Source: Paragordius varius (Eukaryota; Animalia; Nematomorpha). From it: a stretch of DNA of 64,000 nucleotides. This document shows, in pieces, positions 1 to 64,000 of this stretch (its first letter is position 1; every line of letters starts with the position of its first letter). The translations under genes and the position numbers were made by a program. Below the pieces are notes generated by a model, which saw only the letters and a program-made list of their open reading frames with translations, searched no databases and was not told where the DNA came from. The DNA is taken from assembly GCA_964247055.1 (NCBI GenBank), contig OZ176055.1, forward strand, positions 7,750,001 through 7,814,000, given 5' to 3'.

Positions 1-1080
1 CAGTAAATTAGTTGATTTTGTAAGTTTTATAAATCAAATACATGCTAATATAAAATTTACTATGGACTCTAACCCTACCTGTATCAGTTTTCTTGATACA
101 CTAGTGACTATATCCAATGGAAAACTCAACCATACTGTCTACAGAAAACCCACACATACCAATCTTTACCTCAACGCAAATTCACACCATTACCCACCTC
201 AAAAACATTCAGTAATTAACAAATAAAACGTGCTTACAATTTATGTGATCCAACTTCACTCAAGTCAGAAATCAATACACTTAAACATGCTTTTGAACTT
301 AACGGTTACTCAAAAGATCTTTTTGACAAAATACATAATAAAACAACACATAAAAATAATAATACATTTGTGTCGACAGCCATTTTGCCCTACATCCAAA
401 ATGTCACACCAAAAATTGGCAAAATCTTAAATAAATTCAATATTCGGTCAGTATACACACCTTTTAAAAAACTAATTAATTTTACAAAAGTTAAAGATCC
501 AATTTCTCGAGACAAATTACCCGGAATCTATAAGGCTACTTGCTCTTGCAATGAAGTTTACGTAGGCGAGACAAGCAGATCTATTAATATTAGATTAAAG
601 GAACACCAACAATATATCAAGCACAATAAGCCTAATTCCGGTTTAGCAGAACACGTCTGCAACGAAGGCCACAAAATAATTAAAACCGAGGTACTTCACA
701 ACATTAACAACCCCTTTAAACGATTAATATTAGAAGCAATCGAAATTAAAAAGAATAATGCTCTACTCAACAGAGCGGATGGATATAATCTTTCATCAAT
801 ATGGACTTATGTTTTACAGTAACAACAACACTAATCACCCCTTATTATATATTATAATATTTGTATTTACTACTTCAAACAATCAATTACACCCACTTAA
901 TCACATTTATTAATTTTCTATAATTTTTTTTTAATCCTATAATTGGTTTGTACTAGTATATATAGTAGCTCAATTTCATTCACTCCACTGTGATCAAGAT
1001 CATGCTAACATGGTCGAAATATAAGTTTTATTAATAAATTATTTTATTTGTTAATAATATATTCATACGTTTGCCAAATT
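1..1080 (+). mobile_element. Penelope-like element (PLE), 3' part: RT C-terminus/thumb, GIY-YIG endonuclease and 3' UTR/pseudo-LTR; frameshifted
   Basis: Frame 2 from base 2 reads IKFTMDSNPTCISFLDTLVTISNGKLNHTVYRKPTHTNLYLNANSHHYPPQKHSVI, a typical PLE RT C-terminus. After a frameshift near 220, frame 1 reads IKRAYNLCD...ELNGYS...LPY...GIYKATCSCNEVYVGETSRSINIRLKEH...LAEH...LEAIEI...LLNRADG (GIY-YIG), stop at 822. The element runs off the left edge; its right boundary is approximate. Confidence 0.92.
987..1026 (+). ncRNA. Candidate minimal type I hammerhead ribozyme with G3:C8 core swap
   Basis: ACT(987-989), GTGATCA(990-996), extra A, stem II GATCATG/CTAA loop/CATGGTC (998-1015), GAAA(1016-1019), palindromic ATAT stem III, A1023 as the H17 cleavage position, then AGT pairing with ACT. 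It lies in the 3' end of a PLE, where such ribozymes are known to occur. Confidence 0.55.
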
Positions 1081-1086
1081 AATTCT

Positions 1087-1194
1087 TAAATATTACAATA
1101 ATTTTTTTGTATACAAATTTTTGGTTGTACCCCCCAATGACCCCCCCTTCTCAGATTTGTCCCGCTTTTTCCTTCAAAAAATCTGGTCACCTTA
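1087..1194 (-). mobile_element. Terminal fragment (about 108 bp) of the same hAT family as 50100-52611
   Basis: The reverse complement TAAGGTGACCAGATTTTTTGAAGGAAAAAGCGGGACAAATCTGAGAAGGGGGGGTCATTGGGGGGTACAACCAAAA matches the terminus starting at 50100. Similarity fades after ATTGTAATATTTA. Confidence 0.9.
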
Positions 1195-2638
1195 CTTTTA
1201 TACAATAATTTTAACTGAAGGGTTAGCAGTTAGTGTATTTTCATTTTTTACCAAAGATTCCCGACGCCTTTTCCCCACACTTCTTTTACTTTTTTAAAGA
1301 ATATGATATGGTAATACCATATAGCTCTTGTTTTTATATTCTTTACCAAATATTAATACCCATTTAACGAAAAAAAGTAAATTTTTGATAAAATTAAGTC
1401 TTCATGACTGTATCATTTTAACCTTAACCTTGAATAAGCCATTTAAAAGTTGATAGAAAATAACATTTTTGCCTATAAAGAGCAGGTGGCTTAGAAGTGT
1501 TTAGAAACATCGGCTGCAGTTTTAAAAGAAACCATTTCGTATGGCTTTTCGCTTTTATTACCAAGCCTTTTATAAACCTCTAGAATTAATATATAGTGTA
1601 TTTTTAAACATTATTAGCAATCTAGTGTGCCAAAAATAATTTATTACAAATTGACCTTAATCTATGTCGTATTCATCCAAATTTAAAACAAAATTTTTAT
1701 TTATAATATGAAAGTATAATTAGAATATTCTAATATGATATTATTCCTTTTTTACTTGCAAACATATTCAGTAAAAGGTTGATTTTTATTATAACTAATG
1801 ACTTTTATTTTTTCTAATTTTGACATTTTATGGAATTTTTATAACAAAAAATCGCCCATTTTCAGAGTTATTACTTTTTTATATCTTGGTATTTTAATAA
1901 TACACGGAAATATAAGATAAATTAAGTTATAGGTTTCCTTGTAAGGTTAAGGCAGAGTCCAAATAGTGTTCAAGATAAAATTTTGATCTATAAGTATGTA
2001 TAGAATATTCCATCACACCTTTAAATAACTCAAATATTTCAATCTCTACATTTTTGTATCAAAAATGATAAATAATAAAAATATTGGAAATATGACCAAT
2101 TTTAAGTTGATATCCCAAAATATTACTCTCCGACCGAATTGTTTTGCTAATACATATTGTAAAAGAAAATAACTGTTTTTATTTTCTAGAAATACCTAGG
2201 TGTCACATTTTTACAATTTAGTTTGTGATAAAAAATGTCTGTGTGGGGGTGTTTTAAATATGTAAATTTTTTCAAACATGCCAGTGTTTTAATAAATTAG
2301 GTCTAAATAATCTATCGTTAATACCCTACCTTAGAAAATACGGTTGGCTGTAATTTAAACTGAAAATGCGGCTTGTATCCCTGGTTTATAGTAAATAAAA
2401 ATTATTATAAATAATTTTAGACTATTGGTCTTTTCTTTGGTTATTAGAATTAATGCAATAAATTTGTTTGATCCAATGACTTTAATATTTGCATAAATAA
2501 AATCAATATTATATTGACAAAACATAAGATTAATGACCTGTTTTGCCTAGGTGAGTATTTAAACAATAGGAATCTAGTAAAATTATTTATACTGTATTAT
2601 ACGAAAATTATAAGTGGTTAATATCAGTATATTTTTAG

Positions 2639-5600
2639 GATGTTATGACTCGTGTCCTTCCCAAGGAGCTAAATACGATCATGTTACTAAACAATGTATG
2701 ATAAAGGGTGTTGCATCTGCATGGAAAGCGGACAAAGCATGCGTCGGTAACAAGCAAAGCACTTTTGGATTCGTTGATTTCATAAATAAATTGGTAAAAT
2801 TATTGTTAGTGTAGGATGTATTGATGACACAAAATCTTAGCACATGGGTACCATTTTTCAGAAATGACGATATTTATGCTGATTTCGATGATAGAAGAAT
2901 TATTCGATGTCAAACCAAGGATGAAACAATACCATGCGTTTTTCAATATGACGAAAATTTTTTATTACCGGGTATAGAAAAGTTTAAACATAAAATGTAA
3001 ATTCAGATATTTGGCCCAACCGTTAATTAGTGCCTGTTTATTTATAAATTACTCAAAAATTTATGGTTTTCACTGTGACGATGAATTACCCTTCATTTGT
3101 GTTGCTGAACATTGTGGTAAATATACTATATCATTCTAGGCTTATATTTGGGGGAGGAGTGTTACTATAATGCTGAATGCAAAAAACGCAATGTACTTGC
3201 AATCTGTCGGAACTCTACTTGTGATTGTCCAGATGAATTCTACAAAACTAATCGAACAACGTGTGTTCCGAGTTTTATGCATTTACATAATATATTAGAA
3301 ATTAAATTAACACAAAAGTGTCAGTCTGATGAGGAATGTCTCACAGCAGTATGTAGTAATGGAATTTGTGTTTGTCCTATTGGAGAATACAATGAAAATA
3401 ATGTCTGCAAAAATGGTACGCTTATAAATGGTCTTTAATATCTGTGAGTATATTGCGTGACTGTGGCCGCCTATTACTGTCAAATATTACCAAATGTTTA
3501 TCACATGCAATGAAATGATATAATTTTTGTTAAAATAAAAATTTAAGGTAAAAATGCAAGATTTTATAATAACTTAATTATTTTTCTTTCGTAACCTACA
3601 CTATGAGAAGCAATGTGGTTGGTTAATTTTGTTTTTATCTGGCATTGATATAATCACCAATCATTCATAAGGAGTCATATCAATTTATTTACCTGCTAAA
3701 AACCTTAAAATATGTGTTAGCCACCCTAATTTTGCTATAACAAATAATATTTTTTATACCGCTTGTTTGATAGCATAATTCTGACGGCTCGATGTTAATT
3801 TTAACTTTGACCATCTAAATATTTGATATAATAATTATATTTATTCGTAAGCCTACATTAATGAGTAGAGTCAACTATCTTTTTTTAAAAAAACATGATG
3901 TAAAATATATAAATGCTAATTAACTACAGGGACCCCCATAGGTAAACAATGTAATACCGAACGAGAATGTTTGGTAAAAACAACCTCATCTTTTTGTAAT
4001 AAGGCCAATGGATCTGTGTGCGATTGCTATTCAAACTCCTATTTTGAACCAACAGAAAAGGATTATGGTCAGTGTTCTGCAAGTAATATAATATACAATA
4101 TACGTTTTGCACACCAGCTCGAACTGATAAAATAACTAGTTTAATCAAAGGATGAATTCATTCAACAAAAAAATCGAGATTTTATAAAATACTTATAGTT
4201 TTAACTCCAATTTTATTCCTTTATTCATTTTACCATTCCTTATGCATTTAACTGGAGTACCTTTCGATACATCCTTCTATCATAGAACATAAATATAACG
4301 CTTCATGCGTCCAAAACATTCAATGTCAAACAGATCTTTGTCAAAATGGGGTGTGCCGTTGTCCCGATTACAAGTTTTATAATGGGCAAATTTGTGTTAA
4401 CAGTAATATATATGTTATGGTTCATATCTATAAAATTTAGAAAAGTCTACGCAAGTATCCTGCGCAGACCACGCCGAATGCTTAAGTTCCAACTGTATAA
4501 ATGGCTCTTTTTGCGGATGTGGACAAAATTATATTTTGCGCGACTCAAAATGTGTGTTAAGTAGGTACTTCTCTTTTATGAATTTCATATGATGCAATTG
4601 CACATTAGGAAACTTAATTATATATTTGTTGATGCAATGTTAGATAAATGGTCAGATATAACTTGTCAATCGGACGAGATTTGTAAGGCAACTTTATCAA
4701 AAGCCTATTGTGACTTTAATCGAGTTACCTGTGTTTGCGAACCATTCACTTATTTAGCTTCCAATAAAATTTGCCTTGACAGTAAATATATTTTTTGTAT
4801 ACAGTCTCTTGTAAAAATGATTATTATATATTGTTAATAGAAAAAAACGCACAAATAAAATGCAGCCATCATATGGAATGCTTAACTGGGTATTGCAATA
4901 ATGTTTGTGGTTGTCCTAACGGATCTTACATCGTTGGACAGAGTTGTGTAAGAGGTGTATAAATAAATATAAATTAAATGCCTTCACTTCTATTGAATGT
5001 TAAAATTTTGATTTTTCGGGTGGTATTTTTATTAGGGAATTTCCCCGGGGAAGAATGTGTAGCGGATGAGCATTGTCAACTAACTAACCGTTTTAGTTTA
5101 TGTAAAAACTTTCTTTGCCAATGCCTACCCAAACACAAGTTAAAACGCGGGTTTTGTGATCCAAGTAAATTTATATTTATAGAATATTAATAGCTGAAAA
5201 TATATGGTGTAATTACAGAGCGCTATTTATCATTGAAAATATCAATAAATTAGTCACTGATTTGCATCCGTATAATATTTTAAAATTGATTGAAGCCAAG
5301 GTAAAAGTTATTTATTTAATGATATTAGATGGAGGAATTATTTCGATCGTTTGTGTACTATGAATATTCTTACGTGTTTCATGAGTATTCTAATATTTTT
5401 TATACTTTCTAAAACATTCTATTAATAGCAAACAATAGCTATAATTTTTTGGTATCACTTTGATTTTTATTTATTTAAAAGATTTGTTCAATATATTTTT
5501 AACACAATATTAGGGATTGAAAACTTGGCCTTTTGAAAATTTTTAATTTCAAAACTATCTTTATTTGTTATATCGTTTACATTTTAAGAATTGTATTTGG

Positions 5601-6999
5601 GTTTAGCAAGAAAAAGTAACACATAAATTAATTATATTGTTCAATTTTAGGCTATTTGCATGCTTTTAATAATTAACATGTTAAAGATTTAAAAACTACC
5701 AACAAAATTCGCATTAAAAATCAATGAGGACGCATCATTTTTTGCCAAAAATAATGTTTTTGGAATTATTTGGGATGAAATTTTTTTTTTGCAAAAAGAA
5801 CCAAAACGGTTAGGATTCTTATACCTTAAATATATTCTATATTTTATTCCCTTTTTCTATTTTAAAAGGAATATTCAATCTCTACAACTGATTGAGCAAA
5901 TTGAATTGAATATTTTTGTTAAAGGACCATTGACTGCAAACGATATTAGGGATGCCCTGATTAACAAATTCAAATTTATCTGGAATAATGATATATACAC
6001 AATTAATCCGGAAAAGATTATGATAGTCACCGACAAAGGTTACCACGTTATTATATTTAGTTTAACTAACTCGGTTATATTTTTGTAATCGAGAGATTGG
6101 AATTTAAACCGATTTTTTGTTCCACATATTTTTTAGAACATTTTGATTTCGGTTTAATGTTTTTTTGCGAATCCACTCATATTGCATTCGGTCTAACATT
6201 TGTGATTCTGGTTTCGAGATTTTTGATTTACAGTAGTATTATGATAGGCAAAACATGAACATATAAACCACAAAATTTATATTTATGCATTTATTTACTC
6301 ACAAAAAAATATATTTTTGTAGTTCAAATTAATATAAAATATAATATTAACGAACAAATAATATAATAAATCTATATAAATAAGATTTTACGGTAAACTA
6401 TATATTTATAAAAATGCTGGCTTTATGATCTGTTTCCGGAAAACCGGAAGACCTACTCAAACCCAAATGTCGAAAAAATATAATCATTAATGAATGCCCG
6501 AACAATAGCTTCACCCTTTTTTAAATTAGGCCCCCAGTTCGGGCCCACCCTGTGTAAAAATGGGTTTTTTTGGAACATAAAGCCCACAAAAATCGTGTCT
6601 TTGAGACAATTATCAGGAAAACCTGTTGGACCATTTGATTTCAAATATGATTTTTTTTAATTTTTCGATTGCGCCGAGTCGGTCGCTTTTTTAATCCAGG
6701 CCCTCTTTTTACCCACTCCCCCCGTAAAATGTTATTTTTCAAAAAATTAAGTCCACAATCCATTTTTCGCCCAAGTAAACAATAGAATGCACCGTTTTGA
6801 AATTCTTATGAGATCATAATTAAATAATGTTTCGAAATAATTCACATATTAGGATCATTTTATTGTCCCTTTTTTCACTAATCTTTTCTTGGGAGTTTTA
6901 AACAATGAGTTATCATAAAAAAAATTATGATCAAAAATATGTTTGCCTTTTAGAAAAAAATTGCTTTTATATTTTTGCGTTTTGTCCGTATAATTTATT

Positions 7000-7041
<42 letters not shown>

Positions 7042-7604
7042 TATATATTCAGGAGATTGCACGATACAAAGTTTAACAAGCATCATTAAGGCTTCTTACA
7101 CATTTTTGATCATAATGGTTGCATTTGGGTTGGTTTTGCTCCTTATTTTCAAACTCATATTAAGTACGACATTGCATATATTAATTATATTTTACTATAA
7201 GTGAGAGAAAACCATAAAAAAATACCATGGAAAAGTAAAAAGCTTAGAAAAGCTGTTCAAATACCCAAAAAATCGGAAGATATAAAGCAGAGCCTTATCT
7301 TTTTTGGATGCTCACCGCGTGAAATCGAAAGTATTATATAAGTTTCATATAATTTTTAGATATTACCAAATATAACCAACTCAAAAAATTGTACCTCAGT
7401 TATTTTTATCAAGTGTATTATGACTTCGATTACAAATATCCATATGACTTAAATTTTAACTATACACCTGGATCAGATAAAAAAGAAATAATTGCAGAAA
7501 ACAATGAACCCTTTTATATGAACCCCGAAGAGATTTATGCCGAAGATGAAATCTATAATAACCCGACATATTATTCCAAAAGCATTTATTCATATATTTC
7601 TTAA
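2639..7604 (+). CDS. Putative single-pass receptor: C-type-lectin-like domain + 8 EB-like Cys-rich modules + TM + Tyr-rich tail (5' end unresolved)
   Basis: Hand-spliced GT-AG exons: 2639-~2746, 2815-~2971, 3007-3116 (QPLISACLF...GFHCDDELPFIC, CTLD-like end), 3140-3271, 3299-3415, 3930-4082, 4286-4402, 4441-4560, 4644-4781, 4841-4954, 5036-5164 (each a six-Cys module), 7053-7163 (TM: FLIIMVAFGLVLLLIFKLIL), 7202-7330, 7360-7604 (tail with EEIY, EIY, NPTY). All joins from 3116 onward are phase 1 and in frame. Joins among the first three exons are not fully frame-consistent. Confidence 0.8.
6398..6885 (+). mobile_element. Non-autonomous Helitron family copy 1 (3'-truncated), in an intron of the receptor gene
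   Basis: Starts CTATATATTTATAAAAATG and is collinear with 13533+ and with the reverse complement of 48699-49278 (GATCTGTTTCCGGAAAACCGG, ATCATTAATGAATGCCC, TTAGGCCCCCAG). It lacks the 3' hairpin and CTAG. Confidence 0.8.
7003..7037. repeat. (TA)n microsatellite just upstream of the TM exon acceptor
   Basis: Pure TA run. Similar runs occur near 24350, 33735, 35630, 38630 and 58675. Confidence 0.95.
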
Positions 7605-9017
7605 TAAATTTCACCCAATCTTTGGTTTATGATTTCTGAAGGAAATTATTTTGTTTCATCACATTTAAATTGTATTTATTTGACCATGACGTCCTAACAA
7701 AATGTTTTAAAAAATCAACTTTAATTATAACACTTTGATACCCCTTTTGGGGTAGTAGTTTTTTTGTAATAGCTTAGAGCGTTTTTCCGTTTCTATAATG
7801 TCAAAATAGTATTGTACGCATCAAAAAATTTCGCTATAAATTTAATTTCAAGCAATTTCGGAAAAAAAAATTTCGATGTCGAAATTTAGCACACATTTAA
7901 AGTTTTATCGCGCAAGATCGGCATTTTTGCGTTTGTTGTAAGAAAATGTTCCAACGGGTGCAAATATTTGAGCTTTTAGGGATCGAAGTTTAAAATTTTA
8001 TAAAAATATCGCTTTGTTTGTGATATAAAGTTTGTGATCTATTTTGGTTAAATTTGGAATGAGGATTTATCTTTTATACCAAAAGAAATTTATCCAGCAA
8101 AATGGCTTTATAATTTTGCCATTTAACATAAAGCAATTACTACAAAATAGGTAAAATTTCTTAAGGTCACTAGGGAATCCTGATAGCTTTTTCCATCAGA
8201 ATATATACCTCAACGGGGCATTTTTCCCCATTTCGGGCACTAGGTAATATAGTATAAAATATAAAACAACATTACATTTTGAAGCTCTAATATCCCAGGG
8301 CTATATAAAATTTTAAATACTTCAAAATATTGGTATAGGGCTGAATTAAAAAATATTGCTTCTTTAGCATTTTTAACACAGGATTCAATTTTTTTTTAAA
8401 ATGTAAAATTATAAAAACCTGATCGCATACTTTTTCGCCGCTATTTTTTACTTTATATCCTAATACAACAAGCAAAAAATGTATAATATGTAGAAAGCTT
8501 TGAAATTGCATTGTACCAGAAAATGACGTTAAAAAGCCGTAAAAAGTAGCTTTATTATCTACAAGAAAACCGTGTTTGAAAAAATTTTAACCAAGACAAC
8601 TTTTAAACAATTTATAAACTTTAAGCGTTGGGAGATAAAACTACCCAAACTTGTAATTGTCTGCAACAAATCAAAGGTGATGAAGTGTTATTTCAAACTT
8701 TTGAAAATAAATCAGTATATCTATATACATGGTGTCCACAAAAAAGTTGTGATTATAATAGTGCTTTTGGTTTTGGCCCTTACGCGGGATTTAAGAAAGT
8801 TATTTACACTTTTGTAGTAACTGCTCCATTTCAGAAAATGGCAAAATTCAGGCACATTTTTAAATAAATATTTTTTGTTGAAAGCTAGAGACTTCTTTCC
8901 AAACGACATCTCTAAAATATATCATAAACTGAATATAAAGAGCAAAACAATATTCAAAAATAATTTTTAGATGTGGGTTCCGAATAGAATGGGCGAGTGC
9001 TCTTAAAATACACGTAC

Positions 9018-9630
9018 AGCACTTTTTTGGGTTACCCCTGTGCTCTACTCCATTATTATGATAGGAGTTTTTAACAAAACTGGTTTAATAATAATTTTGT
9101 GTGTATGAGTGTGAAACTAAATGGACACGAAAATTTTTTTAGGATATATGACGAAAGTGTGATTTGCCAATATTTTTTACTATTCTTCTTATTATTGTAC
9201 TGCTGCTTAGAAATATAATATATATGTATTGGACTTTGTTTCCTTCTGCTAAAGATATATCAAATTTTTCGTATTGGGATCGCGACACAGCATATATCCC
9301 AAAAATATTTCAGACTTTCCTCTTACTTAATCCATCTCTACTGAACCCTTTAATTTATTTTAAGTGTTTTTGAAACCGCGCTGTATGCTCGATTTTTTTT
9401 GACCTTTTTAACATGAAATAAAACTGATTAAAATGAGAAGTTTTTGAAATTGGAATAAATATTGTATTAAAATGTTATATATATAAAATTCAGGAATCGG
9501 CTAATCGACGGTAACAAATGTAGTTTATTGATATAGATAAACACAGCTTTCACAATTCGAAAAAAATGAAAGTCACGTTATATATAAAGAAAATAAAATA
9601 AAAAAACTCATAATTTTAAATTAAAACCGT
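9018..9630 (+). repeat. Interspersed repeat family D, copy 1 (unclassified)
   Basis: Collinear with 24105-24790 (CTGTGCTCTACTCCATTATTATG, GTGTGATTTGCCAATATT, GCGACACAGCATATATCC, CTCTACTGAACCCTT, AAACTGATTAAAATGA). Boundaries are approximate. Confidence 0.75.
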
Positions 9631-11161
9631 CATTTTCAGTAGCCTTTCCGAAATATCAACTTAAGTAAAGTCTGGGGTCACTAGATACCCCAATTTAATA
9701 GAAGTGTCAAATTACTCGTAAGGGCCAAAACCAAAAGTAAAATGCTAACCCTGATATATTTTGCTATAGAATATATATTTCATCAAGATTTTTGTGGGCA
9801 CTGGGTATAAATTGTTTTTTTACACAACTCCATCAAAATTTGGAAGCAAACGAACCTTTAAATTACTTGAGAGATAAAAATGAGCATCATTGAATTATAT
9901 CAGAAACTGTTATTTTTAATATCCTAAAGTGCTTTATACTGTTTTCATTATGCTTTAAATAGTATGAAGTACGTTCGACAAAATTTTGCCAATAAATATT
10001 TTAGCAAAATACCCATTTTTCGGGATAATCATTTTAATGTACACGCAATCTTGACATTTTTGCGTTTATTTCAAAACTCTATGATCTTTTGCGGGTAGTT
10101 TAAGATCTCAGAGTGATTTATAAATGTGTTAAAAAATAACTAATTGGCCGAAAATGCGCTTTTTAGCCTTTTGAGCGCATAATACAAACCTTTTTAAAAA
10201 ATGTAAAATTTAAATCCCAATCTCAAATTTTTTGGCAGCCGCCATTATAAATAAATGTCTATTATAGAGAAAATGTAAATAATAAGCAATATTTTTGCAT
10301 TGTTTAGAGTAACCTATTCAGTTTCATCGTGTTTAAGTGTCCGAAATTTATACTCTAGAAGTTGCGAAGGTGTGAATAATTTAAGCTTCTTGTCTAATGT
10401 AGTTGTTAATTTACGAGATATAGATATGGGATACAAAACTGCATTTGTCTTCGCGGTCAAAAACGTGAAAAGATCATGAAGTATTAAAAAAATTAGCCTA
10501 TTTAAAAAAGGCGAAAAAATTTATGACTTTCAAAGGCCATATCTAAAAATTATCTTTTTAAAAAACATTGTTTTGTTTTTATATCTAATGTATGAGAGAA
10601 AATATTATTTTTAAAATAAACCATTTATTTTACAAAAACTTTTATTTAATGGAATGTGAGTAAATTTTGCCATTTTCTGATATGGAGCAGGTACCACAAA
10701 AGTTTAAACTTCATTATATTAGTCTTAATATTAAAAACAACGTATTTAACCATGATATTATAAAAAAATTATCAGGATAATGTGTGCTCTGAATAAATTT
10801 ATATATTATGGGTTAATTTGACTCATCTGTTTTAAAATACAGTTATCAACATTTTTACAAATGTATCATGCTGTCTTTTAAATAGCTGGAAAACCACATG
10901 GTAAATATTTAGCATTAATTTAAATATTAATTTTTTATGTATGTTTGTTATATTTTAAATATTTTTGTATTTTTGTTCCACTTTAATATATTAGATTTCT
11001 ATTGAATAGCCACACTTTTTATATATTATCGGCTGCTTTTCTCAGCCCATATATTATTATCGTCTGCCTTAGTTTGATAAGGTTATTCGACTCTTCGATT
11101 GGTTGAACTGTTTTCAAAATGAAAAAAAAAATTTGATACCAATTTTACAGTTACCTTAATA

Positions 11162-11285
11162 ATGATATCTAAATCATCCCCCATAATTAATGGAACCAGT
11201 TTTTCCGACAAATTCATAGAAAATTTGTCTGCAACTGGAAAAAATTCTTACAAGAATGGTTACACTAACGGAACGGTCTATAAAG
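11162..11285 (+). CDS. Isolated candidate first coding exon (MISKSSPIINGTSFSDKFIENLSATGKNSYKNGYTNGTVYK), possibly a distal exon of the POU gene
   Basis: ATG at 11162, 41 open codons, strong donor AAG|GTAAAT at 11286 (phase 1). This phase fits the acceptor at 39805/39806. The link to the POU gene is inference only. Confidence 0.35.
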
Positions 11286-13532
11286 GTAAATATATTATTT
11301 ATTTTAATTTTGTTAGACATTAAAAAGTGTCTAGACAGGATTGATTTTATGCTTGTTTATATGTGTTTTGATATTTAATTTATGTTTTATCAAACTTTAT
11401 GCAATATGTAATTATGTATGCAAATAGCCCGTATACCTTAACATACATATGCTGAATATCTTTTTTAGCATTTACATAAATGGTCGGATGTACCATTTTT
11501 CATTAAACTGTTAAAAATATGAACTTTTTCACAGTTAAATTAGATGTTTTACTCTTTTCAGTCAAAAAAAGTTGTTTTTCTTATTTTACATTCAAATTCT
11601 TAAACACATTTTATATTTAAAATGTTTTAAAATAATTTGTCTAAAATAAACATACATCTAAACATAAATGCAAAAATTTGCATTTCAAGGATAAATTTCA
11701 TAGTAGAATAGCTACTTCCGATTAATAATTTTTGATAAATATATATAATGATCTATAATTATATATAATTTTATTAGACATATGTCTGTTTGATCATTCT
11801 ATTTTTAAACTTAAACAAGTATTCCTAAAAAATTTGGGTTTTAATTTAATCTTTAATAAATACTGTTCGTTTCTAACCTAGTTAACATACCCTTAAATTT
11901 ACATAATCCATATCATAACCTTTTTTTTGATCCAAATTCATTTAATATAAATGCATTTATATATCTTTTTTGATTGGTGCCAAAATGTTTCATTTTATTT
12001 TTTTGAAGTAGATATCCTGCCTTTTATATTTATGAATAATACGGTTGATTTTTTTTAATATTAACATTACAAATTTATTTTAAACCTCTCAAATATTTGA
12101 TGTTTTTATAATCGAAATTAAGATATTAACTATTAAGTCCGCTTTCACTCTTTTCCATAAACTATATACATTTATGAAATAATTTATTTCTTCATTAAGA
12201 CCTCATTACCTTTTCACTATTTTGTCCTAGTTATCTTTTTGGGTAGTTTTATATCCCGACAATTTAGTAAATTAACTACAGTTTTTTTTTCAGTTAAAAT
12301 TTAAATATCAAACATTGTTCTTATGTAAAAAAAGCTTATATTTGTTGCAGTTTTGTGGCTTCTAGAGAATTGGACAGCTTCAAAACCGATTGAAACGAAC
12401 TGTAATATTAAAATCAAAATTTAGTTTTTACTGGTAAAATGTAGCCTGAAAACTTTTTAAAGTATTTTTTTTACATTTTCTAACCATAATATATATTCAT
12501 CTACCTGTTGCATTAGCGATTTAAAAAAATTTGGGAAAAAAGTTAAAAAGGAGGATTTTTTCGCAATTTTACATTAAAAATTTTTTTTGTCTAATGCGCT
12601 TAAAAGAAAGATAGCATATTTTATTCGCCTTAATACCTTAAATACTCTTTAAAATATTCCAATTTAAATCATTCTGGGGTATAATTTTATTCTGGAGTGT
12701 TAACAGTCATACAATGATGTGTTATATTAATTAATATTTAAATTGATAATAATTGTATATGTGATTTCTGGTAACAAGCAAGTGTTTAACATTATGTTTT
12801 TGTTTTTTCCGAATTATTATACATTTTTAATTTGGTTTAATATTGTATTGGTTTATAAGTGCTAGGTTTTTAGATTTTTTAGAAACACCTCCAAAGTATT
12901 GTTACAGTTTCGATCTCTTGTATTAAACTTACCTTGATTCCTCTACATTAAATAATCAATTTTAATTTATAACTAATTGATGGTAATATTTTTTTTAATC
13001 CAACATGGTACTTATGATGGTTATTTACGAAGGGGCTAATATTGTAATCAATTCTGTACTGTTTCACATATTTCCAATTTTAATTTCTACTTATCGCATT
13101 TCACACGTTTTCAAACTACATATGTTACTTTCAGATAAATCCTGATAATATTTTAAAAATTTTACTAAACAAAAAGTCTTTAGAATTGGTTTGGGAAGTT
13201 ATATGTTGTGCATTCTTTAAACCAGTAATTTTTTACATAAGCGCCTAGAAATGATTAAAGCTAAAATTTGCCGATTCGTTTCTTCTGAAAACCAAAATTT
13301 TCACAATATATTAAATGATTCAATAAAAATGTATTAATTAATACGATGAAATATTTTAAATACATAATTATATTTTAGGACCGGGAGATTGCGTAATTAT
13401 AATTGTTTAAAATTGGGATACAACATAAATCATCATGGGTTGGCATAGACCAGGGCTGATTAAACTTTTGTTAATTCCCGACCCCATTTATGATTGCGAG
13501 TTTCTTAACGACCCCAACAAATATAAAAGAAA

Positions 13533-15762
13533 TCTATATATTTATAAAAATGGAAAGTGGTGGCTTTGTGATCTGTTTCCGGAAAACCGGTAGACCCATT
13601 CAAGTCCAAATATCGAAAAAATATCATTAATGAATGCCCCGACAATAGCTTCGTCCTTTTTTGAATTAGGCCCCCAGTGCTTACCCCGTGTAAAAAACGC
13701 GTTTTTTTTGAAAACAAAAGTCCACAAAAACCGTGTCTTTGAGGCAATTTTCCCAAAAACGTTTTGGACCATTCGATTTTAAATATGATTTTTTTACTTA
13801 TTTTCGATTGCGCCGAACATAGTCGGCTCGCTTTTTTAATTGGCCCTTTTACCCGCCCTCCCAGTAAAATGCCATTTTTTAAAAAAAGTAAGTCCACAAA
13901 AATAATTTTTTGAATCTATTTTTCGCCCAAAGTATAAGACCGTAAAATTTCAATGAAAATTCCAGGTATGCCCTGTCAAATGTAAAAATTTTAGTCCAGC
14001 GTTTCTTTGATGATAGCTGCTGGGTAAGGAGCGCCAAAAACTGCCCCGTCATATCGAAATAACGTGCCTTTGGGGCTAAATTTCAGAAAATTAATCATGC
14101 CATATGAGTTTAATAGCTGCTTAAGATATTACCCGTAACAAAGCAAAAATTTAGGTGGTGCAGTTTTTTAAATTTAGCCGTTAATTAGGCCCTTTACGCC
14201 CTGAAAAATGCGCCACCATAGAATGATTTTTAATTTTGAGGCAATTTTTCCAAAAATTATTGAGAGCATATGGAATCAATCATGATTCCAGGTATTCTCC
14301 AAAAAAGGCAAAATTTTAATCTAGCGCTTTTTTTGTATCAGCCTCTGGGTAGGGAGCTACCCGCCTAAAACTAGCCACCATATCAAAATTGCGTTGTTTA
14401 GAAGTAAATTTTCAGAAAACTTATCAGCCCATATAAGTTTTATCAGGGCCTGAAATATTACCCGCAAAAAGGCAAAAATTTAATTCGAGCGGTTTTTTTA
14501 AATTAGCCGTCAATCGGCCCTTTACGCCCTAAAAAATGCGCTATCATCGAACTATTATTTAGTTTTGAAGCCATTCTTCCAAAAACTATTAAGAGTATAT
14601 GGAATGAATGATAAAACTGCGCCACCATATCAAAATTGCGTTGTTTAAGAAATATTTTCAGAAATCAGACCATATAAGTTTTATTAGGGCCAATATTACC
14701 CGTAAAAAGGCAAAGTCGAGCGGATTTTTATTAGCGGTTAAATAGGCTCTGGGTAAGGGGCTATCCGTGTAAAAATGCGTCATATCGATACAGCATGCCT
14801 TAGGAGCCGAATTTCAGAAAACTTATGAGACTATGTAAGTTCAATAAGGGCCTAAAATATTTATTAGCCCTTAAAAAACAAATATTTTAGTATAGGGGGT
14901 TATTTTAATGAGTTAAGAAAAGTTTCACGCCCTGAAAAATTCGCCTCCATAGAACAATTTTTTATTGCAGCAATATTTCCAAGGACTTATAAAAACATAT
15001 GGACATTATAATTCCAGATCCCCATATAAAGACAAAATTTTTTTCCCGACGCTTTTTTATACCTGGCTCTGGGTAGGGAGCCACCCGCTAAGAACTGCTC
15101 CACTATATAGATAATACGTTGTTTTGAAACTATTTTAAAGAAAACTTATGCTATGAGCTCATTTAAAGTTTGAAATATTATCCGTAACTAGGTAAAAATT
15201 AAGGTCAGGCCCTTTTTATTAGCCATTAATTTGGGGCTTTTGTGCCCTAAAAATACGCCATCATATAACGATTTAGTGTTGAGGTATTTTTCGAAAAACC
15301 CATGAGACGATGGTCTTAAAGATGATTCCAAATATTTTCCCTATAAAGGCAAAAAATTTAACTTAGCGCTTTTTCCATATAGGTCTATGGGTAGGGGTCT
15401 ACCGGTTTAGAATTGAGACGCCATACAAAAATGGCGGGACTTTGGAGCTAATTTAAAAAATCTTAAGAAACCATACGAGTTCAATAAAGGCTTTAAATAT
15501 TACCCAGAAAGGTAAAAATTATAGTATAGCGGTGTTTTCTAGCCGTCGGTTTGGGGTTTTTACACTACTAAACAATATATTAGTATGAATGCACCGTTTA
15601 GAAAATCCTATGATAGCGATTAAATAATATTTCGGTATAATCCACATATATGGAGCATTTTATTGATCCTTTTTTTTTCAAATAACCTCCCCCCCCCCCC
15701 CCCCCCCCCCAGAAGTCCGAAGGACTTCCTCGGGCTGCGTAGCAGCACGAGATTTACGCTAG
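13533..15762 (+). mobile_element. Non-autonomous Helitron family copy 2 (2230 bp, with internal tandem array)
   Basis: 5' TCTATATATTTATAAAAA. 3' hairpins GAAGTCC-GAA-GGACTTC and CTCG-G-GCTGC-GTA-GCAGC-A-CGAG, then CTAG. Inserted between A and T with no TSD. The host hAT sequence is continuous at the equivalent position in the 26085-26371 MITE. Confidence 0.88.
13932..15567 (+). repeat. Diverged ~320-bp tandem array (about 5 units) inside the Helitron
   Basis: Anchor motif TGGGTA(A/G)GG recurs at 14021, 14346, 14750, 15070 and 15388, together with ATATTACCCG and GCCACCATAT motifs. The array is absent from the other two Helitron copies. Confidence 0.8.
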
Positions 15763-18700
15763 TATAATATTTTTTGATGGTATATTTTTTAGGTAACAAT
15801 ATACATATGAATATGAAAATATATAAATTTAGAATTCGTTTTGAAACATATAAAAATTTAAAATCGAAATTTGCACAAAATGTTATAGAAATGTTTTTAT
15901 TATATCAAAAACAAAAGTGGATTCTGACCGTCTTAATTCTCTTGGATATATCCAAGTAGTTGCGTGGTAAATATTAAATTAAAGTTTACGTTAAAAATTT
16001 AATGAGATGAATGTGCCTGTTTTTTATTGCAAAACAAATCAAATCTTGGTGTAATGTTTGAAACTGCTGGACGTAAGACCTCTTCAACATTTTTTTATTG
16101 CTGAACAATATTGGGATTTAATGTGTGTTAAAGCTAAGAAAATAACATCACATAAAGGGGTGTTGAATGGCAGACGTACATATAACGCCATATCGGCGAT
16201 TGTGGAAAATTCAGTTCTAGTTCCGATCCAGAATTCAGTCAAGGGCTTTTTTTTAGAATTGTAGTTTTAAGTTTGAGTCACACGAAAGCTCAGCAAATTA
16301 CTCTTGATATGTGGCAGATGATCAATCTCACTTAAGCCAATCCAAAACGGCTTTATCCAAACTATATTTTGTAAATCAATATTTAAAATATGTCCGGAAC
16401 TTTATTTCTAGCTTTTTTAAGTGATCTACAAGTTTCTGAAATTTTTACAATAAATTTTCTCAATATAAAATTGTCGACACTGGAATTTCCAACGAATTTT
16501 TTTCGACTCTACTTTTCCAATGCTGATCTTTATAAAAAATTTTATCGTTTGAAGTAAATATATCGCAATTTTTTCCTTGAAGAGACTAATTCAGATCGTT
16601 TAAATTCGCAAAAATATCTGACAAATATGAGAGCTTGGATAGCCACAAATCATTATTACTAAAAAGCAGCATGCTATCCAGCTCTGTTATTTGTTAGATA
16701 TTTTTGCGAATTTAAACGATCTGAATTTGTCTCAAGGAAAAATTTGCTATATATTTACTAGAAACATTAAATTGAAAGCTTTATTTAAAAGATCAGCATT
16801 TGGAAAAGTAGGGTCGAAAAAAATTCGTTCGAAATGTTTTCCAGTGTCGACAATTTTGTATAGAAAAAATTTATTGTAAAAATTGCAAATTGTAGATCAC
16901 TTAAAAGCGCTAGAAATAAAGTTCCGGACATATTTTTTATTAAATATTGATTTACAAAATATAGTTTAGATTCAAAAGCCGTTTTGGATTGGCTTAAGTG
17001 AGATTGATCGTTTGCCACTTAAAGCTCATGATGAATTCGTTGAGCTTTCATGTGACTCAAACTTAAAACTACAATTCCAAAAAAGCCCTTGACTGAATTC
17101 CGGATCGGAACTAGAACTGAATTTTCCACAATCGCCGATATGGCGTTAAATGTACTTCTGTCATTCAACACCCCTTTATGGGAAGTTATTTTCTTAGTTT
17201 TAACAAATATCGTTCAGCAATAAAAAAATGTTGAAGAGGTCTTACGCCCAGCAGTTTCAAACATTATACCAAGATTTGATTTGTTATGCAATAAAAAACA
17301 GGCACATTCATCTCATTAAATTTTTAACCTAAACTTTAATATAATATTTACCACGCAACTACTTGGATGTATTCGAGAGAATTAAGACGGTCAGAATCCA
17401 CTGTTGTTTTTGAAACTATAATAACATTTCTATAACATTTGGTCATTTCAATTTTATATTTTTATATGTTCAAAACGCATTCTAAGTTTATATATATTCA
17501 TATGCATATGCATTTTTTTACCTAATAAATATATCATCAATAAATATTAATTTATTTTTCTTTAGTATTTGTTGAGGTCGTTAAGAAACTCGCAATCATA
17601 AATGGGGTTGTGAATTACAAAAGTTTTAGAAGCCCTGCTTTATATAAAGTGTCTAAGCAGGTAATTTTGATATAACGGACCTACCATAGTCATCCGTAAA
17701 AATTTTTATTAATTTGAGTCATAATTGATGTACATCTTGAATAACATAAATCCTGCGCCTATTGGTAATCATCAACTAGCCATATTGCGTTTTGGTTTGA
17801 TTAAAATCCAGGAATTTATTGAGAAGTTATTCTAAATATGCGTAGCCAGTATTTCTCATCATTTTCATTGATTCCACTTTGTGACAGCCATAAAGTTAAG
17901 TTATAACACTTTTCCCTAACATCTTAGAGATCATTGTATTTTCGAAAAACTCATTGATAGATTATCTTGCTTAACTATAGGAAAAAAATGTCTTGTGACT
18001 CCCTGTTCTCGGTATATACTGCCCTTATCGCCATTGCAATATCGGGTTTCTTTTTCCTCCCTATATCATCTCTACATTATTGATAATGCGACACTCATTT
18101 TGCTGCATAATCTTTTCCAAGTCATCACCATTTTGCAAATTAAGAATTTCTGCTCTTTATTTTAAAATTGTAGTTTTTACTCAATTAATAATTCTAATTC
18201 AGTGTTATGTATATTAACATATCTCTTAAGGTTAGTCAATTAAAGCTATTTAATCGATTGTAAATTTTCTAATGTAGAGCAAACTTACACACCCTTTGCC
18301 GATTGAGAATAATTTTTGCTCCGTGATTCTCAATTTTAATTAAATACCTTCAAATATGTCAAACTTCTGTAAATTTAAATTGCTCCACGTCAATTCTTAA
18401 AATTTCTTTTCACATATAGTCATTGTCTTTACGTTTTACCATTGTATATCAATACGGAAATAGGGTTGTTTTCGTTGTTTTCAACAGTTAAGAGTTTGGT
18501 TTCCGTTGCACATATTTAAGGTTTTGTTTTTAATAAAAGCATTTATAATTAATGTACATTGTATCGGCCTAGCATATTATTTTTTTCAATCTATATTAAC
18601 AAAAATATATATGTAGTCAAATTCAATCAATGGTTGTCTTAAAAGATGTGTTTTATAGCATATGTTCAATTTGACATGTGAACATACTCTATCATTGCAC

Positions 18701-21410
18701 GAATCTTGTATCTCATTGGTCAAAAATTTATATATATTTAAAAAAACTGCCGTGTAATGCATCCGACCGCTTTTATATTTGATGTTATAACTCTCACATG
18801 TTTTGTAATTCTACCAGACATTTTGAATTAACCAATTCTAATGCTATGTGCGACATAATTGTCGGTTAAGATTTTGGTGTAACAAAAGCTTTTAAATTAT
18901 TTCAAGTTTTTAATTATCATAATAATTAAATTGTAAATTTCATCAATCTTGAAAAGTTATCATATCAATAGTACCGTAATTGTATGAAAATAAATCGCAT
19001 ATTTTTTGGCACATTGTGTTTAATTAATTTGTTTAGAGGAAACTAAATGTACAACAAAATATTGTTGAGATAATGTTTCAGGTACAAAGGAAACAATGTT
19101 TGTTTTAAGCTTTATGTTCTTTATAAATGGTACCGATAGTGGTTCTAACTATAAAATAAATATAGCCTTGATTGCACGAACTGCAAAAAAAAGTTTAAAA
19201 TGCATTTGTATTTAAATTCTAATATTATGTCAAGGGATATATAGGTACTTAGCATCTTGAGTTGATATTCTGATTTTGAATACCAAATGTAAAATATTGC
19301 TAATTTTTTTAATATTATCTGAATATTATCATCGAAGAAATCGTGGCTTATATCATAGCATCAACGTTATCGACGAATTTTTGCAGTGGTAATTTAATTA
19401 AAAGTTTAGCTTAAAACAACATGGTTTAATATATTATTAGTAGTAAATAGGCTATGGCTTGATTGATATATTTTTACTGATAATCGAATGATAAAATAGT
19501 AAAATTTCATACCCTAAGAAAATATTTTACCAACGATATATGTGGTTTTTATTTATCTAGCTTATTTCGTAGACATTATACCTGATTTCTAATATTAAAA
19601 CTGTTCCATGTTATTTTTTATCTTAATTTTAGTATTTAAGCCACTCTATAATAAAGATTGATCTTATCGAACGATATTATTTTGTAAATTTACAAAAAAT
19701 AATAAGTTATAACATCTAACTATTAATGATAAATTTGAATATTATATTATACACACAATTTTGGGGACTTGAGATATTTCGAAATACTAATTTTTAGGAA
19801 GTTTGGGAAAGATTTCAGGTTTTCTGAAAATCGCTTAAAAACACGATTTTGCGGAGCCGTGTTCATGCGGTTGGGCTCTACACAAGGGTTTATTTAAAAA
19901 CGCTCTCATATGCTCCAGCCTTTTTTTAAAAAATATAAAATATTTTTTAAGACTCACTTTTTGCGATGAAATTTGACATTGAGTGGGATTAAACTTAGGG
20001 GAAATTCAAAAAAGGGTTCGACAATGTTCGGCGTTGCCAAAAAAATTGAAAACATTTTTGTATATCATTGAATATAAAATAATAATTGTAAAACGAAGTA
20101 AAATTCACAAATATTGGATAAGGAAAACTTTAAATGCGCTACTTAGTACTACAAGAGATCAATATCTTTATTGAAATAGCGCCTTTGAAAATGAGCGGAA
20201 TAGCGTTAAATTTGGGTCGGAGCAGGCGGCCTTTTTGTATTTATTAAAATGATAAACTCTTAAACTTACTAATTAGGTACGCGTCTGCAATTAGCATGTA
20301 TACATAAGAGGGCGAACTGCCCTGTAAATTAACAAAAGCGTAAAGTCGACTGCGGGCCGCCAGCGGCCCAAATAATTAACTCTAAAAAATTTTTAAAAAT
20401 TATGTAATTTTTCTCTTTACTGTGTCGTAATGCGGCACGTATCACAAACAGATTAATAAAAAACTTATACTTTTTCTATCTATATGAAAGAATTTCTTAC
20501 GAGGTGCAACATCCTTTTATTTGGCCATTTGCTACTGTATGGTCATATAATTACTTATAAACACTTGGATGCATTCTTGAAAGTTGTTCGGCATTATCTA
20601 AAATTTATTGGTAAAGGGGGATATATTTGATTGTAGGAAATGCCAAAACTGTAAAGTTTATTTTGATTCTTAATATTTAATTAAGGTTACAATAAAGTAA
20701 TAGGCTTTGTATGCAAATCAACGAGTGTGGAGAATTTAATGTGCATCGCAACTGCGAAGCGAAACATAAAAATGAACATAATGAATATGAAACTAAATCA
20801 TAAATTGAATCTTCAAAAAAATTATTAAGACAAATTATTTTGGAGAAAAGCTACCAGAAAAATAGCATATTAACCAAAACATCTTTGATATTTCAAAACT
20901 AATTGCAAAAAACACTAAATCTTATACTAAACGACAATTTTTCAAAAAATGCATTCTGGCTGTCGTCAAAGAAATTTAATAAAAATCCAATTTCTAAAAA
21001 TTTCGGCATATACCTTTGAACGTTTTAAAAAACAGTTGTATATTCATCTTTATGTTTGCACATAAGAATGGTAAAAGCATTATTCAGTTAGATTTACAAG
21101 TTTAGCGCACTGAAATTTTTATTTAAATGGGCTGCTGCCAGCCGACCCCTGGCGTACACGATACAATATAATATATAAATAGTTAAGAATGAAAATATTA
21201 TTCTATAATATCTCCATTCCTGAAAAAAGTTCCAATAAAGCATATCATTCATCTCTTTCGAGCGTCACCCAAAGTATGTATCATATTGAAAGCACAGAAT
21301 GCAACTTTTAGTGAACTAATCATTGACAGGCAAGTTTAAGTATGCTGGTCAATTCCATGATTAATATCGATTTCTAAATAATTCAAACATCTCATGAATT
21401 TTTTTAGGTC

Positions 21411-21712
21411 CCTAGCCTGTCCGAGCCTATCTTTTGCGGGTCTGTCACAAGTAAGTTATTAAGCATACATTATTATGATAGTGCGATTGTTGTAAATGCC
21501 ATGCGAATCTAATCATTAAAATATTTATTTCCTTAAACATTTCCGATAAAAATTGACCGGAGAAATGAGAGAATGTTTAATATTAAGATTATATCAGCAT
21601 GGCATTGACAAGGTTAATTACATTATGATATTGATATATTGTAAAGATAACTTGGTAGTGACTGATCCGTAAAAGATAGACCGTCATCAATGAAGGTTCG
21701 GGACAGGCTGGC
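21411..21712. mobile_element. Old ~300-bp palindromic MITE-like element
   Basis: CCTAGCCTGTCCGAGCCTATCTTTTGCGGGTCTGTCAC pairs with GTGACTGATCCGTAAAAGATAG...TTCGGGACAGGCTGG. Inner pair AATGCCATGC/GCATGGCATT. Centre near 21552. Confidence 0.65.
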
Positions 21713-23154
21713 ATAAAAATGTTATGGAATGTATTGTAATCGTTCAAGGACCTATGATCAGCTTTCTTGGAGTTGACCAGGATATCTCAAGTTGGGGCTT
21801 CCAAAATGATGCACACTTTAGTCTACATTTGAATGACGAGGTGAACATATTTTGGGGGATTTTTTTAGGAAAGATATGATAGAATGATATTTTGATTGTA
21901 AACTATTTTATATTTAATATCGTGTACGCTATTGTTAATTCATTCAGCAGGTAGTTCACTAATTGATATAGCACACATAATTACTGTGGTTTTAGTGTAT
22001 TATTATGAGAAATATTAAAACCATAAGCACCCCCTACCCAAATTTCTTCAGGTTCTAGTAAGGATATTTAACACCTGTTGAATCGTTACGCATATTCAGA
22101 GTTTTCCTCTTTGTGCATTACATATCGTATTACAATTATTATATAATTTAATAGTTTAAGAATATGATATCTTTTAATAATTCATAATTTTACTTTTCTC
22201 CTCTTTTATACTTGTGGAATTATTGATGTCATCAATTAAGATGTTAAACAAATTTATCTTCAGGATGAACCTACTTAGTATTCTCATTTTATTAATTTAA
22301 AAGTATATATGTTTTTTAGTATGTGATTTAACCCTTAAATTGCAAAATATATTGGTTTATTACCTTATTTTTTTGAATGTACAAATTAAAACTATGTTAT
22401 AAAACCCGGCCGTTAGCAACATGTTTTTTTCTGGTATATGGAAAAAAGGATTGTTTAATTATCATTGTATGAAATTTGGACCGTGAACATTTGTTAGTGT
22501 TGAATAAGTTTTTTATGTCAACCTTTTAATTTAAATTCAAAATTTAAATTGGGATAACAGATTGGGAAACTAAGGAATTATTTAAATGGTTTATTCATAG
22601 TCCTAATGTGCATTTATCAAGCGTGTGTTTATTCTCCTAACTACACTATTAAATTGGAATATAAAATATATAATATGGCCGATTTTTAATTCATGACCTT
22701 TTCAAAATATTCAATTATACGATATACCATAATTACTGTTGCTTTTTACAATTACTTTTTTTTGTTTAGAATTAATGCTATAAAAATTATTAATTCAAAA
22801 ACTTGGTCATTTAATGATAATTTCTGATGCGATTTTACTAAACCTAGTTTATTTATGGATAATAATGCTTTTGAAATGATACATTATCCGTGGTGTTAAT
22901 TCCCACATTCATATAAAATTTTCATCATTTATATCGTGTTTTGTTCAATTATAATTCAAAATTCCACCCAAAGTTATTGATTAGGATCACGATTTTTTTT
23001 GTAACATTGACGGACAATGACTAGTGTCTGTGTGTAGAATCAGTCTATATATTGGCCTCTTTTCTATTTTTGAGTGTGCCTTTTTATGAATTTTAAATAT
23101 CTATGGTAACCATCATTTAAAACAATTGGGGTATTATATTTAATCACTTTAAAC

Positions 23155-23425
23155 TAAGGTGACCAACGCGCGGCATGCGAAAAATTTGGAGATTATAATT
23201 TGCAAGAATATGCTTATAAAATCCATGTAAAATTATTAATCTTTATACAAATTTAGTAAATAAGTCTATAATTGGCAACGAACAAGAAAAAATCGTTATA
23301 CTGTCTTAGTAATATTCAGTTTAATGTTTAAAATTGAATAAAATATTTATAATATACCCATATAATTTATAAAATGGCCCGCTGAATTTTAAATGCTGCG
23401 AAGCGATTTGTGTTGGACACCCCTG
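23155..23425 (+). mobile_element. hAT (Buster/Charlie-type) MITE family E, copy 1
   Basis: Ends TAAGGTGACCAAC and GTTGGACACCCCTG. Exact 8-bp TSD CTTTAAAC (23147-23154 and 23426-23433) with central TA. Confidence 0.85.
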
Positions 23426-24104
23426 CTTTAAACCAAACTAACTTAAAAGGTATTTTTGGCTCTCTTTGAAACTCTTCAGCTAAAGTTTTAAATATTAATT
23501 TCTGGTTTTGTGGTATTTTTTTCCTGGGTATAGAAATAATAATAATTTTGGACTTAAGTTAAAATTATTTATTTGAATTTACTTTTACGTGAATTAAATT
23601 AAATTTTTTCATGTGATCATTGCAATATTTTTAATCATTTAAAAAACGTAGTTATATTAATTTTGACGCATGATATGAATATATTTATTTATAATTTTAT
23701 ATAGGTGAAAAATATTAAAAATTTATTTGAGTTTTGACCATTAAATTCAAATTGGGATTTAGTTGTTTTAACTTTGGCTTAAATTTTCCAGACTATCTTA
23801 TGAAAAAGATTTTTTATATGGTGTATTCTTCAAAAAAAGGAACATACATTATATTAATAGATTCGATTTCGTTTATTTTATACATGCAGCACCAATCCAT
23901 GTTAAATCCCCCTGGGGCATTTATGTTTGTCCATTTTTACTTTATACATCCCAACATAGAATTATTTTTTATACTTTTGCATTTATTCCAATTTTGGTTT
24001 CCCATACTCTAATAGCTTTCGGGCTAGTTCATTGTTGAATATTAGCCCTTCAATATTATTAGAATTTTTCAGCTTAAAGATAGATATTTTTTTATTTTTT
24101 CCTA

Positions 24105-24790
24105 CAGCACTTATTTGGGTGTGACCTCTGTGCTCTACTCCATTATTATGTATGATACTGGGTTGTAGTAAAAAAACTGGTTCAATAATGTAACAATAAT
24201 TTTATGTGTGTATGTGTAAAACTATATGGAGACGAAAATATTTTTGGGATATATGACAAAAAACGACTAGTGTGATTTGCCAATATTTTTTATTTATATT
24301 ATTATTATTGTCATTGTACTGCTGCGCGACCTAGAAATATAATCCTCATCTATATATATATATATATATATATATATAAGTATTGGAGGACTTTTTTTTC
24401 TGCCTTCTACTTTAAATATATATTAAATTTTTCGTTTTGCGATCGCGCGCGACACAGCATATATCCTTAAATATATATCTTCATCCTCTCACTTAATCCG
24501 TCTCTACTGAACCCTTAAGAGTTTATTTTGAGTGTTTTTGAAAAACGCGCTGTATATTTGATTTTAGACCTTGACCTTGTTTTTAACATGAAAGTGTAAA
24601 ACTGATTAAAATGAAAAGTTTGTCAACTTAGTATATATTATGTCTTAAAATAATTAACAAATTTGCCCGCAATTGGCTAATCAAAGGTAAAAAAGTAGTT
24701 TTTTAAAAAAATTCGAAAATTGAGAGTCACGTTGCATAAAAGAAAATAAAATCAAAAACTGATTTTCTCACCTGTTTTAACAATTTTAGT
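24105..24790 (+). repeat. Interspersed repeat family D, copy 2
   Basis: Collinear with 9018-9630, with an expanded (TA)n near 24350. Confidence 0.75.
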
Positions 24791-24914
24791 TAATTTTTTA
24801 AAAGATTAAAATGACAAAAATTTTATGGGCCTGTCTTTTAATAAGTTTCGACATATATTAGGTAAAGCGTCGTAAATAAAATCAGATTTTTTATATTAAA
24901 TTAAGTTGTCTATA

Positions 24915-25415
24915 TTCATCCTCCGATTCAAATTAAAGTCTTTGAGGACCTCAAGCCTTTAAAATCTAATAATAAAAAATATCGAACAAATTATAACCAT
25001 TGCAAAAATTTGCACTTAAATAATATAAAACCGAAATATAAAAAAACATTCAAAAATAATTGAAAATACTTATTTTAGGGTAAAACTTAAAGGTAATAAT
25101 TTAGTCAACATGACATATGTGCACATATGCATTAGTTAAAGTTTAATGTAATACGAAATAAACCACTTTTTATGTTTGTATCGATGTTAGATGTGATTTA
25201 AATTTAAAATTAGCTTTAAGTTTTACTTTATAATTAAATAAATATAATTGCACAAAGGTTGTAAAATAAATGGCGTCGAAATAATTTGATATGAAACTTT
25301 TTTTTCAAAAACTAAATTAATATTGGCTTATTTATATTAATTGGATTTGTTTTCAGTAGTTTTTTGAAAATATCAAATTAAAAATCTGGCAAGACCCAAT
25401 TTGAATCGAATTAAA
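24915..25415 (+). mobile_element. Decayed copy of the TTAA-flanked family B
   Basis: Shares AAACCGAAATAT, TTTAGTCAAC, GTTAGATGTGATTTAAAT, TGGCGTCGAA and CCCAATTTGAATCGAA with 36172-36742. A further - strand fragment lies near 27900-27970. Confidence 0.65.
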
Positions 25416-26084
25416 GTATCAGTTTGATCAAAAAATGCTTAATTGCCCAAACTAACTTTTGAACTAAAATTGTAACCCGTTCCTGAGATGATTAAATAAG
25501 CTTTTTTTATATAAATATAGCAAATATTTAAATAATCATACTTTAATTGTAAATTAGCTAAAAACTATTTTTTTCTAATATTGTTTAAAAAACATATGGT
25601 TGCTCCATGGATTATTTGAATATAAAAAGTTAAAAAACTAAAAATTAGTGTTTTTAGACATCAATGCTATATCTAATTTTTTACATTTTAAACTCTTCTT
25701 ATACGATTTTTTACTTATAAAGTTTAGTTTATATTACATGTCTTTTAACATTTTCTGCCCTTTACTTCAAAAATAACGAGGGTTGTTGAAATACAAACTA
25801 ATAAAATATTGTATTATCTATGAGCTATTTTGACTTATATGAAGAAAATATTGTAAAAACAGACGCTTAAAATCAGTTTTTTTAATTTTTCTTCCTTATA
25901 TGCAATGTACTTTTAAAAGTTGGCAAGTTATAAATCTTACAATAGGAAAATTAGAAATCCTACATTTTTGACCCTAAATTTGACACATTATTATATATAC
26001 ATAATCAGCTGAGAATTCGCTCCTAAAACCTTTATTTTTCATGTTATAAGCTTTATCAACATGTTAAAAGTTGATTATATAAAG

Positions 26085-26371
26085 TAGGGCTTCTTAAACT
26101 ATAGGTCACGACCCTATTTGGGGTTGCGAGTGATAAAAATAAAATTTGACAAATAATGTTTTTTAACTTGTAAAATTATTGTTATAAAGAAAAATAACAA
26201 TCATCGTAGATAAATATCTCATAAAATCTTCTGGTTTCAAAACGAATTCTAAATTTATATATCATATGCATTTGTATATTGTTACCTAATAAATTTATCA
26301 TCAAAAAATATCAATTTATTTTTCTTTTATATTTGTTGGGGTCGGGAATTACAAAAGTTTAAGAAGCCCTG
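26085..26371. mobile_element. 287-bp Buster-type hAT MITE (same family as the 13451-17637 palindrome)
   Basis: TIRs TAGGGCTTCTTAAAC and GTTTAAGAAGCCCTG. Exact 8-bp TSD ATATAAAG (26077-26084 and 26372-26379). The right part matches 17420-17637. Confidence 0.9.
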
Positions 26372-27992
26372 ATATAAAGCATTTCATAAAATTGATGATC
26401 GATTACATTAAACCCTCGTCATATTAACCTTGATGGGAGTAAATACATGGCTAAATATTTGCATCGTGGCCCTTTTTAAAATATCAGATTAAATTTTCTT
26501 GATTAAAATTAAATTTTTAATTAATTTAAATATTAAAATATTTATTGGAATATTTAAAAAATAGTACAATGTCAGTGACTAGTTTCGAATTTTCAAAAAG
26601 GAATTCATTACACTAGACAACAAATTTTAACTTTTTTTAACTGCCATTCTTGTAAATTTAAAATTTATTTTATTAAAGTACATAATTAGTATATCTGAAA
26701 AGAAAATTGGTCCTGCATGCAAGAATTTTTTTAGATTAGAGTTTATCGATAATTTTTGACCCCGATTTAACATTAAACTCAAGAGTTCGAAAATTAAAAG
26801 TTTTAGATATGAAGCCATGTATTTTATATTATTCGAAAGAGCGCAAAAAACTGCATCTTTGAAATGGTATTAAGTCATTTAAATCAATTGGATGTAAAAG
26901 TTTTTGGATTTAAATGGTCGAAATTTTAAATTCTTAAATAAGTCAAGAATTTTCACAGACAAACTAATTTGAAACTTATATAAATTATTTTAATATAATT
27001 TAGGGTTATATTAGTATTTAATTTAAAAAAAATGTTTGAAAAAGCTTTTGGTTTGCTTTTTTAATAAAAATTATTATTATCATAATTATTTTACCTAGTG
27101 GATACTAAAATGCATAGTTATAACTGTAAATTTATTACACAAGATCAAAAAGACCTTAAACTTTGTTTTTATTTTTAAAATTTCGAAATTATCAGCCTCG
27201 TAAAGAAAATAAATTAATATTGATGAGATGGTAATTTTCAAAAAACTTAAAAATGGCTGTTTTGAGTGATAAAAAAGCAATAAAAAATGTTTTAATCAAA
27301 AAAACTTTCTTGTGTTATCTTTTTTGGACATTCATCACCATCTAAACAAAGTTTGAGCTATTTTCATCCATTAGTTTTAAAAATGATTAAAAAAAATGCT
27401 TTCGCTTCGCGCGTTTGTCGCTCTTTGTGTCCAATATTAATTGTCGATGTAATACATAATAGTATGCATTTTATAGAGTTTTTATTACTCTTTCGAATGA
27501 TATATTACAAATGGGCATTACTTGTATTTTTTCAAAGAAAAACATTTTTTAGTTAAATTTTGATAAAGAGGGCGCATAATCAAAAAAAATCAAATTATAC
27601 AAAATTCTTCCAACGAGTTATAATTTTTATTTCAGATTTACTGTTAAAATGATACTAAATATCAGAAAATGCAAAAAACTCGAGTGGCAGAAAAATTTGT
27701 TGTCCAGTGTTATCATACTGATTATATGAGTGTGTACAATAAATCTGTTATACAAATTTGCTATTATAATAAATATTTTATTATTTTATACCTAAAGCAA
27801 TTAAAACTATTTTATTATTTTGACATTTCGATTCAAATTAAGGCATCTAAATACCCCAGATATTTAAGTTGAATTTAAAAAAACTACTAAGAAGCGGTCT
27901 TAATTAAAATTTAGATTTAAAAAAAGTTCCATATCAAACTACTTCGACGCCATTTTTATTTTACAACATCTGTGCAAAAAATCCTATTTATA

Positions 27993-28683
27993 CCATTTGC
28001 ACTTCAAGAGTGAACACTTCAAGTTGCTCCTTGAACATTTCAAGTTGGTCCTTGAACAGTTCAAGTTGGTCCTTGAACACTTCAAGTTAGTCCTTTGACT
28101 TTTTTGTTTTGTTTTTAACTTTTATCAATCAAAACGTAACAATTTTATTGAACCTATTTTCTATTAATTAACATAAATTTTAAATCGATATCAACTTTTA
28201 AACTTTGAGAAACCGTATATCTTTATTAATTTCTTAAAATAATTTTGGATATTTATAAGATTTTAAAACGAAATGAAAAAATATATAAGTTTTCTGGGTT
28301 ATAAATTAAAATTTTTCATTAAAAACATTTAAAAGTCAATAATTTTGATCAATTGAAAAAATAGTTTGAAACAAAAAAGTGGTTTTCGAATAAAAATAAT
28401 TATTTTTAAATGAATAAATATATAATAAATAAAGAAAATTAGTTTAATAAATAATAAAATAAAAAAATAAATGCAAAAATTATGGTTAAAATCAAAATTT
28501 ATAATTTTTAAGGACCAACTTGAAGTGTTCAAGGACCAACTTGAAATGTTCAAGGACCAACTTGAACTGTTCAAGGACTAACTTGAATTATTCAAGGACC
28601 AACTTGAATTGTTCAAGGAAAAACTTGAAATGTTCAAGGACCAACTTGAACTGTTCAAGGACACTCTTGAAGTGCAAATGTGG
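27993..28683. mobile_element. Foldback-like element whose long TIRs are arrays of a 21-bp unit
   Basis: Left CCATTTGCACTTCAAGAGTG plus about 4 units; right about 7 units of TTGAACTGTTCAAGGACCAAC plus CACTCTTGAAGTGCAAATGTGG. TA on both flanks; AT-rich spacer of about 400 bp. Confidence 0.8.
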
Positions 28684-31589
28684 TATATTTTTGAATGATT
28701 TTTTTAATATTATATAGGTTGCAAACTTTTTCCATGGTTTTAATTCCTTCCATATTTTTTGAAATATTTATTTTAAACAAACCGGGGGTACCAACGACCC
28801 TAGGCCTGTTTTATAAATTGTAAATATGAAAAAATGGTTAAATTATGTAATGATGTCTATTTATTTTTTAAATATCAAGTTTTGGATGATTCATTTTTTA
28901 CATTTTGGTTAATTCATAAAAGTGCCAACTTTTAAAACGGCCTACAATTCATTCCGTATTTTATAAATTATTTGATAGTAAACAGGTCTGGGCTCGTCAA
29001 TTATTTCAACTCGATTTGTAGGTGTTTCACTGTATATTATTTAGTAAACTTATTTTACATAACGTAACATTTAACAAATTATGACGATTTAAACAATTCA
29101 TATTAACCTATACATTTTCGACTAGTTTTGCCTTGTGTATATATATTATATTATTATTATCCATTTATTCCATAAATATTTATAGATATCGAAAAAAAAT
29201 TCCAATATTCCCAATAGTTAGTTTTTTGTCTTTGTCACTGGTCATTTTTTTAAACTAAAATAATCTTTTTTTTACTCCTTCCTTTGAAGTTGTTTTTCTC
29301 TTCTTGATTTTCTTTGATTGCGTTTTTTATGGTGTGTGGACCCTAAACTAACATCCTATTTGTTTTATAATTATTCTTCATTATAAGCAGAGTATTTTAA
29401 GTTTTATACTTCCACTTTAAAGTAGTACATACTCATGTCTGCATAATGAGAAAATTAGCGATTGTTTAACTATGAAATTTTCTTTATCCTTTGTTTTTTG
29501 TGTAATGGAAAATATTTTTTCTTGGATATAAGGTACAATTATTAAAGGGCATAAATTAAAATTACATTTTTGTTTAAAAATAATGATGGAATTATAATTT
29601 CCTAATTAGTCGACATGGATATTGTTAGAGACGGTTTATGTTGGTCTTATTTATATTCCGCTACCTTTTCTAAAACCGCTATCAGCATTTTTAAGAGCTC
29701 ATTACATAGTATAGTATTTGATAAATTAATATAAGTTTATTTGATACTCGGTAACCAATATTGATTTTTTTCCTTTTAATATGTTCTCGTCGTTTCTTCA
29801 TACAGAGAGTAAGTAAATTTGAAAAAGATTATGGAATTATTTTGTTGGGCTTATCTCTTGTTCACAAACAAACAAAAAACATTTGTGATAGAACTTTTTT
29901 GTCCAAAAAATAGTCCAATCTAAACAACATTCCATATGTTTGTAGGGCCGTCCGTCCTCCTTGGCCCTTTAAAATGAAAATAACAACAATAAAAAAAATA
30001 GTATAATATTATTGGATAGATACAGTTCATGAGATATTGTAATATTTTTTTTCAATGTCAATATCGTATTATTATGAATGTATTGAAGAAATAATATTAT
30101 TTCTTCTTTTTTCCTGTTTTTATTCATTCTAATTTCTAACTATACACACATATATAATATATATATATATTTGTGAAAGTCTCAATGTCAACGTTTATAC
30201 TGTGTTGTGTGTCCATTTTTTATGTATATTTATTGATTCATTCCTTATTCCATTATATACATTATATTATTTTTTTTGGATGATAAAAATATAATATACA
30301 TGAGTTTTAGAAATGAATGGAAAAAAAGGGGTCTAAAGAGTACAAATATAAATACATTATATATATTATAGTGATGGATATTATCAATATATGGTGCATA
30401 GGATAAAGGGACATTAGATAAGCTTTTTGGACCCATATATATTAGTTTATACTCGTAACTAGATATAAAAATTAGTTGTATTTATTTAATTTTTGATTTT
30501 ATTGTGTTTCCATATTTCAAATTCTTTTATTGGTGGACTACTACGATTATGTCCTAAATATTTGTTTTTAATTACTTACCATCGTTTGTTTTTCAACTTT
30601 TTAGAACCATTTGATTTAAAATCTTACCGAGAACGGTAAACTGTTGTTTGTCTCATCAAAAACATTCAAGTTTTATAATATTATCGGGTATGGATTTTTT
30701 GAATGTCATTTTACATTAAGATTATTATGAAAAGCTATATTCATTAATTATTATTTTTTGATCGGCTACAATGTTTTTTCGTAAAATTATCTGTCAAAAT
30801 ATCATTCTAAAGTTTCAAACATGAGTCTTTCGCTACAAAAGGTAATTGTTTATAACATAGTTTAAATAAATCTTATTAAAAAAATATTTTATATATAATG
30901 TCATTGTATATATGTATAAAAATTACCTTTAAATCATATCGGAAAACTACAAATCTCTATATTTCTTCTATGTTTTACTAGTATGAATGGAGAATTTTAA
31001 TTGTTTTATTAAAACTGTTTAATAAAATAAACAGTCAATCTACTTTTTAATTAAAGCTATCCAGTACGTTAAAAAATAATTATTTGTCTATAAAAGCCAA
31101 TCTAATGGCTTCCGGTTGCATTCAATAAAATATGGATTTTTTTTTCTTATAAAATTTGGGTAATAAAATTAAATTTGATATCTTAATGCTAGCCGTTCCG
31201 TTTTCTAATGTGAAACGCTCTACTTTTGGATATTTTATTGTTTTCAATATAAATGACACGCTAATACCTCTGTTAAAGTTAACACAACATTCAAACATTA
31301 ATATATTTATGAAATGGGAAAGATTAGCTCATATAAAAGATGTTTTATTTTTTTGGCTAAACGAAAATTCAAGGACTTTTAATGAATTTTTAGGTCACCT
31401 GAAAAGAGCATAATAAAAAAAAGTATTAACACATATTACTAAATTGGTCAAAAATGTCTACTTGTTTTCAAAACTATCGCTTTATTTAACTAAATAAAAT
31501 TTTGTATATTCCCAAATTTTTACATTTTAAATGGTTAAATTTATAAAGTTTAATACTTTTCAAAGTTACCTTAAAGTAGTTTTTATAAT

Positions 31590-31921
31590 CTACAAAAGTT
31601 TCAACACAAATGGTTTCGCGGGCCGCATTTTTGACTCAAAAAATTCGACGGTCCGCATTCAAAAAATATATGGGCTTATATAAATATTTTATGAAATTTC
31701 ATTAAGACTAATTGTTTATTTTAACAATATTTGCCAGTTCATTACCAAAACTTGGATAGGCTCTTAAGAAAATTTGTTTAAGAATCATTAATTTTACTTA
31801 GATTTTATAAATAGCTAGCTGTTTTTAATTATAAAATCTTATATTTAGTATTTTTAAATTTCTCATGGGCTGCATAAATGGGGGACGCATGCAATCCGCG
31901 GGCCGTGTGTTGGCCACCTCA
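31590..31921 (-). mobile_element. hAT MITE family E, copy 2 (more decayed)
   Basis: CAACACAAATGGTTTCGCGGGCCGC ... CGCGGGCCGTGTGTTGGCCACCTC. The internal sequence is the reverse-complement homolog of 23155-23425. No TSD found. Confidence 0.7.
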
Positions 31922-33728
31922 GAACTAACCTATATAAAACAAAATTTTTATCTTTTTCATTTTCTAGTCGGATTGTTGAAATTACCCAGATGAAATCGCA
32001 ATGCGGACTAACTATGGTGTTTAAATTGTTGAATTTTGTGTTTTTTCAGCCATTTATTAACTAATCGACCTAAAGTATTATTTTTAGATAGTTGGATGCG
32101 TGGCTGTGACGAAAACTTATCAGTGAAAAAAAACATTTAAACATAGGTTTATAACTAAATTATAATTAGTATAATTAAAATTACTGATAATGTAAAAACT
32201 GTAACTTTAAATTTTTAATTTATTTGAATCTTTTGTTAGAAAGACATTATAACAATACTAATTGAACGATTAACTTTCTTTTTTTTGTATAGCTACCATA
32301 CATATTTGACATTTATAGTAATGAACTGCCTATGAACTTAACTTACCGCCATTCATAAACGTTTAATCGATTAAAAACCACATTCAAAAAATTCAAGCTG
32401 CTCATCTCTCTGTTAATTTTTAATAATTTATTATTTAGTGTGGACTTTTAATTAAAACATTTGTGATTTATGCTTGAGGTCTGGTGAATTTATTAATTTC
32501 ATGTGATAAAAACGTCATAAAAATATTTTGATAAACTAATTAGTTTAAATGGGGACTTAACTGCTTTTGGCATCAATATATCACAATTACTAATAATAAT
32601 TTTTCTTTTTTTTATAATTCTCAATTCTAAATAGTTTGTCAATGTATTAATTGTTAAAATCAAAAAAAAATCTTTCTTTTACTGTCAAATTGCTGTGGTA
32701 TAAAAAAGTATAAATCTACAGTTGTGTCTGTAAGTCAATCAGTTACTATAATCATCCTTAAATATATATTTCACTATCGATCTTTATATATTATGTTATA
32801 GGCATTGAACAGAAATCACAGTATCATAAAGAAAAGACCATTCTAATTCCCAAAAATAAGTCAAGATCACGTTTTTTGCCTAAAATTTTTCTTTTATCAA
32901 TATTTTTAGAGGAGACTCTCGACCAGAGAAAAGGCTTTGTAAATAAATGTATAGTTATTGAATGTACCTTAAGAGTTTTATTAGCCCATTGATTTGTTTT
33001 ACTTTAGACCTTTAAATAGGTTAAGTTTAAGCTTTTAACTATAATTTTAATGGACTATTTTATATTTCTCTGAATACATTCTGTACCGCGCTATTTCCCT
33101 ATCAAAGTTTTAGGTTAGTTTATTAAAAAGCCTTAAAACTACTATTCAAAATTATATTTAAAGTTGTTTTATCCTTGTAACTTTCTAATATTTTGTCGAA
33201 TTTCGGATATCACACAAAAATATTTAAATGATCCCTTATATACATAATATTGTCACATTTGACATTAAATTATTTATGTTATGGGCTTAAATTTCACATT
33301 TTTTTCCATAAAAATATATATAATTAATTATGCTTTAATTGTCCGTATATATTCCATTAAAGTTTCTATCTAGCAAAAAGTTATTGAACTTGCTAGGCGC
33401 CCTTGTATCATTATCTTAATTTTGACAATAATGTTGGCAATACATTACCTGACTTATGCTAATTTATGTTTTCGGTGGTATAAAAACGAAGGTGTATTTA
33501 TTTGTTTTAAAAAACAAAATTAAATGGACGATTATTTGGGTATAATTATACTTTTTATGATATTGTAATGATATCATTATAGATTTTTATAATATTAGTA
33601 TTTAAACATTTTTATATAATGTAGTAATTAAATTTGAGACAACTTAATTAATATGTCTCTTTCAATTATTTTAGATGTGCAATTATTTATGTATATCATA
33701 TAATTATACAAAAATAAAACAGGTACAA

Positions 33729-33764
<36 letters not shown>

Positions 33765-34499
33765 CCTATGGGCCCTTTCTTTTTGAAATCTGCAATATAT
33801 ATTTAGTTAGTAAAACAAATTGTACTTTGGAAACAAAGAAAGAAGCCATTAACATTATAATTAATTTTTTAGAAAAAAAATCCTAAAGTCAAATGTGTAG
33901 TTAAAAAAATCTCGAAATGTCATTCATTATTGGACACATTAATTAAACCCTAAACGTAATTACATCCATCATTAATAATATCTTATCATAATAATAACTA
34001 TTTTTTGACAAAAATAGGATTTTTTTTTCTCAAGTTCACATAGGTGTAAATCAAAATAATATATATATTATATTTATTCAATTTAAAATTAACAACAACA
34101 TTTGTTTTCATCATACATTAATTTATTATGTATATTGGGACAAGAAGCACCCATTTTAATGGAATATTTATAGAGGTGTTATATGGCTGGCATTGTGAGA
34201 TAGATCACTTTATACATAAATATATATTTAGGTATATAAATTTATTGTAAAACATTTTAGTTTAACTATCTGGCTGACTCTTGATTTTTATTACAATAAT
34301 TTTATTTTAACTAATTAAGAACAATTTTTGTTTAAATTTATTTTATTTTTTAATTTTGGTAAAATAATATATTTCTAAGAATAATCAAACTGTTTTTTGG
34401 GTAAAGGGGGGGAGGGGGGGAGTAGCTAGTACAAATTTGTTGTCAAAACAATTTGAAATGTGTATGTACCTTTATAAGTTTGAGCTGTCTCTCATCCCA

Positions 34500-34838
34500 T
34501 ATTCCATTTTTACCTTGTTCCATGGCGGGCATACATAGGTGTTCTTGCTACTTATTATCATAAAGTTCATATCGTCCTCTTTCTCTAATATTATATAGAT
34601 ATATATTATTTTGTGTCTCGTGTGTGTGTGTGTGTCCTTTTCTCTCTATATTAATGAGATTTTTAGATGAGTGTGTGTGTGTGTACTTGAGCTGCTTTTA
34701 TACGTGTGCTTGTGTGAATCGGGAATATACCTGTTTTCTGGCTCTCTCTTGCTAAATAGCAGGGTGTACTCATTTTTCAACCTAAGTTAACAATTAACTT
34801 TAATTTGTAAAAAAAGTGGTAAAACCCAATTTCACAGG
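34500..34838 (+). promoter_or_regulatory. Possible proximal promoter/non-coding first exon of the POU gene
   Basis: Unique, non-TE-like sequence with (GT)n and CT-rich tracts, ending in a good donor CAG|GTAACG at 34838. This rests on composition only. Confidence 0.2.
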
Positions 34839-36171
34839 TAACGCTTGTTTCACAATATTTTCATAGTTATGGCTCCTTTTTTTAATTTTGTGTATCTATA
34901 TTTTCGGCTCTTTTAACAACAATTCCTAGTTTGTTCCATTAACCAAATTAAATTTTGTGTACGGACACAATCATGATAGCTATCGTCGCACAACAATGTT
35001 GCAGCATAGAATGTGATTGTGGTGTGACTTTGAAATAAATAATTCACAAAAAATTTTTTTTTAATTTATTTAATGGGCACAGTAATAATTATTTTGGGCT
35101 ATGATGGGATGGAAATTATGATGACACTATTATAGTTTACATTGAAAAAAGAAGGTAGCTAACTAATATAATACCCTCCTTTTAACGAAATTAAATACAT
35201 ATATATAATAAAATTATTTTTTACTTACCTTTAGGTGGGTTTTTATGATATAATTATAACTTTAACTTAGTATTTATATATATAGGTTTATTCAGGGTCA
35301 CTAATTTATTCAATAAATTTGCAGCATAATTTGCCCCTAACTCTGCACCAAATTTGAGAGTGTCTATGCTTTATAAATATAAATTAAATTGATGGTTCGT
35401 GTGTTGTTTGTATTTATCCCAACTATATAACTTTTGTACTTTTCATTCTCTATGATTCCTCATTGTTTGGCATGCAAAAAAACCGCCATGGATGGTTTGG
35501 AAAAAAATTTACGGACAAAAATTTTGAAAATATAAATGCTCCAAATCAGAGAAAAACTAATTATTATATAAATTAATCTATGATATAATCGTTTTTTTAT
35601 ATATATATATTGGTGCTTTAAATTAACACTCATATATATATATATATATATATAATTATATTATTATCGAAAAAATTTGCCTAACTTTTACATTTTAAAC
35701 ACCAAAATTTATCTATCAAAATTTTTATGATTTTCTATTTATTTCCATATTTTAATGGAGTACTTTTTGTTATTATTATAAATAGTAGTTTAATTACAAT
35801 TAAGCATAAAACAACACGAGTAAAATATAGTTAAAATTGTAAGAAAAACCACAGTTTTTGTTTAAATTTGAATTAATTTTTAAATCTATAATTTGGAGTT
35901 CATATATACATCTATTTATTACTGTAAAATTAAATATTTTTTTGTTACTATTAAATAGCTAACATTTAATGGGTCCAAACTAATTATATTATATATACTT
36001 ATATGATATTAATTTTGCCTTACGAAAATTATTCAGTATAATAGGGTATATTTTCGATTTATCTAGAAAATTTGTTCAAACCCAATTTGCTATGGGTATT
36101 TTAATTGATTTAAAAAAGGAACAATTTAAATAAATATGTCAGCCAATATAGATATTTTTTGCATAATTTAA

Positions 36172-36742
36172 CACTTGGAGACAACACATTCATTTCAGTC
36201 CTTCGATTTGAATTGGGGTAGATGGATACCCCGGACCTGTTTAAAATTAAATACATTAAAAATATGGAAGGAATCGAAACCATGGCAAAATTTTGCACTT
36301 ATATAGCATTAATAAACCGAAATATATAAAAATTTATATTCAAAAATATTTGACATTATTTATTTTAATGTAAAACCCAATGATAAAAATTTAGTCAACG
36401 TAACATGTGTACATCGGCTAAATTGAAAAATAATATTAAATTAACCTATTTTTTCTATTTCTATCAATGTTAGATGTAATTTAAATAAAAATAGCTTTAA
36501 TTTTACCTTTAAAATTGAACATATTTTGCAAAAATTTTGTAAAATAATATTGGCGTCGAAGTAGTTTGATATTGAAATTTTTTTTCTGAACGAAATTTTA
36601 TATAGATATTTTGGCTTATTTATTTAATTTTTATTAGGATAGGATATAAGCATAAATTTAATTGGGACCGTTTCCTTCAGTAGTTTTTTAAAAATATTGA
36701 TTAAATTTAGTCTGGGTAGTTATCCCAATTTGAATCGAAGTG
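36172..36742 (+). mobile_element. TTAA-flanked non-autonomous element, piggyBac-like (family B)
   Basis: TTAA|CACTT... and ...CCCAATTTGAATCGAAGTG|TTAA. Collinear with the reverse complement of 48434-49530. Confidence 0.75.
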
Positions 36743-38635
36743 TTAAATAAAAAAAAATAAAACAAAATATACTTGGTCACCTGTATTTAAATTTATATGC
36801 CTATAAATAGTTTTAAATACCATATAAACAATCATATATCTTAATGTGTTGTTTTAGATTTAACATATCAAAGTCACACCAAACTTATCACTTTTCCATT
36901 CAAAAAATTTTTGTTGAGTTTTTTAAAACAAAAACCTTAAAGTTAAAATACATTTTTTACCGCTATTAACACTTTAATTCAATTTTGTTTCCTAAATAAA
37001 ACTATTTCACAACACTTATTTTAGCGCACTGATCTTTAAAAGTTTAGAAGTTAAAGACAAATTTTATAAATAATAATTATTTTAATTAATAAAATATTAC
37101 TTTCAAGTGTTGCAGTTTTAATTTTAAAATACATTTAAACGACTATAGGGATATCCTTTTTATTAAATTAACTCAGTCAAATATCATTGATTAAAAGTAT
37201 TTGTCAAATTTTAATTTTACCGATCGATTAATTTCTTCACATTTACAATCATTATTTTTTTAAAAAAATCTAGAAAAATAGCTAAAATATGTGCCTATGA
37301 GAAAAAGTAATTTTACATTAGTACATAACCATGACCCTTTATTTAGTTTTTTTAGCCCAATATTTTTCATGGTCTATTTTATCATTAGCGTTTCGTTAAT
37401 TTGTATCATAAAGTATAAAAAATACCATGTTTATTTATCCAATTTTATTTATAAATACATTCGTGAAAAGATAGCTATATAATATATTAATATATATCGA
37501 TTTTTACGGAATAATAAGAAGTTCGTTTATATGCCCTAATGTTGGAACCATCATCTTCTTATTTATTTGTCTTTGTATAAATATTTTTTGCCCTTTTATA
37601 ATTTTTTAATTGTATTGAAATATTCCACTTTTTAGAATTTCTTTCAAAAATAATCTTATAACATTGTGGTCATAAAGTTTTTCTTTTCATTTAAAGCTGG
37701 AAAATAAGGGGTCATTTTTTCATAGGGTAAGAAAGTTCTCATATTTGCGCCGTTATTTTACGGCCTTTTACTGAATAATTGATATATATTGTGTTTACAT
37801 TGCATAATTAAACATTATGAATATTAACTTTCAGGTTCAATAATAACTGATTGAATATTCCAAATTTTATCGTATAAACTTGACATTAACTGCTATTTAA
37901 TAAGGGATAGCGAACTGAGTTGAATAATAATTTTTTTGGGTTATTAAAAAGCTATGTCTTATCCACATTGTGAAGAAGTTTAGTATGAGATAACGGTAGA
38001 AATGACTTTGTATATGAATAAAATGCGAAAAATAGTAATTCAAGAAAAGATGTAAACCTTAATTATCTCTTTAAATTTTGTTAATCCGCCTATCATACTC
38101 TAAATACTCTTATGAATTACCCCCCTTAGGGCATAAAATGTAAAAGTTTGTAAAAATGTCTATAAATTTCTCAGAAAACATGTGACCTATATATCTTACA
38201 GTTCCTTTAAAATGGGCCTATCCTGGTCCCGCTTCTTTGAATCAGACTTTGTATTTAACCTCACCCTAAGCAAAAAAATCCCCACATATTTTTGTAAACT
38301 AAAATCCCCTGAATTCAATAAAGTCCACTATGTCTTTTATTAAAACGAACAATATGGTAAATTAACCAGTGGGCAGAGCCTTGTCCTATATGAATCCACA
38401 TCAGAAATAGTCTCTTTGATTTATCCTGAAATCTTAATGACCATTTAAATTTAATAATGTTTTATTATTACATTTGCTTTATGAAAGCGCTATTCACGGT
38501 CGTCCTTTCAAAAATTTACGCTTGTATATTAGCTCCTTTTTCTTTTCACGCGGTTGAAATCAAGATTGATTAATTGACTAGCTTGCAGGTATACGATTCG
38601 AAATAATAATTAAAACCCAATTATATTATATATAG

Positions 38636-38671
<36 letters not shown>

Positions 38672-39805
38672 TTATAATTGTAAATTTTAGTGTCTTATTT
38701 TTCTTATACATGATTCAATGGTAATTATACTTTAAAGAGAAAAAAAATATTTTTAGCCATTATGTCTACCAAGAGTTTAAATTTATTCACCTGTAAATAT
38801 ATATATGCGTTTTTGGTGTTGTCTCCAATAATATATAATATATTATTCTTTATAAATATTTGACCGTAATTACATTGGAAACAAAACTTACGAAAATCTA
38901 AAAATAATTTTATTTTAATGAATATCTATCTATATACTTTTTATATCTTTAGAAAATGCACATTGCATACATAAACTAATTTATTTAATGTAAAAAATAT
39001 AATTAAAAACTTGTATATTCGCATTATTTATATTTGAGAAATTTTCAAGCGGTTGGTAAAGAAAGGACACGACATACTAAACATAAAATTTATATAAATA
39101 ATAAGTAGTATATTAAAAACTCCAAAACAATGTGTTTATATAATTAACATTGTATCATCCATATACATGCACATACTTTTTTTTCAAGGTAAAAAAAAGA
39201 TAAGAATGAGTACATTTCTTCTCTGTGTCTCCTTGAACCCTTTCATTTTACTTTAGATCTATTATTACTTGTCCTCCCGAGTGATATATATATACTAATT
39301 ATTATATTTTGGGCAAATTTTTTTAAAAAATTTATTATGTCTTTACCTCAAGTTTTTGCTCTATACGAATGAATATGCCCAAAACACATGAGTTTTAATG
39401 AAATTTCCAATTTTATATTCATTAAGTAGGTTTTTAGCATCAATTTTAGACATACAACATGTACGAGAGGTGACAAGTCAATAATGGTAGAGTATATTAA
39501 ATTAAGGTTATGTAATAACAAGTAGTATAATGTCAATGGTAGAATGCATACAGCACAATCAAAAGCTTTTAGTATTAGGTCATTTTTTTTGAGCTTATAC
39601 AGTCATTTATACAAGTTAATATTGATATTACCTTTAATTATATTTAAATTATTTGTATTCTTATCGTGTTACTCTATAAAAAAGAGTTTACCACTTACAC
39701 TTTATTTTCTTGTCACAAATAATTATTCACGCTATATATATATATATAATATATCACAATTAAAATTTTTATCGTAATTTAATTTCAATATCAAATATTT
39801 GGTAG

Positions 39806-42800
39806 ATGTTAAAACGACCAATTCCAGTTTGTCTAACAACAAAATTGTATTGAATGGACTTTCACATACCCACAAGCATACAGTAAAGTTTCCTCCGTCG
39901 GCTAAAAATTGTGCTGGCATTAACCTCAAATCTAATTGCAACAATTTGATTGAAAATAGTTGCGAATTATTTCTCAATACAAATAAAACACTTAATCAGT
40001 TATGTGAGAACACAAAAAGCGATACGGAAACACTATATTTAAATGAGAATAAAACTATTGTTGATACATCACAAAAAGGTATTGATGCATTTAACGCCGC
40101 AAACGGAAATCTCGATAATGATAATATAAATAACAATATATTTGATCAACTTTCCGATGATTATCTATTTGAAAATAATTCAAATGATACGCTCATTGAA
40201 AATACGGCCGAAAGTAAGTGTAAAAGGTTAATACTGAACGATAATACCCTTCTAACCAAACCTGAATATGTAAAACAAAAGAACCAAATTTATGATAATC
40301 GTTATTGTGAAAATACGGCGGATTCCTTTGCTCAAATTGTCAAAAATAATCGATTTACTGTTAACGGTAACTCAAAATGTTTTGACCATATTAATCCCGA
40401 AGAACCTAATAATTTCAATCATTTTTATAATACGCATCCTGATTCCAATTCAGAAAATTCATGTGATAATGAAATCAATAACATTGAAAATGGATATTTT
40501 GAAGAGCATTCAGGTAAACAATCAAAATTAATTACTAAATTAGAATGATATAATACTTCTAATTTTTTTAACCACTATTTAATTATAATAACGAATAATT
40601 AAAATTTTAATGGAAAATCAATGTTGTATGGCTCTTACAAATGTGTCTTCATAGTTAACTTCATAATATGTAATCTCTATTAAATTTTGAACTCCGTCAA
40701 TGAAGATTGATAGCAAACGAATGATAATATATTTATAGGTGTTTTGTATTACCCTTAATGTATAAGCTTTTTGGCACATATTCTCAGTTAGTGCTCTTAT
40801 TTTTTACTTCGGTAAGAAAATTAATACATTAAAACTATGAAAGTGTCAAATATATATACATATATATGAAGGTTAAAACAGTATTTTCCCGTTGTAATAC
40901 TAGAATGACTTTTCTATCGATTATCACCATTAATTGAATTGTTAAATAATCATAAGACTATATGTAAAACAGTAATAGTGTTTTTATTTTGTTTAATCAA
41001 AGATTCTATTAACAGATTTAACAACAAACGACAAAAACGACGGAAATCATAAAACTCACGCACAGACAGAGTCGGAATTTGAAACAGAATCTGTACTTTC
41101 CTATCTATCTCATAATGGTGATGGAATGAAACGAGAACCAGCGACTTCTTTACCGATAACTACCACACCGACTAATACATTGCCATATACGCATGGTTCT
41201 TATGCCTCTATTTCCTCGGGGTCTGTCCGCTCCATAGGGGCGCCCTTGTCTGTAGAACAACGTATAACAGATCGCCTAAATGTAAGTTTACATTCATCTT
41301 CATCAACGACTTCTTCATACTATCAACAGCAGTCACAATCACAATTTACTTCCCATTTTGGCGGTAGCCCAGTAAATGCAAACCCAACACACCAAAGTGG
41401 GGAAAGGGCGGAACAATTGAAACAAGAATATTGCATTGATGAAAGCACATTTGAAAGTGCGAAAGAAAGCGGCAGCAGTAGAGAAAAACATCATGTTATT
41501 TATTTTCCCCAATCAACGGCCTCGCTTCCATCAAGTATGTTATGTTATTATAATTAACGTTAACTTGTTCAAACTTTAAAACAAGCTTTTCTTTTCTTTG
41601 GTGTCACATTAGGTAGTAGTGGAATTGCAACGTGTGAAGACGAAGAAGCTGCATGGAGACGCATGATTCTACTATACAGTACATCAGCCACTCCTTTGAC
41701 TGGTAGCTCGACTGCTAACCCTTCCAGAGAAGTACCCCCTACAAATTGCTTTACGAATGTGACAGGTCCCACATCAACAATCGTATCTTCAACAATTAAT
41801 TTTTACAATTATATGGGAGAGTCTTCTACTACCCCTTATCCTGATTGCTCAAAATTCTTGCCAAATTCGACTTTATCATCATCTACTGAACAAACATACA
41901 CAACAATAATTGATCCTTCTTGCTCAAGCTCTATTATCTCTCATTCAAATATATTACCTCCTACAATTTGCTCATCGATATCCTCATATGTGGTTTCTGT
42001 GACCCAACCTTTAGATCAAAATGTTTTAATATAATAGATATGCCTTTTCAATGTTACCTTCGTTATTTATGACTAACAACATGTATATTTTCTAGGTTCC
42101 AAAAACTTGCGAAAATTTTGGTTATAGAGAAAGCCAAGAACCAAGTAGCGCATTTCAGCAAATTATCAATCAAATGAATCAAGTTTAATCTATTTAATTT
42201 TATAGATTCCGAGCGTATTACTTTCCAGCCTTTCCCCTAATGAAATTGAACAATTAAGACATTTTCAACACCAACAATTACAAAACTTTTTATTGCTCAA
42301 TTCATCCCCTCAAACTACTAGTATAGTATCGCAAAATTCGTTACCCATAGTAATTTTGATTTTTATTATATACATTAACATATTATTATGTTTACTTAAT
42401 ATTTTAGTCAATCGGATCAGGCACACAAACCAATGAAAACTTAACAACAATTGTTCCGTCTATTGTATTAACGACAAATAGCTCACAGTCGGGTACGTTA
42501 CAGCCAAACTCTAGTAATATTGTTTCCAGTGAACCAAACATAAAGCTCGAACTTTCTCCAAACGTGAATGTTACGCTTGTTACTAATACTACAACTTTAA
42601 CGCCTCCTTCAACTTTGGCAATAGTTTCATCAGTATCCTTGAGTGGTAGCGTAAGTAGCTCAGTTGTCTCAAGCAAACGAACGCGTCGATCTAGTCCATC
42701 ATCTGTGGGCGGGAGCCGTAAAAAACATGGCCATTCGTCGCACCATAAGACATCTACATCGTCAGCATGTGTTTCCGCCGCTACCAACACTTTGATGACA

Positions 42801-45800
42801 TCTTTATCTATACCACAACAACAACAACAACAATATAGTTGTAGTTCATCAGAAATGCAGCAAATTATGCCTTCATCGCTAACTGTTTCACCTTCGGCCA
42901 TGACTATTACCCCAGCCGCGGCCGCCGCAGCTGCAGCCGCGGCTGCTGCAGCATTCTATTACCATCAACAACAACAACAACAGCAGCAACAACACCATCA
43001 TCATCAATTCCAACAGCACCACCATCATTATCAACAGCAACAGCAGCAGCAAATACCGCAACTTACATCTTCTACGATTGGTACTTTATCCGAAAGCTTG
43101 CAGGTAAATCTGACCAGTGATGCCCTTTCGAGTAGTCCGAGGAAACGTGCTGATGTGGTGTCTATGGCAACAACTCCTTGTCCCATAACAGAACTTCGAC
43201 CAGAATGTGCTACATCATCATCATCATCAATTATGACAAACATCGGGAAAGTAATAACACCCCCATCATCTCCACCACCGGCTGCTTCTTTGCCCCTGCC
43301 CTCGGGTATGATAGCTTTCCAACAAGTAAGTCAGCATCAACAAGTTCCTGTGACATCGGTCTTTCCAACTAACTCGCCAGGCACTATGTACCAAAGCAGC
43401 GATTCAGGAACGCCTGTTGCTTGTTTAGGGACAAAAGTAGATGTCCCTGTAACGCTACCTCAATATCAGTACTCTGCACCACAAGTAAATTAATTTAGAG
43501 ATTTATTAAGTATATTTGTGCAAAGCGCCTACCAACTTAATGGGTGGTGTGAAAAAAAAATTTATTGACTTGACTTGCGAGTTTTTCAAGTCATGGCTTG
43601 TTTGCTTTCATGTGATAAAAAAAGTTTAACATTAGACGACTTTAGTCAAGCAAGAAAACTTGATTCGGAGGTGATAAATATAATATGATCAAGTAAAACT
43701 TGAAGATTTCCCAAGTGTGGTGTAGGGCACACTTGACAGATTGAATAATATGGATTAAATTATTTTGGATATTTAAATATATAGTTTAGGTTTTACATGT
43801 AATTTAAACGTTAATGCTATAAACTGTTTGTTTATTTGATAATTTTTGACTTATTACCCTATTCAAATGGGTGGATATAAAATAGGATAAATTTTTAGAA
43901 AAACTCTGCTTATATTTAAGAACAATATACAAATAAAAATATGCTAAATTTATTAATTCCGTGAACCCGTAAAAATTTGATTCACGAAAATATTTTAAAA
44001 TTAATAAATTAAATATTAATCCTTTTTAAATTTACAAATGATCGTTTAACCAAAAATTATAAACGCTAAAGGATACTTCACTATAAAAACATGTAAAGAG
44101 TTTATTTCAATATAATTTTATATCAAATGTATTGTTGATAATCAATTAAAAACATTTTCCATTATACAAATGGACTACTAATAAAATGAGTAGTATTGTA
44201 AAATAATAGAGAGTGTTTAAGGACGAATGGTTACATCAACTTAACAATTTTTACCAGGCTCAATATATAGAAAAATTTATAATATAAGAGATTTTAAGGC
44301 GAATATATCAATTTTATTATGCTTTTCCCAATAATTGGGATGTAGAGACTCCTTTTATTCATGCATATATTTACTATTTTTAACCAAACAGTTATTAAAT
44401 AAAATTTTTAAAAAATTTATCTATATGTATTAATGCATAAAGAAAATTGGTTTCGCTGCAGAATCTGCTTATGCTCAACCACAGCAACAACAATTACATC
44501 AACAATTAACGTCCAACTTGCCAAAGCTTGAGTTGAGTGAAGATACAATGGATTTAGAAGAGCTTGAACGCTTCGCTAAAATGTTTAAGCAGCGAAGAAT
44601 TAAATTAGGTTTTTATAAATAATAAATGTCTTTCTATTTTAGTATAGGTTAAATATAATCATAATTTAATTTATGAAGATTGTTGTTTACTTTTTTTATT
44701 TCAATCGCATATAGGATATACCCAAGGCGATGTAGGACTCGCCATGGGTAAATTGTACGGGAATGATTTTAGCCAAACTACCATCTCTCGTTTTGAGGCT
44801 TTGAATCTCAGTTTTAAAAATATGTGCAAACTAAAACCCCTGCTTGCTAAATGGTTGGAGGATGCGGACGCAATGTTGTCAGCTGCTGCAGCCGTAGCCA
44901 CAAGCGGTCCTCATTCATCAGCAGTTTTTGGCGCAGCGGCTGCATTTGCAGGTATGCAAGCCGCTGCGACGCATTTAGCCGCCACCTCTGGGGGTACGGT
45001 CACTTCCGGCCCACAAACAACTGGTGACCTAAGTGAATCTGGGACTTTTGCTCAACCAGGGGGTGTGCCTCCTGAACTGTCGGGAATGTCACCTCAACAG
45101 CAACAACAACACAGACTTAGTTTGGAAAGTAGCGCTTCTACCGGTTCGCAGCCTTCAACTTCTTTCCTCCAGCAATATCCATCTGCGTCTTCTTTTGGTT
45201 ATTTAAGCGGTGTGTCTGGAAGCGCTGCCTTACTTGGTATTATTTGGATATTTTGTTGATTATACACGCACATTAGATCAATTTGTTAAGGTTTACACAA
45301 TATTTTTTTTATTTTAGGTGCCGCTGGCAAAAGGCGAAAAAAGAGAACAAGTATTGATACTTCGATTAGAATGAGCTTGGAAAAAGCATTTCTTGTTAAT
45401 CCAAAGCCGGCATCTGAGGATATAACAGCCATAGCGGATGACTTGGGTTTGTTTAATAAACAGATATATTTATATTCTTGTTAAATTGTTTATTATTTGC
45501 TTTTGTTTGGTCGGTTAGAACAAACTATATTTGCCACCACGTTTAAGTTAAAGGTTATTTTATTAAAATATAGTGATCATAATATAGAGTCATAATCGCT
45601 ATAAAAATACCAATTACATCAATATATATATTGATTAAAGTCACTTTCCCTTATTTTTCCCTAGGCATGGAGAAAGAGGTTGTCCGTGTTTGGTTTTGTA
45701 ATCGAAGACAAAAAGAGAAGCGTATAAATCCGCCCCCTGGGGCAGCTATGGCAGCTGCTGCAGCAGCCGCAGCTTATGCTTTTGGGGCTGTTCAACAGCA

Positions 45801-46395
45801 GCAACAACAACAGCAAGCAGCTGGTCTTGGCCAGTCACCTTATATGATGGGCGCGACGCCCGCTGGCTTACCCTCTTCTACTGGGATTGGCCCATCAACA
45901 GCCGGTGATTTGTATGGCACATCATCGTTGGCGTCTGCCTCTTTTCACCATCAGGGAGATGGGGCGGCAGGAGGCAGCAAGTTGGGTGGGACCGGGACAG
46001 CCGCAAGCACGTCTCATCACCCCTCTTCTTTCTTGCAATTCATGAATCCTTTCCTACTTGCTAGTCATTCCATGTTTCGGCCTTCATCGTTACTCCAACA
46101 TACCCAGCCTGCGCCACAGCAAGCATCAGTCCTGACGGCCCCGTCGACTTTTGCACAGATTGGAGCACAACACGTTCAACAACAACAAACCCTTGATACG
46201 TCCTCTAACATGAGAAGTGAACCACCAACTGATCCATCATCTACAGCCAGCAGAGGGCAGCGTCATGAAGAGCAAAAACAGAGTGGAGTCACGAAATCAG
46301 AAATGTCACCTTCACACCTTGGGGACACGGAAGAAGAATTGGAGGATAGCGATGATGATGGCGAAGATTTTTTACTGGGCGAAGATCAGTCATAA
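39806..46395 (+). CDS. nub/POU2F: POU class 2 homeodomain transcription factor (nubbin/pdm/Oct-1-like)
   Basis: POU-specific domain [20 protein letters not shown]|[51 protein letters not shown] and homeodomain [20 protein letters not shown]...DLG|[22 protein letters not shown], both diagnostic of POU2. In-frame exons: 39806-40513, 41016-41534, 41613-~42022, 42096-42182, 42206-42349, 42408-43484, ~44443-44608, 44715-45236, 45318-45446, 45665-46395. Poly-Q/A/H tracts are present. The start codon exon lies upstream and is unresolved. Confidence 0.95.
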
Positions 46396-48433
46396 TTGTG
46401 TCAACTATCAAATTTGATCCAATTATATGATCATTAATTGAAAGAGGCTGCCGATGTTTGGATAATATTGGTTATTTATCTATGGCCATAGTCTTGCATT
46501 TGGAAACGCATTTTCATACATTTAAACCAAGGCATTTACTTACTCCCTCATTGCTCAGAACTATATAATAATGATATCATTTACATTCCATTACATTAGT
46601 CTAATAGAAATCTAGTCATAATTTCTCTAATTCTCAAATCGATTGTCATAAATCATGTTTTGCTCAATCCTTTCAATCTTAAAAGATTGGATGGTTAACC
46701 ACAACTTCGCACATTTATTTTGTATAATGATGCGCTGCTTAGAGTATCATATTTAATTAATAATCAATTAATCATTCCATTATTATTTATACTTATGTAA
46801 ATTATTGCGTTCTAAGTCATTTATGTTTTATCATTTCTATGAATCGTGGAATCTTTTAATAATACCTTATTTTTTTTAATAATGATGTAAAAAAACTTTA
46901 ATTATACAATTAAATCGTACCTCACGGATGTGATAATAGTTTTAAAAACCACACTCTATTTTAGCGACAAATATGCCATAAACTATTTAAATGAATTTTC
47001 ACATATTACCTTTTAATTGTTGTTTTTTTATTTTTTATTAATCAGCGTATTATTTTTTTCTATGTTAATTGTTGAAAATGCTTTAATCGAAATATCTTTA
47101 CAATTAAGATTTATTAACTGAGTATGTGATCATTTACAAAGATGCTAAAATATATGGTTCCTGACATAATAAGAAATAGTCCTAATTTCTATCATACATT
47201 ACAAAGGATAAAAATATTAAGATTGAGTATGATGAAATTTAAAGACATTAAACAAGTACGCGATGATTTTGCTGTGAAATCGAAAAATTAATATATAAGC
47301 TCAAATCACTTCTATGTCACCTACTCAGTTGATAAGATTAATACAATATATTTTTTGAGATGTTTGTCATATTTGCTCATAAACTTGATTAACTAATTTC
47401 TTTTATTTTTAATTTAAATTATACTATTGCGTTTAAATGTAACCATTAAAATATACAAATATAACCCAACACAACAATTAAACAATTAATTATGATAATT
47501 TATTATATATAAATATATATTATATATAGATAATATTACAACCAAACTTATTTTAATATTTATATTTAAATTATCTGTTTAATAATGAGTGAAAATGAAT
47601 TTCATTCACTACTTGACACTTATATTTAATCAATCAAACCAAACCAAACACTTTTTAGATAGCTAGTTTTTACATTAGTGTTTAACAAATTACTTTGATT
47701 TTCAGCACTCTCATTCATTATATATTACACTACGTTCCACCTCCAATTATATCCAAAAATATACCCCCTTAATAAAGAATGAACACTTACAATACAATAA
47801 ATAAATTATTTATTCTCGTATTAATATGCTTTTTTAACATATATCACATAAAAAATTGAGCATAAAGAAATATCAAATTTTTAGGAAATAACCCTAGGAT
47901 GTAGTTAAACTTTAATTCACAAAGCTTGATTTAAAATTAGGTGGTAATTTTTTTTATTTTTTCTCCTAACCTTCCGGTTAGGCATTTTATATTAATCGCA
48001 CTGCACCTCACCGAACCGCGGTCAAACAATGAAACCTGCGCATTGATAAAAAAGTTTCGGATGATGTGACTTTTTTTGTACAAAATTTTTGCACCGATTA
48101 AACGAAGCATTCGATGCTTTTATTTTGTTTGTAAAAAAATAATCCCCAATCTTTGGACACGGTCACCATATATCAGGTTAACTGCATCATCCTAATTTAC
48201 ATTTAAGTCCAAATGATCATTTATTAAAACTATTGTAACTCAAAAATAATTATTATAGACAAACTTTTCGTTTATATAATATCTTTTGGTAGATCTCATA
48301 AGTCAAAAAAATATTTTTATGTTAAGGGCTCCACATCGAAAATTTGCAAAATTACCGACAATTACCAAGTATTATTGAGAAGGAAAAATGCTTTGATACA
48401 CAAATATTTTAAACATACCATAAACTATATTAA

Positions 48434-49530
48434 CACTTTGATTCAAATTGGGGTATCTAAATACTTCAGACTAAATTTTAATTTATATTTTTAGAAAACT
48501 ACTGGAGAAAAGGGTCCCATTCTAAATTTATGCTTCTATCCTAATAAAAATTATAGCAATAAGCCAAAATATCTAAATAAAATTTTGTTTCAAAAAAACT
48601 TCCATGTCAAACTACTTCGACGCCATTTTTATTTTACAAAATTTCGAATCGTGTTCATTTAATTTTAAAGGTAAATTACAGCTAATTTTATATTTAAACT
48701 AGCGTAAATCTCGTGCTGCTACGCACGCCGAGGAAGTCCTTCGGACTTCTGTGGGGCTAGTTGAAAAAAGGGACAATAAAATGATCCACATATGTAGATT
48801 ATTTCGAAACATTATTTTATAGCTATGATCTCATAAAAATTTTCACACGCTGCATTCATACTAATATATTGTTTACTTGGGGGAAAAATAGATTCAAAAA
48901 ATTATTTTTGTGGATTTTGTTTTTTTTTTGAAAAAATGGCATATTACGGGGGGGAGCGGGTAAAAAGAGGGCCTAAATTAAAACAGCGAGCCGACTATGT
49001 TCGGCGCAATCGAAATAAGTAAACAAAAATCATATTTGAAATTGAATGGTCCACACGTTCCCTAGAAAATTGTCTCAACACGATTTTTTTCTGTTTTCAA
49101 AAAAACCGTTTTTTACACGGGGTCCTAAACTGGGGGCCCAATTCAAAAAAGGGCGAAGCTAGTGTCAGGGCATTCATTAATGATTATATTTTTTCGACAT
49201 TTGGATTTGAATGGGTCTACGGGTTTTTCCGGAAACAGATCACAAAGCCAGCATTTTCCATTTTTATAAATATATAGATTACATCTAACATTGATAGAAA
49301 TAGAAAAAGTGGTTTTGTATTATTTTTCAATTTAGCTAATGAACACATGTGTTGACTAATTTTTACCTTTGGGTTTTACATTAAAATAAATGATATGAAG
49401 TATTTTTGAATAAAATTTCGGTTTATTAATGAAGTACAAAATTTTGCCATGGTTTCGATTCCTTCCATATTTTTTTAATTATTCAATTTTAAACAGTGGA
49501 ATCAAAGGACTGAAATGAATGTGTTGAGTG
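48434..49530 (-). mobile_element. piggyBac-like family B copy interrupted by a Helitron
   Basis: TTAA at 48430-48433 and 49531-49534. Removing 48699-49278 restores a sequence collinear with 36172-36742. Confidence 0.8.
48699..49278 (-). mobile_element. Non-autonomous Helitron family copy 3 (580 bp, complete)
   Basis: On the - strand: GATGTAA|TCTATATATTTATAAAAA ... hairpins ... GATTTACGCTAG|TTTAAAT. The empty site GATGTAATTTAAAT is at 36474-36487. This gives 5' TC, 3' CTAG, an A|T target and no TSD. Confidence 0.92.
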
Positions 49531-50259
49531 TTAAAAAAGCAAAACAATATTTACATTAAATATAAAGTTTAGATGTGTCCAAAAATAAATCTTGTTAATA
49601 GGCTAGTGTTGGAAAATAAATGCAAATGAAAATGCGTGATTAAAATCTTTATTATATGTCGGATTATGGTACATGATGGAAACGATATAAAAATCTAAAA
49701 GAATATAAAAAAACTTTTTCTCTTCCTTTCCTGTTTAATCCAAAGATTTCCTTCGAAATTAATTCAAATCAGCTCTACACAACGATGGAAAACCATAGTA
49801 CTTTTGAAACAATGTTATCGATGATTGCTATCAAGATTTAATCCTTAACACATGCCAATCCAAACTTATTTAAAAAAATAAAGATACAAATAAATAAATC
49901 AAGTTTCCTCTAAAATTTCATATCGCAACTTAATCTTTATACCATCGGTAATATTTAAACACTCTATTTCTAAGTTAGTGGGTATAAAAACAAAAAATAA
50001 TTACCTCAATACAATTCCTTAAAAATAAAAGACCATTATTGAACAATAATTGGCAAAAATTATGCCAATTTTCAGGCAATAGATGGCAAAGTGTATACAT
50101 AAGGTGACCAGATTTTTTGAAGGAAAAAGCGGGACAAATCTGAGAAGGGGGGGTCATTGGGGGGTACAACCAAAATATACAAAAAATTTATTGTAATATT
50201 TATTTATTTTTTAACACAAATACATTATATAAAAAAATTGTACTTTACAGGTTGTTTGT

Positions 50260-50960
50260 TAAATTTACATGTGCACGAACAAAGGGTGAAGTGATTGTAC
50301 TAAAAAAAATAATAAAGACGTCACAAGGTGCGCTGGGTGATGCAAGAAGCGGCACAAACAATATTTTTACAATTTAGCGAATAATCTTAATCAAAACATT
50401 ATTGGCAGATACACAACACTATTCAAACAGCTACTGATTTGCCCTGGATGTTGAAAATATAGATCTTAAAATGCTTGGATATTGTAGAACTGTTGGTTAG
50501 CTCTTTTGCTAGCGATTGAAATATTTATAAAGATGTGATCTCCTAGAATCCTATTTTTTATCACTGGTCAAAATTCCAAGTCAAAAAAGGTTAGAAAATA
50601 ATTTTATACCCATTACCTAATCGCAATATTAAAAGCATCCAGTAAAAACAAGGCTCAATGAAAAGAATATAAAAATGTTATACAAACAGAAACGATTATT
50701 TGGAAGACAAGACGGTGCACAATGACATTTTTTATGAAGTATTATTAAATAAATATATTGAATAAAAATTTATATTATGGACAACAGAAAAAAATACGTA
50801 GGATAGAAATGGTTAAAATAATTATTTTTAAACAAATTATGTTCCATACAATAATATTTTAATTGTAGAATTTGCATTATCTTTACCTGAACCACTGCTA
50901 TTGAACGCGTTTTTCCATAGTAAATTAAGTAAGGACACGGAATCAAATTTAAGTTTTTCT
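50260..50960 (+). pseudogene. Second, more decayed hAT transposase remnant in the opposite orientation
   Basis: + strand reads KFTCARTKGEVIV (50260), ARSGTNNIF..LANNLNQNIIG, DLPLDVEN, KMLGYCRT.WLALL.AIE, KRLENNFIP, and the C-terminal motif EFALSLP.TTAIERVF (about 50868-50915), with many indels. Confidence 0.8.
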
Positions 50961-52189
50961 AAATTATTATATTGCGGATGGTTAATGGTATAAAATTATT
51001 TTCTAACCGTTCTTCACATTGGAATTTTAGGATACTAACTTCATTGGCTACTTCGATTGCCGAAATTTTGTCACCTTCTATAAATTTAATAACATTTTGA
51101 AAGAGAAGCTGGATTATGTAAGAATTCTAACCATATTTTTGAAGAATCACTTTCAAAAAACTTTTTTAAAGTTGTAGGACATTTGTCCTGTGATAAAAAA
51201 ATGATTTTAAAGGATCATACATTTTTAAAATTCTTTCGATAGCTGGCATAAAAGCTAACCAACGAGTTTTACAATATCCAATCATTTTTTGATATTGAAC
51301 TTCTGCATTTTCACAGAATTCCTTAAGCGTTTCAACGCATACCGTGTATATATTAACATAGGAATATATTTTAACTACTACATTTTCCACATCTAGGGGT
51401 AACAAATCAGCATCTGTTTGAATAGCGTTGTGTATTATAAATGTTTTGATTAAGATTATCTGTTAATTTATGAAAAATATTTTTTGTTCCCCTCCTTGCT
51501 TTTCCACCAAAGTTCGTATTGGTGTTGTCAGCGCAATATGCGATAATTTTGTCTTTTAAATTATTTTTTAGAATATGCATTATTGAAGTAAATATTATTT
51601 CGGAATTTTCACCGGGTAGAGAAATTAAATGTAAAATTTTAATTTTTACTCCCGTTTCTGAATCCAAATATCTTATTCAAGTGGGAAATAATTTTGTTTC
51701 ATGGTGATTTGATGCATCAGAGTATAGGGATAAAAAATTAATTTTCAGCACATCTTTTTGTATTTCGGAAAATGCATGTGGCGAAAGGGCATTGCACACA
51801 ATGGCTTCAGCCTTTGTACGGGCACATGTAAATTTTTTATGGAATAACGTGCGAATAACTTGTGAGGTAAAAATCCATAGATCTAAAGGAATGATTGTGA
51901 TAAACGGCGTGAATAGATACCACGCACTCAGCTAGTGCCAAATTCTTTTCTTCCTCTCCAAAAGCGGTTTTTCGATAAAAATCGCTCATTTTGTAAGATG
52001 ATGCCGCCATATCCAAACATTTTTTTATGTTTCTGTGTTTCCATTAGTAATATCATGCTTGCCACCATGTTCTAGGGTGAATTCCCCCTCGCATAAAAAA
52101 CATTTAACAAATGATTAATTCTTCGTTTTGATAAAAGGAAATTCTTTCATTGATTTATCGTTGAATCTACAACCTCTTTTTGTATTCAT
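50960..52189 (-). pseudogene. hAT transposase remnant, N-terminal/central part (also present at +9119 in copy 2)
   Basis: ATG at 52189 (MNTKRGCRFND..., BED-like C/H residues), then KFTCARTKAEAIV, IIAYCADNTNTNFGG, LPLDVENVVVKIYSY...KTRWLAFMPAIERIL and ERLENNFIP. Disrupted by stops and frameshifts. Confidence 0.9.
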
Positions 52190-52749
52190 ACTTATAAACT
52201 ACCATTAGTATAATAAATATTATATTACCTTAATTTTCTGGAATAAACGTGTAAGCTACCGATTTGTGGTATTAATGTGTCTTTTAATCTAGAGATTTGT
52301 GGTATTAACTTGGCTTTTTGATAATGATGACAGTAGTAGTAGGAAGCAAAGTGTATAATCATATGATATAAATTCGAAAAAAATAAATATTTTTAATTTG
52401 AAAATAAAAAATTTTAATTTAAAATTGAATAGAATTTAAAAATATTTTATGATAAAAAATTTAAACGGATAAAAAAAATTTATTTGTATTAAAAAAATTT
52501 TTTTTAAGATAATCGTGAAAAAGCGGGACATTTTAAAAACGTAGCGGGAGGCGGGACAAAGTGTGAAAAAGCGGGACTGTCCCGCCAAAAGCGGGACGTC
52601 TGGTCACCTTATGTATACACAAACTATTTGAGTTCAAATCCGACCATAATATACCTTTGATACGATATAAATATTTAAATAATTTATTAATGTGTCAAAA
52701 ACCTAACTCAACTTATATAAAAATTTTGAACAACAAAATATATTAATGC

Positions 52750-55700
52750 CTAAGAGTTGTTTTTTGTAACTTTATTTTGTTCTAAACCCTTGACAATGGC
52801 GATTGGTTTATTGAAAGAGGACTTCATGATTGATTTTGGAATTGTTTGATGGTTGTTATTTTCGATAGTTCTTTCTTTATTTATTGTTTTATCCTTATTT
52901 CCAAACGATATCTTGCGATCAAAATTGTTTTTGCCATTAGATTTTTTGGGCAATGATTTGAACGAATCAGTCAAATAAACAGAATTTAATGAAAACATTC
53001 TTATTTTGTCTCTTACCAAATTCGAAGTTCCAACCAGCGCTAATTTATTTGGCGTTTCACACCGTTTAAAATTGCATCCGTTTTGAGGACTGGTGGGTTC
53101 ATTTTGGCATATATTGATATTTTTATTTAAGGATGTTGTAATCAAATTTTTACCTTCACCTGATTGTCTGCTACCCTTGTCGTTTAATTGTATGGGCGAA
53201 GGGTCGTCTCGACTCTCGTATATATCATTTAAATCATCTGTATTATCCTCGAAGGAATTTTGTTTTATGCGAAAAGGTTCGAAAAACAGCTTGCGTTTAT
53301 TTTTTAAATTTAGTTTGTGTAAGTAAGGGTTTGAATTTGCATTTTTAATGTTTTCCAATTTTTCAAACTGTGAACATTCAATCAAACTTTGTGACATCAA
53401 AGAATTTGCATTGATACTTTCGGGTGGAAAGGCATCTAAAGATGCAATTTTAATTCCTCCAAATAAATTTGAATCGTTTTCAGATTTACAGGAATTAGAA
53501 AAAATAATGGAAGATGCAGGAGAATCGACGCTGGTTAAACTATCATTACATAGGCCATTAACGGTTTCTATGGGAAAACGCTTTTGGGAATGAAAAGGCA
53601 TATATAAAGAATTCAATTGATTTGTGTTATGGTTTGTTGCCCCAGTCCCGTTCGGAAAAAATTGAATTGATGACGATTTAGTTTGATCCTTCTTAATGGA
53701 TTCTAAATAAAATAATTTATAAAATCTTTGGTATGGCAGGATAATTTGAAAATTAAAAATGTAAAAATATACATGAAATTGGATAAATCTTAAATTATCC
53801 AGCTGAAGTCATAAGTTTGTATTGTTGTTTTGATAAAAAACACGTATCTCAATAGAAATGAATTATTTATTTATTCAAAATATTGTCCATCGACTTCTCT
53901 ATCCGGTAATATTTAAAAGCTATGTCAAAAAACTTGTATTGTCTGCTGCAAACCCTCCGTCAAGGCATTTTCGAACCCTAGGAATTATGATACTGTTCTG
54001 CAAGTGTTTGCCCCTGGTAGGAATAGTCCGATGGCCCAAAGTCAAGAGAGTACGGCGAATGCGGAATTTTCAACTAAGTGTTTTTAAGGTGTCATCTGGT
54101 TAAGCTGACGCAGCATTATCATAGAGCAAAATTACTTGGACATATCTCCTGGCCCATTTATATCTTTTTCGAATAATGCATAGTAATTAATCATTTATTA
54201 GCAATAGCGTTATGTTATAACGGTTTCACCCTGCAAAAGTTGACACACTACCGCTCTGATCTTGATAGACACAGAGCTTGGTCTTCTTGCCAAATTGGCC
54301 TTAGGGTTAATGGAATGGCTTGGTAAAGTGAAAGTCGAGTTGGCCTCGAATTAAATAAACACATTTCTCATTACCAATCACAATTCTATAAAAAAATGAT
54401 TTTTCGTGGCCTTCAAGAAGAGCACAGTCACTTTTGATTTTCAATTTGTCGTTCATGTGTGGGACCCAAAGTTTATTGGTCTTTTTCATTGCTCTTAGTC
54501 TGATGATTGTGTTTTGTAATACATGTATTTCTGCAAATTTTCGTTCAGTCATTACCCAAGAGCTCGTGCACTTGTTCTGAGTTGTGTGGTACACCAAAGC
54601 GCTTACTCTCTTTCGCATTGAAATTCAGAAATTTTTAGAAACCATGTACAGTTTTAATCGATGTAGCAAGTTTACCACATGTAACTAGGACACTAGTCTC
54701 AAAAGCCTTTTTTTACTAATGGAATCGAAAAGCAATGCATATTAAATATGTTCTATTAGGCACAAAACATGAAACGATTACTAAAAAAACAATGGTCCAC
54801 TTTTTGGCGAAATCAACTTCTGTGTGCTCGTCGTTTAAAAAAGAATTGTCTGTATCAAATTAATCTTTCGCTGACGTCTTGTCTTCTTTAAACGAGTAAG
54901 GACTTATAACTACACCTAATATAAGCGCATTACTTTTTTTTACGGTTAAATATTTCTGATCTTTGTTGTATCGCTAAAAACAAGAAAATAAAATATTTAT
55001 ATAATAAATTGAATAATTTAAATTGTATTTCTTAGAAGCAGCTACCTTTTTATTTTAAAAATCAGCTGTTTGTTTCAAGTCGATATGAGAGGTTTTTAAC
55101 TCGATAATATATAATTAATATAAGACAGCAAAGGTTTTGTGACTATTACTGTTCATGTTACATTATATTTAACAAAAACTACGGTTGGCATAATATTTTT
55201 TTGCAAAACTTAATGACCTAAAATTCTAATCTATACTATGTAATCTAAAAAAGATGCAATCGCTGTACCATTATAAATTTATATTACTTCAGCATCACCT
55301 TAAACAATTAAATTCTAAATCTATAAAAAACTCCGTTGTTGCTCTGACACAACCAATTCAAAAATCCTGTGATTATGACGATTCCTGTAAATTTTATTAT
55401 TAAAAACCCATAATAATATCCAATGAGTTGTAAAGGTAATACCCTGGCTTTAAAGTCAAATAGAAAAACTTAAGGATAAAGCATAAACGGCATACAAATT
55501 CGAAAAACAAAGATATCTTATTTTACTTTAATACATGAGCGATCAATTTTAATCTGTCTTCTATAATATGTAAATTAGGTTCATTTTGTAATGGGATTAG
55601 TGGATGGATGCTTTTAAAAATCGCCATAAATGCAATCAACAAAATGTAAATTAAAAAATCTTTTTTCATAAAGAATATACCAGGTGCAGTAATAGTTATT

Positions 55701-58672
55701 ACCGGTTTAACTAATCGAAGGCGTTAGCAAGTACGCGAACGATTAATTTGATACAGAGCCCATTTTTTTTCACCTGACATTAAACGACAACACACATAAG
55801 TTAAGTTCATTAAAAACTAGCGTCTTAATTTTATCATTCAATAATCATGTCGAATTTTGTGCCTAAAAAAATAATATTTGCGACATGTCTTGCCATCTGA
55901 AGAAAAATGCTGTTAAGAATTATCGTTTGGTGGTATAAATATATGACTAAATGCTTTATCGATGTGTGAAAGATGGTTTAAAAATATTTAAAGTTGTGCT
56001 TTCATGTAAAAGATGGGCGCTGTGGCAGGCCACATAACTGCAAGGACGCTAAAGAGCAAGCGTTATTGGATGATGGCCCAACTTAAACATAAAAACAAAT
56101 AGCAGAAGCATTACATGTAAAACAAAAAATTGGTTTTAGATGTGGGCTCTGAAGTGTGAAATACTTTCGCTTTTTATAAATGGGATAGTTCTTTTAAAAT
56201 AAATGCAAAAATGCCGATATTGCGCGATAAAATTTTTAAATAAATGCTAAATTTTGATATCAACTAAAAATATTTTTTTGAAAATGCATACTTTTTAAAA
56301 AAAAAATTCAGCAAAATTTTGTTGAAGCCTACATCATACTGTTATGAGTCATGATGGAAACGGTATAAAAACGCTCTAAAATATTTTAAATCGGTTTATT
56401 TATATAATCTGATAATGCTGATTTCTACACAGAAATTTGACTATTCGTCTTTAAATTTGTGTTAAATAAATATTATGTTTTTTACAAATATTCATTTAAG
56501 TTTAAAATCAAACTTTAAATTATTTCTGAAGCAAAAGAAATTTTCATAATCATTCAAAATGTTTTTATCATATCTTAAAGTCTTTTTATACTATTTCTAT
56601 CTTGTTCAAAATATAATGAAGTAACAAAATTTTGCGAGAAATTAAATTTTTGAAAAAAAGTATGCATTTTTTTAAAAAATATTTTTAGTTTATATCAAAA
56701 TTTAGGATATATTTTAAATTTTTATCGCGCGATCTGAGCATTTTTGCATTTATTTTAAGGACTAGAGTCCACATCTAAAAACTATTTTTTTAAAAATTTT
56801 TTTTTGCTTTGATATGTAGTTTATAATATATTATTCAAATGAAGCAAATAGCTATCACTGTGCGCAAATTTTGCCATTTTCCGATATGGATTGTTGAAAA
56901 AAGGGATAATAACTTCGTAAATTTCGAAACCAAAAGCACAATGATAATCCTGTTACTTTTCCTTTCAGAAAATATATATTTCATCAAGATATTTTTAATA
57001 CCTCACGATTTTGAACCCGATGTAATATCCACAATTCAGTAAATAGGTGGGAGGTGTTCTCAACTTAAAACGATTTAGCATGAAATTATTAGATCATAGG
57101 CAACGTTTACCGGGTTTAGTCATAAGTTAATACCGATTTAAACATCAAAAGTATGCCGACATTTATTTGACACAGACTCTATTTTGTTCATCTGATATAA
57201 CGGCAAACACCACAAATTTAGTCAGTCAAAAACCATCTTTTCATATTAATCATACAGTGATAATGTGAAATTCGTGCGTGAAGAAGAGCGTTGCACGCAT
57301 TGTCTTTCATTTCCATCAGAAGAGTAAGGCTGTTTAACGGCATCATTTGTTGGTAAAGCGTGTGGTAAACAAGCTACATTGATTAGAACATGTGAAACAT
57401 TGTTTCAAAATTTAAAAGTTATGATTCTAATGTGAAAGAGGGCAAACATTCTGCACACAACGGCGACGAAAAAAGCAATAGTTGGATTATGATCTAACGT
57501 AGCACAAACAATCAGCGACTAAGCAATGTAAAAAACTATTAAAATTGCAAAATGATTCGTGAAATCTTGTTTCTACGTGACGAAAGAAAATTATTTGTGC
57601 GTCGAATTGTGACGGATGATAAGAGTTGGGAGGTGGGACCAGCGGTGTTGTATATTATAAACTTTAGAGGCCCGTTGAAACTTTTACTACACAACGCATT
57701 CTAACAAATGATTAATTTTAAACCATGCATCAATCAAAAAACGACAGGAAAGCATTCGAAGATATGGCATAGTGATTGTTCTACACTGCAATGCTCCGTA
57801 TCACAGAGTAAAAATAAACAAAAACACCTTAATCTTTCCATGGAAATTTTTTCGCCCCCTGACCTGGCGCCATCTAACTCTTGCATTTTCGCATTATTGG
57901 GGCAAACACTCATGAACAGCACTTTAATATTTTGGAAGACGTGAAAAGACTTGACTAATAGTTTCCAAAGGACATTCATATATCGCTTAAGATAGGGGCG
58001 AAATGTGTAGAGGCCGATGGACAATATTTTGCATAAAAATAATCGATTTCCCTTCAAAATTAGGCTTTTTTTACCAAAAAAATAAAGATTTATGATTGCA
58101 CCTGGATTTAAACAAGCCCATAATGATGGGGGACATTTTAAAGGGTGGTCTATTGCATACAAAAATAGAGTTAACAGGCGTCAATTTTAGATTTTTACTA
58201 TTTTCCAAAAGGTTTATCATCTACTTTATCAAAAAGGTTTCTCATAAAAATGTGAAATAATATTTTTTACGGTACCTTCAATATCTTTCTGATTTAGATT
58301 AGTGGTTGCGATGCATTGTTCTGAATGCGATATTTTGGCGGAAGCCAACATTTTTTCGCAATTTTGACGGCGTCCGAATCGTCTTCCTCCCTTAGAACTT
58401 TCTCCAGTGGTCTTGGCTAAGTGAGGTGGTTTTTTGCTTAGTTTACCTAATTTATGAGTAGTCAAACTTTCATCTGGAGGAAATTGAGTTATAGCTTTGG
58501 AAAATCTAAGATAATATTTTATAGATATGATAGATAACATAGAGTGTGTTATAGGGAGTTATTACATTTTGACGACCCTAGATAGAGTGATTGATGGACT
58601 TTTAAAATCCGAAAGAATATATTTGCAGAAAACTAGAATAATAGCTGATTCTCTCTATTTCGGATATAACCT

Positions 58673-58703
<31 letters not shown>

Positions 58704-61700
58704 TATATGAATTGTACCACCCAAAACGGCTCCAATATTTTCAATTTTTTACAAAAAGCTTTTGGGGCTGTGCCAAACAAGACATGTTCAAATTATCGCG
58801 GAAGCTTCAGTCAAAATTTATTATAAAGGCCAAAACTTTTCTATATTATGTAGTTTTTCGTCTTTCGTTCTTATAAAATCTAGATTGGTTATCTTTTAAT
58901 AATTGTAAGTCAATGAATAAAAAGTTAAATTTAAATAAAAACCATAATTTTTATAATTTAGCTATATTTTTTAAGTATTTTAAAATGTTATAAATTAGTA
59001 TGATTCCGCTAGGTGTGCAAACGACTAATATCTTTCTTTGACAATTTTTTTTAAATATAGTCTACGTAGTTTTTATTTAAAATATTTAACTCAGTTTTAT
59101 TAATTTTAACCAAAACTTTTGCGACAATTCTCTCAGACAAAATTTGCAAAACCAAAAAAACGCGTTTCGTAAATACTAAATGGCGCGTTCAATTATTTCT
59201 ATTAATATTCATAATATATAAGGTGACCAGATTTTTTGAAGGAAAAAGCGGGACAAATCTGAGAAGGGGGGGTCATTGGGGGGTACAACCAAAATATACA
59301 AAAAATTTATTGTAATATTTATTTATTTTTTAACACAAATACATTATATAAAAAAATTGTACTTTACAGGTTGTTTGTTAAATTTACATGTGCACGAACA
59401 AAGGGTGAAGTGATTGTACTAAAAAAAATAATAAAGACGTCACAAGGTGCGCTGGGTGATGCAAGAAGCGGCACAAACAATATTTTTACAATTTAGCGAA
59501 TAATCTTAATCAAAACATTATTGGCAGATACACAACGCTATTCAAACAGCTACTGATTTGCCCTGGATGTTGAAAATATAGATCTTAAAATGCTTGGATA
59601 TTGTAGAACTGTTGGTTAGCTCTTTTGCTAGCGATTGAAATATTTATAAAGATGTGATCTCCTAGAATCCTATTTTTTATCACTGGTCAAAATTCCAAGT
59701 CAAAAAAGGTTAGAAAATAATTTTATACCCATTACCTAATCGCAATATTAAAAGCATCCAGTAAAAACAAGGCTCAATGAAAAGAATATAAAAATGTTAT
59801 ACAAACAGAAACGATTATTTGGAAGACAAGACGGTGCACAATGACATTTTTTATGAAGTATTATTAAATAAATATATTGAATAAAAATTTATATTATGGA
59901 CAACAGAAAAAAATACGTAGGATAGAAATGGTTAAAATAATTATTTTTAAACAAATTATGTTCCATACAATAATATTTTAATTGTAGAATTTGCATTATC
60001 TTTACCTGAACCACTGCTATTGAACGCGTTTTTCCATAGTAAATTAAGTAAGGACACGGAATCAAATTTAAGTTTTTCTAAATTATTATATTGCGGATGG
60101 TTAATGGTATAAAATTATTTTCTAACCGTTCTTCACATTGGAATTTTAGGATACTAACTTCATTGGCTACTTCGATTGCCGAAATTTTGTCACCTTCTAT
60201 AAATTTAATAACATTTTGAAAGAGAAGCTGGATTATGTAAGAATTCTAACCATATTTTTGAAGAATCACTTTCAAAAAACTTTTTTAAAGTTGTAGGACA
60301 TTTGTCCTGTGATAAAAAAATGATTTTAAAGGATCATACATTTTTAAAATTCTTTCGATAGCTGGCATAAAAGCTAACCAACGAGTTTTACAATATCCAA
60401 TCATTTTTTGATATTGAACTTCTGCATTTTCACAGAATTCCTTAAGCGTTTCAACGCATACCGTGTATATATTAACATAGGAATATATTTTAACTACTAC
60501 ATTTTCCACATCTAGGGGTAACAAATCAGCATCTGTTTGAATAGCGTTGTGTATTATAAATGTTTTGATTAAGATTATCTGTTAATTTATGAAAAATATT
60601 TTTTGTTCCCCTCCTTGCTTTTCCACCAAAGTTCGTATTGGTGTTGTCAGCGCAATATGCGATAATTTTGTCTTTTAAATTATTTTTTAGAATATGCATT
60701 ATTGAAGTAAATATTATTTCGGAATTTTCACCGGGTAGAGAAATTAAATGTAAAATTTTAATTTTTACTCCCGTTTCTGAATCCAAATATCTTATTCAAG
60801 TGGGAAATAATTTTGTTTCATGGTGATTTGATGCATCAGAGTATAGGGATAAAAAATTAATTTTCAGCACATCTTTTTGTATTTCGGAAAATGCATGTGG
60901 CGAAAGGGCATTGCACACAATGGCTTCAGCCTTTGTACGGGCACATGTAAATTTTTTATGGAATAACGTGCGAATAACTTGTGAGGTAAAAATCCATAGA
61001 TCTAAAGGAATGATTGTGATAAACGGCGTGAATAGATACCACGCACTCAGCTAGTGCCAAATTCTTTTCTTCCTCTCCAAAAGCGGTTTTTCGATAAAAA
61101 TCGCTCATTTTGTAAGATGATGCCGCCATATCCAAACATTTTTTTATGTTTCTGTGTTTCCATTAGTAATATCATGCTTGCCACCATGTTCTAGGGTGAA
61201 TTCCCCCTCGCATAAAAAACATTTAACAAATGATTAATTCTTCGTTTTGATAAAAGGAAATTCTTTCATTGATTTATCGTTGAATCTACAACCTCTTTTT
61301 GTATTCATACTTATAAACTACCATTAGTATAATAAATATTATATTACCTTAATTTTCTGGAATAAACGTGTAAGCTACCGATTTGTGGTATTAATGTGTC
61401 TTTTAATCTAGAGATTTGTGGTATTAACTTGGCTTTTTGATAATGATGACAGTAGTAGTAGGAAGCAAAGTGTATAATCATATGATATAAATTCGAAAAA
61501 AATAAATATTTTTAATTTGAAAATAAAAAATTTTAATTTAAAATTGAATAGAATTTAAAAATATTTTATGATAAAAAATTTAAACGGATAAAAAAAATTT
61601 ATTTGTATTAAAAAAATTTTTTTTAAGATAATCGTGAAAAAGCGGGACATTTTAAAAACGTAGCGGGAGGCGGGACAAAGTGTGAAAAAGCGGGACTGTC

Positions 61701-63932
61701 CCGCCAAAAGCGGGACGTCTGGTCACCTTAATAATATAACAAAAATGCCAAGAATTAACTGTTAACAAATTTTATTTGCATTTTATCTCATATAATGTAT
61801 AACCACATATAATTTTTTTTAGATTCTTAAAGTTATTTATTCGGTCATTAAAATTAGTCTCTTTTTGGGCACTATCCATAAATTGCAATAAATATATATT
61901 AATAAAATTATTTGAAATTATATCGACTTACCTATCATTATAATTATTATCGATTAGAATCTGCTCTGTCATACAAGATATTTGATTTAGTGTTTTATTT
62001 ATCTCTTCGTGATGGCGATTGACATTTTTGTTAGGGATTGAATATTTGTCCCCTGAAGACATTTGTTCCGAATCAGATTTTTCGAAATTCGGTTCACGTG
62101 TTAGGCTTTTGAGAAAACTTTTGCTTTTATCTGATTCGGTACATGCTAAAAGTAGATTTTGTTTGGAGCTTGTCAACTGAAATACGAAATATTACATATA
62201 TGAGTTATAAATTATTAAGAATAATTAGACTAAATTAGAAAACAAAATATTACATTCTTAAAAAAATGTTCAATTTTATAGAAAGGTTTCCGTTGTTTCT
62301 TTTTCCTTGCTTCCAAAATACTCATTTTAAGTTCCTCATTTTCTTTGCTTAATAATTCAACTTCCAAATTTAAGGCATCCAGTTTATCTTGGAGCAACAC
62401 TTGACAATCTTTAAGCTTGGCCTTGTTCTATATCAAAATGAATATTATACAATAACAATACCTCGTACTAGCATAAAGTATAAAGAATGCATTTTGATTT
62501 TCTTATTGTCCTTGTGCAAGGCTAAAAATAAATCCCATTAAATTATTCATCGAATGGGGATTGACTTTTAAACTAACTGTATAATTAATTACCAGGATCA
62601 GGATATTTTCCATGTCATTACGATAAACCATGCGTTCACATTCTAACGTTTGCAACATTTGTTGTTTATCTTGAGCATGTAAGTCACTCGCTTCCAATAG
62701 TTGACGTTTCAAATTTTTAATTGTTTCATGATGCTGAATCACGGCTTTTTTGAGCTCTGCCCGTTCCAAGTTCCAAGATTCTTCGATTTTAGCCTTTCTA
62801 TCGCGCCATTTCATACGTTCAACCGCATTCGACCGTTGAGACAGAGCAATTTCCTCCCGGTAGCCCTGTAGTTTGCTCTCCATCTAAAGGGAAAATGCAA
62901 ATTACAGCTGGATTTTTTTAAATAATAATAAATTTATATACGGATCTCTGCTGAAATTTATAATACGATCCCACAAAAATTATATTAATCTTGTATTATA
63001 TGATAAGTTATTTTTAAGTTTTTTAAAAGTGTGTTCAGATACACTGAGGGGGAGTTTTTAATACAAAATTCGCGGGTGTAACACCGTATAAAAAAATAAA
63101 CCTATAAATGTGTCAACAAATGGATTTTTTTGATGAGCAAATATTTCATGTTAATGATGTATTCAGAACTTAATTGAGGGTCTAGTCTAGTAAGACAAAT
63201 ATTATAAACTAATAAGGGCCAATCTTTAATATATTGCCTGTATTGCTTAAAATTATTGGGTATTTAGTAATGAGGGAACATAAATATTACAACACCAATT
63301 TGAAAATCGTTTTTATAAAAATCCTATTTACAATAAATTTATAATTTATAAATGACAGGCATTTGATATATTATGTATTTTATCACCATCATATAAATAT
63401 AATGACAGCAAACTTGTGAAATAATTGATTTTAAGCGTTCGATTTCGCTCATTAGCTTAGTTCTGTTTTCATCAGTGATCACTTTTTCTTGAGCATTAGT
63501 GGCACGGAGTTCCATAGTAAGTTTTTCAAATTCTTGGCATTTTTGCCGATATTTAGCTGTAAGGGTTTGTTGATGAATCAATTGTTTTTGATACTCACTT
63601 GTATCTTTGCCTAAGGACGCTTCAGATAAATGTATGTTTGATAAAATTGGATAACTTTTCCATTTTGATTGTAAGATGTTTTGTTCCATGATGGAATTGT
63701 CATTGATCTGTTTATTGTTTTTAAAGATAACAGTTCTTAAATGTTTGTTTAACGTTTCTCTCTCGTGTCTTAAATGGTTATTATCAGTTTCTAAATCTTC
63801 TATTTTTGAATACAATTCTTTGATTTCGGTAAACGCTAAATTTCTCTGATTGCTCCACTCCTCTTGATCCTTTTTGTGCTCTTTAGTCATCCGTTCGAAT
63901 TTGCTTTGTGCAGATTTCAATAGTATTGATAT
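52750..63932 (-). CDS. Coiled-coil protein with a low-complexity S/N/K-rich C-terminus (5' part beyond the window; family not identified)
   Basis: Phase-consistent GT-AG exons on -: 63932-63414, 62883-62593, 62427-62254, 62176-61932, 58505-58276, 53702-52750 (stop). The first three have heptad-like E/K/Q/L-rich sequence. Extra small exons between 53.7 and 58.3 kb cannot be excluded. Confidence 0.8.
53799..54800 (-). mobile_element. Decayed mariner transposon
   Basis: LWVPH and RIVIGNEKCV (from RIVTGDEKW) in the 54307-54618 ORF. Downstream remnants read VILLYDNAA and PHSPYS..GPSDY. A TIR-like TCCAGCTGAAGTCATAAG lies near 53798. Boundaries are approximate. Confidence 0.8.
55680..56125 (+). mobile_element. 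Mos1-like mariner 5' end and N-terminal transposase remnant
   Basis: TA|CCAGGTGCAGTAATAGTTATTACCGGTT resembles the Mos1 TIR. Remnant reads MSNFVPKK...HLKKNA...CERWFK...CGRP...EQALLDD...KQIAEAL. Confidence 0.8.
56125..56790. mobile_element. Long-TIR palindromic MITE adjoining or interrupting the mariner
   Basis: AAAAAATTGGTTTTAGATGTGGGCTC pairs with GAGTCCACATCTAAAAACTATTTTTT. Inner pairs AAATAAATGCAAAAATGC/GCATTTTTGCATTTATTT and CGCGATAAAA/TTTTATCGCG. Confidence 0.75.
57250..58105 (+). mobile_element. Second + strand mariner remnant (internally deleted) with right TIR
   Basis: Remnants FHQKSKAV, IRTCETLF, RRIVTDDKSW, VIVLHCNAPYH and PPDLAPSN. The terminus TGATTGCACCTGG (58093-58105) complements CCAGGTGCA. 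Confidence 0.75.
59219..61730. mobile_element. 2512-bp non-autonomous hAT element, copy 2, in an intron of the coiled-coil gene
   Basis: Same TIRs, length and orientation as copy 1 (offset 9119). Exact 8-bp TSD ATAATATA (59211-59218 and 61731-61738). One substitution was spotted by eye (ACAACACT vs ACAACGCT). Confidence 0.95.
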
Positions 63933-64000
63933 CTAATGCAGAGACAATATTTATATAATTAAAATATATTTAACGCATTTTTTGAAAATTTTTATAACAT

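Follow-up and report, generated by a model that had tools for sequence, protein, structure and literature searches.

Introns shorter than 30 nt, long thought to be absent from animals, were documented in 2026 in two lineages of parasites with compact genomes (PMC13644364). That study, which spans 51 genomes, gives myxobolid myxozoans and Dicyema as the only animals for which such introns have been published (PMC13644364). The list of known cases in an earlier, sequence-only reading of the DNA studied here (dicyemids and ciliates) was thus right about dicyemids and out of date in that the myxobolids had been added in 2026 (PMC13644364). In myxobolids, for example Henneguya salminicola, Thelohanellus kitauei and Myxobolus rasmusseni, introns have a median length of 22-27 nt, and the genomes are described as compact and rather poor in transposable elements (PMC13644364). 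The introns that we describe here from the nematomorph Paragordius varius would resemble those of myxobolids in being GT-AG spliceosomal introns below 30 nt in a parasitic animal with a canonical U2, in occupying conserved positions between conserved exons (RPS13 there; RPL3 and CCT genes here), and in having a 5' signal reduced to approximately GTa with A-residues upstream of the AG. They differ in that the tiny introns are here one class among introns of 54-500 nt and kilobase repeat-bearing introns, and in that the lineage is ecdysozoan rather than cnidarian and keeps a T-rich run before the AG.

The genome of Dicyema is small and has few genes, and almost every intron in it is tiny, whereas here long and tiny introns share one gene. 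Like the animal studied here, Dicyema japonicum is a bilaterian parasite with introns below 30 nt and reduced splice-site motifs (PMC13644364). Outside animals, tiny introns are found in ciliates, at about 25 nt in Paramecium and 15-16 nt in Stentor (10.1101/2021.08.05.455221, PMC5014332, PMC13644364). These cover the same size range as the introns considered here and demonstrate that a canonical spliceosome can cope with such sizes, although ciliates are unicellular and essentially all of their introns are tiny. Parasitic flatworms (tapeworms, schistosomes) have a class of 30-40-nt introns with a mode above 30 nt; we know of no report of a 23-29-nt class from them. Two 38-nt introns of the present locus fall in the flatworm size range, and the mixture of very short and very long introns in one genome is also shared.

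The receptor gene and the positions of five short segments

We analyzed a window of 64,000 nt (the whole stretch of DNA under study, positions 7,750,001 to 7,814,000 of contig OZ176055.1), within which the sequence-only reading had placed five ultra-short introns in one receptor gene. The product of this gene would be a type I membrane protein composed of an N-terminal Cys-containing domain, eight EB modules, a transmembrane helix and a tyrosine-rich tail. On re-reading, the coordinates, lengths and sequences of the five segments (here J1-J5, with 23, 27, 38, 38 and 29 nt) matched exactly, and 5/5 have GT at the 5' end and AG at the 3' end; the borders of five neighboring introns, marked in the lists below, were slightly corrected. 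In window coordinates, the part of the gene that encodes the modules is arranged as follows:

3117..3139, + strand: proposed micro-intron J1, 23 nt (GTAAAT..TCTAG), phase 1, stops in both flanking frames
3140..3271, + strand: EB module 1 exon, 6 Cys (PF01683, 29 bits; geometry)
3272..3298, + strand: proposed micro-intron J2, 27 nt (GTTTTA..TATTAG), phase 1, donor and acceptor at module-rule positions
3299..3415, + strand: EB module 2 exon (PF01683, 32.8 bits; geometry)
3416..3929, + strand: ordinary intron, 514 nt (module geometry)
3930..4082, + strand: EB-like module 3 exon, 6 Cys (geometry; singly without significant Pfam match)
4083..4285, + strand: ordinary intron, 203 nt (module geometry; borders corrected)
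4286..4402, + strand: EB module 4 exon (PF01683, 23.4 bits, just under the cut-off; geometry)
4403..4440, + strand: proposed micro-intron J3, 38 nt (GTAATA..AATTTAG), phase 1, needed for the frame, both ends at rule positions
4441..4560, + strand: EB module 5 exon (PF01683, 15.8 bits; geometry)
4561..4643, + strand: intron, 83 nt (module geometry; borders corrected)
4644..4781, + strand: EB-like module 6 exon (geometry)
4782..4840, + strand: intron, 59 nt (module geometry; borders corrected)
4841..4954, + strand: EB-like module 7 exon (geometry)
4955..5035, + strand: intron, 81 nt (module geometry; borders corrected)
5036..5164, + strand: EB-like module 8 exon (geometry)

EB-module proteins (Pfam PF01683) are described from Caenorhabditis elegans and, like the gene studied here, carry tandem Cys-rich modules of about 40 residues each; unlike in those proteins, each module here has 6 Cys and occupies one phase-1 exon, and the array is joined to a transmembrane helix and a Tyr-rich tail. 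Homology searches were run exon by exon, the joined chain being used solely for the stop count. With a PF01683 cut-off of 24.3 bits, EB1 (29.0 bits) and EB2 (32.8 bits) scored above and EB4 (23.4 bits) and EB5 (15.8 bits) below, and the single-exon scan, which covered EB1-EB6, returned no EB match for EB3 and EB6. All 8 modules follow one geometry, in which a split codon and 6 residues of the exon precede the first Cys, and 2 residues and 1 nt follow the last. This rule is set by the five ordinary introns of 514, 203, 83, 59 and 81 nt, and J1, J2 and J3 fit it exactly; the earlier claim that removing the 27-nt segment restores a pattern of one module per phase-1 exon is borne out, both of its ends lying at rule positions. 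Because GT-N-AG pairs are common in the window (4,130 pairs of 21-38 nt), the GT and AG by themselves carry no weight and their position does: a given site would show GT, or AG, with a probability of about 0.05 in either case, and J1-J3 together match five sites fixed in this way.

For each junction, we enumerated every frame-compatible GT..AG pair. As had been claimed, removal of the 23-, 38-, 38- and 29-nt segments is forced, their coding flanks lying in different frames with stops inside, while the 27-nt segment (J2) is in frame and stop-free (the frame is open over 3121-3435). The choices were 23, 26 or 41 nt at J1 (pairs of 56 and 59 nt cut into the EB module), 27 or 54 nt or read-through at J2, six pairs of 26-62 nt at J3, 38 or 44 nt only at J4, and 29 or 41 nt at J5, so that, whichever pairs are chosen, an intron no longer than 62 nt is required. 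When the proposed sites are used, the spliced chain from 3116 to the stop at 7602-7604 comprises 502 codons with zero internal stops. Measured against the 30-nt limit, the 23-, 27- and 29-nt introns lie below it and both 38-nt introns outside it.

Downstream of the modules, the gene continues as follows:

5165..7052, + strand: long intron, 1,888 nt (interspersed repeat at about 6393-6877 and (TA)n run at about 7006-7038; borders corrected)
7053..7163, + strand: transmembrane exon (..SYTFLIIMVAFGLVLLLIFKLIL), phase 1 at both ends
7164..7201, + strand: proposed micro-intron J4, 38 nt (GTACGA..CTATAAG), phase 1, needed for the frame, at a paralog intron position
7202..7330, + strand: juxtamembrane exon (..IPWKSKKLRK..; spliced chain and paralog comparison)
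7331..7359, + strand: proposed micro-intron J5, 29 nt (GTATTA..ATTTTTAG), phase 1, needed for the frame, at a paralog intron position
7360..7604, + strand: last exon, with the Tyr-rich cytoplasmic tail (YLSYFYQVYYDFDY.., NPEEIY, NNPTYY) and the stop (spliced chain)

At the position of J4, the three paralogs L003, L004 and L009 have phase-1 introns of 91, 80 and 84 nt, respectively, directly after the transmembrane segment, and the W of the WK motif lies 9 residues past the split codon in the window gene, L003 and L004. J5 shares its position and phase with a 1,019-nt intron of L009 (split codon plus 10 residues before YLxYFY); L003 and L004 are intronless at this place, and the spliced product aligns with both to within 2 residues. 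A search for proteins homologous to the tail exon found nothing, a second search gave 0 matches among 1.84 billion representative proteins, and the exon has no relatives outside its own genome. The repeat within the 1,888-nt intron is about 500 nt long and has copies on other chromosomes. The description of the long introns as filled with transposable elements stands for this intron, as far as a dispersed repeat is concerned, and is not shown for the 514- and 203-nt introns. Judging from the sequence evidence, we consider it very probable that J1-J5 interrupt this lineage-specific receptor gene as true spliceosomal introns of the GT-AG type and belong to a genome-wide class of tiny introns.

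Composition, splice-site scores and the 5' end of the gene

The five micro-introns have a GC content of 14-22% (22% for J1, 18.5% for J2), compared with about 35% (27-41%) in exons. To score splice sites, we used a PWM built from 15 verified micro-introns of housekeeping genes (described below), with the 4,130 GT-N-AG pairs of the window as decoys. The five candidates scored between -4.9 and 8.4, the leave-one-out range of the 15 being -2.5 to 7.5 and the decoy mean -11.5. Each proposed site outscored its own local alternatives: J5 (8.4) scored higher than all 4,130 decoys, J3 (6.3) was equalled or exceeded by 0.4% of them, J1 (-1.3) and J2 (-2.5) lay at the low end of the class, and J4 (-4.9) fell slightly short of the class range. 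With splice signals as weak as these, score alone cannot tell real sites from the many chance GT..AG pairs. In the 15 reference introns, A is enriched at position -8 (0.65); reading by eye, we found an A at -8 in J3, J4 and J5 and at -7 in J1 and J2, which are putative branch points.

It is conceivable, though in our view unlikely, that the gene is real and spliced while some of the five introns are misdrawn or optional, with the 27 nt retained, constitutively or in a single isoform, as a linker of 9 residues, or with J1 measuring 26 nt (donor at 3114). The low-end scores of J1 and J2 would agree with this, as would the open frame of the 27-nt segment, and donor 3114 keeps the frame and even re-forms a Cys codon. 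However, a retained 27-nt segment would violate the geometry found in 8/8 modules and would add a stretch so poor in GC that only 2 of the 812 windows of 27 nt inside EB exons (0.2%) match it, and the 26-nt donor (GTGGTA) has a PWM score of -11.3, 10 units under GTAAAT.

Upstream of J1, the N-terminal part of the gene holds candidates for two further short introns:

2639..2793, + strand: exon of the N-terminal Cys-containing domain (open frame; acceptor TTTTTAG at 2638)
2794..2814, + strand: candidate sixth micro-intron, 21 nt, in frame and ending in a stop (TAG); PWM 0.6
2815..2996, + strand: second exon of the N-terminal domain, with its 3' end at 2981 or 2996
2982..3030, + strand: span with a candidate seventh short intron, 2982-3006 (25 nt), 2997-3030 (34 nt) or 2982-3030 (49 nt)
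3031..3116, + strand: last exon of the N-terminal domain (..GFHCDDELPFICVAEHC), ending in phase 1, with its start at 3007 or 3031

Other frame-compatible choices for the 21-nt candidate measure 30-72 nt, and its score lies within the range of the verified class. We do not endorse a C-type lectin identity for the N-terminal domain, whose three exons, scanned singly, gave zero Pfam matches; a genome search for paralogs of the N-terminal exon found none.

Tiny introns in conserved genes and their proposed splicing

In conserved genes of the same genome, we identified 15 introns of 23-36 nt, of which RPL3 has 8, three CCT genes together have 6 and RPL4 has 1. All have GT..AG ends (15/15), with a GTT donor in 5 cases, and the conserved protein sequence is regained when any of them is removed; in two cases the flanking exons match adjoining Pfam profile positions (38/39 over a 23-nt intron and 37/38 over a 36-nt intron). 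A protein search with the 122-aa exon of RPL3 gave a best identity of 85%, with no same-species product. The genes for cyclophilin A, HSC70 and BiP have zero tiny introns in the parts read, which shows that the class does not extend to every gene. Ordinary introns alone interrupt the conserved POU and homeodomain parts of the POU gene in the window, and a 23-nt intron claimed for this gene sits in a non-conserved part and so carries no decisive weight. Separately, a gene of the Ribosomal_L7Ae family (PF01248) has one further Pfam-contiguous pair of matches 22 nt apart, which we list as a candidate.

It is very improbable that the frame breaks in the receptor gene are assembly indels or mutations of a decaying pseudogene whose GT..AG ends arose by chance. 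Pairs of the same size are frequent in AT-rich DNA, as the decoy count shows, and the libraries searched held no transcript or protein record of the gene. Against this, the breaks coincide exactly with module boundaries and with intron positions common to paralogs, 48/48 module Cys are intact, the spliced codons run without a stop, and decay of a pseudogene cannot account for the eight segments of the same type in RPL3.

The reading that we prefer is that of a genome-wide class of introns of about 21-36 nt, which would exist alongside ordinary and kilobase repeat-bearing introns, even within one gene. These micro-introns would be removed by the major (U2-type) spliceosome, with GT[A/T] as the donor, AG as the acceptor and, as a predicted branch point, an A that lies some 7-9 nt before the 3' end within T/A-rich sequence. 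The sequence-only reading had raised possible changes in the snRNAs; we found U1 (124 bits, recognition sequence ACTTACCTG) and U2 (177.7 bits, recognition sequence GTAGTA) to be canonical and multi-copy, and nothing points to an altered spliceosome. In a 23-nt intron, the 5' splice site and the branch point would be only about 15 nt apart, a distance far under what well-studied spliceosomes accept. Removal by a non-spliceosomal route, such as somatic DNA excision or translational bypass, could appeal only to this distance, and is the least probable of the alternatives, since 20/20 segments (the 15 and J1-J5) begin with GT[A/T], end with AG and have a T-rich stretch ahead of it, their sizes run without a break into the ordinary introns of 54-91 nt in the same genes, and myxozoans, Dicyema and ciliates all have documented spliceosomal introns in this size range (PMC13644364).

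The idea that this lineage can splice out introns as short as about 23 nt in a genome that is non-compact and rich in repeats gains support from the 15 housekeeping micro-introns and from the 514- and 1,888-nt introns of the receptor gene, splicing being deduced here from the genomic DNA. We find it reasonably likely, with less confidence than for the receptor introns themselves, that Nematomorpha is the third independent animal lineage with genome-wide spliceosomal introns of 21-29 nt and the first in which these share genes with kilobase repeat-filled introns. If so, an ecdysozoan lineage joins the animals with introns below 30 nt, and extreme intron shortening is not simply a by-product of the compaction of whole genomes. 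The presence of 23-nt and 1,888-nt introns in one gene of a 110.6-Mb genome would mean that the lower length limit of the spliceosome is separable from genome compaction, and would provide a system for comparing short and long introns under one spliceosome. Annotation pipelines with a minimum intron length would break or miss genes such as RPL3, with its eight tiny introns, or the receptor gene. The suggestion of the sequence-only reading that standard gene finders would mis-annotate such genes is consistent with the lack of matches to the tail exon among public proteins. Published nematomorph gene sets may consequently be partly distorted, which may extend to their low BUSCO scores and to the many universal genes reported as lost, and missed tiny introns could bias conclusions on the gene content of the phylum.

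Published nematomorph genomes measure 200-300 Mb, compared with the 110.6 Mb found here. Long perfect inverted repeats inside mitochondrial protein-coding genes are a trait of Nematomorpha (PMC6649704). The mitochondrial contig of the assembly (C44, 15,693 bp) contains palindromes with arms of up to 208 nt that are 100% complementary, and 11 of the 12 longest lie inside long open frames (genetic code 5).

Short segments of the receptor gene

The window consists of AT-rich animal DNA (GC about 28%) and lies on contig C6 of an assembly of 110.6 Mb in 44 contigs, a size that does not match the 200-300 Mb of published nematomorph assemblies. It carries a multi-exon receptor gene on the + strand at about 2.6-7.6 kb. 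We matched the exons of this gene to Pfam one by one and likewise ran all searches with single exons, the joined spliced chain being used solely for a count of stops. EB modules (PF01683) were identified by Pfam, 2 over the curated cut-off and 2 weaker, and on their 3' side lie one exon each for a hydrophobic helix, a basic juxtamembrane region and, as the last, a tyrosine-rich sequence. The label "lectin" that the sequence-only reading had given to the N-terminal part was not confirmed, as none of its three exons, each searched alone, had a match in Pfam. The tail exon had no relative in a word-indexed protein library nor in 1.84 billion representative proteins, so the receptor gene is lineage-specific. 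The tail motif YLxYFYxxYYDFDYxYxYD is the signature of a small family of receptors that only this genome has (window 7362-7601 and the paralog loci L003, L004 and L005/L009). The window copy of the tail additionally has NPEEIY and NNPTYY, in which we infer a resemblance to NPxY-type sorting or phosphotyrosine motifs.

The five short segments reported for this gene were confirmed in coordinates (3117-3139, 3272-3298, 4403-4440, 7164-7201 and 7331-7359), lengths (23, 27, 38, 38 and 29 nt, respectively) and sequence, all five starting with GT and ending with AG. Using three-frame translation, we found the coding stretches flanking the 23-, 38-, 38- and 29-nt segments to be in different frames, as had been claimed, with stops inside each of these four segments, and the 27-nt segment to be in frame without a stop. 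All frame-compatible GT..AG pairs were then listed for each junction; the longest was 62 nt, so the gene must have very short introns wherever exactly they are cut. Site choice is seriously ambiguous at the first junction alone (23 versus 26 nt). The same gene very probably contains two further very short introns, upstream of the range covered by the sequence-only reading:

2794-2814, + strand, candidate intron of 21 nt, in frame, with a stop at its end
2982-3030, + strand, span of a candidate intron of 25, 34 or 49 nt

Exon geometry and paralogs

Splice sites of the modules were placed by reading frame alone. All eight EB modules have 6 cysteines, and in every one the first cysteine is preceded by a split codon and exactly 6 residues, while the module ends exactly 2 residues and 1 nt past the last cysteine. 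We defined this rule from five unambiguous introns (514, 203, 83, 59 and 81 nt). The 23-nt acceptor, together with the donor and acceptor of the 27-nt segment and those of the first 38-nt segment, fell exactly on the rule positions; since a GT or AG at a given site is expected at a rate of about 0.05, five chance matches are very unlikely. For the 27-nt segment, the main argument for an intron despite the open frame is that both ends are at rule positions, and the second is its GC of 18.5%, matched by only 2 of 812 same-size windows within EB exons. With its donor and acceptor at the predicted positions, this segment restores the uniform module-exon pattern, as proposed.

Using the tail exon as a query against the genome, we retrieved paralogs on contigs C7, C2 and C4 as well as two more distant copies. 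At the site of the second 38-nt segment, after the TM helix, the three close paralogs are interrupted in phase 1 by introns of 91, 80 and 84 nt, and the conserved W of a WK motif lies exactly 9 residues past the split codon in the window and in 2 of these paralogs. At the site of the 29-nt segment, the C4 paralog has a phase-1 intron of 1,019 nt in the identical position (in both genes, a split codon and 10 residues ahead of YLxYFY). The C7 and C2 paralogs are intronless at this site and open straight through, and the spliced window product aligns with them to within 2 residues.

The claim that the tiny introns coexist with TE-filled introns holds for the 1,888-nt intron of the receptor gene, because it contains an interspersed repeat of about 500 nt (6393-6877) with copies elsewhere in the window (48762-49282 and 13531-13899) and on three other chromosomes (contigs C1, C2 and C4), at 77-87% identity. 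Translations of this repeat have in common a stretch like ..LGPQFGPT...

Micro-introns and splice signals in the genome

We searched the genome with Pfam profiles of conserved families and then examined the matches individually. Three CCT genes carry tiny introns (24 nt; 27, 28 and 36 nt; 23 and 23 nt), and removing them regains the conserved N-terminal chaperonin sequence, the exons around one 23-nt intron corresponding to Pfam positions 18-38 and 39-103 and those around the 36-nt intron to positions 17-37 and 38-69. RPL3 has 8 introns of 24-29 nt distributed over the entire gene, and RPL4 has a 25-nt intron immediately 3' of the ATG. The remaining introns of the CCT, RPL3 and RPL4 genes measure 54-700 nt, so intron sizes grade continuously. 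In both RPL3 (28 nt, L048:1473-1500, contig C5) and RPL4 (locus L051, contig C2, minus strand), the tiny intron right after the ATG is in phase 0. At C5:3276392-3276635, two Ribosomal_L7Ae profile matches meet at profile position 57, separated by 22 nt that are probably another tiny intron. The 23-nt intron claimed for the POU gene (window 42183-42205) lies within a non-conserved, low-complexity N-terminal part; ordinary introns separate the conserved POU and homeodomain exons.

A position matrix was built from 15 reference micro-introns of the CCT, RPL3 and RPL4 genes. Its signals are weak: GT[A/T] at the donor, A at position -8 and, from -6 to -4, a stretch rich in T ahead of the AG. In leave-one-out scoring the reference introns lay between -2.5 and 7.5, and decoys averaged -11.5. 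Scores for the receptor segments, five in all, were -1.3, -2.5, 6.3, -4.9 and 8.4 in order of position, each higher than its own local alternatives.

The proposed inspection of U1 and U2 snRNAs yielded many gene copies, in which the sequences that recognise the 5' splice site and the branch site are canonical, and nothing suggests a changed spliceosome. The spliceosome would have to work with about 15 nt from the 5' splice site to the putative branch point. The snRNA matches are clustered (U2, more than 25 matches; U1, more than 10 matches; C3:0.26-0.53 Mb and C6:0.56-0.63 Mb), with many degenerate copies scoring far under the best ones, and more U2 matches are found up to about 13 kb from the start of C4, C6 and C8.

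As DNA-based and comparative evidence, module geometry, paralogs and conserved genes support the interpretation of the five receptor segments as spliced tiny introns, and with it the splicing of introns of about 23 nt in this lineage.

Lineage context

According to PMC13644364 (2026), myxobolid myxozoans and Dicyema japonicum are the only animals in which introns below 30 bp are known. The 23-, 27- and 29-nt introns are members of this under-30 class; the two 38-nt introns are short, yet not record-breaking. Our literature search found no paper tying Nematomorpha to short introns, and the word "intron" is absent from the Gordionus genome paper and from a comparative nematomorph preprint.

A horsehair-worm origin of the genome was checked on its mitochondrial DNA, since coding palindromes there are a peculiarity described for Nematomorpha (PMC6649704). 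The mitochondrial contig (C44, 15,693 bp) has dense perfect hairpin palindromes without spacer and with arms of up to 208 nt, and 11 of the 12 longest are inside long open protein-coding frames (invertebrate mitochondrial code). A tandem array of a hairpin unit of about 72 nt is located just upstream of COX1 (C44, about 6750-7450).
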